Shown: positions 1 to 64,000 of the stretch, piece after piece
Layout of the letters: each line of letters starts with the position of its first letter
Position numbering within the stretch: position 1 is the stretch's first letter
NCBI GenBank assembly: GCA_052386455.1
Contig: JBQTKD010000034.1
Location: 892 to 64,891, forward strand
Length of the DNA: 64,000 bases
Reading direction: 5' to 3'
Source: Sporichthyaceae bacterium
GTDB taxonomy: Bacteria; Actinomycetota; Actinomycetes; Sporichthyales; Sporichthyaceae
Notes under the pieces: model-generated
The model's input: only the letters and a program-made list of their open reading frames with translations
Told to the model about the DNA's origin: nothing
Database searches by the model: none
Position numbers and translations under genes: made by a program

Positions 1-18
1 TCCTCCCCTAGTCCACCC

Positions 19-112
19 GCGTTACGTCCGCTCAAACTGCGTTGCGTCCGCTCAGAAGTGGGCTATAGCGCTCCGATGAGCGGACCCAACGCAAGGCGGG
101 CGGACGCAAGGG
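19..112. repeat. Compound palindromic intergenic element. Four ~16-nt units (GCGTTrCGTCCGCTCA) lie at 20-nt spacing, two direct and two inverted, around a GCTATAGC centre
   Basis: GCGTTACGTCCGCTCA at 19-34 and GCGTTGCGTCCGCTCA at 39-54. The inverted copy TGAGCGGACCCAACGC is at 77-92 and a partial copy GCGGACGCAAG is near 100-110. The centre is GGGCTATAGCGC at 61-71. It lies immediately 3' of the last cassette gene (stop at 115-117). Confidence 0.7.
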
Positions 113-114
113 GC

Positions 115-777
115 CTAGGACAGGCAGGCGCGCAGGGTCTTCGGGCAGTCGAGGGGGCGGGCGGCGGCGATCCGTTTGCCGTTGGCCTCGACGCGGCCGA
201 GGATCGCCTCGATCTGCGCGATCTGCGCGCGCAGCGTGCGGGTGTCGGAGCCGAGGCCGTCGATGCGGCGTAGGGCGTCGGCGAGCAGGCGAGCGGAGGC
301 CCGGGCCTCCTGCTCGGCGCGGCCGAGGTTGCCGGCGATGTCGCCCGTGTCGGCGACCATGGCGACGACGACCGGAGCGAGGTCTTCGGAGAACGCCCGC
401 AGGTCGGCGGCGGTGACCGCGAGCCGGGAGAACGACTCGGCGCTGGTCCGCGTATGCCGCGAGATCTCCTCGGCCGACACCGCGGCGGCTGCGGTGGAGT
501 CCGCCGCGCTCCCCCACGCGGTGCCCAACGGCAGGAGGCCGGCGGCAAACTCCTCGGTGAGGTCGCCGGTGCGACGCAGGAGCGCCTCGACCGCCGGGTC
601 GGCGGCCGCGGAACTCAGCTCGGGTGCGATCGTGTTGTGGAGATCGGAACTGACGGACCGTGAGTCCAACCAGGTGTGCCCCAGCAGAAACGTACCGATC
701 ACGGTGAACACCGCGATCAAGCCCCGGTTCACCGCCGTGGGTCCGGCATGCACCAGCCGGTGGGCGAGATTCAGCAC
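115..777 (-). CDS. Cassette 1 type-C protein: single-pass, alanine-rich helical membrane protein with a C-terminal C-x6-C loop (function unknown)
   Basis: Lower part of ORF 115..1470(-). The GTG at 777-775 overlaps the upstream stop in GTGCTGA, the same junction as paralog 2956..3642. TM segment LIAVFTVIGTFLLG; the protein ends LDCPKTLRACLS. Confidence 0.7.
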   Translation of the reverse strand: MLNLAHRLVHAGPTAVNRGLIAVFTVIGTFLLGHTWLDSRSVSSDLHNTIAPELSSAAADPAVEALLRRTGDLTEEFAAGLLPLGTAWGSAADSTAAAAVSAEEISRHTRTSAESFSRLAVTAADLRAFSEDLAPVVVAMVADTGDIAGNLGRAEQEARASARLLADALRRIDGLGSDTRTLRAQIAQIEAILGRVEANGKRIAAARPLDCPKTLRACLS

Positions 778-1454
778 GACTGCGCGCCCCGGCGAACGGA
801 CACGGCGGGCGAGCGGCACACGTCTTCGAGGTGGTCGTTGACCTTCTCCCCCGTCTTGCCGATGTCGCCGAGGTCCCCGCGCACCGCCCGGAGCACCTCG
901 TTGATCGCCGCAAGCTTGGCGCGGATCCCGTTGAGGCCGGTGCGGTCGGTGCCCTCGATCTCGGCGAGCGCGTTGCCCATCGCCGCGGTGCGGTCGAGGA
1001 TTTGCTCGAGCAGGGCCGCGGCCTCGGTGGCGTTGGTACCGATCCGACCGATGCGCTCGCCCGCCGGCTCCAAGTCCTTGGCGGCACCCGCCAGCCGCGG
1101 CGCGGCACCGGAGAGATCCGCCTCGACGAGCTCGAGCGACACGATCGCCGCCGCGAGGTTGGCCGCGACCTTGTCGGTGTCCCTCGGCAGGATCCGCAGC
1201 GCCGCGTCCACCACGGCAAGGGAGTTGTTGATCCGCTCGAGTTGGCTCGGCATCGTCTGCGTGCGCCCGGACAGGCCACTGACGGCCACGTCGGTCGTCC
1301 GCAGGTTGTCCTCGATGCGGGTCAACGAAGCCCCGATGAGCACGAGAAACACCGTCGCCACCGCGACGACAACGCTCGCCAGCGCCATCCGCGTCCGCGA
1401 CGGCGGCCGCCGGTCCAGCGCGACGTCCGACCAGGTCTCCTCGCCGCCGTTCAC
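771..1454 (-). CDS. Cassette 1 type-B protein: single-pass, alanine-rich helical membrane protein with a C-terminal C-x13-C loop (function unknown)
   Basis: Lower part of ORF 771..2237(-). The GTG at 1454-1452 forms a GTGA overlap with the upstream stop, as in paralog 3636..4325. TM segment ALASVVVAVATVFLVLIG; the protein ends CRSPAVSVRRGAQSC. Confidence 0.72.
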   Translation of the reverse strand: MNGGEETWSDVALDRRPPSRTRMALASVVVAVATVFLVLIGASLTRIEDNLRTTDVAVSGLSGRTQTMPSQLERINNSLAVVDAALRILPRDTDKVAANLAAAIVSLELVEADLSGAAPRLAGAAKDLEPAGERIGRIGTNATEAAALLEQILDRTAAMGNALAEIEGTDRTGLNGIRAKLAAINEVLRAVRGDLGDIGKTGEKVNDHLEDVCRSPAVSVRRGAQSC

Positions 1455-2092
1455 GAGCGGCCTCGCGCACGGGGGCAGGAGCCGGAGCCGTTGAGGCCGC
1501 GGTCGATGCAACCGGTGAGGCGCTCGGTCTGACCCAGCGTCACGAGGATGTCGCGGCCCTCGGCCAAGATCCCCTCGAGGATGCGCGCGGTGGCGGGCAA
1601 CTGCGCGTCGATGAGCGCGACCCCGCGACGGATGCGCGTCAGATCGGCGAGGATCCGTGCGGCGTCGGCGTTCAGTCCGTCGAGCCGCCCGGCGAAGGCG
1701 GTGACGCCGGTGTCGAGCCCGGCGAGCCCGGCCCGGATCTCCGCGGCGCTCCGGTCGATCGACGCCGACGATCCGTCGATGGACGCGGTCCGTTCGCGGA
1801 TCGCGGCCAGCAGTTCGGCGATGCGCGCCGAGCGGGCGTCGATCTTTCCGGTGGGGCCGGACAGCGGAAGCAGCGCGGCGGCGATCGAGGCGGCGAGATC
1901 GTTGGCGCGCTCCAACTGGGCGATCGCGCCGCCCTCGCTCTCGATGCCACGCGATGACGCGGCGATGTTCGAGGTCCGGTCCTGGATCGAGGCGGTCGTG
2001 CGTTCGGCGTGCAGCAGCAACCCGACGACCGCGGACCCGGCCGCCGTCACCGCGACGACCGACAGCCAACCCGTACTCCAACCACGCCTCAT
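1451..2092 (-). CDS. Cassette 1 type-A protein: single-pass, alanine-rich helical membrane protein with a C-terminal C-x10-C loop (function unknown)
   Basis: Lower part of ORF 1451..2632(-). The ATG at 2092-2090 forms an ATGA overlap with the upstream stop. TM segment WLSVVAVTAAGSAVVGLLL; the protein ends CIDRGLNGSGSCP. It aligns without gaps to 4322..4966. Confidence 0.75.
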   Translation of the reverse strand: MRRGWSTGWLSVVAVTAAGSAVVGLLLHAERTTASIQDRTSNIAASSRGIESEGGAIAQLERANDLAASIAAALLPLSGPTGKIDARSARIAELLAAIRERTASIDGSSASIDRSAAEIRAGLAGLDTGVTAFAGRLDGLNADAARILADLTRIRRGVALIDAQLPATARILEGILAEGRDILVTLGQTERLTGCIDRGLNGSGSCPRARGRS

Positions 2093-2703
2093 CGCGTAGG
2101 AACCGTCGTCCGAAACGAAGCGACGACGGCGTCGAACACGGGCGCCAGCACGGAGAGCCGACTGTCCGGGACCGCCTGGAAGACGAGGGTGTACATCGAG
2201 GTGCCGGAGAACGCGAACCAGTGGGTGTGCACGCCACGAACGCCGCCGGCGTCGAACGTGTACAGGTACTGGACCGCGGGCAGCCCGGCCAGCGTCGTCG
2301 GAGTTGCCTCCAGGACCTCCAGCCCCACTTCGGGTGCTCCGAGCACGGCGTCGGTCACCGCTCGAAGGTCGGCGACGTTGGACGCGTCCACCGGCTTGGC
2401 CAGCGTGGTCCGCTTGACGCTCACGGCGTCCTGCCCGCCGACGCGGAACAGCACGCCACCGGGGATCGCCTCCGAACGCCAGCCGGGCGGGTACTCCAGC
2501 GCGAAGCCCGCAGCGGGATCGCGATAGCCCTGATACCCGACGGTCGTCTGGCTGGCCACCGGGGCGGCCACCGAATCGTCCACGCCGCGCGCGACCCACC
2601 AACTGCCGGCGAAGGCCAGCATTGCGGCGCACGTCGCGATCCGCTTCCGCCTACGCCGCCGCCTGCGGGCGTACGTGCCGGCGCCCACGTCCCGCGCGTC
2701 CAC
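2089..2703 (-). CDS. Cassette 1 N-terminally anchored exported alpha/beta protein, tentatively PsbP/Mog1-like (LpqN/DcrB-type fold)
   Basis: ORF 2089..2772(-). The start was trimmed to the GTG at 2703, where third-position GC rises and a GGGAAAG sequence lies upstream; the start remains uncertain. Arg-rich N-terminus followed by hydrophobic segment IATCAAMLAFAGSWWVA. The motif YRDPAAGFALEYPPGW is typical of PsbP-like domains (from memory). About 70% identical by eye to 4966..5568. Confidence 0.65.
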   Translation of the reverse strand: MDARDVGAGTYARRRRRRRKRIATCAAMLAFAGSWWVARGVDDSVAAPVASQTTVGYQGYRDPAAGFALEYPPGWRSEAIPGGVLFRVGGQDAVSVKRTTLAKPVDASNVADLRAVTDAVLGAPEVGLEVLEATPTTLAGLPAVQYLYTFDAGGVRGVHTHWFAFSGTSMYTLVFQAVPDSRLSVLAPVFDAVVASFRTTVPTR

Positions 2704-2955
2704 CCGACTTTCCCAGGTGTCCGCCCGGCGTTCCGAGGTGTCCACTCGGTCTCCCCCGCGTCCCTGCCGCAACGGGAGTTCCGGCGGCTCGACTTCGGGG
2801 GACCGTACAACGGATCAATGGGGCGACACGGGCCAAATGCAGAGACTGCCGACGCCGAATCGAGAACTCGTAGGAGGTTTGTCCAGATTCGTTCCAGAGC
2901 GCGGCAAAGTGCCTTGCTCGTAGCAGATTCCGGTATTCTGACTATCCGTCAGCAT

Positions 2956-3642
2956 CTAGCGGGCGGGTCGCGGGAAGCACGCTCGCGAGTCCGACGGGCA
3001 ATCGAGAATCTTTGCCGCCGCCACGTTTGCGCCGTGCTTCTCGATGCGCCGCAGGACGGCTTCGATCTCCTCGGCGCGGGCCCGCACGGCGGCAGCGTCG
3101 GTCGCGATCCCCTCCGTCGCCGCGACCGCGCGGTCGAGCCCACTCTTCGCCAGGGCGGTCTGCCGGTCCGCGGCGGCCAGGGTGGTGCGGATGTCCCCCA
3201 CGCCCTCGACGATCGCCTTCACCACGGGGCTCAGGTCCCCGAGCAAAGCGCGGATCGCAGACACGGACGCGTCGATGTTCGCCACGTGGATGCGGGTGCT
3301 GTCGGAGTCGTCGCGGATCCCGTTGGTCTCCTCGACCATCGTCGTGGTCGCATCCGCCGCGCGCCCCAGGCCCTCCGCGATGGGCAGCAGGCCGGTGGCG
3401 ATCCGCTCGGTCAACACGCCGGTGCGGTCCAGCAGGGCGAGCGCCTCGAGGTCGCCGTCCACCGCGCTCAACTGGGGCGTGATCGCGCCGCCGATGTCGT
3501 CGTCGATCTGCGTGGCGTCGTAGGCGGTCTTGGTCAGCAGCAGGAACGCGGCCAACGCGAAGGCGCCCACGATGGCGAGGTTGAGCGTGGGTGCGCGCCC
3601 TGCGGTCGACTCCGCCGAGAGCCACGCCCGAAGCCTCAGCAC
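2956..3642 (-). CDS. Cassette 2 type-C protein: single-pass alanine-rich helical membrane protein with a C-terminal C-x6-C loop
   Basis: ORF 2956..3642(-). GTG start in a GTGCTGA overlap with the upstream stop. TM segment LNLAIVGAFALAAFLLL; the protein ends LDCPSDSRACFP. Confidence 0.75.
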   Translation of the reverse strand: MLRLRAWLSAESTAGRAPTLNLAIVGAFALAAFLLLTKTAYDATQIDDDIGGAITPQLSAVDGDLEALALLDRTGVLTERIATGLLPIAEGLGRAADATTTMVEETNGIRDDSDSTRIHVANIDASVSAIRALLGDLSPVVKAIVEGVGDIRTTLAAADRQTALAKSGLDRAVAATEGIATDAAAVRARAEEIEAVLRRIEKHGANVAAAKILDCPSDSRACFPRPAR

Positions 3643-4325
3643 GACTGCGGCCCGCTGCGCAGCCCGACGGCCGGGGAGCGGCAGATGCTCTCCAGATGCC
3701 CGTTGATTCGGCGGTTGGTCGCGAGGATGTCGCCGAGGTCGCCGCGGACCGCGGTCAGTACCGCGTTCACCGCAGCAAGGTTCGCGCGCACGCCGGCGAG
3801 CCCCGTCTTCACCCTGCCGTCGATGGCGGCCAGCGAGTCGTGGATCGATCCGGTGTTGCCGAGGATTCGCATCAGCAGGGCGGCGGTCTCCTTGAGGTTT
3901 GCGCCGATCGGGCCGATCAGCTTCGCCGACGGCTCGAGGTTCTTCGATGCGCTGGCGAGGTTCGGCGCCGTCGCCGCGAGATCGGCCTCGATGAGCTCCA
4001 TCGCCTCGATCATCGCGGTGAGGTTCGAGGCGATCGTGTCGGTGTCCTTCGGCAGCACGCGCAGCGCGGCCTCGATGACCTCGAGGGACCGGTTCACCCG
4101 TTCGACCTGTTGCGGCAGCGGCGCGGTGCTGCCGGAGACGTTGCCGACCGCGGTGTTCGCAGCAGTCAGGTCGTCGTCGATCCGGGACAGCGAATTGCCG
4201 ATGAGGACGAGGAAAAGCGCCGTGACGACGACGATCGCCGCGCCGATCCCGACCCAGGCGGTCAGCCAGCGGCGTAGCGCGGACTCCGGCTCGGCCGCTT
4301 CGGCTTCGGAGTCGGCGAAGGTCAC
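3636..4325 (-). CDS. Cassette 2 type-B protein: single-pass alanine-rich helical membrane protein with a C-terminal C-x13-C loop
   Basis: ORF 3636..4325(-). GTG start in a GTGA overlap with the upstream stop. TM segment WVGIGAAIVVVTALFLVLIG; the protein ends CRSPAVGLRSGPQSC. Confidence 0.78.
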   Translation of the reverse strand: MTFADSEAEAAEPESALRRWLTAWVGIGAAIVVVTALFLVLIGNSLSRIDDDLTAANTAVGNVSGSTAPLPQQVERVNRSLEVIEAALRVLPKDTDTIASNLTAMIEAMELIEADLAATAPNLASASKNLEPSAKLIGPIGANLKETAALLMRILGNTGSIHDSLAAIDGRVKTGLAGVRANLAAVNAVLTAVRGDLGDILATNRRINGHLESICRSPAVGLRSGPQSC

Positions 4326-4966
4326 GACGTTCCCCTAGACGGGCAGGACGCCGAGCCGTTCAGGCCACGGTCGATGCAGCCGGCCAGCCGCTCGGTCGTG
4401 CCCAGTGCGGTGAGGATGTTCCGCGCCTCGGCGAGAATTCCGTCGAGGATCCGCGCCGTGGTCGGCAGGTCCGCGTTGATGAGCCGAACACCCCGCTGAA
4501 TGCGCGTCAGATCCCCCAGGATGAGCGCCGCGTCCGCGTTCAGGCCGCCGACGCGCGTCTGGATCGTCTTGGCGTCCAGCCCGATGCCCTCCAGACCGGT
4601 ACGGATCGTCGCGGCACTCGCATCGATGGCGGCGGCCGAATCGTCGATGGACGACGTACTCGCCCGGATCGCGGCGAGCAGATCGACGACCCGCGCCGTG
4701 CGGCCGTCGATGCGATCCACGGGACCGGCGAGGGGCTTGAGCGCTGCGGCGATCTTCGCTGCGAGCTCGTTGGTCCGCTCCAGCTCTGCCAGGGAGTCCG
4801 TGTACCCGTTGATGCCGCGCGAGGACGACGCGATGTTGGAGGTCTTGTCGTGAATCGACGCCGCGTTGCGCTCGGTCCGCACCAACAGGACCGTGGCGAC
4901 CACGGCGATCACCGCGACGACGACGACCGAGACCCGGCCCGGGATGCGGTCCGGCAGGCGGGCCAT
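4322..4966 (-). CDS. Cassette 2 type-A protein: single-pass alanine-rich helical membrane protein with a C-terminal C-x10-C loop
   Basis: Lower part of ORF 4322..5353(-). The ATG at 4966-4964 overlaps the upstream stop in TGATG. TM segment VSVVVVAVIAVVATVLLV; the protein ends CIDRGLNGSASCP. Confidence 0.78.
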   Translation of the reverse strand: MARLPDRIPGRVSVVVVAVIAVVATVLLVRTERNAASIHDKTSNIASSSRGINGYTDSLAELERTNELAAKIAAALKPLAGPVDRIDGRTARVVDLLAAIRASTSSIDDSAAAIDASAATIRTGLEGIGLDAKTIQTRVGGLNADAALILGDLTRIQRGVRLINADLPTTARILDGILAEARNILTALGTTERLAGCIDRGLNGSASCPSRGTS

Positions 4967-5568
4967 CAGGACTCCACTACGCGGAAGGACTCCGCCACGC
5001 GATCGAAGGCCGGGGCCAGCGCCGCGAATCCGGTGTCCGGCAGCGTCTGGAAGACCAGCGTGTACATCGTGCGCCCGTCGAAGGCGAACCAGTGGGTGTG
5101 CGCCCCGCGCAGCCCGGAGCTGTCGAACGTGTAGAGGTACTGCACGCCCGGCAGGCCGCCCAGGGTGGTCGGGGACGCCTGCAACACCTTCAAGCCGGCT
5201 TCGGGTGCGCCCAGCACTGCGTCGGTCACCGCGCGCAGGTCCGCCAGGTTCGTGGAGTCCACCGGCTCGGCGAGCTCGGTCCGCTTCACGCTGACGGCGT
5301 CCTGCCCGCCGACGTGGAGCAGGACTCCTCCGTCCACCGACTCGGGCCGCCACCCGGCCGGATGCGAAAACTCGAACCGGCCCGCGGGGTCCCGGTACGG
5401 CACGACCTGCTCGGTGCTCGCCGCGGCGAGCACCGGAGCGTGGGACGAGCCGCCGGCGACGCCGAGCGCCGCTCCGCCCACCAGCAGCCCAAGGGTCAGG
5501 CCGCCGGCCAGCGCAAGCCGCCGCAGGCGACGCCGCCCCAACCTGGGAGTGGGCTGCGGATCAGCCAT
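4966..5568 (-). CDS. Cassette 2 N-terminally anchored exported alpha/beta protein, tentatively PsbP/Mog1-like
   Basis: ORF 4966..5568(-). ATG start preceded by GGAAGGA. Signal/anchor segment RRLRRLALAGGLTLGLLVGGAALGVAGG. Motif YRDPAGRFEFSHPAGW. Confidence 0.78.
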   Translation of the reverse strand: MADPQPTPRLGRRRLRRLALAGGLTLGLLVGGAALGVAGGSSHAPVLAAASTEQVVPYRDPAGRFEFSHPAGWRPESVDGGVLLHVGGQDAVSVKRTELAEPVDSTNLADLRAVTDAVLGAPEAGLKVLQASPTTLGGLPGVQYLYTFDSSGLRGAHTHWFAFDGRTMYTLVFQTLPDTGFAALAPAFDRVAESFRVVES

Positions 5569-5587
5569 GGCGATCCTTCCGTTCAGC

Positions 5588-5624
5588 GGTAGCGATCGCT
5601 ACCCTGGTGGTAGTGATCGCTACC
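5588..5624. promoter_or_regulatory. Twin 16-bp palindromic operators (TetR-type) in the divergent tetR/cassette-2 promoter region
   Basis: GGTAGCGATCGCTACC at 5588-5603 is a perfect palindrome. GGTAGTGATCGCTACC at 5609-5624 has one mismatch. The two are 21 bp apart. They lie between the cassette start (5568, minus strand) and the TetR start (5643, plus strand). Confidence 0.7.
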
Positions 5625-5642
5625 CTAGCGGCGAGGTCGACC

Positions 5643-6260
5643 ATGATCAATCCGGCACCACGGGAACGACTGCTGGCCTCGGCCGGCGAGTTGTTCGGCC
5701 GCGAGGGCGTCGCCGCAGTCGGGGTCAGCCGGGTAATCGAACACGCCGAGGTCGGCCAGATGAGCCTGTGGCGCACGTTCGGCTCCAAGCGCGGTCTCGT
5801 CGAGGCGTGGCTGCGCGACGTGGACGCCGCGAACCTCGCCGAAATACGCGAGGCGGTCGCGGGCGACGCGCCCCCACGGGAGCGTCTCAACGCTCTCATC
5901 GACGCCTACGCCCGCCGAGCTGCCGCGCCGACGTTCACCGGATGTCCGCTCGTCCGCGCCGCCGCCGAACCCGGCGCCACCGGCCCGATCGCCGGCGAAC
6001 TCGCCCGAGCCCACAAGGAGGCGATGATCGGGATCATCGCCGAGCTCGCCGAGGCGGCGGGCGTGCACAACCCGCGCAGCCTGGCCGCGCAACTGTTCTA
6101 CGTCGTCGAGGGCGCGAGCGTCGCCGTCGGCCTGGGCGTGGACGTCTCCGTCGAGGAGGCGAGGACCGCGGCCCTCGTGCTGTTCGACACCGCCACGGGG
6201 CGCGGCTTCGCACCCGCACCGCCGCGGCCCGGCTGGAGCCCGCTTCCCACCGCCCGCTAA
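5643..6260 (+). CDS. TetR/AcrR-family transcriptional regulator
   Basis: ORF 5607..6260(+), trimmed to the ATG at 5643 so that the operators stay outside the CDS. The N-terminal HTH reads RERLLASAGELFGREGVAAVGVSRVIEHAEVGQMSLWRTFGSKRGLV. Confidence 0.85.
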   Translation: MINPAPRERLLASAGELFGREGVAAVGVSRVIEHAEVGQMSLWRTFGSKRGLVEAWLRDVDAANLAEIREAVAGDAPPRERLNALIDAYARRAAAPTFTGCPLVRAAAEPGATGPIAGELARAHKEAMIGIIAELAEAAGVHNPRSLAAQLFYVVEGASVAVGLGVDVSVEEARTAALVLFDTATGRGFAPAPPRPGWSPLPTAR

Positions 6261-6280
6261 GGCGTCGCCAGCGGGCACGA

Positions 6281-6355
6281 ACACTCCCGATAGTGCAGTT
6301 CAGGCTCGCTCCAGAGCCCTTTTGCGTGCCCCGACTGCACTATCGGCGAGAGTGT
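6281..6355. terminator. Long hairpin between convergent tetR and secA, possibly a bidirectional terminator or REP-like element
   Basis: Arms CGATAGTGCAGT (6288-6299) and ACTGCACTATCG (6334-6345) are perfect. Outer arms are ACACTC (6281-6286) and GAGTGT (6350-6355). The loop holds a nested GGCTC..GAGCC stem followed by CTTTTG. Confidence 0.45.
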
Positions 6356-6357
6356 GG

Positions 6358-9153
<2,796 letters not shown>

Positions 9154-9167
9154 CGCGCGTACTCCTA

Positions 9168-9189
9168 CCTGTTTGCGAGCTTGCGAGCG
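9168..9189. repeat. 22-nt exact repeat CCTGTTTGCGAGCTTGCGAGCG, copy 1, in the secA 5' leader
   Basis: Identical to 36592-36613. It contains the tandem TTGCGAGC TTGCGAGC. On the secA sense strand it abuts the Shine-Dalgarno sequence. Confidence 0.8.
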
Positions 9190-9309
9190 AACATCAGCAC
9201 TGTGAGACGGTCGGCATTGCAGAGAGAGCCAACCGCAGCATCCTAGGGTTCCAACCCGCCAAGACGACTTGACGCACCGGACTGTGATTCGAAGGGGTTG
9301 GATGGGCGG

Positions 9310-9894
9310 ATGCCGCCCGATCTGCCCGACGAGCCCATCGAGATCGCTGCGGGCAGGATCCAGCTCCGTCCCTGGGAGCACCGGCTGGCGCCCGAGCTGC
9401 TCGCCGCCTTCGCCGATCCGGAGTACCGGCGGTGGGGCCTACCCGCGCCCGAGCCGACCCTCGAAGGGGTCCACCAGTGGATCGACGGGCGCGACCGTGC
9501 GTGGCGGGCCGGGGAGCGCCTGTCGTTCGCCGTCCAGGACATCACCACCGCAGCCCTGCTCGGGGAGGTCGGGCTCAAGGGATTCGACGTCTGGCCGTCG
9601 GCGGCCGAAGTCGGGTATTGGGTCGCGCCGGCGGCCCGTCGCAGGGGGGTGGCCACCGCCGCGGTGCGCACGCTGAGCCGCTGGGCGTTCGGCGCGCTCG
9701 ACCTGCACCGCCTGCGGCTCGACCACGCCGTGGGAAACACCGCCTCCTGCGTCGTGGCGGCCCGCTGCGGGTTCGCCGTCGAGGGCATCGCTCGCTCGGC
9801 CCAGCCCCTCGGGGACGGCACCTGGTCCGACGTCGAGACGCACGCCCGCCTGGCAGCCGACCCGCCGTGCTCGATCGAGGGGGCTGCCCCGTGA
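9310..9894 (+). CDS. GNAT-family N-acetyltransferase (RimJ/RimL-like)
   Basis: ORF 9298..9894(+). The ATG at 9310 is preferred over the TTG at 9298. Acetyl-CoA site-like motif [19 protein letters not shown]. The layout is typical of the Acetyltransf_3 family. Confidence 0.85.
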
Positions 9895-10235
9895 ACTTGA
9901 CCTTCGAGCACCACGAGGAGTCCCGGTTCAACGAGCGGGTCTTCCAGGCCCTGCTGGCCGGGCTTCGGGCCGATCCGCTGCCCGGACTGCGCCTCGTCGA
10001 CCTCTTCCGCGTGCCCGGCCCGCCGAACTCCGAGTTCGCCGTGGGCCTGGAGCTCGCCCGCGACGGACGGGAGTGGGTGGAGGAGATCGCGGTGGCCGAC
10101 TGGCCCGCCCTCCCGGACCCCTCGGCGGAGCACCAGGCGGCCGCGCTGGTCGCCACCGTGCGCGCCCGACTCGCCGAGGCGACACCCCCGGAGGACGCGG
10201 AGCGCAGCCGGTCGTGGTGGCGCCGGAGGCGCTAG
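9891..10235 (+). CDS. Hypothetical protein, translationally coupled to the GNAT gene
   Basis: Tail of ORF 9432..10235(+). The GTG at 9891 overlaps the GNAT stop as GTGA. The sequence [25 protein letters not shown] looks protein-like. No family was recognised. Confidence 0.5.
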   Translation: MNLTFEHHEESRFNERVFQALLAGLRADPLPGLRLVDLFRVPGPPNSEFAVGLELARDGREWVEEIAVADWPALPDPSAEHQAAALVATVRARLAEATPPEDAERSRSWWRRRR

Positions 10236-10298
10236 GTAGAGTTCGCTCTCGAAAACGACGCCCACCCACCCGGGTGCACTGCCGGACAGGAGCAAGCG

Positions 10299-10505
10299 AT
10301 GACCGAGGGCCACGGCGCAAACGGCCGCCCGATGTCGTGGGTCTCCGTGCTGGTCATCTGCGTCGGCTTCACCATCGGCGGCCTCGCGCTCTGCATGGAC
10401 CCGACCTGGTGGCTGTTCTGGACCGGCGTCGCCATCACCGCCGTAGGCCTCGTGCTCGCCTCGGTCGTCAACATCATGGCCGACTACACGACTGAAGATC
10501 ACTGA
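10299..10505 (+). CDS. Small two-TM membrane protein
   Basis: ORF 10299..10505(+) with GGAG upstream. It has two hydrophobic helices, WVSVLVICVGFTIGGLALC and WWLFWTGVAITAVGLVLASVV. Confidence 0.6.
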   Translation: MTEGHGANGRPMSWVSVLVICVGFTIGGLALCMDPTWWLFWTGVAITAVGLVLASVVNIMADYTTEDH

Positions 10506-11662
10506 CCGACCTCTCGCTCGACGAGGCTCGTCGGCTGGCGCTGCGGGCGCAGGGGCTGCTCGGCTCCCCCGGCCACGGGACGGGGGTCAACGCGGTCGCG
10601 GGGGTGCTGCAGCGGCTGCGGGCGGTGCAGTTGGACACCATCTCGGTGCTGGCCCGCTCGCACGAGCTGGTCCCCTACGCGCGGCTCGGGGCCGTTCCCA
10701 GGACGACGATCGAGCAGGCGTACTGGTCGGGCGACTGCTTCGAGTACTGGGCGCACGCCGCGTGCATCCTCCCCGTCGAGGACTGGCCGCTCTACTCGTT
10801 CCGCCGCCGCCACTACGTCGAGCGCGGCATGCGCTGGCACGACCGCCCGGCCGAGGACGTGTTCGCCGAGGTGCGGGCGCGGCTGGCGGACGGCCCGGCG
10901 AGCGCCGGTGAGCTGGGTGGCGCGAAAAAGGGCGGTCCCTGGTGGGACTGGTCCGGGGCGAAGATCGCGGTCGAGTTCATGCTCGACTGCGGGGAGGTCG
11001 TCTGCGCCCGCCGCGAGGGCTGGCGGCGGATCTACGACCTGGCCGAGCGCGCGATCCCGGCCGAGAACCGCGTCGCGGACCTCCTCGACGACGCCGGCTG
11101 CTTCCGTGAACTCGTCGCGCGCTCCGGAGTCGCCATGGGCGTGGCCGTCGAGGCGGATCTCGCGGACTACTCCCGCATCTCCCGCGCCGCGGTCGCGGCC
11201 GCGCTGCCGGACACCGGCCTGGTGCCGGTGCGCGTCGACGGGTGGCGCGAGCAGGCGTGGGCGGACCCCGCGGCGCTCGCGGCGCTGGGCGCCCGCCGCC
11301 GGCACCGGACCACCCTGCTCTCCCCGTTCGACTCCCTGGTGTGGGACCGGGCTCGCACCAAGCGCCTGTTCGGCTTCGTCCACGCCTTGGAGGCCTACAA
11401 GCCCGCGCCAAAGCGCGAGCACGGGTACTTCGCGATGCCGCTGCTGGCGGGCGGCCGACTGCTCGGCCGGGTCGACCCCAAGCGAGACGGGCGGACGCTC
11501 GTCGGCGTGCAGGTCGGGCTGGAGTCCGCGAAGGCCGTCGCCCCCATGGCACAGGCGCTCTGGGAGGCCGCCCAGTGGGTCGGCGCCGACGAGGTTCGCG
11601 TCGAGCGCGTGCACCCGCCGGAACTCGGCCCCGACCTGCTCGCTGCGATTGCGGTCGGCTAG
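10502..11662 (+). CDS. Winged-helix DNA-binding protein of the YcaQ/AlkZ (DUF1006) family, a putative DNA crosslink-repair glycosylase
   Basis: ORF 10604..11662(+) plus an in-frame upstream extension. The family N-terminal motif LSLDEARRLALRAQGLL lies at 10511-10561, before the first canonical start (GTG at 10604). The only near-cognate start after the in-frame stop at 10493-10495 is the CTG at 10502. Later motifs are FEYWAHAAC and HGYFAMPLL. Confidence 0.8.
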   Translation: MTDLSLDEARRLALRAQGLLGSPGHGTGVNAVAGVLQRLRAVQLDTISVLARSHELVPYARLGAVPRTTIEQAYWSGDCFEYWAHAACILPVEDWPLYSFRRRHYVERGMRWHDRPAEDVFAEVRARLADGPASAGELGGAKKGGPWWDWSGAKIAVEFMLDCGEVVCARREGWRRIYDLAERAIPAENRVADLLDDAGCFRELVARSGVAMGVAVEADLADYSRISRAAVAAALPDTGLVPVRVDGWREQAWADPAALAALGARRRHRTTLLSPFDSLVWDRARTKRLFGFVHALEAYKPAPKREHGYFAMPLLAGGRLLGRVDPKRDGRTLVGVQVGLESAKAVAPMAQALWEAAQWVGADEVRVERVHPPELGPDLLAAIAVG

Positions 11663-11998
11663 ACCTGGGGGCGTGGGCTCGGACCCGACCTGCCGTCAGC
11701 CAAGCGAGTTGTAGTTGGGGCCGGAGTCGATGGCCCTGCCGGTCAGCGAGCGGACCTTGACGATCGCCGTGCCGGTGGTCACCAGTCCGCGGGAATCGGT
11801 GTTCGTAGGGGTTCTCCGGGGTGGCCGCCGGTCCGGAGATCTGCACCTGCTGCCCGAAGAACTCGAATCCCTCATGGGCGGCGTTGTTCAAGGCGCCGAG
11901 CAGTGGAGCCCGGCCTCCTCCGAACCGGCACCTCGACCACCGCGACCCGCGGCCGGCCGGCCGGCCGAACTGTTCGGCAGGCGCGCGGACGGTCCGAG

Positions 11999-12286
11999 TC
12001 AGGGGGATCGGTAGACGTCCGCACGGCGTTCGATGCGTTCGACGCGCACGGTTCGCGTGGCCTCGTCGATCCGGTACAGCACTCGATAGTCGCCGGCCCT
12101 GGCCGACCAGATCCCGGCCAGCGGTGGCAAGAGTGGTTTGCCGAGGCGGTGCGGGTCGGCCGCGATCGGCCCGGTCACCAGCGCCCAGGCTGCTTCGGCG
12201 ACGGCCAGTGGCAGAACCTCGCACGACGCCCTGCGCGCCGCAGACGACAGGGCGATCTCATAGGGGCCGACGGTCGGCTCATCCAC
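11999..12286 (-). CDS. Type II toxin, RelE/ParE family
   Basis: ORF 11999..12286(-), 95 aa. The GTG start overlaps the antitoxin stop by 8 nt. Motif YRVLYRIDEATRTVRVERIERRADVY. Confidence 0.85.
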   Translation of the reverse strand: MDEPTVGPYEIALSSAARRASCEVLPLAVAEAAWALVTGPIAADPHRLGKPLLPPLAGIWSARAGDYRVLYRIDEATRTVRVERIERRADVYRSP

Positions 12287-12575
12287 TCTCGGCCCGGCGG
12301 CGGGCCGCCATCAGCTCGTCCATCTCCGCCGCGGAGGTGTACGCCCCTCGTGCCCACTCGGACTCGGTCGCGGCCAGGTCGCGCACGGCGGCGCTGTCCG
12401 CCAGGACGGCGATCGTCTCCTCGAGGGACTCCAAGTCCGCGACGGCCACCAACACCGCCGCCGGCTTCCCGCGCCTGGTGATCGTCGTCCGCCGATGGTG
12501 CTGCTCGGCCGCGTCGACGTAACGGGACAGGTGCGCCTTGACTTCGGCGAGCGTTTCGAACGCCTCGGCAGTCAT
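12279..12575 (-). CDS. Type II antitoxin, Phd/YefM family
   Basis: Lower part of ORF 12279..12854(-), starting at the ATG at 12575. The sequence reads MTAEAFETLAEVKAHLSRYVDAAEQHHRRTTITRRGKPAAVLVAV. The direct repeat GTGACT..GTGACT lies just upstream. Confidence 0.85.
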   Translation of the reverse strand: MTAEAFETLAEVKAHLSRYVDAAEQHHRRTTITRRGKPAAVLVAVADLESLEETIAVLADSAAVRDLAATESEWARGAYTSAAEMDELMAARRRAESG

Positions 12576-12599
12576 AGTCACAATGATAGTCACATAGGT

Positions 12600-12881
12600 G
12601 TGTTGGCGTTCAACCCGGAGGGCATCCGAACCTTCTGGTCGGCCGCGCCGGACGGGCTGTCGACCGTCACGGAGCAGTTCGAGGTCGACGACCGGGTCGT
12701 CGTCGCGGTGACCTTCTCCGGGACTCCCCAAGGCGACCTCGGCGGTCACGCGCCCACCGGACGCGGCTTCGAGGTCGACGGCGTTGCCGATCTCCGCGTG
12801 CGCGAGGGGCGAATCGCCGAACAGCGCATCGTGTGGGACGCGCTCGGATTCCACCGCCAGCTGGGGCTGCCGATCGACTGA
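12600..12881 (+). pseudogene. 5'-truncated SnoaL-like/ester-cyclase (NTF2-fold) gene remnant
   Basis: Only the C-terminal ~90 aa of ORF 12495..12881(+) look like the family (GTPQGDLGGHAPTGRGFEVDGVADLRVREGRIAEQRIVWDALGFHRQLGL). The N-terminal ~45 aa expected for this fold are missing, and the ORF's 5' part overlaps the antitoxin on the opposite strand. Confidence 0.6.
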
Positions 12882-12937
12882 CCGCGTGGCGCGGGGCCCG
12901 TGCGCACGACGCTCGGGCCTAGCGGCAGAATCGCGGA

Positions 12938-13444
12938 ATGAGGTTAACGCACGTGATGTCCTACGAGGCGCCGGTGCCGGCCGTGTACGCGATGTTGATC
13001 GATCCGGAGTTCCAGGATCGGCGGTCGCGCGCCGGCAATCCGGTGGAGTCTTCGGCCTCGGTCACCGCGGACGTCACCGGCGGAGCGGTCATCACCGTCT
13101 CGCGCCTGCTCGCCATCGAGATCGGCGGCATGCTGCAGAAGGTGATCGGCGACAAGATCCGCATCGAGGAGACCCAGACCTGGCTCTCCGCGGCCGAGGA
13201 CGCCACCAGCCGCGAGGGCCAGCTCAAGGCGAGGATTCCCGGGCAGCCCGCAGGCGTGGACGGACGGCTGGTCATGACCGAGTCGGGTGGCGGAACGACC
13301 ATCCGGCTCGACGCCGAGATCAAGGTGAACGTTCCGATGATCGGCGGCAAGGCCGAGACCATGATCGCCGACGTGCTCACCAAGTTCCTGAACTACGAAG
13401 AGGTGCTGGGCCGCGCCTGGCTCTCCGGAGACGTCACCGCCTGA
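12938..13444 (+). CDS. SRPBCC-superfamily protein (DUF2505-like)
   Basis: ORF 12938..13444(+), 168 aa, with an ATG start. The length and pattern are typical of actinobacterial DUF2505 (from memory). Confidence 0.7.
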   Translation: MRLTHVMSYEAPVPAVYAMLIDPEFQDRRSRAGNPVESSASVTADVTGGAVITVSRLLAIEIGGMLQKVIGDKIRIEETQTWLSAAEDATSREGQLKARIPGQPAGVDGRLVMTESGGGTTIRLDAEIKVNVPMIGGKAETMIADVLTKFLNYEEVLGRAWLSGDVTA

Positions 13445-13451
13445 CGAACGC

Positions 13452-13484
13452 GCCGCCGCCCCTTCAGCACGGAGGGACGGCGGC
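13452..13484. terminator. GC-rich hairpin between convergent genes
   Basis: GCCGCCGCCCC (13452-13462) pairs with GGGACGGCGGC (13474-13484) with one mismatch and an 11-nt loop. It lies between stops at 13444 and 13505. Confidence 0.5.
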
Positions 13485-13504
13485 ACGCGTGGCGGCCTGG
13501 GTTG

Positions 13505-14116
13505 TCAGGTAACCAGGCGGATCACTCCGTAGTCGTACCCACGTCTGCGGTAGACCACACACGGCGTTGCGGATTCGGCCTCGACGAACAGGTAGAAGTC
13601 GTGGCCGACCAGCTCCATCTCGTACAGCGCCTGGTCCAGGGTCATGGGGATGGCCTGGTGCGACTTGTCGCGGCTGACCACGAACGGGCCGGTGTCCTCC
13701 TCGCTCGGCGCGTACTGGTCGAGCTCGGCGGGTTCCGCGATCGCCGCGTGGCCGTTCTGCGCCTCCAGGCCTGCGGTGGCCGCGGCCACCGAGACAGGAG
13801 TGCGCACGCCGTGGTGCACGCGGCGCCGGTCCGCGGACTTGCGCAACCGCACCTCCAGTTTCGTGGTGGCGAGGTCCAGCGCGGCGTAGGGATCGCCCGC
13901 CGCGGCCTCGGCCCTGATCACCGTGCCGCGGGATCGGCAGGTGAGTTCGATGCGGTCGCTGACCTCGGCGAGCCGCGGGTTGCGTTCCCTGGAGACCTCC
14001 ACGTCCAGGCTGATGAGCTTGTTGTCCCACTTCTCGAGCTTGGACAGCTTCTCCGTAGCGTGCTGGCGAAACCTGTCGGCCACTTCGGTGTGCCGACCCT
14101 TGACGACAATCTCCAC
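13505..14116 (-). CDS. hpf: Ribosome hibernation promoting factor (long HPF/RaiA family)
   Basis: ORF 13505..14215(-), trimmed to the GTG at 14116 with GGGAGGA upstream. N-terminal domain VEIVVKGRHTEVADRFRQHATEKLSKLEK. C-terminal dimerisation domain FYLFVEAESATPCVVYRRRGYDYGVIRL. Confidence 0.92.
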   Translation of the reverse strand: MEIVVKGRHTEVADRFRQHATEKLSKLEKWDNKLISLDVEVSRERNPRLAEVSDRIELTCRSRGTVIRAEAAAGDPYAALDLATTKLEVRLRKSADRRRVHHGVRTPVSVAAATAGLEAQNGHAAIAEPAELDQYAPSEEDTGPFVVSRDKSHQAIPMTLDQALYEMELVGHDFYLFVEAESATPCVVYRRRGYDYGVIRLVT

Positions 14117-14432
14117 GCAATTCCTCCCTGCTAGCGGGCGGATCTGACGAGACGTCAGTTCTGTTGCTTTATCGGCATGACACCTGCCCGGCCGACTTGG
14201 TCTTCTACCCCACATCCGCCTGCTGAAGGTTTCGCAGCACGGTGGCCACTACTCCCCTTCTCCCGGATCGGCGGCCATCTGGACCACCGGCGGGGCAGGA
14301 CTTACTTCTAAGCCGCACCGTGATCGGACGACCAAGAGTCGCCTTACGTGGGCCGTTTAGCCTGCGGCTGGCATCGGCTTGCCGGTCTTCACCGGCGCAA
14401 CCACGGACCCGGGCAGGTGCCATGGATCGACG

Positions 14433-15152
14433 TTACTCACCGGAGTGCCTCCGCGACAGGGGAGGCCCGATTTGCACCGCGCGGCGTGTTCCCGCGGTGG
14501 CCAGGACCGCGGCCCCGGCGAGCTCCCAGCCTGCGGCGTGCAGGGCCCGGCTCGCCTCGCGCAGGGTGACGCCGGTGGTGCAGACGTCGTCCACGAGCAC
14601 GACCGCGGCGGTAGGCGGTCCCCCACGCGCCGCGAAGGCGCCGGCGAGATTCGCGGCACGGGCCGGTCCGCGCAGATCCGCCTGGTCCGCGACCGTGCGG
14701 GTGTGCCGAAGTGCCGAGACCACGCGCGCCGGACGACCCGCCCGCCGAAGCTCGCGCGCGGCGGCGCGGGCCAGGCGGAGCAGCGGATCCTGGCCGCGTT
14801 CTCGCCGCGCGCTGCGCCGGGTGGGCACGGGGACCAACGCGACCGGACAGGTGGGTGCGAGGTCGTCGAGCACCCGCGCCACCGCCTCCGCCAGTGCGGC
14901 GCCAAGCGGGCGGCACAGCCCCGCGCGGGCTCGCTCCTTGTGCGCGATGACCAGAGTTCGGGGCGCACCGGACCAGTGCGCCGCGGCCACCAGACGAGGC
15001 ACCCCCGCCGGGGCCGCCCACTCCGTCGGCGGCCCGAGGCTCGCCCGGCAGCCGGCGCACACCGTAGCCCGCACCCGCCGGCCGCACCCCGCACACGCGG
15101 CGGGCACCAACAGATCCGTCGCGGCGGCGATCAGCTCCCCCATGCCCGGCAC
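14433..15152 (-). CDS. ComF-family phosphoribosyltransferase-like protein
   Basis: ORF 14433..15152(-). N-terminal Cys cluster CAGCGRRVRATVCAGC. PRTase motif VVLVDDVCTTGVTL. Confidence 0.88.
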   Translation of the reverse strand: MPGMGELIAAATDLLVPAACAGCGRRVRATVCAGCRASLGPPTEWAAPAGVPRLVAAAHWSGAPRTLVIAHKERARAGLCRPLGAALAEAVARVLDDLAPTCPVALVPVPTRRSARRERGQDPLLRLARAAARELRRAGRPARVVSALRHTRTVADQADLRGPARAANLAGAFAARGGPPTAAVVLVDDVCTTGVTLREASRALHAAGWELAGAAVLATAGTRRAVQIGPPLSRRHSGE

Positions 15153-15153
15153 G

Positions 15154-16845
15154 TTAGCCGGGGTAGGCGACCACCGCGCCCTTTCCGACGCGGAACCATC
15201 CGCCGCCGGCGCGCAGGCGCCAGACCACGTTCTTGGTGGTGGCCAGCAGCGGCTGCCCGGCCGAGGCGGTGAGTCCGCTGATGTCCGCGAGCGACGGCGC
15301 GAGCTCGGAGACCGTGCCGGACAGGGCGAGCGCGAACGGCTGGGGAGCCGCGTCCCGCTGTGCGGCCAAGACCGCGAGCCGGTCGGGTTCGGCCCACGCG
15401 ACGTCCCGGGGCGCGATCAGCGAGTACCCGAGGCGCCGCAGCGACCCGACCCGAAGCTCCGGCCCGGACCCGGTGACCAGGGCGAGGTACACCTGTTGGC
15501 CCTCGACGGTGTCCAACACCATCGCCAGGCGGATTCCGTCGGCCGAGACGCGCAGCCGCTCCACCTGCCGGGACACGAACCCGTCGACCTTCACCTCGGC
15601 CAGCGCCCCGTCCGGGCCGATCCTGCGCAGCACTCGGGTCTCGGGGGTGCCGTCGAGCACCCAGAGGTTGCCGTCCTGGTCGAAGCTGGCGGAGCGCAGG
15701 TCCACGCCGACGAGCCGTTCCGTCAGCCGCGTGGGAGCGTCGCGGGTGGCGGTCCACAGGGTCGTGCGGTCCTCCGATACGCCGGCGAGGAGGTTCCCAC
15801 CGGGCGCGGCTGCGATCTCCTTGAGTTTCAGCCCGGGCTCGAACGGGCCCTGCGCGCCGGGCGGGCCCACCACGTAGGACACGCCGTCCTGCAGGTAGTA
15901 CGCGGGCGGCGCCGGAGGGCGCAGGTCGGCCGGTTGGTAGAGCAGGACGTCGTTGCGGGTCAGCCGGGCCGAGCCGGCGAGGGTGACGGGCCGGTCGCCG
16001 GCCAGCACCTCCACCGCGGTGATCCCGCCGACGTCGGTCAGCGTCATCACGAGCTGCGCGAGCATCGTGTTCCGGTCGACGCCGTCGGTCGGGACGGACG
16101 CCGGAGTCAAGAGCACGCGAGCGACGCCGGAGGCGACCTCGACCTGGGAGGCCAGCGCCGCCTCGGGGGGAACCGCGGACCGCACCGCGGGCGCGAGCCA
16201 TCGCGACGGCCCGCGGAACAGTGCGGTGACCAGGTCGGTCGGCAGCTCCGGGAGCCGGCGCAGGTGCACGGGGTCCGGGACCAGGACCGCGGAGTGCCCG
16301 CCGCCGGCCGGATAGTGCAGGTCGAGCGCCGCGTACTCCCGCTCGAAGTCCTGGCGGGAGATCAGCAACCCGTCCGGCAGCGTGTCGATGCGCCAGTTGC
16401 CGTTCTCGCGCACGAGCCCGAACAGCGCGGTGGCCTTCCGGCCCGGCGCCGAGGCGCGGTAGACGCCCTGGCCGTCGACGATTCCCTCGGCCGGGGCGGT
16501 GACCTCCAGGCGGGTCGCGTCTCGGGCGGAGATCCGCAACTTGGTGTGGTCGTAGACGGTGACGCCGGAGGTCGAACGCCACCGGGCCGATGCCCCGCCG
16601 GTCAGGTACTTCCGCGCGGTGCGCAGCCCGTCCTCGACGGTGCTGGACGCCTGGAGGAACCCCGAGACGATCGAGTAGACGCCGTCTCCGTCGCTGGGAC
16701 CCTCGGCGAAGACGCGCACCGCCTGACCGCGGGGCTGTTCCGCGGCCGGGGCGTTGACGGCCACGCCGACGCCGCCGCTGGAGGGAATCTCCGCGCAGCC
16801 GGTCAACAGGGCGACGGCTAGCAGCGCTCCGAGAACCCTACGCAT
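15154..16845 (-). CDS. lpqB: Lipoprotein LpqB (MtrAB-associated)
   Basis: ORF 15154..16845(-). Lipobox LLTGC. It lies immediately downstream of mtrB and overlaps it by 8 nt, the conserved mtrA-mtrB-lpqB order. Confidence 0.9.
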   Translation of the reverse strand: MRRVLGALLAVALLTGCAEIPSSGGVGVAVNAPAAEQPRGQAVRVFAEGPSDGDGVYSIVSGFLQASSTVEDGLRTARKYLTGGASARWRSTSGVTVYDHTKLRISARDATRLEVTAPAEGIVDGQGVYRASAPGRKATALFGLVRENGNWRIDTLPDGLLISRQDFEREYAALDLHYPAGGGHSAVLVPDPVHLRRLPELPTDLVTALFRGPSRWLAPAVRSAVPPEAALASQVEVASGVARVLLTPASVPTDGVDRNTMLAQLVMTLTDVGGITAVEVLAGDRPVTLAGSARLTRNDVLLYQPADLRPPAPPAYYLQDGVSYVVGPPGAQGPFEPGLKLKEIAAAPGGNLLAGVSEDRTTLWTATRDAPTRLTERLVGVDLRSASFDQDGNLWVLDGTPETRVLRRIGPDGALAEVKVDGFVSRQVERLRVSADGIRLAMVLDTVEGQQVYLALVTGSGPELRVGSLRRLGYSLIAPRDVAWAEPDRLAVLAAQRDAAPQPFALALSGTVSELAPSLADISGLTASAGQPLLATTKNVVWRLRAGGGWFRVGKGAVVAYPG

Positions 16846-18571
16846 CTCCCACCCCCTGCTCCGCCGGCTGTGGCGCGGCGATCGGCACGCGCCGGGGACC
16901 GCGCCGGTCGGCCGGTTCCAGGTCCAACGGCGATCCCACCAACACTCCGCCGGCCCCGCGGGGCAACGTCAAGCGGAACTGCGCGCCGATGCGAGGTTCG
17001 CCCCACGCCTGCAGCCACCCGCCGTGCAAATGCGCGTCCTGCTGGGCGATGGACAGGCCGAGACCCGTCCCACCGCTGCGCCGCTGACGCGACGGGTCGG
17101 CGCGCCAGAAACGGTTGAACACCTGATCGGTCTCGTCGGAGTGCAGGCCCACCCCGTAGTCGCGCACCGTGACGGCGACGGCGTGCTCGTCGGCACCGAC
17201 CCGCACGCGGACCTCGCGGCCCTCGCCGTGTTCGAGCGCGTTGATGAGCAGGTTGCGCAGCACTCGTTCGATGCGCCGCGAGTCGATGTCGGCGACACAC
17301 TCGCGCGACGGCAGCTCGACCCGGATCGCGGAGGCGTACTGGGCCTGCGCAAAGGGCTCGACACCGTCGACGACCCGGCGCACCACGTCGCGCAGGTCCA
17401 CGGGTTCGGCGTCGAGCGCCGCTGCCCCGGCGTCGAACCGGGAGATCTCGAGCAGGTCGGTCAGCAGGGACTCGAACCTGCCGACCTGATCGTGCATGAG
17501 TTCGGCGGAACGGGCCGCGAGCGGGGAGAACTCCGCGCGGTCGTCGTAGATGACGTCGGCGGCCATGCGGATCGTCGTGAGCGGCGTGCGGAGTTCGTGG
17601 GAGACGTCGGAGACGAACTGCTGCTGGACGCGCGAGAGGTCCTCGAGCTGACGAATCTGCCGCTGCAGCGCCGCGGCCATGCCGTTGAAGGACGAGGCCA
17701 GGCGGGCCAGTTCGTCTTCGCCCCGCTGCACCATCCGCTCGCTGAGTTCGCCTGCGGCGAGGCGTTGGGCCACCTGCGCGGCCGAGCGCACGGGACGCAC
17801 GACGCTGCGGGTCACGACGAGCGCGATCGCGGCCAGCAGCACCAGAAGTGCGACGCCGGCCAGGGTGAGCCGGGAACGCACCAGGGCCAGGGTCTCCTGC
17901 TCGTCGCCGAGGGGGAACATGAACCAGAGCTGGTAGGACCCGGCCCCGGACACCGAGAACTGGGTGCCGACGGCGAAGGCCGGATCCTCCGTGCGCTCCG
18001 AGCACTGGTCCTCGGCCTGCCCGTAGCAGAGCGGCACGAACCGGTTGACTCGTTCGCCGTTGCCGGCGGCGAGCTCCTCCGCGAGCGCTTCGGGAACGGA
18101 GGCCGGAAGCACGTCGCCGGTGGCGATCCGCAGCCTGCCGGCGGGGAGGTCGGCGTCCACGCCGGGCGCCGGAATGAGCACGAGCTCGTAGAGGCTGGTG
18201 GAGCCGGCGGCCTCGCTCAGCTCCGTCACCACCTGCGTGAGCAGCTGGCCGACGTTCGCGCGCTGCGGTGTACCGGCGGCGTCGAGACGGGCCTGCGCGG
18301 CGGTGAAGCCCGCCTCGGCCTGCGCCAGCGAGGTGGACACCTTGGCGTCGACGAGGCCGTCGCGCACCTCGCGCATGACGAGCTGCCCGAGCAGGGCGAG
18401 CACGGCGATCGACAGCACCAGGGTGGCGCTGACGACGCGCAGCAGGATCGAGCGCCGCCAGGCGCGAGCGGCACCGCGCGCGGTGCGACCGAGCACGAAC
18501 AGCAGACCGCGCAGGGGAGCCAACAGCGCCGATGGGCTTCGGAGGAGCCGTGCGACGCGACGCCGCGTCAC
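16838..18571 (-). CDS. mtrB: Sensor histidine kinase MtrB
   Basis: Lower part of ORF 16838..19573(-), starting at the GTG at 18571, just after the mtrA stop. H-box FVSDVSHELRTPLT. It has two TM segments, a HAMP domain and an HATPase domain. Confidence 0.9.
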   Translation of the reverse strand: MTRRRVARLLRSPSALLAPLRGLLFVLGRTARGAARAWRRSILLRVVSATLVLSIAVLALLGQLVMREVRDGLVDAKVSTSLAQAEAGFTAAQARLDAAGTPQRANVGQLLTQVVTELSEAAGSTSLYELVLIPAPGVDADLPAGRLRIATGDVLPASVPEALAEELAAGNGERVNRFVPLCYGQAEDQCSERTEDPAFAVGTQFSVSGAGSYQLWFMFPLGDEQETLALVRSRLTLAGVALLVLLAAIALVVTRSVVRPVRSAAQVAQRLAAGELSERMVQRGEDELARLASSFNGMAAALQRQIRQLEDLSRVQQQFVSDVSHELRTPLTTIRMAADVIYDDRAEFSPLAARSAELMHDQVGRFESLLTDLLEISRFDAGAAALDAEPVDLRDVVRRVVDGVEPFAQAQYASAIRVELPSRECVADIDSRRIERVLRNLLINALEHGEGREVRVRVGADEHAVAVTVRDYGVGLHSDETDQVFNRFWRADPSRQRRSGGTGLGLSIAQQDAHLHGGWLQAWGEPRIGAQFRLTLPRGAGGVLVGSPLDLEPADRRGPRRVPIAAPQPAEQGVGDA

Positions 18572-18576
18572 CGAGG

Positions 18577-19254
18577 TCAGCCCGGCCCGGCCTTGTAGCC
18601 GACGCCGCGCACCGTCACGACGATCTCCGGGTGCTCGGGGTCGTGTTCGATCTTCGAGCGCAGCCGCTGGACGTGCACGTTCACCAGGCGGGTGTCGGCG
18701 GCGTGGCGGTACCCCCAGACCTGCTCGAGCAGGACCTCGCGGGTGAACACCTGCCACGGCTTGCGGGCCAGCGCAACCAGCAGGTCGAACTCGAGCGGAG
18801 TGAGCGGGATGGGAACGCCGTCGCGCTTGACCGAGTGCCCGGCCACGTCGATGTCGAGGTCGGCGATCTTGAGCGCCGCCGGGGTGGGCTCCTCCTGCCG
18901 CCGGAGCCGGGCGCGCACGCGCGCGACGAGCTCCTTCGGCTTGAACGGCTTCACGACGTAGTCGTCGGCCCCGGACTCCAGCCCCAACACCACGTCGACC
19001 GTGTCGGACTTCGCCGTCAGCATCACGATCGGCACCCCGGACTCGGCCCGGATCGCACGGCACACGTCGATGCCGTTGCGGCCCGGAAGCATCAAGTCCA
19101 GAAGGACTAGATCGGGTTTGCGCTCGCGGAATGCCGCGAGCGCGCTGTCGCCGTCTCCGCACACGATCGGCTCGAAGCCTTCGGTGCGCAGCACGATCGT
19201 GAGCATTTCCGCCAACGCCGTGTCGTCGTCGACTACCAGCACGCGCGCCTTCAT
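18577..19254 (-). CDS. mtrA: OmpR-family response regulator MtrA
   Basis: ORF 18577..19254(-). Receiver domain MKARVLVVDDD...DLVLLDLMLPG. Winged-helix domain LVNVHVQRLRSKIE. Confidence 0.95.
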   Translation of the reverse strand: MKARVLVVDDDTALAEMLTIVLRTEGFEPIVCGDGDSALAAFRERKPDLVLLDLMLPGRNGIDVCRAIRAESGVPIVMLTAKSDTVDVVLGLESGADDYVVKPFKPKELVARVRARLRRQEEPTPAALKIADLDIDVAGHSVKRDGVPIPLTPLEFDLLVALARKPWQVFTREVLLEQVWGYRHAADTRLVNVHVQRLRSKIEHDPEHPEIVVTVRGVGYKAGPG

Positions 19255-19433
19255 GGCTGCATTTTGTCACCTGCGGTTCACGAAGGGCAGCACCGCACCG
19301 CCCGTGGCCCGGGGGATTGCCGGCCGAACGGTGGATACGGGTCGGTCCGTAGGTACGAAACGCACGGTCCGGGCCTGCGTCGAAAGAAGTGAAGCCGATT
19401 CGCGGCCACTGACTTTTGTTTCGGGAGATCTCG

Positions 19434-19646
19434 ATGAACAACGACACCGTGCCCGCCCACCGCCCGCGCCTGGTGATCGGCCTCGCCGTCGCCGCGTTCG
19501 TCGCGTGCGTGGGCGTGGTCGCCCTGACGATCGGCCTCGGCCAGTCCGACGCCGGCACCGTCGGCAACTCCACCTACGAGGTCGGCCAGTACGGCGACGC
19601 CGGCGCCCAGAACGCGCTCGAGCGCTTCGGCGACGTTCTCCCGTAG
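19434..19646 (+). CDS. Small membrane-anchored protein
   Basis: ORF 19416..19646(+). The ATG at 19434 has GGGAG 6 nt upstream. TM segment LVIGLAVAAFVACVGVVALTIGL. Third-position GC is very high. Confidence 0.5.
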   Translation: MNNDTVPAHRPRLVIGLAVAAFVACVGVVALTIGLGQSDAGTVGNSTYEVGQYGDAGAQNALERFGDVLP

Positions 19647-20636
19647 CTACCCGCAGACCTGCCGCAGCGTCGTCGCGTCCACGGGCGCGACGACGCCGGC
19701 GTCGGTGACCACCGCCGTCACCAGGTACGGCGGCGTGACGTCGAAGGCGGGGTTCCACGCACCGGCCTGCGCCGGAGCCAGCCGCGTCTCGTGCAGCTGC
19801 GTCACCTCCGTGGCGGCCCGCTGTTCGACGACGATCGCCGCCCCGTCGGGGGTGTCGAAGTCCACCGTGGTCGTCGGGGCGACGACCACGAACGGGATCC
19901 CGTGGTGCTTCGCGGCCACCGCGAGCGAGTAGGTGCCGACCTTGTTGGCCACCGATCCGTCGGCCGCGATCCGGTCCGCGCCGACGACCACGAGGTCCAC
20001 GCCGCCCGTTGCCATCAGCGCCGCCGCCGCCGAGTCCGGCAGCACCGCGTAGGGCAGGCCGTGCCGCTGCGCCTCCCACGCCGTGAGCCGAGCGCCCTGC
20101 AGCAGCGGCCGGGTTTCGTCGACCCAGAGCTGCGCGAGCCGCCCGGCCCGGTGAGCTGCGAGCACCACCGCGAACGCGCTCCCGGTCCCGCCGCAGGCCA
20201 GCGCCCCGGTGTTGCAGTGCGTCAGGATCCGGGCGTCGGGCGGGACCAGGCCAAGGCCGTGTTCGGCCAGCCGATCGCTCGCCGCGTCTTCCTCCGCGTG
20301 CAGCCGACGTGCCGCCGCGAGCGCCGCGTCCGCGCCGCCTGCCCGGTGGGCGGCCAGTGCCGCCGCGACTCCGTGCGCGAGATTCACCGCCGTCGGCCGG
20401 GCGGTCGCCAGACGCTGCGCGGCCACTTCGACGTCGGCCCCCCGCGCGGCGGCAAGGGCCACCCCGTAGGCGCCGGCGATCCCCAGCATCGGCGCGCCGC
20501 GGATCGCCAGCCGCACGATCGCCTCGACCAGCGCGGGCACGTCCGTGCAGCGCAGGAACACTTCCTCGGCCGGTAGCCGGGTCTGGTCGAGCAGCACGAC
20601 CGCGGGTCCGTCGGCGTCCCAGGCGATCGTGTGCAC
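19647..20636 (-). CDS. mtnA: S-methyl-5-thioribose-1-phosphate isomerase (eIF-2B alpha/beta/delta-like family)
   Basis: Lower part of ORF 19647..20951(-), starting at the GTG at 20636. Motifs LLDQTRLP, TARPTAVNL, THCNTGALA and GADRIAADGSVANKVGTY. Confidence 0.88.
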   Translation of the reverse strand: MHTIAWDADGPAVVLLDQTRLPAEEVFLRCTDVPALVEAIVRLAIRGAPMLGIAGAYGVALAAARGADVEVAAQRLATARPTAVNLAHGVAAALAAHRAGGADAALAAARRLHAEEDAASDRLAEHGLGLVPPDARILTHCNTGALACGGTGSAFAVVLAAHRAGRLAQLWVDETRPLLQGARLTAWEAQRHGLPYAVLPDSAAAALMATGGVDLVVVGADRIAADGSVANKVGTYSLAVAAKHHGIPFVVVAPTTTVDFDTPDGAAIVVEQRAATEVTQLHETRLAPAQAGAWNPAFDVTPPYLVTAVVTDAGVVAPVDATTLRQVCG

Positions 20637-20698
20637 GAACGAGATCCTGCCCCGGGCTTGTCCTGCGCCGGCAGCACGCGGCGCGGACGGATGGCACG

Positions 20699-21925
20699 AT
20701 GATCGGCATGTCTGGTCCGCCGGAGGAAACTGCACCCGATCCGGACCGGACGCCCTGGCCGTCCGGAGCGTGGGCCGCCGACCAGCCGGCCGCGTGGACC
20801 AAGCCGAGCCTGCAGCCGCCACCACCGCCGCCGCCGCCGGGCTATCCGCCGCCCGGGTACCCGCCGCCCGCGTACCCGCCCGCGCAGGGCTGGGCTCCCC
20901 CGCCCGGCGCTCCGCTCGCGTGGACCCCGCCGCCCGCCGGAGCCCCGGCACCGGCCTGGGGACCGCCCGGCCCGCCGCCCGCCGCCCGCCCCGGCGTGAT
21001 CCCGCTTCGGCCGCTGGGGCTCGGCGAACTGCTCGACGGCGCCGTCTCGACGATGCGCAAGCACTGGCGGGTACAGCTGGGCATCACCGCCGTCGTGGTG
21101 CTCGCGGTCACGGTGATCCAGGGCGTCGGTACCTGGATGTTCGCCCGCGACAGCGGAATGTTCGACGAGAACTTCTTCAGCACCGAGCCGCTGACCGAGG
21201 AGACCGACGCGTTCGGCAGCGGAGGCGCGCAGCTCGTCCAGGGCGTCGGGATCGTCTTCGGGCTGGTGGCCCAGCTGGCGCTGGCGGGCCTGTTGACCGT
21301 CGTCGTCGGCCGCGCCGTGCTCGGGCGGGACGTCTCGACCCGCGAGGTCTGGGCGCAGGTCCGGCCCCGCGCCTGGCAGCTGGTCGGGCTCGCCCTGCTG
21401 CTGCTCGCCGCGACCTTCGGCCTGGTGCTCTTCGCCGTCCTCTTTCCGGTCGGGCTCTGGGCGGCCGGCGTCCCGGACGTCGCCGCTCTTGCGCTCGGGG
21501 CCGTCCTGGTCCTGCTCGCCATCCCCGTCGCGGTGTGGCTGTGGGTGCGGTTCGCGGTGGCGGCGCCGGCGATGGTGTTGGAACGCACCGGGGTTCGCGC
21601 GGCCCTGCGTCGATCGGCGCGGCTGGTGCGGCGCTCGTGGTGGCGGACCTTCGGCATCCTGCTGCTCATTCAGCTGATGGGGCAGGTGATCTCCGGCATG
21701 CTCGCCATGCCGTTCATGATCGCCGCCTTTGCGATGGGGTTCCTGGTGGACGGCGGCGCCACCTCGTTCTTCGTCATGCTCATGGTCGGCGGCGCCGTCG
21801 GAAGCCTGGTCACCTATCCGTTCACCGCCGGAGTCACGGCGCTGATGTACGTGGACCTGCGCATGCGACGCGAGGGCCTCGATCTGGCGTTGGCGCGCTC
21901 CACCGGCGACCCGGCGGTTCCGTGA
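20699..21925 (+). CDS. Polytopic membrane protein with a Pro/Tyr-rich N-terminus, first gene of the MoxR cluster
   Basis: Tail of ORF 20309..21925(+), starting at the ATG at 20699. N-terminal repeats PPPPPPPPGYPPPGYPPPAYPP. Several TM helices follow. The stop overlaps the next start as GTGA. Confidence 0.75.
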   Translation: MIGMSGPPEETAPDPDRTPWPSGAWAADQPAAWTKPSLQPPPPPPPPGYPPPGYPPPAYPPAQGWAPPPGAPLAWTPPPAGAPAPAWGPPGPPPAARPGVIPLRPLGLGELLDGAVSTMRKHWRVQLGITAVVVLAVTVIQGVGTWMFARDSGMFDENFFSTEPLTEETDAFGSGGAQLVQGVGIVFGLVAQLALAGLLTVVVGRAVLGRDVSTREVWAQVRPRAWQLVGLALLLLAATFGLVLFAVLFPVGLWAAGVPDVAALALGAVLVLLAIPVAVWLWVRFAVAAPAMVLERTGVRAALRRSARLVRRSWWRTFGILLLIQLMGQVISGMLAMPFMIAAFAMGFLVDGGATSFFVMLMVGGAVGSLVTYPFTAGVTALMYVDLRMRREGLDLALARSTGDPAVP

Positions 21926-22542
21926 ACCGGCCCCTGCTGCCAGATCCCACGGCCGCGCGCGAGGCGGCGGCGGCGGAGCTGAGCAAGCCGCCGTACCGGG
22001 CGCAGGAGCCCTCGCTGCTAGAGCGTGGCGCGGACTGGGTGTGGGGCAAGATCACCGGCCTGTTCGAGGGCGCGTCCACGGCCGGCCCCGGCGCGGGCTG
22101 GGCCACCGGGATCCTCGTCGCGTTGCTGGTGCTGGCCGTCGTGGTGGCCTGGACGAAGCTCGGGCGGCGCGAGGCCCGGCTCGCCGGCGGCGCCGAGGTC
22201 TTCGCCGAGGCCGCGCGTACCGCCGCCGCGCACGACGCTGCGGCGGACGCGGCGTTGGCCGCCGGGGACCTGGAGACCGCGGTGGTCGAACGGTTCCGTG
22301 CCCTCGTCCGTGGCGGCGAGGAGCGCGGGCTGCTCGTCCCTCGCCCCGGCCGCACGGCGGACGAGGCGGCGAGCGAGTTGGCGGCTCGGCTTCCCGATGC
22401 CGCCGGTGCCGTCCGGGCAGCCGCCGTGGCCTTCGACGAGGTCCGGTACGGCGGGCGGTGGGCCAGCCCGGAACGCCACGAGACCGTCGCCGCGGCGGCC
22501 CGGACGGCGCGGACAGCTCGCATCCCCGAGGGGGTCGGATGA
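21922..22542 (+). CDS. DUF4129-like membrane-anchored protein
   Basis: Tail of ORF 20545..22542(+), with a GTG at 21922. One TM segment, WATGILVALLVLAVVVAW. The C-terminal region RPGRTADEAASELAARLPDAAGAVRAAAVAFDEVRYGG is typical of DUF4129 (from memory). Confidence 0.7.
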   Translation: MNRPLLPDPTAAREAAAAELSKPPYRAQEPSLLERGADWVWGKITGLFEGASTAGPGAGWATGILVALLVLAVVVAWTKLGRREARLAGGAEVFAEAARTAAAHDAAADAALAAGDLETAVVERFRALVRGGEERGLLVPRPGRTADEAASELAARLPDAAGAVRAAAVAFDEVRYGGRWASPERHETVAAAARTARTARIPEGVG

Positions 22543-23733
22543 GCGAGCGAGGGAGGAGCGAGGAGCCCGCGCGATCAACGACGCTGACGACGACCGCGCC
22601 CGCCCCGGCCTCCCGCGTTCGCCGGATGCTGCGCAGTCCGCTGCTGCTCGTCGGGCTGCTGGTGGCCGTGACCGCCGGGCTGGGCGTCCTCGCCAGCGAG
22701 GGCAACCAGAACCGGCTCGACCCGGACTCCTACTCCCCGCAGGGAGCACACGCGCTCGGCCAACTGCTCCGCGATTCCGGCATCGAGGTGGTGGTGACCC
22801 GCGACCTCACCACCACCCGCCGCACGCTGGTCGCACGGCCCGACGCGAGCCTGCTGATCACCGCTCCCGATCTGCTCCCGCCGGACTTCGTCGCCGAACT
22901 CGCCGAGACCGCTGCGGCCACGCTGCTGGTCGAGGGCGCCGGGGAGTCGGTCGTCGCGGCGACCGGCAACTCCGTACAGCCGGCCAAACCGGCGAGGACG
23001 AAAACCCGCGACCCCGGCTGCGACGTGCGCGCCGCGACCAATGCGGGGCGCGCCGACCTCGGCGGCGTCGCGTACGAGCGCGTCGCGGGCGACCCGGTGT
23101 TCTGCTACGACGCCTCCCTGGCCCGCGTCGGCACCACCACGCTGGTGGGCAACGGCGCACCTCTCACCAACGACAAGCTCGATCGCCACGGCAACGCCGC
23201 ACTCGCACTGGGGCTGCTCGGCGAGCGTCCGACACTGGTCTGGTACCTGCCGAGTCTCGGCGATCCGGCACTCGAACTCGACGACATCCGCCGCCCCCTG
23301 TCCTCGCTGATCTCCGACGCGTGGAAGCTCGCCGCGCTGCAGCTCGGCATCGGCCTCGTCGTGGTGGCGCTGTGGCGCGGCCGGCGGCTGGGTCCGCTGG
23401 TCGTCGAGCCGCTGCCGGTGGTGGTCCGCGCGGCCGAATCGACCGAGGGCCTGGCCCGGCTGTACCGCCGCTCGAACGCCCGCCACCGAGCTGCAGCCGA
23501 GCTGCGCGCGGCCGCCGTCCGCCGGATCGCGCCCGCGTTCGGGATGTCGGCCACCCACCCGGATCCCCGGGCGGTCACCGAGGCGGTCGCGGCGCACACC
23601 GATCGGTCGACCGCCGAGATCGGTCAACTGCTCTTCGGCGCGGCACCGGACTCCGACGCCGGTCTGCTCGCGTTGGCCGAAGTCCTGGACAACCTGGAGA
23701 ACCAAGTGCGCAGGGACGACTGGAGGAAGCCCC

Positions 23734-23741
<8 letters not shown>
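22539..23741 (+). CDS. DUF4350-like protein
   Basis: Tail of ORF 22041..23741(+). The ATG at 22539 forms an ATGA overlap. N-terminal TM segment. GNAALALGLLG and a second TM segment, WKLAALQLGIGLVVVALW, match the DUF4350 layout (from memory). Confidence 0.7.
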
Positions 23742-24732
<991 letters not shown>

Positions 24733-24738
24733 GCCGTT

Positions 24739-24782
24739 ACGTCCGGCCAACCCGATGCAATAGGTGCGCGTTGGCCGGACGC
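24739..24782. repeat. Intra-operon hairpin of the ACGTCCG-arm family, enclosing the DUF58 start codon
   Basis: GTCCGGCCAAC (24741-24751) pairs perfectly with GTTGGCCGGAC (24770-24780) and extends to 12 of 13 pairs with the flanks. The 18-nt loop CCGATGCAATAGGTGCGC contains the GTG at 24764. GTTACGTCCG at 24736-24745 is identical to 21-30. Confidence 0.7.
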
Positions 24783-26086
24783 ACGGACTGCACGTGGCGC
24801 TGACCGGGCGGACGGCGCTGCTCGCGGTGGCGGCCTGCGGAGTCGTGTACGCCGCGGGCTCGAGCTGGGCGCTGCTCGCGGTGCAGGGCGTGCTGCTGCT
24901 CGGGGTGGTCCTGGATTTGCTGCTCGCCGGCTCGGTCCGTTCGCTTCGGTTGACTCGCGAGGGTCCCACCTCGGCGCGGCTCGGCGAAGCCGTCGTGCTG
25001 ACGCTGACGGTGGTCAACGGCGGCACCCGAAGGGTGCGCGGGGTGCTCCGGGATGCGTGGTCGCCCAGCGCCGGAGTCCAGCAGTCGCGGCATCGGCTGT
25101 CCCTCGCGCCGGGCTCGCGGGCGGCACTGGCCGTCTCGCTGCGCCCGACCCGGCGCGGGGACCGCTCGCCGGACCGGGTGACCGTCCGGTCCGTCGGTCC
25201 GCTCGGGCTGGCCGCGCGGCAGGGGACGCTGCAGGCGCCCTGGACGGTCCGCGTGCTGCCGCCGTTCGCGAGCCGCAAGCACCTGCCGGCGCGGCTCGAC
25301 CGGCTCCGTGCACTGGACGGCCGCAACGCCGCCCGGATTCGCGGCGCGGGGACGGAGTTCGATTCGCTGCGCGAGTACGTGATCGGCGACGACGTCCGCT
25401 CGATCGACTGGCGCGCGACGGCCCGCCGCAACGACGTGACCGTGCGGACCTGGCGGCCGGAGCGGGACCGGCGGGTGATCGTCGTGCTCGACACCGGGCG
25501 TACGGCGGCGGGCCGCGTCGGGGACGCGCCCCGGCTCGACGCCGCGATGGACGCGGCGCTGCTGCTCGCCGCGCTGGCCTCGGCGGCCGGCGACCGGGTG
25601 GACCTGCTCGCCTACGACCGGACCGTGCGTGCGGCGGTGACCGGGGTGCCCCCGGCCCGACTGCTCTCCACGATGGTCTCCGCGCTGGCACCGGTGCACC
25701 CGGAGCTGGTCGAGACGGACATGCGGGGCCTGGCGAGCGAGGTGCTGCGCCGCGGCGGCCGCGGATCGCTCGTCGTCCTCGTCTCCACGCTGGACCCGGC
25801 GCCGGTGACCGCCGGCCTGCTGCCGGTGCTGCCCACCCTGTCCCGGCACCACCGCGTGCTGCTCGCCTCGGTCGCCGACACCCGCGTCGCCGAACTCGCC
25901 GGAGGCCGCGGCAGCCTCGACGCCGTGTACGAGGCGGCGGCCGCCGAGCGCACCCGAGGCCGCCGAGCCGAGATGACGGCGTTGCTCGGCCGGCACGGGG
26001 TGGACGTCGTCGAGGCCGATCCGGAGGCGCTGCCGCCCGCCCTCGCGGATAGATACCTCGAGCTGAAGGCCGCGGGGCGGCTCTAG
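24764..26086 (+). CDS. DUF58 (vWA-like) protein, MoxR partner
   Basis: ORF 24764..26086(+). Two N-terminal TM helices. Motif GTEFDSLREYVIGDDVRSIDWRATAR. The start is uncertain: either the GTG at 24764 or an internal GTG. Confidence 0.88.
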   Translation: MRVGRTHGLHVALTGRTALLAVAACGVVYAAGSSWALLAVQGVLLLGVVLDLLLAGSVRSLRLTREGPTSARLGEAVVLTLTVVNGGTRRVRGVLRDAWSPSAGVQQSRHRLSLAPGSRAALAVSLRPTRRGDRSPDRVTVRSVGPLGLAARQGTLQAPWTVRVLPPFASRKHLPARLDRLRALDGRNAARIRGAGTEFDSLREYVIGDDVRSIDWRATARRNDVTVRTWRPERDRRVIVVLDTGRTAAGRVGDAPRLDAAMDAALLLAALASAAGDRVDLLAYDRTVRAAVTGVPPARLLSTMVSALAPVHPELVETDMRGLASEVLRRGGRGSLVVLVSTLDPAPVTAGLLPVLPTLSRHHRVLLASVADTRVAELAGGRGSLDAVYEAAAAERTRGRRAEMTALLGRHGVDVVEADPEALPPALADRYLELKAAGRL

Positions 26087-26169
26087 AACGCCCCGCGCGG
26101 GGACCCCGATACCCCGGCCGGGCGTTGTTAGCCTCTCCTCGACGTCCCGGACCCCGGAGAGGAACCCCG

Positions 26170-26679
26170 ATGAGGATTCAAACGTTGGCCATGGCCGGGA
26201 TCGCACTGGCGCTGGCCACCACGCTGGCCGCCTGCGGCGGCGACGACGACACGAACACCGCCGCCCAGGGCGACCCGTCGGTGCCCGAGACCTCGGCGGC
26301 CCCGAGCGGCAAGCCCGGCTGCGACCCGAACGCTCCCGGCTCGTGCGACGAGTACGACCCGAACGACCCGTTCGCCAACCCGAAGGCCCGCTGCCCGAAG
26401 GGCGGCGAACCGGCCAACACGATCACCGCGTCGGGCAACACGTTCTGCGCGGAGAACTATTCCGGCAAGGTCGCCTCCAAGTGGACCTTCGACAACCCGG
26501 ACATCGCCCTGCACAACGTCGCGACCGACGACTTCGAGAAGAACCCGGCGAAGTTCAAGACCAAGGACGCCGAGATGGGCAAGAAGGTGAACTTCACGAT
26601 GCCCAAGAAGGCCGGCAAGTACACGATCATCTGCACCTACCACCCGGGCTCGATGACCGCGAAGCTCTCGCTCAAGTAG
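26170..26679 (+). CDS. Cupredoxin (type-1 blue copper) lipoprotein, paralog 1
   Basis: ORF 26125..26679(+), trimmed to the ATG at 26170 with GGAGAGGA upstream. Lipobox LAAC. Copper ligands: His in ALHNV, and Cys-x2-His-x4-Met in ICTYHPGSM. Confidence 0.85.
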   Translation: MRIQTLAMAGIALALATTLAACGGDDDTNTAAQGDPSVPETSAAPSGKPGCDPNAPGSCDEYDPNDPFANPKARCPKGGEPANTITASGNTFCAENYSGKVASKWTFDNPDIALHNVATDDFEKNPAKFKTKDAEMGKKVNFTMPKKAGKYTIICTYHPGSMTAKLSLK

Positions 26680-26785
26680 CCGTCGTGTGTAACGAACGCG
26701 TGTCCGAGGTCACCAATCCGACATAACGGGCGGTTGCGTATACCGGGGTGGGGGATCCCGTCCCGAAAGAAAAGGACTTAATCGC

Positions 26786-27265
26786 ATGAAGACCAAGCTC
26801 GTGGGTGGCGGCCTCGCCGTCGCGCTCGCCGCCAGCCTCGCCGCTCTCGGCGGTGGCGTCGCCAACGCCGGCGTCTCGAACGAACCCTGCGACCCGAATG
26901 CTCCCGGTTCGTGCGACAAGTTCGACCCGAACGACCCGTTCGCCAACCCCTCGGCCCGCTGCAAGAAGGACGCTGCGGGCAAGGTGATCGAGCCGGCCAA
27001 GACCATCACCGCCTCGGGCAACACCTTCTGCGGCAAGAAGTACGCGGGCAAGACCGGCGAGACCTGGACGTTCAACAACCCGGACATCGCCCTGCACAAC
27101 GTCGCGACCGACGACTTCGAGAAGAACCCCGCGAAGTTCAAGACCGAAGACGTGGACATGGGCAAGTCGACGACCTTCAAGATGCCCAAGAAGGCCGGCA
27201 AGTACACGATCATCTGCACGTTCCACCCGGGCTCGATGACCGCGAAGCTCACCCTGAAGAAGTAG
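26786..27265 (+). CDS. Cupredoxin (type-1 blue copper) secreted protein, paralog 2
   Basis: ORF 26786..27265(+). Signal peptide ending VANA. It shares the block CDPNAPGSCDKFDPNDPFANP, plus ALHNV and ICTFHPGSM. Confidence 0.85.
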   Translation: MKTKLVGGGLAVALAASLAALGGGVANAGVSNEPCDPNAPGSCDKFDPNDPFANPSARCKKDAAGKVIEPAKTITASGNTFCGKKYAGKTGETWTFNNPDIALHNVATDDFEKNPAKFKTEDVDMGKSTTFKMPKKAGKYTIICTFHPGSMTAKLTLKK

Positions 27266-27297
27266 TCGGTCACGATCACGTAGACCTCGGCCGTTCG

Positions 27298-27319
27298 CCG
27301 GGCGCCACATGGCGCCCGG
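27298..27319 (+). terminator. Perfect 9-bp GC hairpin after cupredoxin 2
   Basis: CCGGGCGCC (27298-27306), loop ACAT, GGCGCCCGG (27311-27319). Confidence 0.55.
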
Positions 27320-27335
27320 CTGACATCATCGAGCC

Positions 27336-27965
27336 GTGGACCAGGAAGAAGCTCCGAAGGACTCGTTGAGCCGCCGCGGGCTGTTGCGCGGCGCCGCCGG
27401 ACTTGCCGGCGGTTTCATCCTCGCCGGCTGCGGTACGACTGCACGTTCGCTGAACGTTCCGACGTCGACCGCTCCGCCCACCACGCTGCCGGACCCGGTC
27501 ACCTCGGTGACGCCGCTGCCGCGCACGCCCGCCACGCAGGCTCCGCTCGCCACGCTCACCATGCGATACGAGCGATTCACCCCGCGGATCCTGACGGTGA
27601 CTCCCGGCACCGTGATCCAGGTGATCAACTCCGACGGCGAGATGCACAGCCTCGTCCCCGCGGAGTACGAGGAGCACACGGTCCGTTCCAGCGACGTCGG
27701 TCCGGGCAACTCCGCGCACATGACCGCGCCGGACACCCCCGGCGAGTACCACTACTCGTGCTTCTACCACAGCTGGAAGGCCGGGGAGAAAGGCACGATC
27801 CGCGTCGTCGCGGACGCCGCCGAGGCCGCTGCGGCCAACTCGCAGGCTCAGCAGGAAGAGTCCTCGACGCCCTTCCCGACGTCCACCTTCACCCCGACTC
27901 CGAACGCCACCGCGACGTCGACGCCGACGCCGACGGGCACCGCCACGTCGACGCCCAGCTTCTAG
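27336..27965 (+). CDS. Tat-exported cupredoxin-like lipoprotein with a Thr/Pro-rich C-terminal tail and an atypical ligand set
   Basis: ORF 27336..27965(+). Twin-arginine motif SRRGLLRGAAGLAGGFILAGC. His in EMHSL and Cys-x2-His in SCFYHSW, but no Met follows. The tail reads TPFPTSTFTPTPNATATSTPTPTGTATSTP. Confidence 0.75.
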   Translation: MDQEEAPKDSLSRRGLLRGAAGLAGGFILAGCGTTARSLNVPTSTAPPTTLPDPVTSVTPLPRTPATQAPLATLTMRYERFTPRILTVTPGTVIQVINSDGEMHSLVPAEYEEHTVRSSDVGPGNSAHMTAPDTPGEYHYSCFYHSWKAGEKGTIRVVADAAEAAAANSQAQQEESSTPFPTSTFTPTPNATATSTPTPTGTATSTPSF

Positions 27966-29407
27966 TAGCTGCGGCCGAAGAGGATCCGCCTGCCGTAGGC
28001 GGCGGGGGCGTCGCAGCGGATGCACGTCCCGGTCTCGGCCTCGCCCACGGTGGGGATGCAGCGCGGGGTGGCGGCGGAGCTCGCGGCCTTGATGTCGTCC
28101 TCGCACGTCGGCTGACCGCAGTGCAGCACGCGGGCCCAGCCGGTGTTGGTGGCTTCGACGAAGGCGTCCCACGTGTCGACAGTCGAGATGTTGGCGTCCC
28201 GGAACTCGGTGGCGCGGGCGAGCATCGCCGCCTGGATCTCTTCCAGGATCGCCGGCACGGTGGCGGCCAGGCCGACGAGTGGGACCGACTCCTTCTCGCC
28301 GACGATCCGGCGGGACACCTCGGCGACGCCGTTCTCCAGGTCGCGCGGGCCGAGCGCGATGCGCAGCGGGACACCGCGCATCTCGTGGTCGTTGAACTTG
28401 AAGCCCATCGACACCTGCGGACGGTCGTCGACGTGCACGCGTACGCCGAGGACCTTGAGTTCGGCGACGAGGGCGTCCACGGCGGCCATGACCGGCACCA
28501 GTCCCTCGCCCTTGCCCATGGGCACGATCACGACCTGATGGGGCGCCAGTTTCGGCGGAAGCATCAGGCCCTTGTCGTCGCCGTGGGCCATGATGATCGC
28601 GCCGATCATGCGGGTGGACATGCCCCACGAGGTGGTGTGGCAGTACTGGCGGCCGCCCGAGGAGGCGTCGGCGTACTGGATGTTGAAGGCCTTCGCGAAG
28701 TTCGTTCCCATGTAGTGCGAGGTCCCCGACTGCAGGGCCTTGCCGTCGCGCATCATGCCTTCGATCGTGAACGTCTTCAGGGCGCCGGCGAACCGCTCCC
28801 CCGCGGTCTTCTCGCCGGTGACGACCGGGATTGCGGCCCAGTCGCGGGCGATCTCCTCGTAGACCTCGAGCATTTGGATGGTCTCGCGCATCGCGTCTTC
28901 TTCGTCGGCGTGTGCGGTGTGGCCCTCCTGCCAGAGGAACTCGGTGGTGCGCAGGAACATGCGCGGACGGAGCTCCCAGCGCACGACGTTGGCCCACTGG
29001 TTGAGCAGCAGCGGCAGGTCGCGGTGCGAGGCGATCCACTTCGCCATCATCTCGCCGATGATCGTTTCGCTCGTGGGGCGGACGACGAGGGGCTCCTCGA
29101 GTTCCTTGCCGCCGGCGTGGGTGACCACGGCGAGCTCTGGGGCGAAGCCCTCGACGTGCTCGGCCTCGCGCTTGAGGTAGCTCTCCGGGATGAACAGCGG
29201 GAAGTAGGCGTTCTCGTGCCCGGTCTCCTTGATCCGCCGGTCCAGCGCGCCCTGGAGCAGCTCCCACAGGCGGTACCCGTACGGGCGGATGACCATCGTG
29301 CCCTTCACGGGGCCGCGGTCGACGAGCTGCGCGCGCGTGACGACGTCGTTGTACCAGCCGGAGAAGTCTTCGCTCTGCGCAGTGACCGCGCGCTCGTCCT
29401 TTGCCAT
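27962..29407 (-). CDS. proS: Prolyl-tRNA synthetase, archaeal/eukaryote-like type
   Basis: Lower part of ORF 27962..30160(-), starting at the ATG at 29407. Motifs WYNDVVTRAQL, RPTSETIIG and WANVVRWE. The C-terminal Cys-rich domain ends ...ILFGRSY. It lacks the bacterial-type insertion domain, judged by length (481 aa). Confidence 0.92.
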   Translation of the reverse strand: MAKDERAVTAQSEDFSGWYNDVVTRAQLVDRGPVKGTMVIRPYGYRLWELLQGALDRRIKETGHENAYFPLFIPESYLKREAEHVEGFAPELAVVTHAGGKELEEPLVVRPTSETIIGEMMAKWIASHRDLPLLLNQWANVVRWELRPRMFLRTTEFLWQEGHTAHADEEDAMRETIQMLEVYEEIARDWAAIPVVTGEKTAGERFAGALKTFTIEGMMRDGKALQSGTSHYMGTNFAKAFNIQYADASSGGRQYCHTTSWGMSTRMIGAIIMAHGDDKGLMLPPKLAPHQVVIVPMGKGEGLVPVMAAVDALVAELKVLGVRVHVDDRPQVSMGFKFNDHEMRGVPLRIALGPRDLENGVAEVSRRIVGEKESVPLVGLAATVPAILEEIQAAMLARATEFRDANISTVDTWDAFVEATNTGWARVLHCGQPTCEDDIKAASSAATPRCIPTVGEAETGTCIRCDAPAAYGRRILFGRSY

Positions 29408-29472
29408 GCCGGAGAGGTTACAAGCGATCGAGAGAAGCGAAGCGCGAGGAGCGAGGCACGAGCCCTCGTGGC

Positions 29473-29515
29473 TTCCGAGCCGACTGAGACGTGTCGACGA
29501 GCGAAGTAGGGAACA
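29473..29515. repeat. ~43-nt repeat in the proS/acidic-protein divergent region, homologous to 36624-36665
   Basis: TTCCGAGCCGACTGAGACGTGTCGACGAGCGAAGTAGGGAACA aligns with TTCCGAGCCGATTGAGCCTGTTGACGAGCGAAGCGCGGAACA at 36 of 43 positions with one gap. Confidence 0.65.
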
Positions 29516-29623
29516 TCGGTCAAGGCTCGTCGCGCCTGTTGGACTTTCCGCGCGCGGCGGGCGAACGTACCCCTCAAGAAGTCCTTGGGGGAGGAAGCCT
29601 TGTCGAACTTGCGTCCGTTCCGG

Positions 29624-29956
29624 ATGGCGTTGGTCGCCACCGTGACGACCGTCCTGTTGGTTCCGCTCAGCGCCGGCGCAGCACACGGCGACGACCCGCC
29701 CGGCGCGGGCGCCCCGCCGGGGGCAGGTGCCCCGCCCGGCACCCCGGCACCGCCGAACGTCGAGCCCAACGTCGAGCCGCCGGGCCTTCCGGCCGGCACG
29801 TGCTCGGTGGTCGACACGCTCGCCTCCTCGCAGGACAACGCGTGCAAGGAGTCCGACAAGAAGTGGGACGACGACGAGCCCGACAAGTTCGACGAGAAGG
29901 AAGCGGACGAGAAGAGCGGCTTCCCGTTCAACGACGACGACGGCGACGACGACTGA
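29624..29956 (+). CDS. Small secreted, highly acidic protein
   Basis: ORF 29585..29956(+). The start is either the TTG at 29600 (GGGGGAGGA upstream) or the ATG at 29624. Signal peptide MALVATVTTVLLVPLSAGAAHG. A GAGAPPGAGAPPG repeat is followed by the Asp/Glu-rich tail DDDEPDKFDEKEADEK...NDDDGDDD. Confidence 0.55.
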   Translation: MALVATVTTVLLVPLSAGAAHGDDPPGAGAPPGAGAPPGTPAPPNVEPNVEPPGLPAGTCSVVDTLASSQDNACKESDKKWDDDEPDKFDEKEADEKSGFPFNDDDGDDD

Positions 29957-29972
29957 GCCCATCTCGAACTCT

Positions 29973-30006
29973 GCAACGCCCCGGAACGAACGTTCCGGGG
30001 CGTTGC
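29973..30006 (+). terminator. Perfect 34-nt palindrome/hairpin
   Basis: GCAACGCCCCGGAACG-AA-CGTTCCGGGGCGTTGC at 29973-30006. It lies 17 nt after the acidic-protein stop and 42 nt before the next start. Confidence 0.7.
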
Positions 30007-30047
30007 TGCGTCCTAGGCTCCGAAGGTGTCGTAGCGAGGGGGTAGCG

Positions 30048-30911
30048 GTGTCCGCGGTCGGTCTGGCGGTGCGCGCGGCGGCAGTGTCGGCGCTCGGGTT
30101 CGCGTTGGTGCCGGTGCTCGGGGCGAACCCGGCGATGGCGTGCAGCTGCATCCAGAGCACGGAGCAGGAGAACTACGACCGCGCGGACGTGGTGTTCCGC
30201 GGCACGATGGACGACGTCGAGGCCGCGAACGACCGGTTCGGCGCCCGCGTCTTCGTGTTCACCCCGTCGACGACGTACAAGGGCAAGACCACCACGCCGC
30301 AGAAGGTCTCGACCGCCGGCGACAGCGCCATGTGCGGCGTGGACCTGACGGGCGCGGGACCGTTCCTGGTGTTCGCGAACAAGGCCGACGACGGCAAGGC
30401 GGCGCTGTCCACCTCGCTGTGCAGCGGCACCAGGGAGATCGAGTCGGACGAGGAGCCGGACTTCGAGGTCCCGGTGAACAAGTCGACGAAGGTGGACTCG
30501 GGCCCGCGCCAGCCCAAGGGCGACACCCCGGTCGCCGCACCGGACGACCCCGGCACCTCCGGCGGTGGCGCGGACCCGGTGGCTCCCCCGTGCTGCAAGC
30601 CGCTGGTCGACGAGTCCGACGGCGCCCCGACCTACCCCATGCCGCTCGTCGCCCCCGACGAGCGCGCCGACGGCGCCGTCGACTCCGACGATGCGCCGTC
30701 CGGCCCCGGCGTCGCTGCGATCGCGCCGGCCGACGACACCCCGTTGATGCTGCAGACCTCTGCGGTAGCGAGCGACTCTGCGGCCGCCGGCGAGTCCGCC
30801 CACGCCGCGGGCGACGACAGCACGAACTACCTGCCGTTCGCCGCCGCGGTCGCCGCGTTCGGTGCGGCCGGAATCGCCGGGCTCGGCTGGGCGCGGCGGC
30901 GCCGCAGCTGA
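30048..30911 (+). CDS. Exported, C-terminally TM-anchored TIMP/NTR-like (Cys-x-Cys N-terminus) protein, paralog 1
   Basis: Tail of ORF 29727..30911(+). The GTG at 30048 has GAGGGGG upstream. Signal peptide ...GANPAMA, then CSCIQ. Motifs ADVVFRGT, SAMCGVDLTGAGPFLVFAN and LCSGTREI. A long acidic/Pro-rich linker is followed by TM segment AAAVAAFGAAGIAGLGWARRRRS. Confidence 0.75.
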   Translation: MSAVGLAVRAAAVSALGFALVPVLGANPAMACSCIQSTEQENYDRADVVFRGTMDDVEAANDRFGARVFVFTPSTTYKGKTTTPQKVSTAGDSAMCGVDLTGAGPFLVFANKADDGKAALSTSLCSGTREIESDEEPDFEVPVNKSTKVDSGPRQPKGDTPVAAPDDPGTSGGGADPVAPPCCKPLVDESDGAPTYPMPLVAPDERADGAVDSDDAPSGPGVAAIAPADDTPLMLQTSAVASDSAAAGESAHAAGDDSTNYLPFAAAVAAFGAAGIAGLGWARRRRS

Positions 30912-31042
30912 GCTCGTCCTTCCTCGACCCGCCCCTGTCTCCTGGGACGGGTGGAGGCATTTTTCGGCGCACGGGCGGCGAACGTTTGCCGGTGCGAGCG
31001 CGCCCTGGTTGTCGAGCAGTAGCGTCCGATCGGGAGGTGCCC

Positions 31043-31672
31043 GTGCCCGCAACAAGGTTGGTCGCTCGCGCCGTGCTGGTGTCCGCGCTGACCGTGACCC
31101 TGGTCCCGGTGCTCGGCGCGAGCCCCGCGTTCGCGTGCAGCTGCGCCGGGTACTCCGAGGACAGCCAGGCCAAGCGGGACAAGCGGTATCTCGAGGACGC
31201 CGACGTGGTGTTCAAGGGCACCCTGCTCAAGGTCACGCCGCCCAAGCCGCGTAAGGGCGGGGTGTCCTACAGCGCGGACCCGGCGACCTACGAGTTCGAG
31301 GTCGGACGCGTCCACAAGGGCATCGCCTACGAGCGGACGAACGTGTCCTCTGCACAGTCTGGAGCGAGCTGCGGCATCGAGCTCTCTGGGCCCGGACCGT
31401 TCCTGGTGTTCGCCAACCGCGGCCAGGGCGGCACTCTGCAGGCGAACCTCTGCGGCGGTACCCGCGAGCTCGGACCGAAGGAGAACGTGGCCCTCGGTCC
31501 GGGCCGCGAACCCACGCGTGTGGTCCCCAAGAACGAACAGCCCGCGCCGCGCTCGAAGTCCGGCATCCCGAGCCAGGTGGCGGTCCCCCTGGTGGGTGGC
31601 CTGCTCACGGCGGTCGTCGCCTCCGCCGCCTGGGCCACCCGCCCCCGCTCCGTCGGCTCCCGCCGCCCCTGA
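31043..31672 (+). CDS. Exported, C-terminally TM-anchored TIMP/NTR-like (Cys-x-Cys N-terminus) protein, paralog 2
   Basis: Tail of ORF 30140..31672(+). The GTG at 31043 has GGGAGG 5 nt upstream. Signal peptide ...GASPAFA, then CSCAG. Motifs ADVVFKGT, GASCGIELSGPGPFLVFAN and LCGGTREL. A linker is followed by TM segment VAVPLVGGLLTAVVASAAWA and a basic tail. Confidence 0.75.
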   Translation: MPATRLVARAVLVSALTVTLVPVLGASPAFACSCAGYSEDSQAKRDKRYLEDADVVFKGTLLKVTPPKPRKGGVSYSADPATYEFEVGRVHKGIAYERTNVSSAQSGASCGIELSGPGPFLVFANRGQGGTLQANLCGGTRELGPKENVALGPGREPTRVVPKNEQPAPRSKSGIPSQVAVPLVGGLLTAVVASAAWATRPRSVGSRRP

Positions 31673-31811
31673 CCTGACGCACCCTCACACCCGCGCGCCC
31701 GGCGGCCGAGCCGAACCACCGCAACTCCAGCGACCGGTGGGCGCCCCTCGCACACCACCAGTTGCCGTTCCACGGCTGGGCCGACGCAAGACCAGGCGCC
31801 GGTGGCGTAGC

Positions 31812-32099
31812 TCAGAACGGCACGTTGCCGAAGGCGTCCCCGGCTGCGGTGAAGTCCGGCTTCCCGTATCCCGCCCGCCGCGCAGCCAGCGAGTGCCACC
31901 CAAACGCACCGACAACGGCTACCCCGCCGATAGACGCCGCGATCCAGAGTGTCGATCTCGTCGGGTTGGCGAGGTAGACGACCGCGCAGCCAAGCGCGAC
32001 GAGTACGGCGAGGTACAGCGGCCACACCGGCACGCGCGGCAGCGCGGACTCGGTTTCCGGTTCCGGCGTTGGGCCGGGCTCGCCCGAACTGACGTCCAC
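31812..32099 (-). CDS. Small two-TM membrane protein
   Basis: ORF 31812..32144(-), trimmed to the GTG at 32099 with GGGGGAGGAGG upstream. Helices VWPLYLAVLVALGCAVVYL and WIAASIGGVAVVGAFGW. Confidence 0.5.
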   Translation of the reverse strand: MDVSSGEPGPTPEPETESALPRVPVWPLYLAVLVALGCAVVYLANPTRSTLWIAASIGGVAVVGAFGWHSLAARRAGYGKPDFTAAGDAFGNVPF

Positions 32100-32249
32100 G
32101 GCTGCCTCCTCCCCCGATTGTGCGTCACCTCGACGACCCCGCATATCGACCGTTCAACCGACTGACGAGCACAGTGGCAACGGGCGGTGCAATCGGCACG
32201 CCATTTCCCGCCCCAGGTGTTGCTTCCATGCTCGAGGGTCAGGGCGTGA

Positions 32250-33668
32250 TTGATTGGCCGCGTGACCTCCGCCGACCTCCTCGTCCTCGGTGCCGGACCC
32301 GCGGGTCTGGCCGCAGCATGGCGTGCCGCGAGGGCGGGGCGGTCGGTGATCGTCCTGGAGGCCGCACCGCGGGTCGGCGGGATGGCCGCGAGTCTGGAGG
32401 TCGCGGGGTTCCGGGTGGACGTCGGGTCGCACCGGCTGCACCCGGCCACGCCGCCGCACCTGCTGGCGGACCTGCGGACGCTGATCGGCCGGGACCTGCA
32501 GCAGCGGCCGCGGCACGGGCGGCTGCGCGTCGCGAACAGCTGGGTCGGCTTCCCCCTCAAGCCACTCGAACTCGCCCGCGCCCTGCCGCCGCGACTGCTG
32601 GCCGGCCTCGCGCGCGACACGGCAACGGCTCCGCTGCGCAAGCCCGGCGACGACAGCTTCGCCGACGTGCTCCGCGCCGGGCTCGGTCCCGCGTTGTACG
32701 AGGAGCTCTACGCCCCGTACGCGCGCAAGCTCTGGGGCCTGGACGGCGAGCAGATCGACGGCGAGCAGGCCCGGCGCCGGGTCACCGCGGACACCCCGTG
32801 GAAGGTGCTCGGGAAAATGATCCGCCGCAACCGCGCCGGCGCCGGCCACTCCGGACCGGGCCAGGGCCGGATCTTTTACTACCCGCGGCACGGGTTCGGG
32901 CAGATCGTCGACGCGCTCGCCCAGGCCGCCACCGACGCCGGTGCGGACATTCGGACCGGCACGCTGGTGGACAAGGTCCTGCCCGGTAAAGAACCCGGCG
33001 TGCTGCTGGCCGACGAGACGCACCTGACGGCTCGTCACGTGTTCTCGACGATCCCGCTCCCCCGCCTCGCTCAGCTGACCCTGCCGGTCGCCCCGCAGGA
33101 GCTCACCAAGGCCGCCCGGCACCTGCGGTTCCGGGCGATGACGCTGGCCTACGTCGTGCATGCGGGCGGCCGGTGGACCGAGTACGACGCGCACTACCTG
33201 CCCGGCGCCCACACGCCGATCACCCGGATCTCCGAGCCGGCGAACTACCGCCGCAACCCCGACGACCCGACCGACCGGACGGTCCTGTGCGCCGAGATCC
33301 CGTGCTCGGTGGACGACGAGGCGTACTCGGCGAGCCCCGAGCGGCTCGGCGCGATCGTCGCGGAGGCGGCCGAGCAGACCGGGCTGCCGCCGTTGAACAT
33401 CTCCAGCGTCGAGGTGCTGCGCCTGCGCACCGTGTACCCGATCTACGAAGTCGGGTTCGCCGCCCGCCTCGCCCCGCTGGACGAGTGGGCGCGGGGGCTG
33501 GACGGGGTGACGACCTTCGGTCGCCTCGGGCTCTTTGCGCACGACAACACCCACCACGCGCTGGCCATGGCCTACGACGCCGTCGCCGCGCTGGGCCCCG
33601 ACGGTTTCGACCACGCCGCCTGGGCGCGTGCCCGCGACCGCTTCGACGCCCACGTCGTCGAGGACTGA
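32250..33668 (+). CDS. FAD/NAD(P)-binding oxidoreductase (amine-oxidase/protoporphyrinogen-oxidase-like fold)
   Basis: ORF 32250..33668(+). Dinucleotide-binding motif DLLVLGAGPAGLAAAWRAARAGRSVIVLEAAPRVGGMA. The start is uncertain: either the TTG at 32250 or the GTG at 32262. Confidence 0.8.
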   Translation: MIGRVTSADLLVLGAGPAGLAAAWRAARAGRSVIVLEAAPRVGGMAASLEVAGFRVDVGSHRLHPATPPHLLADLRTLIGRDLQQRPRHGRLRVANSWVGFPLKPLELARALPPRLLAGLARDTATAPLRKPGDDSFADVLRAGLGPALYEELYAPYARKLWGLDGEQIDGEQARRRVTADTPWKVLGKMIRRNRAGAGHSGPGQGRIFYYPRHGFGQIVDALAQAATDAGADIRTGTLVDKVLPGKEPGVLLADETHLTARHVFSTIPLPRLAQLTLPVAPQELTKAARHLRFRAMTLAYVVHAGGRWTEYDAHYLPGAHTPITRISEPANYRRNPDDPTDRTVLCAEIPCSVDDEAYSASPERLGAIVAEAAEQTGLPPLNISSVEVLRLRTVYPIYEVGFAARLAPLDEWARGLDGVTTFGRLGLFAHDNTHHALAMAYDAVAALGPDGFDHAAWARARDRFDAHVVED

Positions 33669-33803
33669 GCGCTGCGACCCCTCGGCGAGCGCGCAGCGGT
33701 AGTACCGCAACGCGTGGGGCGGCCCGCCGCCCACCCATCGCACCTCGGGTTGCGCTTGCACCGTTGCGCGTACGACGCCTCGGCGTACTTGCCGCGCCGG
33801 AGG

Positions 33804-35513
33804 CTATGCGTCGTAGGCCGGTGCAGCAGCCGAGTGAAGCGGCATCCTGGCGAGTGAAGCGGGGGGCTCGGGGGTGGGGGCCGCGTTGAGCTCGCGGTGC
33901 ACGGCGGGCACGACCTTGCGCAGGTACCGGCCGAGCTTGACGAACGAAGTGCCGGAGGTGCGAAAGGCGTACCGGATCGGGACTTCGGTGTAGACGAAGC
34001 CCTTGGCCAGCAGGTCGAGGGTGAGCACCTGGGCGTAGTTGTAGTCGTGGACGATCTCGGCCTCGGCGGCGGCGCGGGCGGAGAAGGCGCGGTACCCGCT
34101 CTGACCGTCCGTCAGGTCTCGGCGGCGGGTCAGCCACCGCACCCAGCGGGTGAGCACGAGGTTGCCCAGGCGCCGGTGGGGGCGCATGTGCTCGATCTGG
34201 CCGGCGAAGCGGGACCCGACCACGTAGTCCGCGGTCCCGGCGAGGACCGGTGCGACTACGACCCCGAGTTCGGTGGGGTCGTACTCGAGGTCCGCGTCGA
34301 GGTAGACGACGGCAGCCGGTTGCAGTGCGGACGCCGCCGCCAGGGCGGTGCGCACCGCGGCGCCGAGGCCGAGGTTGCGCGGGTGCGGGATGACCGTCGC
34401 GCCGGCCGCGGTGGCGCGGGCGGCGCTGTCGTCGGCGGAGCCGTCGTCCACGACCAGGCAGTGGACGGGGCGGCCGGCGACGGTGGTCGGGAGCCGGCGA
34501 ACGACCTCGGCGATCGTCTCGGCCTCGTCGTGCACGGGGATCACCGCAACGATCGGCGCGTCGAGCGCCACCGGGAGCGCCGGCGGCCGCGGCGGCAAAA
34601 GCCGTGGCAGGCGATAGCGCACGCGGGTGCGCTCGGGAACGGACCACCTGCGCCCGACGTAGGCCGGCGCCGGCAGCCACAGCGCCGGCGTGCCGAGCGC
34701 GAGGGAGTACAGGGTCTTCACGGCGTGCGTTGCCAGGGCGATCGCGAGACCCGTCGAGGCGGGGACGCCGAGCGCGGCCAGCGCCGCGGTTGCCGCGGCC
34801 TCGTAGGAGCCGATGCCACCGGGCGTGACCGCGAGGGTCTGGGCCGCGACGGCGACGGCCGTCACGGCAATGGCCTCGTGGTAGCCGAGCTCGATCCCGG
34901 CGGCGTTTGCGACCTGCCACACCAGCGCGGCCTCGAGCGCCCACGCGGCGAACACGGTGCCGCCGACCACGCCGAGCGGTACCCGCACGCCGGACCCGGG
35001 GCGCGCGGCCGCCCACCGGCGCAGGACGAGCAGGCCGCCCACGCCCGCGGCACCGGCCGCGAGGACGACGATCCACGCCCACCCGCCGATGAGGTCCACG
35101 GCGAGGCCGGGCACGGCGATCAAGGCGAGCAGCGCGACAGACGCGACGTCCGCCAGGCGCAGGCTCACGGTCGTCGCGGTGACGGTGCCCGCGGGCAGGT
35201 CGGTGCGGCGCAGGACCGAGGTGACGCGCAGCGCTTCCCCGAGCCGAAGCGGGAGGACGTGGTTGCCGAGCACGGAGACGTGCAGCGCGGCCCAGGCCTG
35301 GCCGAAGCTCAGGCCCGGCAGCACGCGGGTCCAGGCCCAGGCCCGCAGTCCAAACGCGGCGCCGTAGGCGATCAGCGCCAGCGCAACGCCGAGCGGTTCG
35401 GACACCAGGGCGTCCCAGGCGTCGGCGAGCACGGCGGCCTCGGCCACGTGCGCCAGGTACGCGACCGAGAGTCCAAGCGCCAGCAGGCCCAGGCCCGTTC
35501 GCGCGATGCGCAT
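33804..35513 (-). CDS. Fusion of a flippase-like (LPG-synthase TM/UPF0104) membrane domain with a family-2 glycosyltransferase
   Basis: ORF 33804..35579(-), trimmed to the ATG at 35513. The N-terminal ~320 aa are polytopic and contain PGGIGSYEAA. The C-terminal GT2 domain contains VIPVHDEAETI, VVDDGSAD and YLDADLEY. Confidence 0.8.
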   Translation of the reverse strand: MRIARTGLGLLALGLSVAYLAHVAEAAVLADAWDALVSEPLGVALALIAYGAAFGLRAWAWTRVLPGLSFGQAWAALHVSVLGNHVLPLRLGEALRVTSVLRRTDLPAGTVTATTVSLRLADVASVALLALIAVPGLAVDLIGGWAWIVVLAAGAAGVGGLLVLRRWAAARPGSGVRVPLGVVGGTVFAAWALEAALVWQVANAAGIELGYHEAIAVTAVAVAAQTLAVTPGGIGSYEAAATAALAALGVPASTGLAIALATHAVKTLYSLALGTPALWLPAPAYVGRRWSVPERTRVRYRLPRLLPPRPPALPVALDAPIVAVIPVHDEAETIAEVVRRLPTTVAGRPVHCLVVDDGSADDSAARATAAGATVIPHPRNLGLGAAVRTALAAASALQPAAVVYLDADLEYDPTELGVVVAPVLAGTADYVVGSRFAGQIEHMRPHRRLGNLVLTRWVRWLTRRRDLTDGQSGYRAFSARAAAEAEIVHDYNYAQVLTLDLLAKGFVYTEVPIRYAFRTSGTSFVKLGRYLRKVVPAVHRELNAAPTPEPPASLARMPLHSAAAPAYDA

Positions 35514-35628
35514 CCCCACGACGGCAGCTTTCCATGCAGGAGGGGCGACGTTGCCCAAGGCCAGGCTAACCTTGGGCACTTCCGAGGGCCGTCCGTGCCA
35601 AGCCCCCTCGGCCGCGCGGAGGCAACGG

Positions 35629-36537
35629 ATGACGGTGGTGGTGACCGGCTCGGCCGGGTTCCTCGGCCGTGCCGTGATCGCGCGCCTGGTGGCGCAGGGG
35701 CGCCCCGTACTCGGCGTCGACCGTCTACCCGCCCCGGTCCAGGGCCCCGGTCACCGCGAACTGTGCGTCGACCTGCTCGACGGCGACGCGCGAGCCACGG
35801 CGGCGCTGCGCAGCGCCCGTGGCGTGATCCACCTGGCGGGGTGCCCCGGCGTACGGGACCGTCGCCCGGACATCGCCTGGCTGCGGCACCGGGACAACGT
35901 GCTCGCCTCCGCCGCGGTGCTCGGGGCCGCGGGCCTCGAGGTGCCGGTAGTGGTCGCTACCTCGTCGTCGGTGTACGGCGGGACAGTCGAGGGCCGCGCA
36001 TGCAGGGAGGACGACCCGCTGCGCCCACGCGGTGGCTACGCCCGCAGCAAGGCCGCCGTCGAGTCGCTGTGCGAGGCCCACAACGCGGCCGGTGGCACCG
36101 TCGTCCTGGCTCGGCCGTTCACCGTGGCCGGCGAGGGCCAGCGCCCGGACATGGCGCTCGCGCTGTGGATCGAGGCCGCGCTCGCCGACCGCCCCCTGCG
36201 TGTACTGGGCAGCCTGGACCGCACCCGGGACATCACCGACGTCCGCCAGGTGGCCAGGGCCCTCGTCGACCTGCTCGACGCCGGAGTGCCGGGCCCGGTG
36301 AACGTCGGCACCGGCGTCGGCCACACGCTCTCCGCCATGATCGCCGCGGTCGGAGCGGAACTCGGCCGAGCCGTCTCGGTCGAGATCGAGCCGGCATCGC
36401 ACGACGAGGTCCGCGACACCCTCGCCGACACCACCCGCCTCCGCGAACTCGTCGGCTGGGCCCCGACCACCGACCTCCGCGCCCTCGTCGCCCGCCAGAT
36501 CACGACCGCCCCTACCCGGCACTACGCAATCGCCTGA
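35629..36537 (+). CDS. NAD-dependent epimerase/dehydratase (SDR family)
   Basis: Tail of ORF 35506..36537(+). The ATG at 35629 has GGAGG 7 nt upstream. Rossmann motif VVVTGSAGFLG. Catalytic YARSK. Confidence 0.85.
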   Translation: MTVVVTGSAGFLGRAVIARLVAQGRPVLGVDRLPAPVQGPGHRELCVDLLDGDARATAALRSARGVIHLAGCPGVRDRRPDIAWLRHRDNVLASAAVLGAAGLEVPVVVATSSSVYGGTVEGRACREDDPLRPRGGYARSKAAVESLCEAHNAAGGTVVLARPFTVAGEGQRPDMALALWIEAALADRPLRVLGSLDRTRDITDVRQVARALVDLLDAGVPGPVNVGTGVGHTLSAMIAAVGAELGRAVSVEIEPASHDEVRDTLADTTRLRELVGWAPTTDLRALVARQITTAPTRHYAIA

Positions 36538-36591
36538 CGCGGCGTCAAGAGCCGGGGAACACAGGCGATTGAGGCGAGCGGAGCGGAAGAG

Positions 36592-36613
36592 CCTGTTTGC
36601 GAGCTTGCGAGCG
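36592..36613. repeat. 22-nt exact repeat CCTGTTTGCGAGCTTGCGAGCG, copy 2
   Basis: Identical to 9168-9189. Here it forms the loop of the GGAAGAGCC (36585-36593) / GGCTCTTCC (36613-36621) stem. The ~43-nt repeat at 36624-36665 follows it. Confidence 0.8.
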
Positions 36614-36742
36614 GCTCTTCCGATTCCGAGCCGATTGAGCCTGTTGACGAGCGAAGCGCGGAACACGACAGCCGAAAAGGTTGCTCGAGCGCCCGGTTTG
36701 TCCAGGTTTGTGGAGCCGTTTCGGCTGACACGGCAGGCGAAA

Positions 36743-37747
36743 TCAGCCGGCGACGGGGGCGGTGTCTCCCATGCTGAGACGCTCGGCGTCGCCGGTGTAG
36801 CCGGAGCGGGCGGCGCGGCGGCCCGGCCCGAAGACCCAGGCCAGGAACAGCACCTCGGCCGTGACGCCGATGCCGATGCGCACCGGGGTCGCCCACCCCC
36901 GGCCGGTCACGAAGCCCTCGATCGTGCCCGCGACGGCCAAAACGACGACGAGCCCGAGCGCGACGGCCATGGCCGCCCGGGCGGTCTCGGCGAGCGCCTC
37001 GCCGCGGGTCCGCGGCCCCGGATCGATCCAGGCCCACCCGACGCGCAGCCCGACCCCGCAGGCGACGAACACCGCCGTCAGTTCGAGCAGACCGTGCGGC
37101 AGGAGGAGACCGAGGAAGGTGTCCAGCCGCCCCGCTTCCGACATCAGGCCGAGCGCGACGCCGAGGTTGGCCGCGTTCATCCAGACCACGTAGAACACGG
37201 GCACGATCAGCACCCCGAGCGTGATGCCGGCGGCCGCGACCCACGCGTTGTTGGTCCACACCTGGGCGGCGAAGGAGCCGCGGCCGTACTCGTAGTAGTA
37301 CGACTCGAACGAGCCCCCGGGGCGGGTGAGCTCGGCGTACTGCTCGGGGCTGACCGACGCCGCCTGCACCCCGGGATTGCTGTCCACCCAGATAGCGATC
37401 GCTACCGTAATGGCGAAGAACGCCGCCGCGACCCCCGCCCACCAGGGCCACGCCAGGTACACCGCGGCGGGGAACCGGCGCCGGAAGAAGTCCGCGACGT
37501 CCCGCCGTGCCGGAGTACTCGCCCCCGCCACCGCCGAGCGCGCCCGGGCCACCAGGGCGGACAGCCGGCCGAGCAGCGCCGGGTCCGGGGCAGCCGAGGA
37601 CAGGATCGACAGGTGCGTCGCGGTCTTCTGGTACAGCTCGACGAGTTCCTCCGCCTCGTCGCCGGACAGCCCGCCCGCGCGGTTCAGCAGGACGTCGAGG
37701 CGTTCCCATTCGCGGTTGTGCACCGCGACGAACGCGTCGATGTCCAC
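36743..37747 (-). CDS. Stage II sporulation protein M-like (SpoIIM family) polytopic membrane protein
   Basis: ORF 36743..37747(-). N-terminal helical domain MDIDAFVAVHNREWERLDVLL. TM helices follow, with the motif LLPHGLLELTAVFVACG. Confidence 0.8.
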   Translation of the reverse strand: MDIDAFVAVHNREWERLDVLLNRAGGLSGDEAEELVELYQKTATHLSILSSAAPDPALLGRLSALVARARSAVAGASTPARRDVADFFRRRFPAAVYLAWPWWAGVAAAFFAITVAIAIWVDSNPGVQAASVSPEQYAELTRPGGSFESYYYEYGRGSFAAQVWTNNAWVAAAGITLGVLIVPVFYVVWMNAANLGVALGLMSEAGRLDTFLGLLLPHGLLELTAVFVACGVGLRVGWAWIDPGPRTRGEALAETARAAMAVALGLVVVLAVAGTIEGFVTGRGWATPVRIGIGVTAEVLFLAWVFGPGRRAARSGYTGDAERLSMGDTAPVAG

Positions 37748-37917
37748 CCGCTCTCCCTCCCGGCCCCTCCGAGGCTAGCCCTCCAGCCAACAGATGACGT
37801 CCCATAGCCGTGCCTGTCGTACCGCCGGCGGTACGACAGGGGCCCGTACCGGATGTCATCCGATAACGGGGAGACGCTTGGTGAGCGCGAATCGGGGCGG
37901 CGAGGCACACTTGCCGC

Positions 37918-38958
37918 ATGAGCTACCCGCCCCCAGGGGCGCAGACGGGCTGGTACGCGCCCCCGCCGCCGCAGGACCTGGTGGTTGGCGAGGCCGTCGC
38001 GCTGCACCTACGGCTGGCGAAGCTGCCGAGCCGCGGGCTGGCCCTGCTGTTCGACCTGGTGCTGCTCGGCGGCATCCTGCTCGTGGTCGGCGGCATCGTC
38101 GACACCGCGGCCTCCGGCGCCGACGCCGCGCTCGAGGCGGCGCTGGTGCTGGGCACGGTCGTGCTGGTGATCGTCGGCTGGCCGGTGGCCTGGGAGACGC
38201 TCTCCCGCGGCCAGAGCCCGGGCAAGATGGCGCTCGGGCTGCGCGTGGTCCGCGACGACGGCGGGCCGATCCGGTTCCGGCACGCCTTCACCCGAGCGCT
38301 CGCGGCGGTGTTCGTCGACTTCAACCCGCTGCTGCTCGGCTGCGTGGGCGTGATCGTGTCCCTGTGCTCGAAGAAGGGCAAGCGGGTCGGGGACCTGATG
38401 GCCGGCACCGTCGTCGTCCGGGAACGGATCCCGCGGGCGTCCGCCCCGCCAGCGCTGATTCCGCCGGTCTTGGCCCAGTGGGCGTCTGGCCTCCCGGTGA
38501 CCCGACTCTCCGACCAGGTGGCGCTGCAGGCTCGGCAGGTGCTCAACCGCCGCCAGGACCTGGACCCGGCCCAGGCCCAGTACTGGGCGAACCGCCTGGC
38601 CGAGGAAGTCCTGGCCGAACTCGGCGCCACCCGCCCCCAGGGTGCGGACCCCATGCTGGTGCTGGCCGCGGTCCTGGACGAACGGCGCAACCGCGAACTG
38701 GCCCGTGCCGGCTGGCCCCAGCAGTGGCCGAACGCCCCGATGCCCGGCTGGCAGGCTCCACCCGCGAACCCCGCGCAGGGCTGGTCCGCTCCCCCGCAGC
38801 CCGCGCCCGCCGGCCCCCATGGCGGCTATCCCGCAACGCCCCCGTACCCGCCCCCACCTGCGTACCCGCCGCCACCCGCCTACCCGCCGCCCGTGCCTGC
38901 GGCTCCGACGTCCCTGGAGAAACCGCCGCCCGACGCCCCGTTCCAGGCGCCGCACTAG
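37918..38958 (+). CDS. RDD-family membrane protein with Pro/Tyr-rich termini
   Basis: ORF 37918..38958(+). The RDD-domain core contains LRVVRDDGGPIRF. The C-terminal repeats read PPYPPPPAYPPPPAYPPP. Confidence 0.82.
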   Translation: MSYPPPGAQTGWYAPPPPQDLVVGEAVALHLRLAKLPSRGLALLFDLVLLGGILLVVGGIVDTAASGADAALEAALVLGTVVLVIVGWPVAWETLSRGQSPGKMALGLRVVRDDGGPIRFRHAFTRALAAVFVDFNPLLLGCVGVIVSLCSKKGKRVGDLMAGTVVVRERIPRASAPPALIPPVLAQWASGLPVTRLSDQVALQARQVLNRRQDLDPAQAQYWANRLAEEVLAELGATRPQGADPMLVLAAVLDERRNRELARAGWPQQWPNAPMPGWQAPPANPAQGWSAPPQPAPAGPHGGYPATPPYPPPPAYPPPPAYPPPVPAAPTSLEKPPPDAPFQAPH

Positions 38959-39077
38959 GCATCCTCCGAACGGCCATACCCAGGCACCGAACGTCCGATT
39001 TGCCGCTGCGAATGGAGCCGGGAAATCACTGCCCACGTCGAAGCACACATCGGCGGAATTCGGGCAGGGAGCAGAAG

Positions 39078-39359
39078 ATGGTCGGCCAGACGGGTACCAG
39101 CGAGGCGCACAGTTGCGAGCTTGCCGGGATGACCCTGAGCGAGCTCGCGGAGCTGCTGTTCTGCAGCCCGCTGCAGCCCTCGCAGCAGGTCGACGCACAG
39201 GCGATCGACGCCGCGCTCGCCGAGAGCCTGCGCGCGCACCACGGCCAGGTCGCCGAGTGCGCCGAGGAACTCGCCGCCAGCTACGGCAAGGACCCCGAGG
39301 TCACCTGCCGCCGCATGCGCTGGGCCCGCGCGATCGTCAGCCAGCGCATCGCCGGCTAG
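39078..39359 (+). CDS. Small hypothetical protein
   Basis: Tail of ORF 37794..39359(+). The ATG at 39078 has GGGAG 6 nt upstream. The sequence MTLSELAELLFCSPLQPSQQVDAQAIDAALAESLRAHHG is helical-looking. No family was recognised. Confidence 0.45.
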   Translation: MVGQTGTSEAHSCELAGMTLSELAELLFCSPLQPSQQVDAQAIDAALAESLRAHHGQVAECAEELAASYGKDPEVTCRRMRWARAIVSQRIAG

Positions 39360-39429
39360 CAGAACTTCGGGTGGCGTGGCGCCCGCGACCGAGCACGGGC
39401 GAAGCGGCAACGCGCCACCCGTAGAAACA

Positions 39430-39470
39430 AGAACCGCGCCGGAGAGAGGGGAGCTCTCCTGCGCGGTTCT
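39430..39470 (+). terminator. Strong hairpin with a U-rich tail
   Basis: AGAACCGCGCCGGAGAG (39430-39446) pairs with CTCTCCTGCGCGGTTCT (39454-39470) with one mismatch and a 7-nt loop. GCTTTCTG follows. Confidence 0.65.
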
Positions 39471-39665
39471 GCTTTCTGCGTCGTCGGCGCCGCGAATCCC
39501 GTCTAGGCCCGTACCCCTGCTTGCGAGCGGTGCGCGGCCGGCGGAGCGAAGGTCGGAGTCGACGGAGGGAGCCGGCGACGCCGACCGGGACCAGGCAGAG
39601 CCGGGCCGCCGAGCGACCGCAGGAGACGTAGACCGCAGCGGAGCGGCCCGCGCCGCGAGCGCGAA

Positions 39666-39713
39666 GCGACGCGGAGCGTCGCCAGGTGCACAGCGGCGAC
39701 GCGGAGCGTCGCC
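39666..39713 (-). terminator. Two tandem copies (30-nt period) of a GCGACGC-GGA-GCGTCGC hairpin directly after the ahcY stop
   Basis: Hairpin 1 is at 39666-39682. Hairpin 2 (GGCGACGC GGA GCGTCGCC) is at 39695-39713. The ahcY stop is at 39719-39721. Confidence 0.6.
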
Positions 39714-39718
39714 ATGTC

Positions 39719-41197
<1,479 letters not shown>

Positions 41198-41302
41198 CGG
41201 TGCGTACTCCTCGACTGCATGGCTGTCACCGGGCGGTTTCGCCCGTGGTTACCCCCCAGTCAACCCTACGAGCGGGGCCCGGTGCGGCTACTCGTTCCGA
41301 AG

Positions 41303-42727
41303 TCAGGGTGTCGAAGTGGGCGACGACACAATCGACGACGGCTCGGCACCGTCTCCGGAGGCCGGGGCAACCACGCCGGCCTGCGCCTCGACGGGCTTCG
41401 TCGGCGTCGGCGTCGCGGTGGCCGTCGGGGTCGGCTTCGGCTTGGCGGTGGGGTCGTAGTTGATGACCACGTCGCCCTGCTCGGCGGCCCGCTTGGCGGC
41501 CCGGTCGGCGTCCGCGGAGTCCCGGGCGGCCTTGTCGGCGAGCATCGGGATCATCTGCGGGACGATCTGGTCCAGCAGCCACGGGAGGCTCTGCGGGCTG
41601 GCGTAGTACGCCGCCTCGGCCAGGCCGGGCCCGAGCTCGAGCACGCGGCCCTTCTTCACCGCGGTCAGGTTCTGGTAGGCGGCGGTCTTCTTCAGCCGCT
41701 CCATGGCCGCGGTGCCGTCGTTGCCGACGACCATGATCAGCACGTCGACGCCGTTGAGGTAGCCCATGGCGCCCGTGGACAGGTCCACGTTGTAGATCGC
41801 GCGCCGGAACGCCTTGCCGCTGGGCGAGGTCACCGACTCGATCTGGCGCGGGAAGGTCATCCGCAGCGAGGTGAAGATGCGCGACAGCGGCGCGTACGGG
41901 TTGATGATCCGGTACTGGCCGTCCGGGCCCGGCGCGGCGACGGCGATGTTCGCGTCGCGGAACTCGGGGTTCTTGGACACGACGGCGCCGAACGCGTCCT
42001 GCGTCTGCTGGACGAGCTTGGCCGCAGCGGCCGGACGCCCGAAGACGGCGCCGACCGCGATGACCTCCTCCTGCCAGGAGGAGAAGTAGTCTCGGCCGTC
42101 GGCGGAGACGCCGGTGATGGTCGGGGCGATCTCCTTGAGCTTGAGGTAGTCCTCGAGCGTCCACCCGGAGAACAGACCGATGATGACGTCCGGCTTCAGG
42201 GCCTTGATGGCCTCGAGGTCGTAGACCTCTTTCCAGATCGGGGTGTTCGTCGCCTGCGGGAACTCGGTGCGCAGGATCGGACCGTCGTCGCTGGGGTATA
42301 CCCGCCCGTTCTTCGGGTCGCGAACGTCGGAGACGACCACCTGGTACGGGCCGGCCTTTGCGTCCTCGGACAGCCACGGCGAGTTCGTCCACGGGGTCGC
42401 TGCGCCGAAGTAGTTCCGGATCGTCAGCGGCTTGATGCCCAGGGCGCTCATGGCCTCCTGGTCGCGGAAGCCGAGCGCGACGACCCGCTTCGGCTCCTTG
42501 TCGATCTTCGTGGTGCCCCAGGTGTGCTTGAAGTACACCGGGTACGCACCGGACTCCACGGGGTACTTCACGAGGTTTCCGACGGCGGCGGCGGACGGCT
42601 CCGGCGAGGGGCCGGCCTCCACCGGGGCGTCGGCGCTTCCCGCGCCGCAGGCCGCGACAAGGCTCAGTGCCGCAACGGCGAGCGTTGCCTGGGCACTACG
42701 GAGAAGACGCCGGCTGAGCACGGTCAA
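41303..42727 (-). CDS. Lipoprotein, periplasmic-binding-protein type 2 (iron-siderophore/cobalamin-type ABC substrate-binding protein) with a Pro/Thr-rich C-terminal extension
   Basis: ORF 41303..42727(-). Lipobox LVAAC. Motifs PKRVVALGFRDQEAMSALGIKP and KPDVIIGLFSGW. The tail reads KPKPTPTATATPTPTKP. No permease or ATPase gene lies nearby. Confidence 0.75.
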   Translation of the reverse strand: MTVLSRRLLRSAQATLAVAALSLVAACGAGSADAPVEAGPSPEPSAAAVGNLVKYPVESGAYPVYFKHTWGTTKIDKEPKRVVALGFRDQEAMSALGIKPLTIRNYFGAATPWTNSPWLSEDAKAGPYQVVVSDVRDPKNGRVYPSDDGPILRTEFPQATNTPIWKEVYDLEAIKALKPDVIIGLFSGWTLEDYLKLKEIAPTITGVSADGRDYFSSWQEEVIAVGAVFGRPAAAAKLVQQTQDAFGAVVSKNPEFRDANIAVAAPGPDGQYRIINPYAPLSRIFTSLRMTFPRQIESVTSPSGKAFRRAIYNVDLSTGAMGYLNGVDVLIMVVGNDGTAAMERLKKTAAYQNLTAVKKGRVLELGPGLAEAAYYASPQSLPWLLDQIVPQMIPMLADKAARDSADADRAAKRAAEQGDVVINYDPTAKPKPTPTATATPTPTKPVEAQAGVVAPASGDGAEPSSIVSSPTSTP

Positions 42728-42857
42728 CGAAGGTCCTCGCGATCGCAGCTATTCGAGGACATCAGTCTCGCTGCTCGAACCCCCGGCGCGCGGCGCCAAC
42801 GAGGTGTTCGCGACAAAGCCGTGACGCATTAATGCCGGATCGATGCCAACGGCATGG

Positions 42858-43772
42858 TCAGTGTTGATCTAGGTCGGGTTCGAGGTAGATCACCCGAGCG
42901 GTCGGTTCGGCTGCTCTGATCCGGGTTTCGGCCGAATTGATCGCCGCCGCCACCGAGGCGGCGGTGTCCTCCCCACGGACCGCGATCTTGGCGGCGACGA
43001 GCAGTTCCTCGGGGCCGAGGTGGACGGTCTTCATGTGGATCACCCGCTGCACCGCGGGCTCGGCCTCGAGCGCGCCGACGATGCGCGCGACGGCCTCCGC
43101 CGACGCGCCCTCGCCGAGCAGCAGGCTCTTCGTCTCGACGGCCAGAATGATCGCGATCACGACCAGCAGGACGCCGATGGCGCAGGATCCCGCGCCGTCC
43201 CAGCGGCCGTTGTCGGTGATCAGCGTCATCGAAACGCCGCCCAGCGCGAGGACCAGACCGACGAGCGCGCCGAGGTCCTCGAGCAGGATCACGGGCAGCT
43301 CCGGGGACTTGGCCCGGCGCACGAACTGCACCCAGGTGGCGTCGCCGCGGACGTGGTTGGACTCGACGATCGCGGTGCGGAAGGAGAAGCTCTCCATCAC
43401 GATCGCGGCGACCAGCACGACGACCGGCACCCAGTGCCACGAGTCGATGGCGTGCGGGTCGCGGATCTTGTGGATTCCCTCGTAGAGCGCGAATCCGCCG
43501 CCGACGGTGAACAGGACGATCGAGACCAGGAACGCGTACACGTAGCGCTCGCGGCCGTAGCCGAACGGGTGCAGCGGCGTCGCGGCGCGCTGGGCGCGCT
43601 TGCCGCCGAAGAGCAGCAGCACCTGGTTGCCCGCGTCGGCCAGGGAGTGGATGGACTCCGCAAGCATCGACGACGAGCGCGTCAGCAGGAACGCGACGAA
43701 CTTGGTGACGGCGATCCCGGTGTTCGCCAGCAGCGCCGCGACAACCGCCTTGGTCCCGCCACCGGTACTCAT
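42858..43772 (-). CDS. Cation diffusion facilitator (CDF) family metal efflux transporter
   Basis: Lower part of ORF 42858..44945(-). The ATG at 43772 forms an ATGA overlap with the upstream stop. Motifs ESIHSLADAGNQ and HPFGYGRERY. Six TM helices and a C-terminal cytoplasmic domain. Confidence 0.88.
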   Translation of the reverse strand: MSTGGGTKAVVAALLANTGIAVTKFVAFLLTRSSSMLAESIHSLADAGNQVLLLFGGKRAQRAATPLHPFGYGRERYVYAFLVSIVLFTVGGGFALYEGIHKIRDPHAIDSWHWVPVVVLVAAIVMESFSFRTAIVESNHVRGDATWVQFVRRAKSPELPVILLEDLGALVGLVLALGGVSMTLITDNGRWDGAGSCAIGVLLVVIAIILAVETKSLLLGEGASAEAVARIVGALEAEPAVQRVIHMKTVHLGPEELLVAAKIAVRGEDTAASVAAAINSAETRIRAAEPTARVIYLEPDLDQH

Positions 43773-44824
43773 CGAACCTCCGCCAGCCGAGCCTTCAAGG
43801 TGTCGATCGGGCCGATCGGCGTCGGGTCGATCTCCAGTGCGAGCGCGAGGTAGACGCTGGCCCAGTCGAGCAGCCCGACCAGCGAGGCCAGGCGCTGCAG
43901 CGGATGCGTGCCGGCGGCGCACACCTCGATCGCCGGCAGGCCGTAGTCCGCGGCCAGGCGCATGGATTCCTCCGCGCGACGCACGAGGCGCGGGTCCTCG
44001 ACGGCGTCGCGCAGGATCACCGGCCGCAGTCCGAGGTCCCGAGCGTGCCTGCCGAGCGGACCGTCGAACGCGACGACTTGGTTGTGGTGCGGCTCGGACA
44101 GACCGCCGACCACGCTGGGCAGCTTCGCGTTCTCCGCGATCTGGTTGCCGAGACGCTGCGCCGCGGTCGCGGCCAGCGGCGAGAAGCCCCAGATCAGCGG
44201 GAGCCCGCCGACGAGGCCCAACGCGAGCGCCTTGGCCGGGTTCTGCGCCGTGGGCACGTCCGGGGCACAGCGGGCGGCGATCTCGTCGAGGTCGTTCGCG
44301 GCGGCCAGGCGCACGCCTGCGTCGGCGTCGGCGAACCCGAGCGAATCCGCCGTGGCCAGCAGCGGAGCCGCAAGGCCCCAGAGGCAGGCGCGCGGCGGAC
44401 GGCCTTCCGCGTCGACGTCGAGATGTTCGACGCCGAACTTCGACAGGGGCGAACCCGCGGCGCCGATCGTGGTCAGCGCGATCCCGCGCTCCTGCGCCTG
44501 CGCTGCGAAGCCGAGCGTCTCCTCGGTCGTGCCGGAGCACGACACGGCGAAGACGCGGTCCTGCGCGCCGACCCAGCCCGGCACGTGGTGACCGCGCACC
44601 ACCACGACGGGGAACGACGCTCCCGGCCCGACGACGGCGGCCAGTACGTCGCCCGAGGCCGCCGAGCCGCCCATCCCGGCGACGACCACGGCGCGCGGGG
44701 TCTCGGCGTCGGCGCGTTCGTAGTCGGGCGCTGCGCGCAGCTGCGCGCCCGCGCTGGCCACCGCGGCGATCATTCCGGCGGAGTCGAGCGCCGCGAGCAT
44801 TACGGGATCGTCGAGGCCGGCCAT
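43769..44824 (-). CDS. SIS-domain bifunctional phosphoglucose/phosphomannose isomerase-like protein
   Basis: Lower part of ORF 43769..45031(-), starting at the ATG at 44824. Motifs VVVAGMGGSAASGDVL and AVSCSGTTEET. Confidence 0.8.
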   Translation of the reverse strand: MAGLDDPVMLAALDSAGMIAAVASAGAQLRAAPDYERADAETPRAVVVAGMGGSAASGDVLAAVVGPGASFPVVVVRGHHVPGWVGAQDRVFAVSCSGTTEETLGFAAQAQERGIALTTIGAAGSPLSKFGVEHLDVDAEGRPPRACLWGLAAPLLATADSLGFADADAGVRLAAANDLDEIAARCAPDVPTAQNPAKALALGLVGGLPLIWGFSPLAATAAQRLGNQIAENAKLPSVVGGLSEPHHNQVVAFDGPLGRHARDLGLRPVILRDAVEDPRLVRRAEESMRLAADYGLPAIEVCAAGTHPLQRLASLVGLLDWASVYLALALEIDPTPIGPIDTLKARLAEVR

Positions 44825-44826
44825 CG

Positions 44827-45018
44827 TCAGCCCGCGTTCTTCGGCGCCCGCGCCTCGTCGACCAACAGCACGGGGATGCCGTCGCGCACCGGGTACGCGA
44901 GCCCGCACGACGCTCCGGTGCAAACCAGTTCGGCGGCCTCGGCACGCAGGGCCTCGCGGCACTTCGGGCAGACCAGCAGCGCCAGCAGCTCGTCGTCGAC
45001 CTTCGTTGACATGTTCAC
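44827..45018 (-). CDS. Trm112-family small zinc-ribbon protein
   Basis: ORF 44827..45018(-). Motif LLVCPKCREAL...LVCTGASCGLAYPVRDGIPVLL. GAGGAG lies 5 nt upstream of the GTG. Confidence 0.85.
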   Translation of the reverse strand: MNMSTKVDDELLALLVCPKCREALRAEAAELVCTGASCGLAYPVRDGIPVLLVDEARAPKNAG

Positions 45019-45059
45019 TCGGGCTCCTCACTCGTACCTCGCTCGTCGCGCTCGCTCGG

Positions 45060-46430
45060 CTAAATTCCTCCTCGGATCTGGCCGAGCACCTCGTCGCGCA
45101 GCTTCTCCATCGCGGCCGAATCTCCCGCCTCCACGTTGAGGCGCAGCTTCGGTTCGGTGTTCGACGGGCGGACGTTGAACCACGTCCCGTCGGGAAGGTT
45201 GACGGTCAGCCCGTCCAGTTCGTCGAGCACCACGCCAGGCAGCGCTCCCCAGTGCGTACGCAGCGCAGCGAGGACCTCGGCGGGCGCGGGCACGGAGGAG
45301 TTCAGTTCGCCGGAGGCGACGTAGCGCTCGTACCGCCGCATCAGATCAGAGCAGCCCGTGCCCGCCGGGGTGCCGCCGAGCGCCGCCAGGACGTGCAGCG
45401 CGGCCAGCATGCCGGAGTCGGCGAACCAGAAGTCCCGGAAGTAGTAGTGGCCGGAGTGCTCGCCGCCGAAGATGGCGTCGTACTCGGCCATGACGGCCTT
45501 GATGAACGAGTGCCCGACCCGGGTGCGGATCGGCCGGCCGCCGCTCTCGGCCACGATCTCCGGGAACGCCCGGGAGGCGATCAGGTTGTAGACGACCGCG
45601 GCCCCGGGTTCGCGGGCCAGCTCGCGGGTCCCGATGAGCGCGGACACCGCGGACGGGGAGATCGCGTCGCCGTTCTCGTCCACGACGAAGCAGCGGTCCG
45701 CGTCTCCGTCGAAGGCGAGGCCGAGGTCGCACTCGTTGGCCCGAACGGCCTCCGCGAGGTCGACGAGGTTGGCCGGCTCGATCGGATTCGGCTCGTGGTT
45801 CGGGAAGGTGCCGTCGAGTTCGAAGTACAGCGGGATCAGCGCGACGGGCAGGCCCGCGAAAACCGTCGGGACGACGTGGCCGGCCATGCCGTTGCCCGCG
45901 TCCACGGCAACCCGCAGCGGCCGCGCCGCCGAGAGGTCGACGAGGGTGCGCAGGAACGCGGAGTACTCCGCAAGCACGTCCTGCACACGGATCTCGCCGA
46001 CCCTTTCGCCCTTCGGCTCGCGGCCCTCGAGGATTTCCGCGGCACGCGCGGCCACGTCGGCCAGGCCGGTCTCCGCGCCGACCGGCTTGGCACCGGGGCG
46101 GCAGAGCTTGATGCCGTTGTACTGCGCGGGGTTGTGCGAGGCGGTGAACATCGCGCCCGGCCGGCCCCAGGAGCCGCTGGCCCAGTAGACCGCGTCGGTG
46201 CAGGTCAGGCCGACGTCGACGACGTCCACGCCCGCGGCGGCCGCACCGGTCGCAAAGGCCGCGGACAGCATCGGCGAGGACGGTCGCATGTCGCGGCCGA
46301 CCACGATCTCGGGCTCGCCGCAAAACTCGGCAAACGCGGCGCCGAGCGCGAAGGCCGTCCGCTCGTCGAGCTCCTCGGGCACCAGGCCGCGGACGTCGTA
46401 GGCCCGCACGATGGTCGACAGCGCGTGCAT
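45060..46430 (-). CDS. Phosphomannomutase/phosphoglucomutase (alpha-D-phosphohexomutase family)
   Basis: ORF 45060..46430(-). Active-site loop FTASHNPAQYNGIK. Metal loop FDGDADR. Confidence 0.93.
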   Translation of the reverse strand: MHALSTIVRAYDVRGLVPEELDERTAFALGAAFAEFCGEPEIVVGRDMRPSSPMLSAAFATGAAAAGVDVVDVGLTCTDAVYWASGSWGRPGAMFTASHNPAQYNGIKLCRPGAKPVGAETGLADVAARAAEILEGREPKGERVGEIRVQDVLAEYSAFLRTLVDLSAARPLRVAVDAGNGMAGHVVPTVFAGLPVALIPLYFELDGTFPNHEPNPIEPANLVDLAEAVRANECDLGLAFDGDADRCFVVDENGDAISPSAVSALIGTRELAREPGAAVVYNLIASRAFPEIVAESGGRPIRTRVGHSFIKAVMAEYDAIFGGEHSGHYYFRDFWFADSGMLAALHVLAALGGTPAGTGCSDLMRRYERYVASGELNSSVPAPAEVLAALRTHWGALPGVVLDELDGLTVNLPDGTWFNVRPSNTEPKLRLNVEAGDSAAMEKLRDEVLGQIRGGI

Positions 46431-46495
46431 TCCACCCCTAGGTCCAAGCCCCGCCGCGAAGACCCGCAGCGCGGTCCGACCCTATCGGCGTGAGG

Positions 46496-46849
46496 CTAGT
46501 AATCGACGGGTGTGCGGACGGCGCGCAGGTGGCCGCGGCGGGCGCCGGACAGCGCGTCGTCCAGCGGCTCCTCGCCACGTGGCTTGCCCGTCTCGCGGAT
46601 CAGGTCCGCGAGCGCTTCGAGATCGTCGGTCGAGGGGCCGGTGGCCACGCTGGGATCCAGCCGCACGACGGACCAGCCACGCGGAGCGGTGAGACGCTCG
46701 GCGTGGACCTGGCACAGGTCGTAGCAGTGCGGCTCCGCGTAGGTGGCGAGCGGGCCGAGTACCGCCGTGGAGTCCCGGTAGACGTAGGTCAGGGTCGCGG
46801 TGGCCGGCCGCTGGCAGGCGTTACGAGAGCAGCGGCGCGTGGTCAGCAC
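46496..46849 (-). CDS. DUF3499-family protein
   Basis: Lower part of ORF 46496..47170(-), starting at the GTG at 46849 or 46861. The sequence reads RRCSRNACQRPATATLTYVYRDSTAVLGPL...CYDLCQVHAERL. Confidence 0.8.
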   Translation of the reverse strand: MLTTRRCSRNACQRPATATLTYVYRDSTAVLGPLATYAEPHCYDLCQVHAERLTAPRGWSVVRLDPSVATGPSTDDLEALADLIRETGKPRGEEPLDDALSGARRGHLRAVRTPVDY

Positions 46850-46977
46850 GAAGACCCCCACTGAATCGGGCCGAACAGGTCGGCAAGGCGTACCGGGGAC
46901 ACGAGTCGCGACGCTACGCCGATGCGCCACGGCGCGGATGCAGGCGCGCCGCCGCACATCGCCCGTAGGCTTTTGCC

Positions 46978-47532
46978 GTGCGCATTCGAGGGTTCCGTCG
47001 CCGCAACGGGAAGGGAGACGAACCCGCCCGGCGGCCCGACGCCGAGCCCGCCCCGCGCCCTGCGGATCCGACGCCGGCAGCGCCTCCCCGACTGGCGCGC
47101 CCGAGTCCGCGCCCGGCGAACCGCCCCAAGCGCGACCGGCGTTCCCGCGGGCTGCGCGGTCCCCTGGCACCGCCGGGCTCCCCGCTGGCGCGAACGCGCG
47201 GGGATCGGTTCGCCGACTTGGTCCTGGACTCCGTCGAGCGCCTCGAACGGCGGTGGGCCAACGAGCTGTCCGACGTGGAGTTCGCCGTCGAGCAGGTCCC
47301 GCCGGTGAACCGCTCGGCCGATCCGATCGCGGAGGCGATCCCGCTGTCCCGGCTGTATCCGGGCTCGGCCGGGCACAGCCCCCGGATCGTGTTGTATCGC
47401 CGGCCGATCGAGGCGCGCGCCACCGGCCGCGCCGACCTGACGGCGCTGGTGCACGATCTGGTCGTCGAACAGGTCGCCGAACTGCTCGGGATCGAGCCGG
47501 AGGCCGTGGACCCGGAGTACGGCCTGGACTAG
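46978..47532 (+). CDS. Metallopeptidase-family (zincin-like, DUF1025) protein with an Arg/Pro-rich N-terminal extension
   Basis: ORF 46978..47532(+). Core sequence FADLVLDSVERLERRWANELSDVEFAVEQVP...IVLYRRPIE...LVHDLVVEQVAELLG. The start is uncertain. Confidence 0.7.
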   Translation: MRIRGFRRRNGKGDEPARRPDAEPAPRPADPTPAAPPRLARPSPRPANRPKRDRRSRGLRGPLAPPGSPLARTRGDRFADLVLDSVERLERRWANELSDVEFAVEQVPPVNRSADPIAEAIPLSRLYPGSAGHSPRIVLYRRPIEARATGRADLTALVHDLVVEQVAELLGIEPEAVDPEYGLD

Positions 47533-49013
47533 TCGCGTTCCACCGTGGTCACGGTGAGGTCCGGGACGACCGCCGGGGACTCGACCGTGAAACGGCCGGT
47601 GTCCAACGAGGTGACGGTGATGCCCGCCTCGTCGATGCGCAGCACTCGGGCCGCGTGCACCGAGCCGGACACGGCCTCGATCACCACCGAGTAGCGGTCG
47701 ACGCCCTTCGGCCCGGGGTCCAGCACGAGCAGGCGGCCGGCCTCGATCGTGACCGTCCGGGTGCGCGGCTTTCCGGTCCCGGCGTAGACGAGGATCTTCA
47801 CCTCGGCCGCCTCGTCGGGGGCGGCGAGCAGCAAACGGGTGCGGCTGCCGTCGCCGCTGCGGCCGTCCGGTACGGCGGTCGGGCCGGAAAGGGCGGCGGC
47901 CGGGCCGGCCCAGGCCTGCTCCTTCCCCCCGCCGATCTTTGCGATGGTGCGGACGGCGCCGACGACCGGGACATCGGAGGTCAACACGACCGCCAACGGC
48001 TGTCCGGGGTCCGCGGCGTTGAGGTCGACCTCCTGCACCTGACCTGCGCGCAGTTCGACGACGTCCGCTCCCGCGGGCGCGAAGTCCGTGGTGGTGCCGA
48101 GAACGCGGATCTTGACGATCGCGTCCCGGTCGCCGGGTGCGAGCAGGAACAGCTTGCGGTCGTGGGCCTCGGCGGGAATGCCGGGGACGACCAACTTCTT
48201 CGCCGGGCGCACCAACGGGTCGAGCCAGTCCGCGCCGCGTCCGCCGATCTCGGCGAGGTGCAGCGCCGCGGACACCTGACCGCGGTCCACCACCACGCCG
48301 ACGGCGATGCGCCGCCGGTTGTCCGCCAGCCCTTCGAGGGAGACGACCCGGGTGCTGCGGGCGGCGACGACGAGCTCGCTCACGTTGGGCACGTCCAGCC
48401 GGCCGGCCTCGTCCCACAGCGTGAGGTCGACCGAGGCCGAGGTGCCGGCCGCGTTGGTCAGGACGAGCTGGGACTGCCGCCCGGTCTGGGTGGAGGCGCC
48501 GACGAACCAGGCCGAGGCGCCCGCGGGGAGGCAGGACGCCGAGGAGAGGCCGCGCGTCGGACCCTCGCCGACGGCGACGACGCGCTCGGCCGCCAAGCCG
48601 GGCGCAAGGCCACCGGTGGCGCGGACGACGGCGGCCGGGGAGTCGGTGCCGGACAGGTTGATGCGCGAGACGCCCGGCTGGGTGCGTCGAAGCGTCGGCT
48701 TGTCCTCGCCAGGGAGTTCGTCCACGCGCATCGCGCCGTCGGCCTTCTCCCCCAGCGCGGTGGAGACGGTCAGGCGGTCGGTGGACGCGCCCGCGGCCGG
48801 TGTCGCCGGGCAGGCGAGGACGGCGGCCCGCACGTCGTCGACGGTGGCTCGCACGGACGCCGCTCCACCGCCGGCAAGGTGCACGATCAGCGCGACGGCG
48901 ACCAGCGATCCGCCGACGGCGGCCGCGCTGAGGCGGCCGTCGCCGACGAGCCGGAGTACCCAGCCCGCCGGGGCCGCCCCGGCCGCGTCGCGCGCCCTGC
49001 GTCGCTCGTTCAT
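47529..49013 (-). CDS. DUF5719-like exported protein
   Basis: C-terminal part of ORF 47529..52106(-). The ATG at 49013 forms an ATGA overlap with the upstream GT2 stop. One N-terminal TM segment, then a beta-rich sequence. Confidence 0.75.
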   Translation of the reverse strand: MNERRRARDAAGAAPAGWVLRLVGDGRLSAAAVGGSLVAVALIVHLAGGGAASVRATVDDVRAAVLACPATPAAGASTDRLTVSTALGEKADGAMRVDELPGEDKPTLRRTQPGVSRINLSGTDSPAAVVRATGGLAPGLAAERVVAVGEGPTRGLSSASCLPAGASAWFVGASTQTGRQSQLVLTNAAGTSASVDLTLWDEAGRLDVPNVSELVVAARSTRVVSLEGLADNRRRIAVGVVVDRGQVSAALHLAEIGGRGADWLDPLVRPAKKLVVPGIPAEAHDRKLFLLAPGDRDAIVKIRVLGTTTDFAPAGADVVELRAGQVQEVDLNAADPGQPLAVVLTSDVPVVGAVRTIAKIGGGKEQAWAGPAAALSGPTAVPDGRSGDGSRTRLLLAAPDEAAEVKILVYAGTGKPRTRTVTIEAGRLLVLDPGPKGVDRYSVVIEAVSGSVHAARVLRIDEAGITVTSLDTGRFTVESPAVVPDLTVTTVERD

Positions 49014-52000
49014 ACCGGTTCCTCGATCCGTGCCCGACGACGAGCCGCGGGAACCACCGGGACCGCGTCCTCGTCCTCGTCGCTGGAGCGGCGGCGAGCC
49101 GCGGGCAGCGCCAAGACGACGAGGACCAGCAGCCCGCAGCCCTGCAGGAACGCCCAGGCCGGCGTGGTTCGGTCGACGTGACGAACCGTCAGTTCGCCGC
49201 CCTGCGGGGGAAGCGTCCACGCCTGGGCCCAACCCTCGCGGGTCAGCGTCGAGAGCTTCACCCCGTTCAGGCGCGCCTCCCAACGCCGGCCGGCCGGCTC
49301 GGCCAGGGCCAGAATTCGCTTCTCGGAACCGTCGGGCACGGCCGCGCTCGCAGCGACCGCCCCCGAGGGGAGCACCGCGACGGTCCGGGCCTCTTCGAGC
49401 ACGCGAAGCCGACCGGTCGGCAGACTCACGCGCCAGAGGCGGTCGCCGCCGACGGCGCTGACGCGCTCGAGTCCCGGAACGGCGTCCAGCGCCGCCGCGA
49501 CCTGTGGGGCCACCGGCGCGCGCACGACGACGTACCGGACCGCGAAGTCGGCGAGGCGCTGCGCCTGGGCGTCGCCCCGGCCGGAGACCAGGTCGATCGC
49601 GAGGGCCTGCAGCACGCGAGCCGTCGGGCGGGGCACGGAGAGTTCGGCGTCGCCGAAACGCGGCCCGGCGTCGCGCACCAGCGCGTAGGACACCGCGGGG
49701 GGTACGGATCCGGCCGGGACCGCGGCGAGGGAGTCGCCGGTGGAGGAGCGCAGCACCAGCGTCCGCGAGCGGTCCGCGGTGGCGGACTCGGCGGCGACGT
49801 GCACCGGAACCAGCGCGGCCGAGGCGCGGTGCAGCGGGCCGTCGGCTCCGCGCCACAGCCACGCGCTCGCGCCGAGCACCGGGGACAGCAGTGCCACCGC
49901 CGCCAACGAGCCCGCCACCAGCTGCACGCGGCCGAAGTCTCGGGCCACGAGCCGTTCGGCCTGGCCCGCGCAGCCGACCAACGCGGCGACGAGCATGCCT
50001 GCGGTGGCCAGCGCCAGGGCGGGCCCCGGCCAGGCGGCGGCCGGGTGCCCGCCGGAGGGGGCGGCCACCGAGACCCGCGAGGCGAGCAGCGCGACGACGA
50101 GCGCGCCGCCGGCGACCGTCCAGCCGAGCAGCACGGTCAGCCGGTCGCGGGCCACGATCAGTCCGACGATGCCGGCGGCCACGACGCCGATGCCGATCCA
50201 CGCCGGGCCGGAGCCGGGCCCGGCCGGGTTCAGGAGCAGCAGCCGCCACGGCTGGATCTCCGGGTCGGACAGTCCGGGGCCGGCAGGACCGAGGTCGAGC
50301 AGCAGGCGGTCCGGATGGCGGATCCAGAACAGCGAGAACGGCACGAGGAGAAGGAACGGCACGAGGGGGACGGTGCCGATCCGAACGAGTCGCGTGCGGT
50401 CTCGGACGAACGCGGCCAGGACCACGGCGGCGGTCGACACGAACAGCCAGAGCAGCGGAGCGAACGCGGCGATCACGACGAGGAGCAGGGCGGCGGTCCA
50501 CGCCGCGCGCGGCGTGCCGCCGCCCGCCCAGGCCCGGACGACGGACCGCAGCAGCGGCGGCAGGAGGACGATCGCGACGACGGCGCCGAGCCGCCCGGCC
50601 GCTACCGCGCCGACGAGCGCCGGGCTCAGCGCGTACGCGGCCGCGCCCCAGAACCGCAGTGCGGGCGTCGTCGGCAGCCCGCGCGCGGACAGCCAGGCGG
50701 AGAGGCCCGCCAGTGGCACGGCCCCGACGAAGAGGATCGCGATCAGCAGGGACACGTTGCCGAACAGGGGCAGCGCGGCCAGGGCGAGCAGCGCCTGCGC
50801 CGGGGCGGCGGTGCTGCCGCTGCCGGCGCCGACGGCGTGCCAGCCGTCGACGTAGGAGCCGAGCAGGCCACGCGAGCCGTCGACCAGGGGCAGCATCGCG
50901 CCGCCGAAGAGCGAGCCGTCGCCGAAGAGCCGGCGCGAGGCCAGCAGCGAGATGCCGAGCAGGCCGAGAACGAGGACGGCGGCGGGGCTGCGGCCGACGC
51001 GGCGCAGCAGCACGCCACCGGCGCTGCGGTCGAGTTCGGCGACGTCCACGTCGCCGTCGGCAGGCCCGGCGCGGTGCTTGCCGATGGCGTCGCGGTCCAC
51101 GCGGAAGCCGTCGAGGGCGTGGGTGAGGGCCTCCCGAGCGACCTCGAACTGGTGGCCCGGTGGCGGGAAGAGCCGGCGAAGCGTGGTGGGGGCTACCTGG
51201 TGATGGGCGCGGCGGGCGCGGCGCATGCGCCGGATCGCGCGCGGGCGGATCAGAACGGACCAGACGGCACGCAGTTCGTCGGCGGCGTGGCCGGGAAGCT
51301 TGGCGACGAGGTAGCCGACGGCGCGGAGCAGGCTGCCGAGGAGCAGCCGGGGCCAGGCCACTACGAAGGCCCGAGTGGAGAGGTTGGCCAGCAGGACGCG
51401 CAGCGCGCCGGCACGGTCGAGGTGGTGCACGCGGCCGGAGCCGACGTCGACGTCGCGACGCTCCCGGTAGGCCGCCTCGGCGTGGTAGACGACGGCAGCC
51501 GGCACGACCGCGACCTTGAACCCGGCCAGCCACGCCCGCCAGCACAGGTCGACGTCGTCGCGGAGCAGTTGCAGGTGCGGGTCGAAGCCGCCGAGGGAGT
51601 CCCAGACGTCGCGGCGGATCAGCATTCCGGCGCTGGAGACGGCGAGGGTCTGGGACCGGTGGTCGTGCTGGCCCTGGTCTTCTTCGCCGATCTCGATGCC
51701 GGTCTCGCGGCGGCCGCCGCCGTCGACGGTGACGCCGACCTCGAGCAGCACGCGGCGGTGGTACCAGGCGCGCAGCTTGGGGCCGAGGACGGCGCGGTTC
51801 GGGTCGTCGAGGGTGTTGGCGAGCAGGTGCGCGAGCGCGTCCGGTTCGGGCTCGGCGTCGTCGTGCAGGAGCCAGATCCACTCGACGGCGTTCTCCGGCA
51901 CCTGGCTGGAGGCGTCGGCTCGCGCGATGGCGGCCTTGACGGCGGCGCCGAAGCCGCTGGTGCGCGGGCAGCGCACGATGTCGGCGTCGTCGACCCAGTC

Positions 52001-52174
52001 CCGGACCTGCTCCACGGAGCCGTCGAGGCTGCCGGTGTCCGCCACCACGAGCCGCTGCCAGGGCGCAAGCTGCTCGAAGAGTGCCGGCAGCACCTGCGGG
52101 AGCCACCGTCCGCCGTCGTGCGTGACGAGCACTGCCGTCACGTAGACGGAACGGTGTTCGCTCTCGGCAGGCAT
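49010..52174 (-). CDS. Family-2 glycosyltransferase fused to a large polytopic membrane domain
   Basis: ORF 49010..52174(-), 1054 aa. N-terminal GT2 domain with VLVTHDGGRWL, VADTGSLDGS and LLHDDAEPEPD. About 600 aa of multiple TM helices and an extracytoplasmic C-terminal region follow. Confidence 0.85.
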   Translation of the reverse strand: MPAESEHRSVYVTAVLVTHDGGRWLPQVLPALFEQLAPWQRLVVADTGSLDGSVEQVRDWVDDADIVRCPRTSGFGAAVKAAIARADASSQVPENAVEWIWLLHDDAEPEPDALAHLLANTLDDPNRAVLGPKLRAWYHRRVLLEVGVTVDGGGRRETGIEIGEEDQGQHDHRSQTLAVSSAGMLIRRDVWDSLGGFDPHLQLLRDDVDLCWRAWLAGFKVAVVPAAVVYHAEAAYRERRDVDVGSGRVHHLDRAGALRVLLANLSTRAFVVAWPRLLLGSLLRAVGYLVAKLPGHAADELRAVWSVLIRPRAIRRMRRARRAHHQVAPTTLRRLFPPPGHQFEVAREALTHALDGFRVDRDAIGKHRAGPADGDVDVAELDRSAGGVLLRRVGRSPAAVLVLGLLGISLLASRRLFGDGSLFGGAMLPLVDGSRGLLGSYVDGWHAVGAGSGSTAAPAQALLALAALPLFGNVSLLIAILFVGAVPLAGLSAWLSARGLPTTPALRFWGAAAYALSPALVGAVAAGRLGAVVAIVLLPPLLRSVVRAWAGGGTPRAAWTAALLLVVIAAFAPLLWLFVSTAAVVLAAFVRDRTRLVRIGTVPLVPFLLLVPFSLFWIRHPDRLLLDLGPAGPGLSDPEIQPWRLLLLNPAGPGSGPAWIGIGVVAAGIVGLIVARDRLTVLLGWTVAGGALVVALLASRVSVAAPSGGHPAAAWPGPALALATAGMLVAALVGCAGQAERLVARDFGRVQLVAGSLAAVALLSPVLGASAWLWRGADGPLHRASAALVPVHVAAESATADRSRTLVLRSSTGDSLAAVPAGSVPPAVSYALVRDAGPRFGDAELSVPRPTARVLQALAIDLVSGRGDAQAQRLADFAVRYVVVRAPVAPQVAAALDAVPGLERVSAVGGDRLWRVSLPTGRLRVLEEARTVAVLPSGAVAASAAVPDGSEKRILALAEPAGRRWEARLNGVKLSTLTREGWAQAWTLPPQGGELTVRHVDRTTPAWAFLQGCGLLVLVVLALPAARRRSSDEDEDAVPVVPAARRRARIEEPV

Positions 52175-52338
52175 GCGCAGTCCGTCGGGTCGCCGGTAGC
52201 GCAGGAAACGATCAGCGCCCTTCGCAGGGTAGGCCCCGCGACGCAGGCGTCGGGCTCACTGCGCAGATCCGGTGACACGCGCCGCCGGGCATATCGGACC
52301 TACCCGGCGCAACCGCTTCGCGCGCCCCGTCGCCAATC

Positions 52339-52412
52339 GCGCTGTACAGCGCTCCGTGAGTGCCGGCGGCCACCTACTGCGGCGTGTCGTCGCAAGCTGC
52401 GCTGTACAGCGC
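52339..52412. repeat. Pair of GCGCTGTACAGCGC palindromes, 60 bp apart
   Basis: Exact 14-mers at 52339-52352 and 52399-52412. The second extends to the 16-bp palindrome TGCGCTGTACAGCGCA. The pair lies between the whiB stop (52457) and the GT2 start (52174). Confidence 0.85.
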
Positions 52413-52456
52413 AGTTGGTTGCTACAGAGCGGCCGCGCGGCGCAAGACGGGTGTTG

Positions 52457-52717
52457 TTAGACCGCGCGCTTCTTGAGACGGCGGCGCTCGCGCTCGGACA
52501 TGCCGCCCCAGATGCCGAAGCGTTCGTCGTGGGCGAGGGCGTACTCGAGGCAGTCGCCGCGCACATTGCAGGACAGGCAGACCTTCTTGGCCTCGCGGGT
52601 GGAGCCGCCCTTCTCGGGGAAAAACGCCTCCGGGTCCGTCTCCGCGCAGAGCGCCTGGTCCTGCCAGTTGGACTCGACCTCTACGCCGCCAAGCAGGGGA
52701 AGAACTACCTCACCCAT
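52457..52717 (-). CDS. whiB: WhiB-family Fe-S transcription factor (WhiB2/WhiB-like by context)
   Basis: Lower part of ORF 52457..52855(-). The ATG at 52717 has GAGGAGG upstream. Four Cys in ALCAETDPEAFFP...KKVCLSCNVRGDCLEYAL. GIWGG turn and a basic tail. Confidence 0.93.
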   Translation of the reverse strand: MGEVVLPLLGGVEVESNWQDQALCAETDPEAFFPEKGGSTREAKKVCLSCNVRGDCLEYALAHDERFGIWGGMSERERRRLKKRAV

Positions 52718-53054
52718 GGCTGCCTCCTCGACCCTCAAGTTGGCGGGGTAGGTCCCGCCGGGCGCCGGCACGATCCGGGCTAACCGGAACGAAACGACAC
52801 GCGTGAAATTACACTCTTGCCAATCCTTTGGCGTCAACCGCCGGGCAGGCCCCAAACCGCGACACGCCGGGCGACACGCCGGACATTTCGCCCAGCATTA
52901 ACAACAACCCCACCCGTTGCTCGAGTTGTACCACGTCCCGGGGCCCCAGCTGAAACCCGAGAAGGACTCGGAAGCAAAGCCTTTCAAGACTGCGCAAATC
53001 GGCCACGCGGCACCCGGTCGCCGTGCGGGGCTGCCCGCTTGCGACGATGCCCGC

Positions 53055-54059
53055 ATGCGGATCGTGGCGTTGGCCGGCGGGGTGGGAGCGGCGCGCTTCC
53101 TGCGCGGTCTGCTGGCGCATCTTGCGGAGGCCGACCCCGGTGCGGAGGTCGTCGTGGTGGGCAACACCGCGGACGACGTGGTGCTGCACGGCCTGCACGT
53201 CTCCCCCGACCTGGACACCGTCATGTACTCCCTCGGCGGGGGCATTCACCCCGGCCAGGGCTGGGGCCGCGAGGGCGAGACGCACGCCGTCCAGTCCGAG
53301 CTCTCCGCCTACGGCGAGGGTCCCGACTGGTTCTCCCTCGGCGACCGAGACATCGCCACGCACCTGATCCGTACCCGCCTCCTGGCCGAGGGCGCCACGC
53401 TGTCCCAGGCCACGGCGGTGCTGTGCGAACGGTGGTTGTCGGCGAGCTGGCGAGCCGACCGGACACTGTCCGGCTTCCGCCTTCTGCCGATGACCGACGA
53501 CCCGGTGACGACGCAGGTGACCGTCGCGGGCGAGAGCGGGATCCGCACGCTGCACTTCCAGGAGTACTGGGTGCGGCTGGGGGCCCCCGAGGCCCTGTCC
53601 GTCTCATTTGTCGGTGCCGACAAGGCGACGCCCGCTCCGGGGGTCGTCGATGCGATCCGCGGCGCGGACGTCGTGCTCTTCCCGCCGTCCAACCCGGTGG
53701 TCAGCATCGGCACGATCCTGGCCGTGCCGGGCGTCCGAGAGGCGGTCGCCGGCACGGGCGCGCCCGTCGTCGGCGTCTCGCCGATCGTCGGCGGCGCTCC
53801 GGTGCGGGGCATGGCCGACCGCATGCTCGCCGCCATCGGCGTCCCCACCGCCGCCGACGCCGTAGCCCTGCACTACGGCGCCCGCAGCAGCGGCGGCGTC
53901 CTGGACGGCTGGCTGGTCGACGACGCCGATGCGGCCGCAGTCGAGCCGCTCACCGAGGCCGGCATCGCCACCCGAGCCCTCCCCCTGCTGATGCGGGACG
54001 TCCCCACCACCGCCGCCATGGCCGCCGCCGCGCTCGATCTCGCCGCGGCCTGCCGATGA
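53055..54059 (+). CDS. fbiA: 2-phospho-L-lactate (or EPPG) transferase CofD/FbiA (F420 biosynthesis)
   Basis: Tail of ORF 52917..54059(+), starting at the ATG at 53055. The sequence reads MRIVALAGGVGAARFLRGL...VVGNTADD...VSPDLDTVMYSLGG. Confidence 0.92.
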   Translation: MRIVALAGGVGAARFLRGLLAHLAEADPGAEVVVVGNTADDVVLHGLHVSPDLDTVMYSLGGGIHPGQGWGREGETHAVQSELSAYGEGPDWFSLGDRDIATHLIRTRLLAEGATLSQATAVLCERWLSASWRADRTLSGFRLLPMTDDPVTTQVTVAGESGIRTLHFQEYWVRLGAPEALSVSFVGADKATPAPGVVDAIRGADVVLFPPSNPVVSIGTILAVPGVREAVAGTGAPVVGVSPIVGGAPVRGMADRMLAAIGVPTAADAVALHYGARSSGGVLDGWLVDDADAAAVEPLTEAGIATRALPLLMRDVPTTAAMAAAALDLAAACR

Positions 54060-54073
54060 GCCCCCGCACTGTC

Positions 54074-54125
54074 CGTAGCGTCCGAACAGGTGGTCGCTAT
54101 AGCGCCCGTTCTTTCGGACGTTACG
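54074..54125. repeat. Intra-operon palindromic element of the ACGTCCG-arm family, between fbiA and fbiB
   Basis: CGTAGCGTCCGAA (54074-54086) pairs with TTCGGACGTTACG (54113-54125) at 12 of 13 positions. The centre CGCTATAGCG (54095-54104) matches the centre of the element at 19-112. Confidence 0.7.
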
Positions 54126-54141
54126 AGGGTTCGAGGCCGCG

Positions 54142-55431
54142 TTGAACGTCGAGATCTTCCCCGTCGAGGGGATCGGGGAGGTCGTCGAGGGGACGGACCT
54201 CGCCGAGCTGACGGTGCGTCATGCCCCCTTCCTGCGCGACGGGGACGTGGTGGTGGTCTCGAGCAAGATCGTGAGCAAGGCCGAGGGCCGCACGATGCAG
54301 GCACCAGATCGGGAAGCGGCGATCGACGCCGAAACGGTCCGGGTCGTGGCCTACCGGCGGGGCACTCGAATCGTCGAGACCCGGCACGGACTTGTCATGG
54401 CCGCGGCAGGCGTGGACGCCAGCAACGTCGCGCCGGGCACCGTCCTCCTGCTGCCCGAGGATCCGGACGCCTCGGCTCGCGCGATCCGGGCGGGGATCGC
54501 GGCCCGCGCCGGGGCGACCGTGGCCGTGCTGATCACCGATTCGTTCGGGCGGCCCTGGCGCCAGGGCGTCGTCGACGTGACCATCGGCGCCGCCGGTCTA
54601 GACCCGGTGGACGACCTGCGCGGCGGGACCGACACGTACGGCAACCCGCTGGAGGTCACCGTCGTCGCGGTCGCAGACGAGCTCGCCTCGGCGGCCGAGT
54701 TGGTGAAGACCAAGCTCGGCGGAACGCCGATCGCCGTGGTTCGCGGACTCGACGTCGTGACGGCCGCGGACGGTCCCGGCGCGCGTGCGCTGCTCCGCCC
54801 GTCGGCAGACGACATGTTCTCCCTCGGGACCGCCGAGGCCCGCCGCACCGCGGTCACCGCTCGCCGGACCGTGCGGCACTGGGCGCCAACGCCGGTGGAC
54901 CGGGCCGCGGTGGACCGGGCGATGGCTGCTGCGCTGACGGCCCCGGCCCCGCACCACACGCATCCCTTCCGGTTCGTCGTCCTCTCCGATCCGGCCGCCC
55001 GACCGGCCTTCCTCGACGCCCTGCTCGAGGCGTGGATCGCCGATCTGACCGCGGACGCGTTCACGCCCGAGCAGATCGCCAGGCGCACCGCCCGCGGCGA
55101 CGTGCTGCGCCGCGCCCCCCTGGTCGTGGTCCCGTTCCTGACCGGCGAGGGCATGCACGACTACCCGGACGATCGCCGCAACGCCCACGAGCGCGAGATG
55201 TTCCTCGCCGCCGGCGGCGGGGCCGTGCAGAGCCTGCTGATCGCCTTGGCCGCCGAGGGCCTCGGTGCCTGCTGGATCTCCTCCACCCTGTTCGCCCCGG
55301 ACGTCACCCGCGCCGCCCTGGACCTCCCCGCCGACTGGCAGCCGCTCGGCGCCGTCGGCATCGGCAACCCCCTCGACGCCCCCGCGGACCGCCCCCCAAT
55401 CGACCCCACCCCCTACGTCCTCGAGCGCTGA
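54142..55431 (+). CDS. fbiB: Bifunctional F420 gamma-glutamyl ligase / dehydro-F420-0 reductase (CofE plus nitroreductase domain), FbiB
   Basis: ORF 54142..55431(+) with a TTG start. CofE motifs [13 protein letters not shown] and [12 protein letters not shown]. The C-terminal nitroreductase-like domain contains RRTVRHW. Confidence 0.92.
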
Positions 55432-55450
55432 CCCCGCCGCATCGCACGGA

Positions 55451-55524
55451 GCGCTGTACAGCGCTGCCGGCGACGCCACGCCGGGTCCAAGCCCCCGGAG
55501 GTCGCACGGGGCGCTGTACAGCGC
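55451..55524. repeat. Second pair of GCGCTGTACAGCGC palindromes, 60 bp apart
   Basis: Exact 14-mers at 55451-55464 and 55511-55524. Both are preceded by TCGCACGGr. The pair lies between convergent stops at 55431 and 55547. Confidence 0.85.
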
Positions 55525-55546
55525 AATGGCGTGCAAGCCGGTGGGG

Positions 55547-56500
55547 CTAGTGGGCGCGGTGGTCCTGGATGGTGATGCGGGGGCCGCGGCGGGGAGCGCG
55601 GATGCCGGAGAGGCCGATGAAGGAGCAGGCCCGGTAGCGGTGGCCGGCGTAGGGCTCGAGGAGTTCGAGCATCCGGTCGTCGTCGACGCGTTCGCCGATC
55701 AGCGCGAAGCCGACGTCCTTCGCCAGGTGGTAGTCGCCGACGAGCACCGCGTCCGGGTCGCCGTGCGACCGCTGCCGGACCTCGGCGGAGGTCCAGACCC
55801 CGATCCCGGGCAGCGCCCGTAGCCGTTGGTCGGCAACTGCGGTACCGAGCGCGACGGTTTCCTCCAGACGCCCGGCGTAGCGGACCGCGTTCACGATGGT
55901 CCGCGACTGCGGCGGCTCGACCCCGGCGCGGTGCCACGCCCAGGAGGGAATCTGCGCCCAGGTCGCGGGCTCCGGCGGCACCGTGAGGCCGGCGGGCGCG
56001 GGGCCGGGTGCGGGAGTCCCGTACTCGGCCACCAGGTACCGCCACGAGGCCTTGGCCTGTCGTCCGGTGATCTTCTGCTCGAGAATCGCCGGCACGAGGA
56101 CGTCGACGACGCGGTCGCAGGCGCCGATCCGGAAGCCGGGGTGCTGCCGCATCGCCCGCTCCACGACGGGGTGGTGCGCCTCGAAGCCGGAGTCGTCGTC
56201 GTCCGCTCCGCACATCCGCGGCGCCCGGTCCAGCAGCCAGTCGGCGCCCGGACCCCATGCGGCGGCCGCGACCTCCCCCGTGGACCGCTGCGCCGTGAGA
56301 CGCAGCGTCCCCGGCCCGTCCGGCGTCCGAACCCCGCGCCAGATCGCGCCGACCGCGTCGGTCAGATAGCAGGGGTCGCCGGCGCCGCGACGCAGCACGG
56401 CCACGGTGCGGTGCAGATCGAGCGCGCGGCCCGGGGACCAGATCCGCTCTCGAGTCGTTGACACGCCGGCGAGTCTGCCCGAGGGCACCGACAAAGGCAC
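55547..56500 (-). CDS. DNA-3-methyladenine glycosylase II-like (HhH-GPD superfamily, AlkA-like)
   Basis: ORF 55547..56500(-). HhH-GPD region LRALPGIGVWTSAEVRQRSHGDPDAVLVGDYHLAKDVG. The start is uncertain. Confidence 0.78.
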   Translation of the reverse strand: MPLSVPSGRLAGVSTTRERIWSPGRALDLHRTVAVLRRGAGDPCYLTDAVGAIWRGVRTPDGPGTLRLTAQRSTGEVAAAAWGPGADWLLDRAPRMCGADDDDSGFEAHHPVVERAMRQHPGFRIGACDRVVDVLVPAILEQKITGRQAKASWRYLVAEYGTPAPGPAPAGLTVPPEPATWAQIPSWAWHRAGVEPPQSRTIVNAVRYAGRLEETVALGTAVADQRLRALPGIGVWTSAEVRQRSHGDPDAVLVGDYHLAKDVGFALIGERVDDDRMLELLEPYAGHRYRACSFIGLSGIRAPRRGPRITIQDHRAH

Positions 56501-56559
56501 CCTCCGTAGACTCGCGGGGCGCAGCGCCCGGGTGCCGAGATCAGGAAGGCGCGAACGAC

Positions 56560-57261
56560 GTGTCGAAGCGAGGCAGGGACGGCGAGCGGCGGGACGACCG
56601 CCGAGCCCGCGTCGAGGAGATGAAACGCGCGCAGAAGGCCGCCGAACGACGGAAGAACGTCATCATCGCCGGGGTGTGCGTCGTGGTCGCCGCCGGGCTG
56701 ATCGCCATTCCGGTCGTGGGCATCGCCAAGGACAAGGCCGAGGGCGGGGTCGCCGGCAAGGGCGCCTCCACCGCCGAGGCCGCCTGCGACCCCACCATCG
56801 TCGACAAGGCGTCGGGCACCAGCGACCACGTGAAGGCCGGCACGGTCGTCCAGTACGACACCGCGCCGCCGAGCTCGGGCAAGCACTTCGAGTTCGCCGC
56901 AACGGTGTCGCGCCGCGGCTGGTACGAGCAGAAGGACACCCCGACGGTCGAGCAGCTCGTCCACAACCTCGAGCACGGCTACACGATCGCCTGGTACCTG
57001 CCGACGATGCCCGACGACCAGAAGAAGATCCTCGAGGACATCGCCTCCGACCTGCGCGGCGACAACAGAACCCGCAAGTTCATCGCTGCCCCGTGGGACG
57101 TCGCCCGCGGCCAGTTCCCGGCGAACAAGAACGTCGCGCTCTCCCACTGGGGGGCCAAGGACGCGTACCGCCAGTACTGCGGCCAGGTCTCGGGTGCGGC
57201 CATCAGCGCGTTCATGACGCAGTACCCGGCCGAGGATTCCCCCGAACCGAACACCCCCTGA
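56560..57261 (+). CDS. DUF3105 protein, paralog 1 (His motifs intact)
   Basis: Tail of ORF 56458..57261(+), starting at the GTG at 56560. Basic N-terminus plus one TM segment. Motifs PPSSGKH, VHNLEHGYT and ALSHW. Confidence 0.8.
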   Translation: MSKRGRDGERRDDRRARVEEMKRAQKAAERRKNVIIAGVCVVVAAGLIAIPVVGIAKDKAEGGVAGKGASTAEAACDPTIVDKASGTSDHVKAGTVVQYDTAPPSSGKHFEFAATVSRRGWYEQKDTPTVEQLVHNLEHGYTIAWYLPTMPDDQKKILEDIASDLRGDNRTRKFIAAPWDVARGQFPANKNVALSHWGAKDAYRQYCGQVSGAAISAFMTQYPAEDSPEPNTP

Positions 57262-57290
57262 CGCAGCAACACCGGAAGAGGACTGCCGAC

Positions 57291-58043
57291 GTGGCGAAGC
57301 GACCCAAGGACCCCAACGCGCCCTCCCGCAAGGAGAACAACGAGCGCATCGCCGAGGCGGTCAAGCAGGAGGACCGCAAGGCGTTGCTGGAGAAGCTGCT
57401 GTTCATCGGGCTGCCCGTCGTGCTGGTGGCCGTCGCCGGCACGATTTTCTTCCTCAAGCGAGACGACGGCGGCAGCGACTCCGCGGTCCCCGGCAAGGGC
57501 GACAAGACCTACGAGGCGCTGCAGGACATCGGGGTCAACCCGCAGATCGCCGGCTGCAGCAAGCCGACGAGCGACCCGACGCCGAAAGAAGACGCCATCG
57601 TCGAGGCCGGCAAGAAGAACAAGTACCTGACCATCCCGCCGAGTTCGGGCCCGCGCCTGGCGCAGGCCGCCCAGATCAACGAGGCCGGCTACTACACCGC
57701 GGCGAACCGTCCGCCGGTCGAGGCCCTCGTCGGCAACCTCGCCGAGGGCTGGACCGTGGTCTGGTTCGACGGGGCGGCGCTCGGGCCGAACCAGAAGGCG
57801 CTGATCGAACAGGCGGCGGGCATCCTGCGCAAGGACCCGCGCTACAGCCAGTTCGTCGCCGTGGAGTGGGACGCGAGCTACGGCAGGCTCCCGGACGAGG
57901 GCCCGATCACGCTGACCCGCTGGGTGAAGGGTCCCGGCGAGGCCGGGCACCGGGCCTACTGCAACCAGGCCTCCGGCGAGCTGTTCCGCCAGTGGATGGC
58001 CGCCTACGGCGCGTTCAAGATCCCCGGCATCGACGACTTCTAG
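57291..58043 (+). CDS. DUF3105-like protein, paralog 2 (all three conserved His replaced)
   Basis: Tail of ORF 56406..58043(+). The GTG at 57291 has GGAAGAGGA upstream. One TM segment. The equivalent motifs read PPSSGPR, VGNLAEGWT and TLTRW. Confidence 0.75.
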   Translation: MAKRPKDPNAPSRKENNERIAEAVKQEDRKALLEKLLFIGLPVVLVAVAGTIFFLKRDDGGSDSAVPGKGDKTYEALQDIGVNPQIAGCSKPTSDPTPKEDAIVEAGKKNKYLTIPPSSGPRLAQAAQINEAGYYTAANRPPVEALVGNLAEGWTVVWFDGAALGPNQKALIEQAAGILRKDPRYSQFVAVEWDASYGRLPDEGPITLTRWVKGPGEAGHRAYCNQASGELFRQWMAAYGAFKIPGIDDF

Positions 58044-58110
58044 GCCGCCTCCGCGAGATTGCGTGCAGTAGGCCCTACGTTGGTCCCAGCCTGTTACGGG
58101 AGGGGCCAAA

Positions 58111-58821
58111 GTGACTGAATTGGACGAACGCCGAGCGCGCATCGAGGACCTGCGTGCGCAACAGCGCCGCAGCGAGCGTCGACGCTCGGCGATCTTCTTC
58201 GGTGTCCTGTTGGTCGGCTCGCTCGTCGCCTTCGGCCGCCCCGCCTTCGGCTGGGTCGAGAACAAGATCGACGACCCAATGCGCCGTCCGATCGAAGCCT
58301 TCGGCAGCCCCATCGCCCAGGCCGGCTGCGGAAAGATCACCAAGGACCCCGCCGGGCCCGCGCAGATGCACGTCAAGGTCGGCACCCGCGTCGCGTACGC
58401 GGTCGTGCCCCCGAGCCACGGCGCCCACTACGAGAACCCGGTGCCGTTCAGCGCCCGCCCGTTCTTCACCACCCGGGACTCGCCGCCGATCGAGAACCTG
58501 GTCCACAACCTCGAGCACGGCTACACGATCCTCTGGTACGACCCGACGGTCTCCGGCAAGACGCAGGACGAGATCCAGGTCCTCACCGAGCGCCTGCGCC
58601 ACGAGGCCAAGTACCAGCAGTTCATCGCCACCCCGTGGGACTCGACCTACGGCGGTTTCCCGGCCGGCAAGACCGTCGCGCTCTCGCACTGGAGCGGCCC
58701 GAACAAGAAGGGCCAGTCCTACGGCCACCGCCTGCTGTGCGAGCAGCTCTCCGGCGCGGCCGTGCAGGAGTTCATGGATCGCTACCCTGCAACCGATGCC
58801 CCGGAACGCAACCTCAGGTAG
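58111..58821 (+). CDS. DUF3105 protein, paralog 3 (His motifs intact)
   Basis: ORF 58111..58821(+) with a GTG start and GGGAGGGG upstream. One TM segment. Motifs PPSHGAH, VHNLEHGYT and ALSHW. Confidence 0.82.
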   Translation: MTELDERRARIEDLRAQQRRSERRRSAIFFGVLLVGSLVAFGRPAFGWVENKIDDPMRRPIEAFGSPIAQAGCGKITKDPAGPAQMHVKVGTRVAYAVVPPSHGAHYENPVPFSARPFFTTRDSPPIENLVHNLEHGYTILWYDPTVSGKTQDEIQVLTERLRHEAKYQQFIATPWDSTYGGFPAGKTVALSHWSGPNKKGQSYGHRLLCEQLSGAAVQEFMDRYPATDAPERNLR

Positions 58822-58828
58822 GAGAACG

Positions 58829-59305
58829 GTGACCGACGGTCCCCAGGACATGGTGTCGGCTGCCGCGGAGGCCCGTAGGCGCGGCCGCACGCACGCCGCC
58901 GCCCGCAAGGTCGCCCTCACCACCTTGGGCGTGGTCATCACCCTCGCCGGCATCGCGATGCTGCCGCTGCCGGGCCCGGGCGCGCTGATCATCCTCGTCG
59001 GGCTGTGGGTGCTGGCCCAGGAGTACGAGTGGGCCGAGAAGCGCCTCGACGTCGTCCAGGACAAGATCCTCGACGCCGCCTACGCCACGGCGGCCAGCCT
59101 GCCCAAGACCCTCGGCGCCCTCCTCGGCGCCTCCGGCATGATCGCGTTCGGCGTCGTGTTCGGCCTGAACGAGGACTGGCCGTTCAGCGGCTGGTGGACC
59201 GCGGGCAGCATCGTCGGCGGCGGCCTTCTCGCCGGCGCAACCGCAATCTGGGCCCGCGCCACCCGGCACAGGCGCGCGGCGTCCAAGGCGGCCAAGGCCG
59301 CCTGA
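58829..59305 (+). CDS. PGPGW-motif transmembrane protein (TIGR02611-like)
   Basis: Tail of ORF 58154..59305(+). The GTG at 58829 has AGGAG upstream. The motif LPLPGPGALIILVGLWVLAQEYEWA is diagnostic of the family (from memory). Confidence 0.75.
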   Translation: MTDGPQDMVSAAAEARRRGRTHAAARKVALTTLGVVITLAGIAMLPLPGPGALIILVGLWVLAQEYEWAEKRLDVVQDKILDAAYATAASLPKTLGALLGASGMIAFGVVFGLNEDWPFSGWWTAGSIVGGGLLAGATAIWARATRHRRAASKAAKAA

Positions 59306-59427
59306 GCGTCGATGGCTCGCAGAGACGTGTGCCCGAGACGACACATAGCCACATCCCGCGCTGGCGGCTACGGGACGAGAGGTACAAGGTAGGCAGCGAA
59401 GATCTGCCGAACCGTCAGGAGACGGCG

Positions 59428-60963
59428 ATGAGTCAGGTACTCGACCCTCCGGTTCCTCCGTCCGACGACGCCGCGCCCGCCGGCACCTATGCGCTCGGGG
59501 TGTCGCGTCCACCCTTGGAGATGGCGAACCTGCCCACTCCGGAGGAGGTGTGGGGGGTCGAGCGCGTGGGCCGCAGGGAGATCGTGCGCTACGCGGTCGG
59601 CCCGAGCCTGATCGCGCTCGGCGTCGCGGTCGGCAGCGGGGAGTGGCTGCTCGGTCCGCTGACGGTGGGCAAGTACGGGTTCATCGGGATCGGCTGGATC
59701 ATCACGGTCGCGGCGATCCTGCAGACCCTGTACAACGTCGAGATCGGCCGCTACGTCGTCGCCACCGGCGAGGTGCCGGTGGTCGGGTTCGCCCGCATCC
59801 CACCCGGCCGGTTGGTCTGGGTGCCGCTGGCGCTGGCGGCGATGTTCTCCGCGTTCATTCTCGGCGGCTGGGCGAAGGCGGCGGCGAAGAGCCTGTTCGC
59901 CCTCGTGGAAGGCCGCCCCGCCGGGCCGGGCGACGGCGGCCGCGTCGAGGTGCTGACCTTCGCTCTCCTAGGCGCCGTACTGGTCATCACGCTGGCGGTC
60001 CGCAAGATCACCCGCAGCCTGGAGATCATGAACGCCGGCCTGATCGGCGTCGAGCTGGCGTTTCTCGGGGTGCTCACCGTGCTGGTCGTCCCGTGGGACA
60101 TCTGGTGGGACGGCCTGCGCGGGCTGGTCACCCCGGCCTCGCCGCCGGCCGGCGCATCGGCCACCGACCTCGGCGCGCTGGCCGGGTTCACCGCGCTGGC
60201 CGCCGGACTGAACTGGTTCTTCCTGAACCACTACCGGGACAAGGGCTACGGAATGGGCCACCGAGTCGGGTACCTCACCGGCGCCCGCGGTGGCAAGTGC
60301 GTGGTGCGCAACGTCGGCTACGCCTTCCCCGACAACGAGCTCAACCGGGAGCGTTGGTCCCGCTGGATGCGCCTGTTGCGTCTGGACCAGTTCGCGATTT
60401 TCCTGCCGTGCGCGATCCTCGGCATGCTCCTGCCCACCGTGTTGATGCGGCACCTGGTCGAACAGACCGGCACCGCGCCGACCACCGCCAACGTCGACAC
60501 GTTCGCAGCCACCCTGCTCGGCGCGGAGTACGGCCGGTGGCTGTTCTACGTCACGCTGCTAATCGGGTTCCTGATCCTGTTCGACACCCAGCTCGGGTTG
60601 TTCGAGGCGCTGGTGCGCAACGCCACCGACGCGGCGAACATCAGCCCTCGACTCGTGGCGGCCGGCGGCGGGGACCTGCGCCGGTTCTACTTCGGCTTCA
60701 TGGTCGTGCTGACGGTCGTGATCGGCTACATCACGACGTTGACCCAACCGGTGACGCTGATTCAGACCTCGGCGAACATGGCCAACGCCGGCGCGCTGGT
60801 GTTCCCGTTCGCGCTGATGTACCTGAACTCCCGGCTGCCCAAGCCGGCACGGCCGCCGAAGTGGGCCTACGCGGCCCTGCTGGCCAACACCCTGTTCTTC
60901 GGCTTCTTCTTCCTCAACTTCCTCGCGGAGAAGCTCGGCGGCGAGCCGTTGATTACCTTCTGA
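59428..60963 (+). CDS. Nramp-like polytopic membrane transporter (divergent)
   Basis: Tail of ORF 59005..60963(+). The ATG at 59428 has AGGAG 6 nt upstream. About 11-12 TM helices. GPSLIALGVAVGSGEWLLGP resembles the Nramp N-terminal DPG-like region. The assignment is tentative. Confidence 0.65.
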   Translation: MSQVLDPPVPPSDDAAPAGTYALGVSRPPLEMANLPTPEEVWGVERVGRREIVRYAVGPSLIALGVAVGSGEWLLGPLTVGKYGFIGIGWIITVAAILQTLYNVEIGRYVVATGEVPVVGFARIPPGRLVWVPLALAAMFSAFILGGWAKAAAKSLFALVEGRPAGPGDGGRVEVLTFALLGAVLVITLAVRKITRSLEIMNAGLIGVELAFLGVLTVLVVPWDIWWDGLRGLVTPASPPAGASATDLGALAGFTALAAGLNWFFLNHYRDKGYGMGHRVGYLTGARGGKCVVRNVGYAFPDNELNRERWSRWMRLLRLDQFAIFLPCAILGMLLPTVLMRHLVEQTGTAPTTANVDTFAATLLGAEYGRWLFYVTLLIGFLILFDTQLGLFEALVRNATDAANISPRLVAAGGGDLRRFYFGFMVVLTVVIGYITTLTQPVTLIQTSANMANAGALVFPFALMYLNSRLPKPARPPKWAYAALLANTLFFGFFFLNFLAEKLGGEPLITF

Positions 60964-60968
60964 TCGCA

Positions 60969-61391
60969 TCAGGCCTCCGCGGGGACGTCCTGTATCCGCC
61001 GCTCGCGGACGTCGTCGAGGAAACGGGCCGCGATTGCGAAGTCGCCGTCGTCGTGCAGCACGACGAGGCCCTGCGCGGCTGCAGTGGCGCAGATCAACAG
61101 GTCGACGGGCGACAGGGCCCGGTGGGCACCGGCGCGCACGAGGCGGTACTGGGCGGCCTCGATCCACCGCCAACTCGTCTTCGGGACGGGCACGTCCGGA
61201 TAGAGCTCGGCGAACATGTCGTTCATCTGCTCGTACTCGTCGAGATTGCGGGCGGAGCGGCGGAACTCGGTCCGCAGCGGATGACACGAACCGACCCCCG
61301 CCGCGGTGATGGTCTGCGACCATGCCGCCCGAAGACCGGCGTCCCGCAACACGCGCCACAATCCGGACGAGTCGATGAGGTAGCGGATCAC
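60969..61391 (-). CDS. vapC: PIN-domain toxin VapC
   Basis: Lower part of ORF 60969..61736(-). The GTG at 61391 forms a GTGA overlap with the antitoxin stop. The sequence reads VIRYLIDSSGLWRVL...DLLICATAAAQGLVVLHDDGDF. Confidence 0.82.
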   Translation of the reverse strand: MIRYLIDSSGLWRVLRDAGLRAAWSQTITAAGVGSCHPLRTEFRRSARNLDEYEQMNDMFAELYPDVPVPKTSWRWIEAAQYRLVRAGAHRALSPVDLLICATAAAQGLVVLHDDGDFAIAARFLDDVRERRIQDVPAEA

Positions 61392-61600
61392 CGCTTCTCT
61401 TCGTCCCGGCGCCGTTCCCAGTCCTCGTAGTCCCAGTGCTGCGCCGCCTCCGCAGCGCGGTCGAGCGCCTCGATCCGGCGGTGGCGAGCGGCGTACTCGC
61501 GCAACGCCAGGTTGACGGTGTCCTTCTTCGTCCTCGCGCCCGACAGGCGCATCGCCTCGGCGAGCGCGTCCTCGTCGAGATCGATCTGCGTCACAGCCAT
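61388..61600 (-). CDS. vapB: Type II antitoxin VapB (DUF2191-like)
   Basis: ORF 61388..61648(-), trimmed to the ATG at 61600. The sequence reads MAVTQIDLDEDALAEAMRLSGARTKKDTVNLALREYAARHR. Confidence 0.8.
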   Translation of the reverse strand: MAVTQIDLDEDALAEAMRLSGARTKKDTVNLALREYAARHRRIEALDRAAEAAQHWDYEDWERRRDEEKR

Positions 61601-61681
61601 CGGAGCCCCATGTTGATGATGTGGGAGACGTAACCATAAAGCATACATCGCGGACGAAGGCCAGCTCGGCCGATCCGGCGG

Positions 61682-62767
61682 CTATGCGTCGGCGGAGAAG
61701 CGGACGGACTTGTCGGGCAGGACGGCCTGCGTCCACACGCGTGCGCCGTCGAGCAGTTCGTTGTCCGCACCCACCTGCGCGTCGTCGCCGACGACCACGC
61801 CGACGAGCCGAGTTCGCTCCCCCACGCGTGCGCCCGCACCGACGATGCTGTCCCGCACCGTCGCGCCGGCGGCCACGACGACGCCGGCCTGCAGCACGCT
61901 GCCGGAGACCACCGCGCCCGACTCGACCACGACGTCCGGGCCGAGCGCGCTGCCGCGTTCCAGCACAGCGTCCGGCGCCACCCGGGCGCTCGGGTCGACC
62001 AGCGCCGGACCGGTCGCCGGCACGGCGGCCGAGGGCAGGGTGCCCGTAACGAGGTCGGCGCTGCCCTTCACGTAGGCGGCCGGGGTGCCGAGGTCCAGCC
62101 AGTAGGCGGTGTCCAGGTGCCCCTGCACCCGCGCACCCGCGGCGAGCAGGCCGGGAAAGGTATCGCGCTCGACGGAGACGACGACCCCGGCCGGGATGGC
62201 GTCCACGACGCGTCGGCGAAAGACGTAGCAGCCGGCGTTGATCTGGTCGCTGACCGGCTCCGGGGCCTTCTCCAGGAACGCCAGCACGCGCCCGTCCGCA
62301 TCCGTCGGCACGCAGCCGAACGCACGCGGGTCCGGCACGGTCAGCAGGTGCAGGGTGACCTCGGCGTCCGCCAGCGCGTGGGCCTTGAGTTGGGCACCGA
62401 GGTCATGTCCGGACAGCACGTCACCGTTGAAGATCAGCACTGGATCCTCGGGCGCGCTGCGCAGGCGGGAGGCGGCGTTGCGGATGCCGCCCCCGGTGCC
62501 CAGCGGCCGGTCCTCGATCACGTACTCGAGCTCCACGCCGAGCGCCGAGCCGTCGCCGAAGTGCTCGGTAAAGACCTCCGCGCGATACGAGGTGGCCAGC
62601 ACGACGTGCTCCACGCCCGCCTCGCGCAGGCGCACGATCTGATGGGTCAGCAGCGGAACGCCCGCAGTGGGCAGCATCGGCTTCGGGGTGCGGGCCGTCA
62701 GCGGCCGAAGCCGCGTGCCCTGCCCACCGACGAGCAGGATCGCCTCTGCAGCGGCAATCTGACCCAT
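61682..62767 (-). CDS. Nucleotidyltransferase plus left-handed beta-helix protein: mannose-1-phosphate guanylyltransferase-like
   Basis: Lower part of ORF 61682..63961(-), starting at the ATG at 62767. Motif ILLVGGQGTRLRPLT...PKPMLP. Hexapeptide repeats at the C-terminus. Confidence 0.88.
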   Translation of the reverse strand: MGQIAAAEAILLVGGQGTRLRPLTARTPKPMLPTAGVPLLTHQIVRLREAGVEHVVLATSYRAEVFTEHFGDGSALGVELEYVIEDRPLGTGGGIRNAASRLRSAPEDPVLIFNGDVLSGHDLGAQLKAHALADAEVTLHLLTVPDPRAFGCVPTDADGRVLAFLEKAPEPVSDQINAGCYVFRRRVVDAIPAGVVVSVERDTFPGLLAAGARVQGHLDTAYWLDLGTPAAYVKGSADLVTGTLPSAAVPATGPALVDPSARVAPDAVLERGSALGPDVVVESGAVVSGSVLQAGVVVAAGATVRDSIVGAGARVGERTRLVGVVVGDDAQVGADNELLDGARVWTQAVLPDKSVRFSADA

Positions 62768-62769
62768 CG

Positions 62770-63915
62770 TTAGCGAGTAGCGACCGCTTGCGCGGCCTTG
62801 GCGTAGGTCTCGAGATGGACCTCGGCCGAGCTCGTCCAGGTGAACAGCTGCGAGCGCGCGTGCGCGGCCTCGGACAGCGCCCGGCGGCGGTCCTCCTCGC
62901 CCAGCAGGCGCCGCAGGTTCCGGGCGATGCTGTCCGCCTCGGGTTCGGTGTACGCCGCGGCCTCGCCGCCCACCTCGGGCAGCGAGAGGCGCCGCGCGAT
63001 CAGCACGGCCGCGCCGCAGGCCATGGCCTCCAGCGTCGGGAAACCGAAGCCCTCGGACCGGCTGGTGTAGGCCATGATCGTGGCACCGCCCATGAAGCCG
63101 GGCAGGTCCGCAGGCCGGAGGAAGCCGGGGCGGATCAGGCGCAGGTGCTCGGGGACGTCGGCCACCGCGTCGCGGACGGCCGGGTCTCCGGTGGCGGGAC
63201 CGGCCAGGACGAGCGCGGGCGGGTCGGCCATGTCGGCGACGCCCTGGACCCAGCCGCGGATCAGTTCGGGGATGTTCTTGCGCCGAGACAGCTCGCCCAG
63301 GGTGCCGACGTAGCTGCGCCCGGCCAGCCCGAGCCGCCGCGCGACGCGCTCGCGCTCGATCTCGGTCGGCGGGCGGAACACGGTGGTGTCGATGCCGTGG
63401 TAGGCCACGTCCACGCGGCTCGAGTCCGCCTCGAACATGCGGACCAGTTCGTCTCGCGTGGCGCGCGAGGGGACGATGAAGCGCGTGGCCTTGACCAGCG
63501 CGCTGCGGGTGGCCTGGCGGAAGAAGTCTCCGCGCTCGTCCTCGTAGGAGTCCGGGTCGCTGAACATCGTGGCGTCGTGCAGGGTGACGACCACGGGGAT
63601 GTTCGTATCGAACGGCATCGAGTACTGCGGGCAGTGCAGGACCTCGGCGCCGATTTCCTCGGCGAGCGCCGGCAGGCCGGTCTGCTCCCACGCGAGACGG
63701 TTCTGCCGCTGCGCGATGGTGCTCGGCGCCGGGAGGATCCGGGCGGTGGGTGCCAGGCGCGCCAGTCGGTCCGCGTCCGCCCGCTGGCAGGCAACGGCGA
63801 TGTCGGCGCCTGCCGCAGCCAACGCGGGCACCAGGCCGTCGATGTACCGACCCACCCCGCCGCGGTCGGCAGGTACGGCCGTCGCATCGACGAGCACCCG
63901 CGGGCCCACTACCAC
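62770..63915 (-). CDS. Family-4 (GT-B, Glycos_transf_1) glycosyltransferase
   Basis: ORF 62770..63915(-). N-terminal sequence RVLVDATAVPADRGGVGRYI. C-terminal sequence EGFGFPTLEAMACGAAV. Its stop lies 2 nt before the downstream start. Confidence 0.88.
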   Translation of the reverse strand: MVVGPRVLVDATAVPADRGGVGRYIDGLVPALAAAGADIAVACQRADADRLARLAPTARILPAPSTIAQRQNRLAWEQTGLPALAEEIGAEVLHCPQYSMPFDTNIPVVVTLHDATMFSDPDSYEDERGDFFRQATRSALVKATRFIVPSRATRDELVRMFEADSSRVDVAYHGIDTTVFRPPTEIERERVARRLGLAGRSYVGTLGELSRRKNIPELIRGWVQGVADMADPPALVLAGPATGDPAVRDAVADVPEHLRLIRPGFLRPADLPGFMGGATIMAYTSRSEGFGFPTLEAMACGAAVLIARRLSLPEVGGEAAAYTEPEADSIARNLRRLLGEEDRRRALSEAAHARSQLFTWTSSAEVHLETYAKAAQAVATR

Positions 63916-64000
63916 CCCTGACGATCGAACGCGTATCGAGCCGGGTCGGCAGCTTCGACAACCCAGTCAGGCCAGCCTATGCCATCACCCTCTAGCCTGC

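What the first reader, a model, noticed from the sequence alone, without database searches (positions are those of the whole stretch)
115..5568. Tandemly duplicated, translationally coupled four-gene cassette: a PsbP-like exported protein plus three paralogous single-pass coiled-coil proteins, each ending in a Cys-loop
Two colinear copies (115-2703 and 2956-5568, minus strand) carry the same four genes in the same order.

- Gene 1 encodes an Arg-rich, N-terminally anchored ~200-aa alpha/beta protein (YRDP..GF.F..P.GW).
- Genes 2-4 encode three ~215-225-aa proteins, types A, B and C. Each has one N-terminal TM helix and about 190 aa of Ala/Leu/Ile/Asp/Arg-rich helical sequence with no enzymatic motif.
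- Each type has its own C-terminal Cys pair: A has C-x10-C (CIDRGLNGS.SC), B has C-x13-C (CRSPAV...SC) and C has C-x6-C (LDCP....AC).
- The junctions are conserved at nucleotide level between the copies: GTGA for A to B and GTGCTGA for B to C, with ATGA or TGATG for gene 1 to A. This implies stoichiometric coupled translation.
- Paralog pairs align without gaps. By eye they are about 70% (gene 1), 60% (A), 50% (B) and 30-35% (C) identical, so the duplication is old and both copies are maintained.

My inference is that the helical parts and the Cys pairs lie outside the membrane, allowing disulfides. That would suit an A:B:C hetero-oligomeric coiled-coil stalk or bundle in the cell envelope, with the PsbP-like protein as partner. 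I do not recognise a characterised family; the cassette is not Mce, MCP, ESX or ClyA-like in architecture.
Basis: partly seen in the sequence, partly recalled or inferred. Interest (0 to 1): 0.88.

Follow-up and report, generated by a model that had tools for sequence, protein, structure and literature searches.

The report
Duplicated envelope coiled-coil stalk gene cassette
An uncultured actinobacterium carries two copies of a conserved but undescribed four-gene unit: a PsbP-like exported protein plus three related membrane-anchored proteins, each with a roughly 25-nm coiled-coil rod ending in a cysteine loop, which most likely build a stalk reaching from the membrane into the cell wall.

Summary
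This covers gene order, the overlapping stop/start junctions, the copy-to-copy identities (P 67%, A 61%, B 54%, C 34%), the Cys spacings (x10, x13, x6) and the PsbP hit.

What the tools added:
- A, B and C each have one N-terminal TM helix followed by about 24 unbroken heptads. Ile dominates position d, and the a/d registers line up column by column between the three.
- The rod length is tightly conserved: 167, 171 and 177 residues.
- Cys counts are almost always even, and DUF1059 is fused N-terminal to A's TM helix in some relatives. Both argue for an N-in, rod-outside topology.
- The order P-(small genes)-A-B-C recurs in every related locus that is long enough: about 14 loci, including cultured Nocardioides sp. 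NPDC051685. The tandem duplication is older than the split of three Sporichthyaceae-like genomes.
- A divergent TetR gene with two 16-bp palindromic operators sits upstream.
- An exhaustive search found a broad family of such proteins, mostly from metagenomes. It matches no Pfam, NCBIfam, PADLOC, PHROG or PDB family above threshold, and I found no literature on it.

The A:B:C hetero-oligomer remains an inference. Two sequence tests for it were negative or inconclusive, and multimer modelling was not possible. Function is unknown; an envelope stalk or ruler is my best guess.

The parts
115..777 (-). C1: downstream-cassette type C protein (220 aa). N-terminal TM helix, heptad rod, C-terminal LDCPKTLRAC (C-x6-C).
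   Evidence: GC3 0.91. 34% identical to C2. It was returned as its own cluster representative, P0041.
771..1454 (-). B1: downstream-cassette type B protein (227 aa). Ends VCRSPAVSVRRGAQSC (C-x13-C). Its stop overlaps the C1 start (GTGCTGA).
   Evidence: (= P0028).
1451..2092 (-). A1: downstream-cassette type A protein (213 aa). Ends CIDRGLNGSGSC (C-x10-C). GTGA overlap with B1.
2089..2703 (-). P1: downstream-cassette PsbP-like protein. Arg-rich N-terminus followed by a hydrophobic anchor. ATGA overlap with A1. The start codon is uncertain: GTG 2703, TTG 2772 or ATG 2622.
   Evidence: Pfam PsbP 23.5 bits against a cut-off of 23.5..
2704..2955 (-). Non-coding spacer between the cassettes. Lower GC, with blocks conserved in L002 and L003 (CCGGACAAnCC; CATTnnTCCGTTGTA). 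Possibly a separate promoter or leader for the downstream cassette.
   Evidence: No TetR operator here. No Rfam match.
2956..3642 (-). C2: upstream-cassette type C protein (228 aa). Ends LDCPSDSRAC (C-x6-C).
3636..4325 (-). B2: upstream-cassette type B protein (229 aa). Ends ICRSPAVGLRSGPQSC (C-x13-C). GTGCTGA overlap with C2.
   Evidence: The AF2 model is all-helical but of low confidence.
4322..4966 (-). A2: upstream-cassette type A protein (214 aa). Ends CIDRGLNGSASC (C-x10-C). GTGA overlap with B2.
   Evidence: AF2 predicts a TM helix at 10-47 and one continuous helix at 57-202, with 10-residue-block mean pLDDT of 72-91 over residues 101-200.
4966..5568 (-). P2: upstream-cassette PsbP-like protein (200 aa). 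Arg-rich N-terminus plus a hydrophobic anchor and no Cys. TGATG overlap with A2. GGAAGGA Shine-Dalgarno sequence upstream.
   Evidence: Pfam PsbP 23.8 bits against 23.5, covering profile positions 3-155 of 155..
5588..5624 (.). Two 16-bp palindromes, GGTAGCGATCGCTACC (5588-5603) and GGTAGTGATCGCTACC (5609-5624), 21 bp apart centre to centre, in the divergent P2/TetR intergenic gap. Probable TetR operators.
   Evidence: 4 matches in the window against 0.32 expected. The same palindrome sits at the equivalent position in L002.
5643..6260 (+). Divergent TetR-family regulator (205 aa from the ATG at 5643).
   Evidence: PF00440 39.3 bits against a cut-off of 24, plus a TetR_C_13 match at 24.9 bits, below its 27-bit cut-off. 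38% identical (E = 3e-27) to the TetR next to the Nocardioides cassette. TetR genes also flank the cassettes in L002, L003, L024 and one JGI contig.

Best explanation
Each cassette encodes four bitopic, N-in/C-out envelope proteins.

P is a PsbP-fold globular domain held close to the outer face of the cytoplasmic membrane by an Arg-rich signal-anchor. A, B and C are paralogues that each consist of one TM helix and about 24 uninterrupted heptads. That makes a rod of about 25 nm, ending in a short disulfide-closed loop.

Because all three are anchored by their N-termini in the same membrane, have the same heptad register and nearly the same length, and are made from translationally coupled genes, they most likely zip together in parallel. 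The product would be one heteromeric coiled-coil stalk (A:B:C, or a multiple of it). It would project through the peptidoglycan layer of this single-membrane bacterium and present the Cys-loops at its tip, with P docked at its base.

Expression is probably controlled by the divergent TetR repressor through two palindromic operators, so the stalk would be made in response to a small-molecule cue. I infer a structural role in the envelope: a spacer or ruler, or a scaffold or surface-display stalk. I do not infer an enzymatic or transport role.

Shown: gene structure, PsbP match, TM helix plus heptads, conserved length, conserved Cys pairs, conserved gene order, the age of the duplication, and the presence of the operator palindromes.

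Inferred: topology, disulfides, hetero-oligomer, contact with P, TetR control, and function.
For: Architecture:
- 122 of 127 superfamily representatives have exactly one N-terminal TM helix.
- Periodicity power at 3.5 residues is 127, 162 and 126 for A, B and C over about 160 residues. Power at 3.6 and 3.67 is below 10.
- Position d is mostly Ile and position a is Leu, Ala, Val or Thr. From general coiled-coil knowledge, beta-branched residues at d disfavour dimers and suit trimers or tetramers.
- The a/d registers of A, B and C coincide column by column in the joint alignment.
- AF2 gives A one continuous helix at 57-202, with 10-residue-block mean pLDDT of 72-91 over residues 101-200.

Length constraint:
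- The distance from the TM end to the first Cys has a median of 167 (IQR 167-171) for A, 171 (171-173) for B and 177 (174-177) for C, across representatives non-redundant at 50% identity. That is about 247-262 Angstrom.

Topology and disulfides:
- Total Cys count is 2 in 83 proteins, 0 in 29 and 4 in 7, and odd in only 8 of 127.
- K+R averages 2.27 on the N-side of the TM helix against 1.57 on the C-side.
- DUF1059, which has no signal peptide, is fused N-terminal to A's TM helix in P0047, P0053 and P0057, and lies in one open frame with A in L007.
- The Cys pairs are invariant within each family.

Complex:
- P-(0-4 small genes)-A-B-C is found in that order in every related locus long enough to show it. 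These are the window, L001-L003, L006, L007, L009, L010, L012, L016, L020, L024 and two JGI contigs.
- The stop/start overlaps are conserved.
- More distant loci still carry three-paralogue arrays.

Maintenance:
- Positional orthologues of A, upstream-copy B and C are more alike across genomes than the two copies are within a genome. For A the figures are 69-72% (upstream copies) and 59-68% (downstream copies) across genomes against 52-61% between paralogues.

Regulation.
Against: - No direct evidence exists for any protein-protein contact.
- Summed core side-chain volumes of A+B+C per layer are no more uniform than in layer-shuffled controls (87% of shuffles were equal or lower).
- g-e' charge pairs are few and do not favour hetero- over homo-trimers.
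- The B monomer model is of low confidence (pLDDT 47) and shows helix breaks.
- All three rods contain conserved prolines, so they may be hinged or segmented rather than straight.
- hhalign aligns A to B about 55 residues out of register. Part of the A/B similarity is therefore generic or internally repetitive.
- Some relatives have no Cys in the C slot, and some triplets have no P gene. Neither feature is therefore obligatory.
- The positive-inside bias is modest.
- TetR genes are very common in Actinomycetota, so adjacency alone is weak evidence.
Confidence: 0.45

Rival explanations
1. There are three separate homo-oligomeric stalks. A, B and C each form their own parallel homotrimer or homotetramer, as Lpp or trimeric adhesin stalks do. 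They are merely co-expressed, giving three kinds of envelope fibre with different tip loops.
For: - Nothing in the core or charge analyses favours the heteromer.
- B's a-layers are almost all Leu and could pack well alone.
- The profile's best PDB matches are designed single-chain coiled coils, then a chemoreceptor and homo-oligomeric stalks such as the trimeric adhesin fragments and viral fusion cores.
Against: - The strict A-B-C order, the overlapping stop/start codons and the three-paralogue arrays recur across very divergent loci. A fixed-stoichiometry assembly explains this more simply.
- A's a-layers are repeatedly Ala, Ser or Thr, which would leave a homotrimer core under-packed.
- The three rod lengths are matched and conserved.
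Confidence: 0.22
2. It is a cell-wall-crossing rail or conduit for hydrophobic substrates, working like the helical needle of actinobacterial Mce transporters but without the MCE domain. The PsbP-like protein would be the ligand-binding partner and the TetR would sense the substrate.
For: - B2 and C1 give weak hits to the helical C-terminal part of TIGR00996 (E = 0.002 and 0.009).
- Mce1C appears at E = 0.15 in the PDB profile search.
- JGI names two B-type proteins 'MlaD'.
- TetR regulators and catabolic genes (aldehyde dehydrogenase, acyl-CoA ligase, P450, enoyl-CoA hydratase) lie nearby in several loci.
- From general knowledge, some Mog1/PsbP-fold proteins bind hydrophobic ligands or helices; the Eag chaperones are an example (PMC12881460, listed, abstract only).
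Against: - No MCE domain and no YrbE/MlaE permease or ATPase gene is present in any locus.
- The Mce scores are far below threshold (17.5 bits against 140.5) and no better than tropomyosin in the same list.
- Only positions a and d are hydrophobic. That points to a solid core rather than a lumen.
Confidence: 0.1
3. The helical domains are cytoplasmic (N-out/C-in) and act at the inner face of the membrane, like other TM-plus-coiled-coil stress proteins of the DUF948/YoxC type. The His/Cys C-termini would form a metal site rather than disulfides.
For: - DUF948 is the most frequent, though sub-threshold, Pfam hit: 34 of 77 relatives, best E = 3.6e-6, and 20.4 bits for B2.
- A conserved His often lies 4-7 residues before the first Cys in types B and D and in many A relatives.
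- DUF1059 and a NicO-type metal transporter occur in some loci.
Against: - The DUF1059 domain, which lacks a signal peptide, is fused on the N-terminal side of A's TM helix. That places the rod on the opposite side of the membrane.
- More K+R lies on the N-side of the TM helix.
- There is a strong even-Cys bias.
- The co-encoded PsbP-like protein itself has an export or anchor sequence.
Confidence: 0.08

Closest known systems
PsbP / Mog1p / DcrB superfamily (Pfam PF01789, PF08786)
   Same: Gene 1 matches the PsbP profile end to end at the gathering score. The P genes of L009, L010 and L024 are flagged PsbP independently. Like PsbP, CyanoP and DcrB, it is predicted to sit on the non-cytoplasmic face of a membrane.
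   Different: The score is borderline. No PDB relative was found by sequence, and the fold was not verified here. There is no photosystem context. It is anchored by an uncleaved-looking Arg-rich signal-anchor rather than a lipobox.
Actinobacterial Mce proteins (TIGR00996; helical needle seen in the Mce1 structures 8FED/8FEE/8FEF)
   Same: Both have an N-terminal TM helix followed by a long extracytoplasmic helical segment. Both come as several paralogues encoded in tandem. Regulators are often of the TetR type (general knowledge). There are weak hits to the helical part.
   Different: There is no MCE beta-barrel domain and no permease or ATPase gene. There are three paralogues rather than six. 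Scores are far below threshold. The a/d-only hydrophobic pattern suits a solid core rather than a tunnel.
DUF948 / YoxC (PF06103, COG4768)
   Same: Both have an N-terminal TM helix followed by a coiled-coil segment. It is the commonest sub-threshold hit across the superfamily. One relative is named 'YoxC' by JGI.
   Different: DUF948 is an 89-position profile, whereas these proteins are 210-230 aa with about 24 heptads and a Cys-loop. All scores are below the 37.2-bit cut-off. DUF948 itself has no known function.
Parallel coiled-coil envelope stalks: Braun's lipoprotein Lpp, trimeric autotransporter adhesin stalks (SadA 2WPR, EibD 2XZR) and the T7SSb subunit EsaA
   Same: These are long parallel coiled coils that span an envelope layer and act as spacers or display stalks (general knowledge). 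The adhesin stalk fragments score E = 1.7e-6 to 5e-3 against the A/B/C profile. The core is rich in Ile, Thr and Asn.
   Different: Those stalks are homo-oligomers and are anchored differently (lipid, outer-membrane barrel or polytopic membrane domain). Here three paralogues are each anchored by an N-terminal TM helix in a single-membrane bacterium. The similarity is compositional and does not show homology.
Heterotrimeric coiled coils locked by disulfides (laminin alpha/beta/gamma long arm, fibrinogen)
   Same: Three paralogous chains of matched length form, or are predicted to form, one parallel rod with Cys at its end. Laminin_II and Laminin_I are recurrent weak hits.
   Different: Those are eukaryotic secreted proteins and there is no evidence of homology. 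Whether the Cys here bond within or between chains is unknown.
FtsQ-FtsL-FtsB divisome subcomplex
   Same: It is a set of bitopic N-in/C-out proteins, one with an alpha/beta ectodomain and the others with extracytoplasmic coiled coils, which assemble into one membrane-anchored complex (general knowledge).
   Different: The FtsL/FtsB coils are only a few heptads long. There is no sequence similarity, and the cassette is not in a division gene cluster.

Membership tests
PsbP (PF01789) - gene 1 | Profile match at or above Pfam's gathering score, covering the domain | tested here: met
   P2 scores 23.8 bits and P1 23.5 bits against a cut-off of 23.5, covering profile positions 3-155 and 2-154 of 155. 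This is borderline. Precomputed PsbP hits on the P genes of L009, L010 and L024 support it.
PsbP (PF01789) - gene 1 | Mog1p/PsbP alpha-beta-alpha sandwich fold | not tested
Mce family (TIGR00996 / MCE domain) | MCE beta-barrel domain after the N-terminal TM helix | tested here: not met
   No MlaD/MCE-domain hit in Pfam, even at E <= 1. TIGR00996 reaches only 17.5 and 15.3 bits against 140.5, and only over its helical tail.
Mce family (TIGR00996 / MCE domain) | Operon with YrbE/MlaE permeases (plus an ATPase) and six Mce paralogues | tested here: not met
   None was found among the called genes of any locus or in window 1-9400. There are three paralogues, not six.
DUF948 / YoxC (PF06103) | Profile match at or above the gathering score (37.2 bits) | tested here: not met
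   B2 scores 20.4 bits and B1 17.7 bits. 34 of 77 relatives hit at E < 0.01 but with a best E of only 3.6e-6, and the window proteins B2 and B1 are clearly below the 37.2-bit cut-off.
Methyl-accepting chemotaxis proteins (PF00015) | MCP signalling domain, with HAMP or a ligand-binding domain and two TM helices | tested here: not met
   No hit for the window proteins. 6 of 77 relatives give weak hits. There is a single TM helix. The PDB MCP match (E = 4e-8) is one of many generic coiled-coil matches.
Phage spanins (Rz-like i-spanin) | Profile match plus a phage lysis-cassette context with an o-spanin lipoprotein | tested here: not met
   phrog_89 reaches E = 0.088 for B2 only. tblastn against 50,697 phage records found no match. 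The flanking genes are chromosomal: SecA, TetR and, in related loci, HAD.
Known anti-phage defence systems (PADLOC) | Significant match to a defence-system component | tested here: not met
   Only weak matches to the coiled-coil parts of ZorA, JetC, DruC and LmuB, with E between 6e-5 and 5e-2.
TetR family - divergent regulator | TetR_N helix-turn-helix domain above threshold, with a palindromic operator in the divergent intergenic region | tested here: met
   PF00440 scores 39.3 bits against 24. Two 16-bp palindromes lie at 5588-5624. Binding was not tested.
Canonical parallel coiled coil (structural class) | Continuous heptad (3.5-residue) hydrophobic periodicity with a/d core positions | tested here: met
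   Oligomer state and chain orientation could not be tested with these tools.

The most novel reading that the evidence does not exclude
The P-A-B-C cassette encodes a previously unrecognised, widespread envelope structure of non-mycolate Actinomycetota. It would be a membrane-anchored heterotrimeric (or hetero-hexameric) coiled-coil stalk of fixed length (~25 nm) that spans the peptidoglycan. It would have a disulfide-locked tip and a PsbP-fold base subunit. It would act as a wall-thickness ruler or a trans-wall signalling or display device, and would be induced through a TetR sensor. It is homologous to no known stalk, adhesin or transporter family.
Probability: 0.3. Interest if true: 0.8.

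Novelty: new variant of a known kind. Interest (0 to 1): 0.62.

Why it matters
How single-membrane Gram-positive bacteria, and Actinomycetota in particular, measure, organise or signal across their thick cell wall is poorly understood. The few known wall-spanning protein rods are parts of secretion or uptake machines.

This cassette has three features that make it a concrete, testable candidate for a dedicated trans-wall stalk:
- three matched-length paralogues of about 24 heptads with conserved tip disulfide loops;
- a PsbP-fold partner;
- a dedicated repressor.

It is a compact unit for experiments. Each cassette has four small genes, and a cultured Nocardioides strain carries a single copy.

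It also defines a sizeable uncurated protein superfamily that is currently unnamed or mis-annotated as 'MlaD', 'YoxC' or 'methyl-accepting chemotaxis protein'.

If the heterotrimer is real, it would be a rare natural bacterial example of a long ABC-type heterospecific coiled coil, of interest for coiled-coil design.

Tried and rejected
1. Known-family assignment of A, B and C. Pfam, NCBIfam, PADLOC and PHROGs gave only sub-threshold generic coiled-coil hits. A PDB profile search returned designed coiled coils, MCPs, adhesin stalks, viral fusion cores and tropomyosin, with Mce1C at E = 0.15. Foldseek of the A model against the PDB returned nothing, as expected for a single long helix.

2. Pseudo-multimer modelling. 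The B monomer model was of low confidence.

3. Heteromer signature in the core. Per-layer summed side-chain volumes were compared with layer shuffles and showed no complementarity.

4. Heteromer signature in g-e' charges. There were too few charged pairs. The A-to-B-to-C cyclic order scored slightly better than A-to-C-to-B (+1.6 against -1.4), but no better than homotrimers.

5. Mobile-element origin. tblastn of A against the plasmid and phage collections found no match.

6. RNA elements in the intergenic regions. Rfam gave no credible match.

7. Literature. Searches on PsbP + actinobacteria + coiled-coil, DUF948, heterotrimeric coiled-coil + cell wall, PsbP-like/Mog1/DcrB/LpqN and DUF1059 found no description of this cassette.

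8. The exact sequence of A2 was not found by the look-up of encoding contigs, although the identical protein is in the protein collection as an NCBI MAG Sporichthyaceae entry.

9. Artefact or non-coding explanation. This was rejected on GC3 and cross-genome conservation.

Full report
**Source and setting**

The window is about 70% GC. Proteins identical to A2, B2 and C2 are deposited as hypothetical proteins of a 'MAG: Sporichthyaceae bacterium' on a 107,792-bp contig. All cassette genes are on the minus strand. Upstream lie a divergent TetR gene (5643-6260, plus strand) and then secA (stop at 6358, minus strand).

**1.

Reading the sequence gives two colinear four-gene cassettes.
- Upstream cassette: P2 4966-5568, A2 4322-4966, B2 3636-4325, C2 2956-3642.
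- Downstream cassette: P1 2089-2703 (start uncertain), A1 1451-2092, B1 771-1454, C1 115-777.

- P to A: TGATG and ATGA.
- A to B: GTGA in both cassettes.
- B to C: GTGCTGA in both cassettes.

Copy-to-copy identity is 67% (P), 61% (A), 54% (B) and 34% (C). Each pair has at most one gap, and z-scores against shuffles are 33-90. DNA identity is 68-76%. The Cys spacings are x10, x13 and x6.

GC3 of 0.87-0.93 in the called frames and cross-genome conservation show that these frames are translated. The long overlapping ORFs typical of high-GC DNA are not.

**2. What the proteins are**

*Gene 1.* It matches Pfam PsbP over the whole profile at the gathering score (23.8 and 23.5 bits against 23.5), with a weaker DcrB hit. 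The equivalent genes in three other loci carry precomputed PsbP hits. The match is real but borderline. No PDB relative is detectable by sequence, and I could not model the fold. The N-terminus is Arg-rich and followed by about 20 hydrophobic residues. It has no lipobox and no obvious cleavage site, so I read it as a signal-anchor.

*A, B and C.* They match no curated family. Pfam, NCBIfam, PADLOC and PHROGs return only sub-threshold hits to generic coiled-coil models: DUF948, DUF2730, Laminin_II, NPV_P10, the ZorA tail, tape-measure proteins and the helical tail of TIGR00996.

*Are they paralogues?*
- A and C are clearly homologous and colinear from the TM helix onward (hhalign probability 97.7%, E = 1.4e-12).
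- A-B (93%, but offset by about 55 residues) and B-C (72%) are weaker.
- Pairwise alignments are 23-31% identical, mostly over 110-220 aligned residues, with z = 3-12.
- MAFFT aligns all three end to end, with a shared (E/D)R(T/V)(N/G)...L.P(L/I) motif and the last Cys in one column.

**3. They are canonical, unusually long and regular coiled coils**

Family-averaged hydrophobicity shows a sharp peak at exactly 3.5 residues. Power is 127, 162 and 126 for A, B and C, against less than 10 at 3.6 or 3.67. The peak stays coherent over the whole stretch of about 160 residues after the TM helix.

Sorting residues by position modulo 7 gives clean a/d stripes. Position d is mostly Ile; position a is Leu, Ala, Val or Thr. 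From general coiled-coil knowledge, beta-branched residues at d disfavour dimers and suit trimers or tetramers.

In the joint alignment the a/d columns of A, B and C coincide. B differs by indels of 4+3, 3 and 7 residues. The prolines fall at non-core positions.

AF2 with a 15-sequence alignment models A as a TM helix plus one continuous helix at 57-202, with 10-residue-block mean pLDDT of 72-91 over residues 101-200 and pTM 0.29. B is all-helical but of low confidence. This is what one expects of subunits that fold only on assembly.

From the TM end to the first Cys there are 167, 171 and 177 residues, or 24-25 heptads. That is about 25 nm at 1.48 Angstrom per residue.

**4. A large uncurated superfamily with a conserved length and a conserved tip**

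Word-indexed searches found only 14, 17 and 8 close relatives among 5.8 billion clusters. An exhaustive HMMER search with the joint A/B/C profile found 1565 representatives at E <= 1e-3 and 389 at E <= 1e-10.

The list is contaminated by giant heptad-repeat proteins, which reflect generic similarity. Among the 150 best-scoring representatives that were listed, 127 are 350 aa or shorter. Of these:
- 122 have exactly one N-terminal TM helix.
- 89 have exactly two Cys in the last 40 residues.
- Total Cys count is 2 in 83, 0 in 29 and 4 in 7, and odd in only 8.

Recognisable C-terminal types:
- A: ..CID.GLNGG..C
- B: NGHL..(I/V)C.S..VNL.HG.Q.C
- C: C-x6-C, or a Cys-free HTENI....IL ending
- D: IHGHANSIDCS...C

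Rod length is tightly conserved among representatives non-redundant at 50% identity: 167 (IQR 167-171) for A, 171 (171-173) for B and 177 (174-177) for C.

Pfam scanning of 77 representatives gave only sub-threshold coiled-coil families, plus DUF1059 fused in three. Source names are 'hypothetical', 'MlaD', 'YoxC' or 'methyl-accepting chemotaxis protein'.

**5. Gene-order conservation**

I built HMMs for P, A, B and C and scanned all fetched loci. The order P-A-B-C appears in every locus long enough to show it.
- Double cassettes next to secA and TetR: L001, L002 (= L004), L003 (= L005, a 5.2-Mb chromosome) and one JGI contig.
- Single cassettes: L006 (another Sporichthyaceae MAG), L007 (cultured Nocardioides sp. 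NPDC051685, next to rpsB/tsf), L009, L010, L012, L016, L020, L024 and a second JGI contig.

An extended variant inserts two small TM proteins and a DUF1059 protein between P and A. It adds three more small TM-plus-short-helix proteins after C.

More distant loci (L013, L014) keep a three-paralogue array (A-B-D) without P. The constant unit is therefore a triplet of paralogues, and P is a frequent but not universal partner.

**6. Age of the duplication**

For A, upstream-copy B and C, same-position orthologues across the window, L002 and L003 are more similar than the two copies are within a genome. For A the figures are 69-72% (upstream copies) and 59-68% (downstream copies) across genomes, against 52-61% between paralogues. 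The A alignment splits into the same two types. For P and downstream-copy B the ranges overlap. L006 has a single cassette. The duplication therefore predates the divergence of these genomes and both copies have been retained.

**7. Topology**

Three independent hints place the rods outside the membrane:
- The even-Cys pattern. This is typical of exported, disulfide-bonded actinobacterial proteins (general knowledge).
- More K+R on the N-side of the TM helix: 2.27 against 1.57.
- DUF1059, a small Cys/His domain without a signal peptide, is fused to the N-terminal side of A's TM helix in P0047, P0053 and P0057, and lies in one open frame with A in L007.

None of these is proof.

**8. Regulation**

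The 74-bp gap between the P2 start (5568) and the TetR ATG (5643) holds two 16-bp palindromes, GGTAGCGATCGCTACC and GGTAGTGATCGCTACC, 21 bp apart. The window has 4 matches within 3 mismatches, against 0.32 expected. The same palindrome sits at the same place in L002.

The TetR is 38% identical (E = 3e-27) to the one beside the Nocardioides cassette. TetR genes also flank the cassettes in L024 and a JGI contig.

The 250-bp spacer before the downstream cassette has no operator. It does have blocks conserved in L002 and L003, which suggests separate control.

**9. Mechanism**

My best reading is as follows. The four proteins are N-in/C-out bitopic envelope proteins. A, B and C zip in parallel into one heteromeric stalk of about 25 nm that projects through the wall and ends in disulfide-closed loops. 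P sits at the base. The unit is switched on through the TetR. Its role is structural: a spacer or ruler, a scaffold, or a display stalk.

The heteromer is inferred from several facts. N-terminal anchoring forces the chains to be parallel. Their registers and lengths match. The triplet order is strictly conserved. The stop/start overlaps are conserved.

My two sequence tests for heterospecificity failed to support it. Core-volume complementarity was absent, and g-e' charge pairing was uninformative. Multimer modelling was not available. I therefore put 0.45 on this model.

Rivals:
- Three separate homo-oligomeric stalks (0.22).
- An Mce-needle-like rail for hydrophobic substrates (0.10). It rests on weak Mce hits and catabolic or TetR neighbours. 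Against it, there is no MCE domain, permease or lumen-type heptad pattern.
- A cytoplasmic, DUF948-like membrane-stress or metal-binding role (0.08). The topology hints count against it.

**10. Comparison with what is known, and novelty**

Gene 1 can be filed, cautiously, in the PsbP/Mog1p superfamily. A, B and C fail the membership tests for Mce, DUF948, MCP, spanin and defence-system families. By analogy they work like parallel envelope stalks (Lpp, trimeric adhesin stalks, EsaA). As a matched-length three-paralogue rod with terminal Cys, they resemble laminin or fibrinogen. Neither resemblance indicates homology. No paper in the searchable library describes the cassette.

I rate it a new variant of a known kind, namely extracytoplasmic coiled-coil stalks. 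The protein family itself is undescribed. Interest is moderate to high (0.62). The anatomy is unusually clean and testable, and a cultured host exists. Function and assembly, however, remain inferred.

Noticed in passing
window 5588-5603 and 5609-5624: Two tandem 16-bp palindromes (GGTAGCGATCGCTACC and GGTAGTGATCGCTACC), 21 bp centre to centre, lie in the divergent P2/TetR intergenic gap. The same palindrome is at the equivalent site in L002 (6549-6564). They are probably TetR operators.
   Followed up: partly
window 35946-35961 and 37391-37406: Near-copies of the same palindrome (2 mismatches and 1 mismatch) lie inside coding ORFs: an epimerase-like ORF at 35506-36537 and a membrane-protein ORF at 36743-37747 on the minus strand. 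The window has 4 matches against 0.32 expected by chance. Whether these are extra TetR sites or chance matches is unknown.
   Followed up: no
window 2704-2955: The spacer between the cassettes is non-coding and lower in GC. It shares conserved blocks with L002 and L003 (CCGGACAAnCC; CATTnnTCCGTTGTA), has no TetR operator and has no Rfam match. It may be an independent promoter or leader for the downstream cassette.
   Followed up: partly
L010 3188-7801; L012 2323-6895; L016; L020; JGI 3300041965 contig: There is an extended cassette variant. Its order is PsbP-like, two small TM proteins, DUF1059, A, B, C (Cys-free), then three more small proteins with a TM helix and a short helical segment. 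DUF1059 is fused to A in some proteins (P0047, P0053, P0057) and lies in one open frame with A in Nocardioides L007. A NicO-type metal transporter lies upstream in L010.
   Followed up: partly
L013 6624-8693; L014 6620-8687: More distant loci carry a three-paralogue array A-B-D with no PsbP-like gene. The third protein ends IHGHANSIDCS...C. In L014 the array follows an FtsH gene, and in L013 it follows purine-biosynthesis genes.
   Followed up: partly
proteins P0040, P0046, P0069, P0084 and P0070, P0083, P0089: The A/B/C profile also hits giant proteins of 2-5 thousand residues built of heptad repeats, such as TNTKLDTVNTNIG repeated many times. It also hits C-terminally anchored surface proteins with (V/I)ATIQTDIGT-type heptads. 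This is probably generic similarity among stalks whose cores are rich in Ile, Thr and Asn.
   Followed up: partly
A family vs B family (alignments A1 and A4): hhalign aligns A 79-158 with B 132-215, about 55 residues out of register. This hints at internal repetition within the rods.
   Followed up: no
L001 2985-4579 and 5888-6992: In this ENA contig, secA and the upstream cassette's P and A genes are broken into fragments, while the downstream cassette is intact. Assembly frameshifts seem more likely than pseudogenes.
   Followed up: no
L003 10676-11197 (minus strand); JGI contig; L001 8509-9063: Some double-cassette genomes have an extra minus-strand gene of 173-184 aa, with no Pfam match, between the two cassettes. 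It is absent from the window and from L002.
   Followed up: no
window 6358-9381 (minus strand): The secA ORF is open up to 9381. The conserved SecA N-terminus (..[11 protein letters not shown]..) begins about 90 codons downstream, so the real start is probably near 9110.
   Followed up: no

Follow-up and report, generated by a model that had tools for sequence, protein, structure and literature searches.

Twin palindromes between a TetR-family gene and one of two tandem envelope cassettes in Sporichthyaceae, likely operators of the regulator

Two near-identical 16-bp palindromes lie in the short divergent region between a tetR gene and the first gene of a four-gene cassette (A2-B2-C2-D2) in a Sporichthyaceae MAG, and we consider it likely, judging by their sequence and its conservation, that they are the operators (op1 and op2) of the adjacent TetR-family protein. 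The window analysed here is a stretch of 64,000 bp (contig C34, positions 892-64891) from this 4.75-Mb assembly (G000; 154 contigs, 88% complete), the nearest relatives of which are also Sporichthyaceae MAGs. A first-pass annotation of the window had already read the palindromes as TetR sites. That reading gains support from their conservation in ten loci, their absence where an orthogroup tetR is missing, their near-uniqueness among intergenic sequences and their overlap with promoter-like elements.

The divergent region and its genes

The genes and signals of the region are the following, in window coordinates.

2956-3642, minus strand: D2, a paralogous helical single-pass protein
3636-4325, minus strand: C2, an all-helical single-pass membrane protein ending C..x13..C; sub-threshold Pfam matches only
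4322-4966, minus strand: B2, an all-helical single-pass membrane protein; start overlaps the A2 stop (TGATG); no Pfam family
4966-5568, minus strand: A2, a PsbP-like exported or anchored protein of 200 aa (Pfam PsbP, 23.8 bits against a cut-off of 23.5)
5574-5580, minus strand: Shine-Dalgarno sequence of A2, GGAAGGA, from sequence; close orthologues keep CCTTCC
5588-5603, no strand: op1, putative operator 1, GGTAGCGATCGCTACC; separated from the A2 start codon by 19 nt
5609-5624, no strand: op2, putative operator 2, GGTAGTGATCGCTACC; separated from the tetR start codon by 18 nt
5633-5636, plus strand: Shine-Dalgarno sequence of tetR, GAGG, from sequence; conserved
5643-6260, plus strand: tetR, TetR/AcrR family, 205 aa; Pfam TetR_N and a full-length match to PDB 3jsj

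The gap between tetR and A2 is 74 bp long, bounded by the A2 ATG (complement, 5566-5568) and the tetR ATG (5643), and both palindromes lie where the first-pass annotation had placed them between 5568 and 5643. Op1 is a perfect 16-bp palindrome and op2 has one mismatched pair. The spacing of 21 bp given in that annotation is correct if counted start to start, which is also the centre-to-centre distance; the intervening gap is 5 bp. The direct repeat formed by the two sites has an actual length of 18 bp (GGTAGYGATCGCTACCCT). The layout thus adds up as 19 + 16 + 5 + 16 + 18 = 74 bp, and the order across it (A2 ribosome-binding site, op1, 5 bp, op2, tetR ribosome-binding site) is almost symmetrical. 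TetR and A2 are transcribed divergently, an arrangement repeated in ten orthologous loci, and secA is convergent to tetR.

The protein encoded at 5643-6260 is a bona fide member of the TetR family. Its length falls within the range expected for the family (about 190-220 aa), and its N-terminal helix-turn-helix (HTH) matches Pfam TetR_N (PF00440, residues 10-55) with 39.3 bits, above the curated threshold of 24. A profile alignment to the solved structure 3jsj spans both domains (residues 3-184, E 1e-25). The C-terminal domain is nearest to Pfam TetR_C_13 with 24.9 bits, under the cut-off of 27, which makes this a tentative subfamily assignment. The start of the gene, ATGATCAAT, is kept in orthologues. 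The recognition helix carries an orthogroup-specific motif, [GA][QH]MSLWR, which reads GQMSLWR in this protein; the next relatives (at most 46% identity) have AKASLY in its place, and the locus of one of them (P0010) has no twin sites upstream. No characterised orthologue was retrieved by a search of 5.8 billion proteins, a PDB profile search or a literature search, and a metagenome scan with the TetR alignment returned paralogues only (at most 41% identity). The orthogroup so far comprises only Sporichthyaceae MAGs and metagenome contigs that share the locus layout.

Downstream of the spacer described further below, a second cassette, A1-B1-C1-D1 (2703-115), is collinear with A2-B2-C2-D2 (5568-2956) on the minus strand, and the proteins of the two are 34-66% identical. 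Each cassette looks like one operon, because its gene junctions overlap (TGATG, ATGA). A domain-database search gave no family assignment for the B, C and D proteins, and an AlphaFold model of C2 built on an alignment of eight sequences is all-helical with a mean pLDDT of 39, a confidence too low for a fold search. The cassette itself is rare, being found in 7 of the 15 genomes of the order and, among 401 genomes sampled from the class, in 9. Pfam identifies no enzyme or pump among its genes; since the target is neither an efflux pump nor a catabolic enzyme, it offers no hint of the ligand.

Distribution of the sites across loci and within the genome

The search for TetR orthologues among 5.8 billion proteins gave eight further clusters with identities of at least 54%, six of them new beyond the genomes in hand; the contigs of these six were fetched, and on all of them tetR is divergent from the cassette or from its first gene. 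Together with G000, G001, G002 and one locus of G012 (G012a), the six metagenome contigs make up ten canonical loci, with tetR identities of 51-90%. In all ten of these orthologous loci with canonical sites, twin palindromes precede the tetR start at an equivalent position. Their half-site consensus is GGTAnYGA, in which T3 and A4 never vary (36 of 36 half-site readings, taken from the nine other loci). The invariant part of the sites consists of the GGTA/TACC arms, beyond the GATC core, and the flanking bases diverge. This conservation of the twin sites is meaningful, because at 51-90% tetR identity neutral intergenic DNA would be scrambled.

The first-pass annotation had taken the spacing of the palindromes as two helical turns. 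The centres are indeed 21 bp apart in the six closest loci, but they are 19 bp apart in two others (G012a and L075) and 20 bp apart in another two (L076 and L077), so strict helical phasing is not required. Since the spacing ranges from 19 to 21 bp, cooperative binding on the same face of the helix is not assured.

The presence of the sites follows that of tetR. In G001 and G002, which belong to the same genus as G000, the gene order is secA - tetR <> A2B2C2D2 - spacer - A1B1C1D1, and G012, which represents another genus, carries tetR<>ABCD twice, at separate loci. Cassettes without an orthogroup tetR, namely cassette 1 of G000, G001 and G002 and the single cassettes of G004, G006 and G010, have no site above background. 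The second locus of G012 (G012b, L036; contig C226, about 7440-7500) has shortened, degenerate sites only, GATAGCGCTAAC and GGTACGCTACC, with a best matrix score of 2.6 bits; its half-sites lie 4-5 bp closer together, and the recognition helix of the adjoining TetR reads GHMSLWR, not GQMSLWR.

Two further observations were made along the way. The cassettes without tetR in G010 and G004 have in common a different conserved upstream region (L056 1-345 and L057 1-200), in which a GC-rich hairpin (CCCCGTCACCTGCACCGGTGACGGGG) is followed by a promoter-like CTGACA-N17-TAGCCT. In G002, an operator-like sequence, GGTAGCGACCGCTACC, lies inside the 3' end of that genome's own tetR (C65:38997-39012), where it encodes V-A-T-A-T with rare codons; it has no counterpart in G000.

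Within the G000 genome the pair is close to unique. A genome-wide search for the palindrome, as proposed in the first-pass annotation, found op1 and op2 as the only exact matches to the pattern GGTAGNGATCGCTACC in the 4.75-Mb assembly and no other intergenic copy. When a weight matrix was derived from the nine other loci (18 sites) and the G000 sites were left out, op1 ranked first (27.4 bits) and op2 second (27.1 bits) over the whole genome. Perfect 16-bp palindromes number 438 in G000, so that a single one is unremarkable; only in the tetR-A2 gap does such a palindrome have, at a distance of 16-40 bp, a partner identical at 15/16 positions. The genome has about four other twin-palindrome pairs of different sequence. 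As twin palindromes noted in G000 outside the tetR locus, GGTTTCACGTGAAACA occurs twice, 35 bp apart, at C93:40559, and ACTCCGGYRCCGGAGT twice, 24 bp apart, at C58:44311; these two are probably operator pairs of other regulators. A full-text literature search with the operator sequence returned a single unrelated primer match and nothing else.

The motif is not strictly confined to the tetR-A2 locus, as four further sites in G000 score 23 bits or more, all of them inside genes. They are listed here with a weaker neighbour.

window 35946-35961: operator-like site inside an NAD-dependent epimerase gene, 23.1 bits
window 37391-37406: operator-like site inside a SpoIIM-like membrane-protein gene, 25.8 bits
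C111:41751-41766 and 41922-41937: operator-like sites in a CitMHS/ArsB-type permease gene (locus L005/L094), at least 23 bits
C111:42450-42465: operator-like site in the same CitMHS/ArsB-type permease gene, 17.8 bits

The intragenic sites use a common reading frame, xxG-GTA/ATA-xxG-ATC-GCT-ACC, which includes codons that are rare in G000 (GTA, 1.9% of Val; ATA, 0.5% of Ile; GCT, 3.4% of Ala). Column-permuted matrices gave 0.22 matches of at least 23 bits on average, and four or more such matches in 2 of 120 permutations. The half-site 8-mers show no genome-wide enrichment. Two permease sites are kept with rare codons in G002 (C162:17870 and 18167; L086), but the G012 orthologue lacks them. Neither G001 nor G002 keeps the sites at 35946 and 37391, which were for this reason dropped as targets. 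Compared with that of G002, the G000 copy of the permease looks damaged, with about 42 aa deleted and a change of frame at the N terminus. Elsewhere in the window, the intergenic segment at about 36560-36745 belongs to a dispersed repeat family, with dozens of copies of 70-180 bp at 72-94% identity across G001 and G002.

The intragenic sites may be secondary binding sites. That they form a small dispersed regulon of intragenic operators, kept by selection against codon bias, appears rather unlikely. Were the permease sites real, a TetR roadblock would stop transcription inside the transporter gene, and the transporter, perhaps the carrier of the inducer of TetR, would be coupled to an envelope complex of the PsbP-like protein and three helical membrane proteins.

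Predicted promoters, mode of action and other readings

Both promoters are predicted to overlap the operators, because the ribosome-binding sites abut op1 and op2 and leave no other room. A strict consensus promoter scan of positions 1-6500 found nothing, and the promoter model draws on conservation alone. Its elements are as follows.

5622-5627, minus strand: predicted -10 of the cassette-2 promoter, TAGGGT, from conservation; its last three bases (GGT) are the outer edge of op2
5645-5650, minus strand: predicted -35 of the cassette-2 promoter, TTGATC, from conservation; inside tetR codons 1-3 (ATG ATC AAT), 17 nt from the -10
5600-5605, plus strand: candidate -10 of the tetR promoter, TACCCT, at the right edge of op1; fits TAYnnT, in which all ten loci keep T, A and the final T

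On the cassette strand, all ten loci have TTGnnn-N17/18-TAnGGT overlapping op2, with TAnGGT invariant, and the TTG of the -35 is the complement of an invariant CAA in tetR codons 2-3. Transcription of cassette 2 is predicted to start near 5615, and that of tetR near 5612. The tetR promoter is the weaker assignment of the two; a recognisable -35 for it (TTCCGT, N17 upstream) is present in genus-level relatives only. On this model the operators would overlap the promoters of both tetR and A2-B2-C2-D2.

From these features we infer binding by TetR, the sign of regulation and gating by a ligand. Each 16-mer, with half-site GGTAnYGA, would take one TetR dimer. Op2 would then cover the -10 and start site of cassette 2, and op1 would lie at about +12 to +27 relative to that predicted start. 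With TetR bound, cassette 2 and tetR itself would both be shut off, and release of TetR, presumably triggered by a ligand at the C-terminal domain, would turn both on.

The palindromes could belong to TetR and yet serve an activator or dual regulator rather than a simple repressor of both genes. A few TetR-family proteins do activate, the HTH region gives a weak match to the NCBIfam 'activator FasR', and the promoter positions are themselves deduced. Against this, op1 and op2 take up all the room available for the two promoters, and the conserved -10-like hexamer overlaps op2; an operator over the -10 is the geometry typical of repression by occlusion in the TetR family. We regard an activating or dual role as improbable. 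It is still harder to credit that a different, possibly global, regulator binds the sites and that the neighbouring TetR is a bystander. The operator-like intragenic sites speak for such a regulator, with about six sites of at least 23 bits in all against the average of 0.22 for permuted matrices, as do the two sites kept in the G002 permease gene. However, among the genomes and contigs examined, every cassette without an orthogroup tetR is also without twin sites, and no further intergenic copy occurs in the genome; the diverged tetR locus of G012b, with its degenerate remnants only, is an exception in the opposite sense, having an orthogroup tetR next to decayed sites.

Each palindrome is self-complementary, and might as such be a nucleic-acid structure (an mRNA 5' hairpin, an attenuator or a cruciform) or a copy of a dispersed palindromic repeat. 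But in a hairpin test positions 5 and 12 were unpaired in 7 of the 10 orthologous sequences for both sites, overall pairing was no better than in shuffled sequences, and op1 and op2 show no compensatory changes among the ten loci. Because such changes are lacking, what is conserved is the half-site sequence, as for a dimeric DNA-binding protein, and hairpins were rejected for this lack of covariation. A 16-mer with zero loop is in any case a poor hairpin, Rfam has no match in 2500-6400, and the sites are not dispersed, being the single intergenic pair in the genome; a structural or repeat origin is thus highly unlikely. A chance occurrence, or a restriction or methylation motif without regulatory role, has in its favour the many perfect palindromes of the genome and the CGATCG/GATC core. 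We give it next to no credence, as two near-identical copies hold the same position across genera while their flanks have diverged, the GGTA/TACC arms are invariant and not the GATC core alone, and the tetR identities of 51-90% mean that the orthologues are neither contamination nor near-identical strains. Operators of the adjacent TetR therefore remain our preferred reading of op1 and op2.

The duplicate cassette, known systems and significance

The second cassette and its upstream region have these coordinates.

115-2703, minus strand: cassette 1 (A1 B1 C1 D1), judged from a tree to be a tandem copy; lacks tetR and operators
2704-2955, minus strand: cassette-1 upstream spacer, without an operator-like site; conserved block CCGTTGTACGGT at 2802-2813 and GGACAA at about 2876-2881

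According to the first-pass annotation, the palindromes are tied to cassette 2 only, and this is borne out in three species: the cassette-1 spacers of G000, G001 and G002 contain no operator-like site. The matrix reaches no more than -8.5 bits in 2704-2955, where random window pieces of 250 bp average -3.8 and the tetR-A2 gap scores 27.8 bits. The spacer has conserved blocks of its own, CCGTTGTA[CG][GC]GT and GGACAA. It was also considered as a decayed copy of tetR or the operators, which was rejected, as it has no residual similarity to tetR or to the tetR gap. In a maximum-likelihood tree of the C proteins, the tetR-linked cassettes form one clade (support 95/96), and the three C1 copies form another (100/99) nested within the C2 clade of the genus (100/99). 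Given this nesting, cassette 1 arose by a tandem duplication specific to the genus, and tetR and the operators stayed with cassette 2; in the proposed mechanism, it would be a later tandem copy made without either.

In G001 alone, cassettes 2 and 1 are separated by a gene on the opposite strand that encodes a secreted protein of roughly 200 aa (L033, about 9130-9735). Because of this gene, cassette 1 of G001 needs its own promoter. In G000 a search for a terminator between D2 and A1 was negative, so that some read-through may occur. We propose that cassette 1 is not directly controlled by op1 and op2. The earlier suggestion that the two copies may be regulated differently is supported by the spacer without operator, its own conserved upstream block, the intervening gene of G001 and the tree position of C1.

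The arrangement as such is an ordinary and well-known kind of switch; the regulator and the target operon are the less usual part. In Tn10-type tetR-tetA, the divergent region holds tetO1 and tetO2, two palindromic operators of about 15-16 bp that overlap both promoters; one TetR dimer binds each operator, and the own gene is also controlled. The locus described here shares with it the divergent regulator and the short gap filled by two palindromic operators and, by prediction, the promoter overlap and self-control. It differs in its operator sequence, which is unrelated, and in its spacing, which is 19-21 bp in this orthogroup as opposed to about 30 bp centre to centre for tetO1 and tetO2. 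The target differs too, being a PsbP-like exported protein with three helical membrane proteins and not an efflux pump.

By sequence profile, 3jsj is the solved structure nearest to the protein, which it resembles over both domains. It is a putative TetR-family regulator from structural genomics, and its PDB molecule name mentions neither operator nor ligand nor function. The recognition helix of 3jsj is VSKRSMYQ, compared with VGQMSLWR here, and its DNA specificity probably differs. The actinobacterial repressors KstR, KstR2, AmtR, Mce3R and Rv0078 belong to the same family and follow the same logic of HTH and palindrome, with distant matches (E 1e-13 to 1e-4) confined to the N-terminal DNA-binding domain. 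These regulators have different operator motifs and several control large regulons, whereas the sole intergenic target of the present motif in the genome is the local one.

For the TetR orthogroup, the analysis gives a testable operator, GGTAnYGATCRnTACC in two copies, together with a promoter model. It also provides a handle on the four-gene envelope cassette, as a molecule that releases TetR would show the condition in which the cassette is needed. The locus would moreover be a clear natural example of how the regulation of tandem duplicates diverges, in which one copy appears to have kept the repressor switch and the other to have lost it.

Follow-up and report, generated by a model that had tools for sequence, protein, structure and literature searches.

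Palindromic doublets around whiB-fbiA-fbiB in a Sporichthyaceae genome: very likely dispersed REP-like insertions, and probably the cognate DNA of an AbiEi-Vsr-like protein

The DNA under study is a stretch of 64,000 nucleotides from a Sporichthyaceae bacterium (the window, at its full length), in which two close pairs of the palindrome GCGCTGTACAGCGC, here called doublets, lie on either side of whiB, fbiA and fbiB. By position in the window, the features are:

49010..52174, minus strand: GT2 glycosyltransferase gene, downstream of whiB (Pfam Glyco_tranf_2_3, Glycos_transf_2)
52330..52421, no strand: doublet 1, on the 3′ side of the whiB stop codon and upstream of GT2 (whiB and GT2 both minus strand)
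52457..52855, minus strand: whiB-family gene (Pfam Whib, E 2e-26; start codon uncertain)
52917..54059, plus strand: fbiA/cofD (Pfam CofD, E 6.8e-47; start codon uncertain)
54080..54119, no strand: second-family palindrome GTCCGAA-N-GCGCTATAGCGC-N-TTCGGAC, a gene-less copy between fbiA and fbiB
54142..55431, plus strand: fbiB (Pfam F420_ligase, glutamyl ligase, E 2.4e-51, and Nitroreductase, E 2.4e-29)
55442..55533, no strand: doublet 2, occupying the gap between the stop codons of fbiB and of the convergent minus-strand gene
55547..56500, minus strand: convergent gene whose stop adjoins doublet 2 (from the ORF list; homologous in relatives)

The names whiB, fbiA, fbiB and GT2 given in the first-pass annotation are backed by Pfam; the product of 55547..56500 has no Pfam match.

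Re-reading of the sequence together with a motif scan placed the four exact copies of GCGCTGTACAGCGC at 52339-52352, 52399-52412, 55451-55464 and 55511-55524 and the cores of both pairs exactly 60 bp apart, as first reported, and the window indeed holds no further copy at 0 or 1 mismatch. Allowing 2 mismatches adds just two sites, at 35803 and 46542, both unrelated; 6 matches were reached in 0 of 100 shuffles. Doublet 1 is built of an arm TCGCCAATC, the first core, a 46-bp spacer, the second core and an arm AGTTGGTTG. Doublet 2 is built of an arm TCGCACGGA, the first core, a spacer with GACGCCACGCCGGG, the second core and a flank AATGGCGTG, and is bounded by the stop codons of fbiB (55429-55431) and of the minus-strand gene (55547-55549). 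The pairs had also been described as inverted relative to each other: the flank match behind this, of the reverse complement of 52329-52361 to 55442-55474, was reproduced at 27/33 identities, but the orientation of the whole doublets is ambiguous, as their non-core identity is 33/74 in the direct and 30/74 in the inverted register, so that ‘inverted’ is not a robust term for such near-palindromic elements.

Throughout the whole genome (G000) the exact 14-mer occurs 35 times versus 0.07 expected. By nhmmer there are about 55 units in 29 intergenic arrays, none within a clear coding frame and none bearing a transposase; because the assembly is 88% complete and comprises 154 contigs, these numbers of copies are lower bounds, and a missing transposase is to be taken in the same way. 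The unit is TCGC-N5-GCGCTGTACAGCGC-N5-GCGA, often widened to a palindrome of ∼56 bp, and its core is more conserved than the flanks. Core-to-core distances in 26 neighbouring pairs are 60 bp (17 pairs), 61 bp (2 pairs) and 94–96 bp (7 pairs), the longest period being found where an extra core-less half unit is present. Arrays usually lie 3–40 bp off gene ends and not at promoters, and at least 7 of the 29, doublet 2 included, sit between convergent 3′ ends; the only gene tightly framed by arrays is an AbiEi-Vsr-like gene at C28. Comparison of filled with empty sites gave neither a target-site duplication nor a sharp common terminus. A REP-like nature was among the options raised in the first pass, which took hundreds of copies of the 14-mer, scattered without positional bias, as the sign of a generic repeat. 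The finding of a ∼100-bp double-palindrome repeat at about 29 intergenic sites bears this option out, and the genome-wide count confirms dispersal (35 copies, 29 arrays) while removing any specificity for whiB-fbiAB.

The repeat is confined to few genomes: exact copies number 7 in G002, 6 in G010, 1 each in G004 and G008 and zero in the complete genome of a congener, G001, and 26 genomes from other families contain none. Among 185,579 species genomes the doublet pattern is present in 2 Sporichthyaceae MAGs only, and metagenomes added 4 contigs. A phage origin was rejected, as no viral contig has the doublet pattern. Conservation in relatives, proposed earlier as a check, was found at neither site. 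Doublet 1, where about 52326 to 52450 is specific to this genome, is missing from the orthologous intergenic region of five relatives (G001, G002, G004, G008 and G010). At the site of doublet 2, the stop codons of G001 are ∼11 bp apart without an element (the insert relative to G001 spans 55438-55543, 106 bp), G002 and G004 have different, unrelated sequence, and the G008 contig stops shortly past fbiB. The reverse case exists as well: G002 carries a doublet (L014) where G000 has none, at C22:8787-8807, and one array is common to both genomes by descent. Judged from these sequence comparisons, both doublets at whiB-fbiAB are lineage-specific insertions of ∼100 bp.

Two functional readings of the pairs compete with simple insertion. 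If the palindromes were the operators of a transcription-factor regulon with whiB and/or the GT2-DUF5719 operon among its members, a perfectly palindromic 14-bp core that is better conserved than its flanks, the fixed spacing within pairs and the place of pair 1 upstream of the GT2 gene would all fit. Against this, pair 1 is missing in the five relatives although the promoter-proximal sequence of the GT2 gene (52175-52300) is conserved there, not one copy exists in G001, a complete congeneric genome, convergent 3′ ends enclose pair 2 and at least 6 other arrays, and arrays are mostly 3–40 bp from gene ends, not at promoters. The operator role for the whiB/GT2 operon considered earlier was thus not upheld, the accompanying argument that the position of pair 2 speaks against promoter control was, and we regard operators as very improbable here. 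Even less credence is due to recombination between the two pairs that inverts or excises the 3.1-kb whiB-fbiA-fbiB segment. Identical palindromic cores do stand on both sides of the segment, and 3 array pairs less than 3.5 kb apart were observed versus 0.56 expected (P = 0.02); with the nuclease locus set aside, however, two close pairs are left (P = 0.10), and with 29 arrays genome-wide two arrays within 3.5 kb of each other are not unusual. In addition, a Pfam scan of the five bracketed and flanking genes revealed no recombinase domain, the mutual orientation of the doublets is ambiguous, and the suggested flip has no counterpart in relatives, which are without the repeats at these sites: block order and strand are unchanged in G001, G004 and G008, and in G002 the homologous blocks lie on the same strand, on two separate contigs. 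The absence of the doublets from relatives with unchanged gene order and strand argues against an ancestral operator and lends no support to an invertible segment. About 29 intergenic sites and a DNA-binding nuclease as the product of the only tightly framed gene point instead to REP-like insertions and not to a whiB-fbiAB switch; we hold it to be very likely that the doublets are dispersed insertions of this kind without an operator or inversion role.

A third possibility, compatible with REP-like insertion as a secondary effect, is that the doublets are kept as hairpin terminators or stabilisers of mRNA 3′ ends. Predicted RNA folds have −77.2/−78.2 kcal/mol for doublet 2 (z −5.7/−6.2, either strand), with core 1 pairing with core 2, and −56.6/−58.3 kcal/mol for doublet 1 (z −2.1/−2.4). 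The strong fold of doublet 2, which would act bidirectionally like some REPs, the position of arrays a few bases past stop codons and the roles in termination and mRNA stabilisation proposed for REPs (PMC3733652) speak for such a function. However, doublet 1 folds only marginally beyond shuffled sequence, intrinsic (U-tract) terminators are predicted at neither doublet, nor are sigma-70 promoters, and relatives manage without elements at both sites. Non-core self-complementarity is 0.43 within doublets versus 0.48 between different doublets, so compensatory changes that would mark a hairpin extending past the core are not seen specifically within doublets. Complementarity between the two arms beside a core is no commoner than chance, and since the arm types CACG, CCGG and CCAA combine freely, these values do not show selection for a long hairpin. 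Retention as terminators appears rather unlikely. On the favoured reading as REP-like insertions, the local effect of the doublets would most likely be limited to strong hairpins added at transcript 3′ ends.

The tightly framed gene is located as follows:

C28:53150-54100: gene for an AbiEi winged helix plus a Vsr/I-Bth0305I-like nuclease, framed on both sides by GCGCTGTACAGCGC arrays

The arrays lie at distances of 136 bp (upstream) and 86 bp (downstream) from it. The same core frames the orthologue in G002 (68% identity) and those in G010 and on a JGI contig (56%), with arrays to either side of the gene in three genomes that represent two genera; this co-occurrence of gene and repeat is drawn from four related genomes only. 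At the conserved syntenic position the core type changes with the gene copy: the syntenic orthologue in L024 has other palindromes on both sides, and the one in G001 (41% identity), where GCGCTGTACAGCGC is absent, has another palindrome, upstream only. Next to the gene in G000 come a UvrD-like helicase, an unassigned 249-aa ORF and an IMS/ImuB-like gene; in G001 the neighbours are a glyoxalase and, following it, MT3502_N, IMS and DnaE2. Among the neighbours are imuA′-like and imuB genes. No AbiEii/DUF1814 toxin gene lies beside the gene in G000 or its G001 orthologue, the C28 locus has no tRNA, and Rfam gave nothing relevant around it or at 51500-56500 of the window.

The C28 protein has the Pfam domains AbiEi_4 and AbiEi_1, and distant homologues carry DUF559 (PF04480) and REase_MTES_1575 (PF18741). 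Its AlphaFold model (pLDDT 93.9) was compared by Foldseek: the N-terminal two-thirds have the AbiEi fold, with matches to AbiEi (6y8q) and Rv2827c (1zel), and the C-terminal ∼100 residues superimpose on the catalytic domain of I-Bth0305I (3r3p) with a target-normalised TM-score of 0.76, the match to 1vsr being weak. Among 53 homologues, E205, D237, E247, D249, G250 and R272 never vary and K253 hardly does. By modelled fold and conserved acidic and lysine residues, the C-terminus is a predicted nuclease of the Vsr/DUF559-type PD-(D/E)XK class.

Other copies of the gene have repeats of their own. In G000 at least five paralogues have flanking palindromic repeats, a different one for each, and dispersal was shown for three of these repeats; the repeats associated with paralogues include AGTACT (8 sites), CTATAG (22 copies) and GGATGWCRTCC (57 matches). 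Exact matches of 13 nt or more between the two flanks were found for 5/11 G000 paralogues versus 15/400 control genes. The CTATAG family, GTCCGAA-N-GCGCTATAGCGC-N-TTCGGAC, has one of its 22 genome-wide copies between fbiA and fbiB, and two others, at C56:37092 and 38182, frame the paralogue C56:37296-38204. Relatives found in G001 and in Sporichthya polymorpha have a frame of GCTCATGCATGAGC doublets, whose period is ∼62 bp.

The explanation that we favor, and consider likely as a whole, is that two gene-less doublets of the REP/REPIN type have the four 14-mers as their cores and are cognate DNA of the C28 protein; the entire repeat family is probably the cognate DNA of this protein. That GCGCTGTACAGCGC is the site of a dimeric protein, as had been thought conceivable, is plausible, with the AbiEi-Vsr-like protein as candidate binder. 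AbiEi antitoxins bind inverted repeats by their own gene (PMC7319586), and by analogy the C28 protein would bind the palindromic core as a dimer; nicking or cutting at the core could then maintain, homogenise or spread the doublets. For binding to the core we see a chance not far short of even, and that the protein spreads the repeat is a more tentative proposition. Alternatively, the repeat could be a selfish or structural REP-like element unconnected with the C28 nuclease, mobilised by an unassembled or lost transposase or arising by replication slippage or gene conversion, in which case the arrays at C28 would be the protein's own operator or an insertion hotspot. The dispersed, intergenic and polymorphic sites and the genome completeness of just 88% agree with this; CGTC REPs are likewise reported to occur without a dedicated transposase (PMC3733652), and AbiEi autoregulation through inverted repeats in the promoter is described as well (PMC7319586). 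What makes this alternative the weaker one, and on balance doubtful, is that the arrays flank the gene on both sides in three genomes of two genera, that paralogues are flanked on both sides by distinct repeats far more often than control genes and that, where synteny is conserved, a different gene copy goes with a different core.

Good descriptions of REP-type repeats come mainly from Proteobacteria, in which their maintenance falls to a tyrosine transposase. The literature searched yielded no description of an equivalent partnership of repeat and enzyme in Actinobacteria, no paper with GCGCTGTACAGCGC, none that connects dispersed palindromic repeats to DUF559 or AbiEi and none that combines REP, RAYT and Actinobacteria. 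A broader proposal, which we put forward as speculative, is a RAYT-independent repeat-and-enzyme system in Sporichthyaceae, and probably in many Actinobacteria, in which each paralogue would recognise its own 14-bp core (of the types TGTACA, AGTACT, ATGCAT and CTATAG), cut it and copy, homogenise or move ∼60-bp doublets. If so, the CTATAG element in the fbiA-fbiB gap and the palindromes around whiB-fbiAB would be recent products of two such enzymes. For whiB-fbiAB itself the REP-like explanation is deflationary: the palindromes would be recent passengers, with no share in controlling an actinobacterial developmental regulator or F420 synthesis. A single genome holds several repeat families, each at the flanks of a separate DNA-binding nuclease gene copy, and the gene-less copies are polymorphic between congeneric genomes; this pattern makes REP-like maintenance in Actinobacteria testable with one protein and one 14-bp site. 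Repeats of this type also break assemblies, form hairpins at gene ends and may mislead motif-based predictions of regulons.

Among known systems, REP/REPIN-RAYT (PMC2817692, PMC3116915, PMC3333891) is similar in its short, GC-rich, species-specific intergenic palindromes with tens of copies, in the fixed-spacing doublet as the usual module and in the framing of one chromosomal gene whose paralogues and orthologues have their own cognate repeats. In contrast to that system of Proteobacteria, the host here is an actinobacterium, and the framed gene encodes an AbiEi winged helix with a PD-(D/E)XK nuclease, an unrelated fold. A RAYT/IS200 transposase as mobiliser was rejected: Y1_Tnp (PF01797) was absent from G000, as far as it is assembled (88% complete), and from 15 genomes of the family, and control genomes matched. 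An unpaired GTAG tag is absent as well, position counts giving a symmetric TCGC...GCGA; TCGC is extended towards a CGTC tag by a C and a G, each of which only about half of the units possess, and a tag so formed pairs with GACG. BIMEs of Enterobacteria and CGTC REPs (PMC3733652) share with the present repeat the mosaic arrays of a single palindromic unit, arm variants, few discrete spacer lengths and preference for gene ends, and CGTC REPs also the lack of an evident dedicated transposase. Membership in the CGTC REPs, raised by ...gCGTCGCACG... flanks, was nevertheless ruled out by stem, loop and tag: CGTC REPs have 8–9 bp stems, 4–5 nt loops, an unpaired CGTC tag and a CCA tail, whereas the repeat described here has symmetric, paired outer TCGC...GCGA and a 14-bp palindromic core, and the survey of CGTC REPs reported no tagged REPs in Actinobacteria (PMC3733652). 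MITEs are likewise small, gene-less and polymorphic in insertion, but no target-site duplication was found for the present elements, they lack defined terminal inverted repeats apart from the palindromes inside them, and a related IS with a transposase was not found either. The antitoxins of AbiE type IV TA systems (Streptococcus agalactiae 6y8q; Mycobacterium tuberculosis Rv2827c, 1zel) share the N-terminal fold; the C28 gene differs in lacking an adjacent AbiEii, in the C-terminal nuclease fold of its product and in repeats that are found on both sides and scattered. I-Bth0305I and Vsr-like (DUF559) endonucleases resemble the C28 protein in the superimposed catalytic domain and the conserved acidic and lysine residues; I-Bth0305I, however, is a phage intron-encoded homing enzyme with another DNA-binding region, whereas the C28 gene belongs to the chromosome, keeps its synteny across genera and has repeats associated with it.

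Exact copies of the palindrome GCGCTGTACAGCGC lie at window positions 52339, 52399, 55451 and 55511; no further copy with 0 or 1 mismatch was found in the 64-kb window, and the observed number of matches was reached by 0 of 100 shuffles. Motif scanning and direct reading of the sequence thus agree with the first-pass annotation that the four exact palindromes are unique to their sites in this stretch, and Pfam agrees with its naming of whiB, fbiA and fbiB. The genes concerned are:

49013–52174, minus strand, GT2 protein (Pfam)
52460–52855, minus strand, WhiB (Pfam)
52917–54056, plus strand, CofD/FbiA (Pfam)
54142–55428, plus strand, FbiB (Pfam)
55547–56500, minus strand, convergent gene with no assigned function

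The palindromes form two doublets, one 3′ of whiB (doublet 1) and one between fbiB and the convergent gene (doublet 2), which had been described as mutually inverted. The flank match of 27/33 positions behind this description was recomputed and is correct. However, when whole doublets are compared outside the cores, identity is 33/74 in the direct and 30/74 in the inverted register, and the inverted orientation of these near-palindromic doublets is therefore not a solid property.

The window corresponds to C34:892–64891 of the genome assembly (G000; 4.75 Mb, 154 contigs, 70.7% G+C, completeness 88%), in which the 14-mer was found 35 times on 20 contigs compared to 0.07 expected copies. Core-anchored alignment yielded a longer unit, TCGC-N5-GCGCTGTACAGCGC-N5-GCGA, frequently extended to ...CCCGGCGTGGCG TCGCACGCA core TGCGTGCGA CGCCACGCCGGG..., and a profile search detected 29 arrays with 55 units. 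Among the 26 spacings between neighboring cores, exactly 60 bp occurs 17 times, 61 bp twice and 94–96 bp seven times; the longest period belongs to arrays with an additional core-less half unit, ...cttcccttcgc plus arm (C47:14991–15181, C82:128707–128802, C40:12419–12513, C28:52920–53014 and C28:54165–54259). The arm that follows cttcccttcgc is a normal one such as TGCGTGCGA or TGCCGGCGA, and the opposite strand of this motif looks like a purine-rich ribosome-binding site. Three main arm types, CGCACG, CGCCGG and CGCCAA, occur in free combination, the CCAA type mostly as the outermost arm of its array. By a simple GC3-based gene call nearly all arrays are intergenic, mostly 3–40 bp off a gene end; two flagged overlaps with genes look like artefacts of stop-to-stop ORF calling. 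The same call places 12 arrays between tandem, 7 between convergent and 5 between nominally divergent genes, several of the last being due to genes missed by the crude caller. The TGTACA family is dispersed and not a local device of whiB-fbiAB.

Among relatives within the Sporichthyaceae, the exact 14-mer is present seven times in G002 (same genus), six times in G010 (other genus) and once each in G004 and G008; it is absent from G001, a complete genome of the same genus, and from 26 genomes of other families. The doublet pattern was detected in only two MAGs among species genomes, both Sporichthyaceae, as well as in four metagenome contigs, and was not found in viral contigs. On an unrelated metagenome contig of lower GC (ERZ1673695 NODE-2616; L031, 370–442) the 14-mer appears twice, 59 bp apart, within a tandem repeat and between flanking sequences of quite another kind (ttgcgggttaacctcactaa-core-ttagtgaaaggcc), probably as an independent occurrence.

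In alignments, doublet 1 is missing from the orthologous intergenic region of G001, G002, G004, G008 and G010, although these relatives do conserve the sequence immediately before the GT2 start; the proposed operator role of this pair is thus not supported. G001 lacks doublet 2 and has ∼11 bp between the convergent stop codons, and in G002 and G004 the gap is filled by other sequence unrelated to it; the G008 contig stops shortly past fbiB. Judged from these alignments, the two window doublets are insertions that G000 alone has among the genomes compared. The gap in G002 (L001, ∼2990–3130) and G004 (L002, ∼2750–2850) holds repeat-like sequence with GGATGACGTC, the core of a family that in G000 frames a nuclease-gene paralogue on contig C71, and this gap appears to take up different elements in different lineages. 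The divergent region between whiB and fbiA, ∼90 bp in G000 and ∼3.7 kb in G001 (C1:3889508–3893263, between L003 and L007), seems to be another insertion site; in G002 the two genes are on separate contigs. Turnover goes in both directions: a G002 doublet (contig C67; L014, 1507–1609) occupies 103 bp in place of 19 bp of other sequence in G000 (C22:8788–8806), a net gain of 84 bp and a multiple of three. Its flanks are 88% identical between the two genomes and coding-like, and the doublet may be an in-frame insertion inside a gene. The G000 array at C15:37893 is common to G002 by descent, with cores better kept than the spacer.

The REP-like option raised in the first-pass annotation is right, as borne out by the 35 dispersed copies, the intergenic arrays and the insertion polymorphism; the operator and inversion readings are unsupported. 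As to an invertible whiB-fbiA-fbiB segment, G001, G004 and G008 show every homologous block between the GT2 gene and the convergent gene in unchanged order and on an unchanged strand, and in G002, where the locus is split over two contigs, both parts have the same strand. Three array pairs lie less than 3.5 kb apart compared to 0.56 expected (P = 0.02), but one of these is a nuclease locus on contig C28, and two pairs that close are obtained in 10% of random placements. Against the inversion reading speak the collinear relatives, the ambiguous doublet register and a clustering that is unremarkable without the nuclease locus.

The two cores of one doublet are able to pair with each other because the core is a palindrome. 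For doublet 2, one strand folds at −77.2 kcal/mol (z −5.7) and the other at −78.2 kcal/mol (z −6.2); the corresponding values for doublet 1 are −56.6 kcal/mol (z −2.1) and −58.3 kcal/mol (z −2.4). No U-tract terminator or sigma-70-like promoter was predicted at the doublets and no Rfam match was obtained in their region. Across 17 doublets, non-core sequence is no more complementary within a doublet (0.43) than from one doublet to another (0.48), and these data therefore do not show compensatory evolution of a long hairpin. The consequence of the insertions at whiB and fbiB is likely added 3′ hairpins and no more.

RAYT transposases (PF01797) were rejected as maintainer of the repeat, as no match to PF01797 was obtained in G000 (88% complete) or in any of 15 Sporichthyaceae genomes; control genomes do match. 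Actinobacteria are not among the groups covered in a survey of tagged REPs (PMC3733652). According to that survey, CGTC-tagged REPs likewise have no dedicated transposase; the TGTACA unit differs from its description of the stem, loop and tag of this class.

A candidate partner of the repeat is the single gene C28:53150–54100, which is framed by two TGTACA arrays 1.15 kb apart, one of two units 136 bp upstream of its start and one of three units 86 bp past the stop. The protein (317 residues) matches AbiEi_4 and weakly AbiEi_1 in Pfam, with DUF559 and REase_MTES_1575 among distant homologues. In its AlphaFold model (pLDDT 93.9) the N-terminal part matches AbiEi (6y8q) and Rv2827c (1zel), and for the C-terminal ∼100 residues the match is to the homing endonuclease I-Bth0305I, in its catalytic domain (3r3p, target-normalised TM-score 0.76); the predicted fold thus joins an AbiEi-like part to an I-Bth0305I-like nuclease domain. 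At E205, D237, E247, D249, G250 and R272 no variation is seen among 53 homologues. No AbiEii toxin gene adjoins the gene; a UvrD-like helicase precedes it, and an imuA′-like ORF and imuB follow downstream. A LexA-type SOS box, TCGAACATTTGTTCGA (C28:54420–54445; L022, ∼5420–5445), with the counterpart TCGAACACGTGTTCGA in G001 (L028:6850–6880), is located in the gap that separates the nuclease gene, or the array following it, from the imuA′-like, imuB and dnaE2 cassette, so that in several genomes the repeat-framed gene sits directly upstream of an SOS mutagenesis operon.

Orthologues in G002 (68% identity) and in G010 and a JGI soil contig (56%) are also framed by arrays with the TGTACA core, whose arms (GGTCAC...GTGACC) differ from those in G000. 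An orthologue with 55% identity in the same glyoxalase-linked position (L024) is without this core and carries GCTCATTAAGGAGC palindromes in both flanks. The syntenic gene of G001 is only 41% identical, compared to 77% for the adjoining glyoxalase, and has four units of another palindrome, GGTCGCC-GGCATCCATGCC-GGCGACC, upstream. Three genomes hence combine this gene type with the core, and in one congener (G001) the gene is divergent, the repeat is another one and the 14-mer is missing, a comparison of four related genomes and not a statistical test. A profile search found 11 paralogues in G000. The two 350-bp flanks of one gene have an exact match of at least 13 nt in common in 5/11 cases versus 15/400 control genes, and of at least 16 nt in 3/11 versus 4/400. 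By eye, six paralogues besides C28 have a repeat in both flanks (C87, C56, C71, C77, C82 and C17), among them:

C87, GGTCAGTACTGAGC doublets, 8 sites versus 0.02 expected
C56:37296–38204, GTCCGAA-GCGCTATAGCGC-TTCGGAC, 22 copies genome-wide
C71, GGATGWCRTCC, 57 matches

The C17 motif is weakly enriched (7 copies versus 2.6 expected). On both sides of a C87-type relative in G001, and likewise of the Sporichthya polymorpha counterpart, there are GCTCATGCATGAGC doublets with a period of ∼62 bp. The repeat changes along with the gene, and the layout of a gene between its own repeats is recurrent. A gene-less member of the C56 (CTATAG) family lies at window 54080–54119 in the fbiA/fbiB gap; with the two TGTACA doublets, the whiB-fbiAB region therefore holds three passenger elements of two families.

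Family structure, dispersal, insertion polymorphism, the recurrent framing and the fold and conserved residues of the protein are established by the analysis, and a mechanism can be proposed. The winged helix of the C28 protein would bind the palindromic core, with a dimer on paired sites as the probable form; binding to inverted repeats beside their own genes is described for AbiEi proteins (PMC7319586). The nuclease domain might nick or cut at the core, so that doublets could be copied, homogenised or moved. More simply, the arrays around the gene may be an autoregulatory operator and nothing else, and the scattered copies may have spread by other means. The TGTACA element is ordinary in kind and part of a repeat-plus-nuclease arrangement, of which no description was found in the literature searched; the analysis led from gene-less copies back to a framed gene inside one genome.

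Many of the AbiEi-Vsr-like paralogues also have a conserved DnaA-box-like motif pair just upstream, TTGTCCACAGG-N∼15-TT(A/T)TCCACAGA (C56:37140–37200, C77:3260–3310, C9:65210–65270, C57:97980–98020, C71:15890–15940 and C17:10110–10170). The C28 gene, framed by the TGTACA family, is without this pair; the relative from Sporichthya polymorpha (L026) is preceded by a comparable motif, cctgtggataag.
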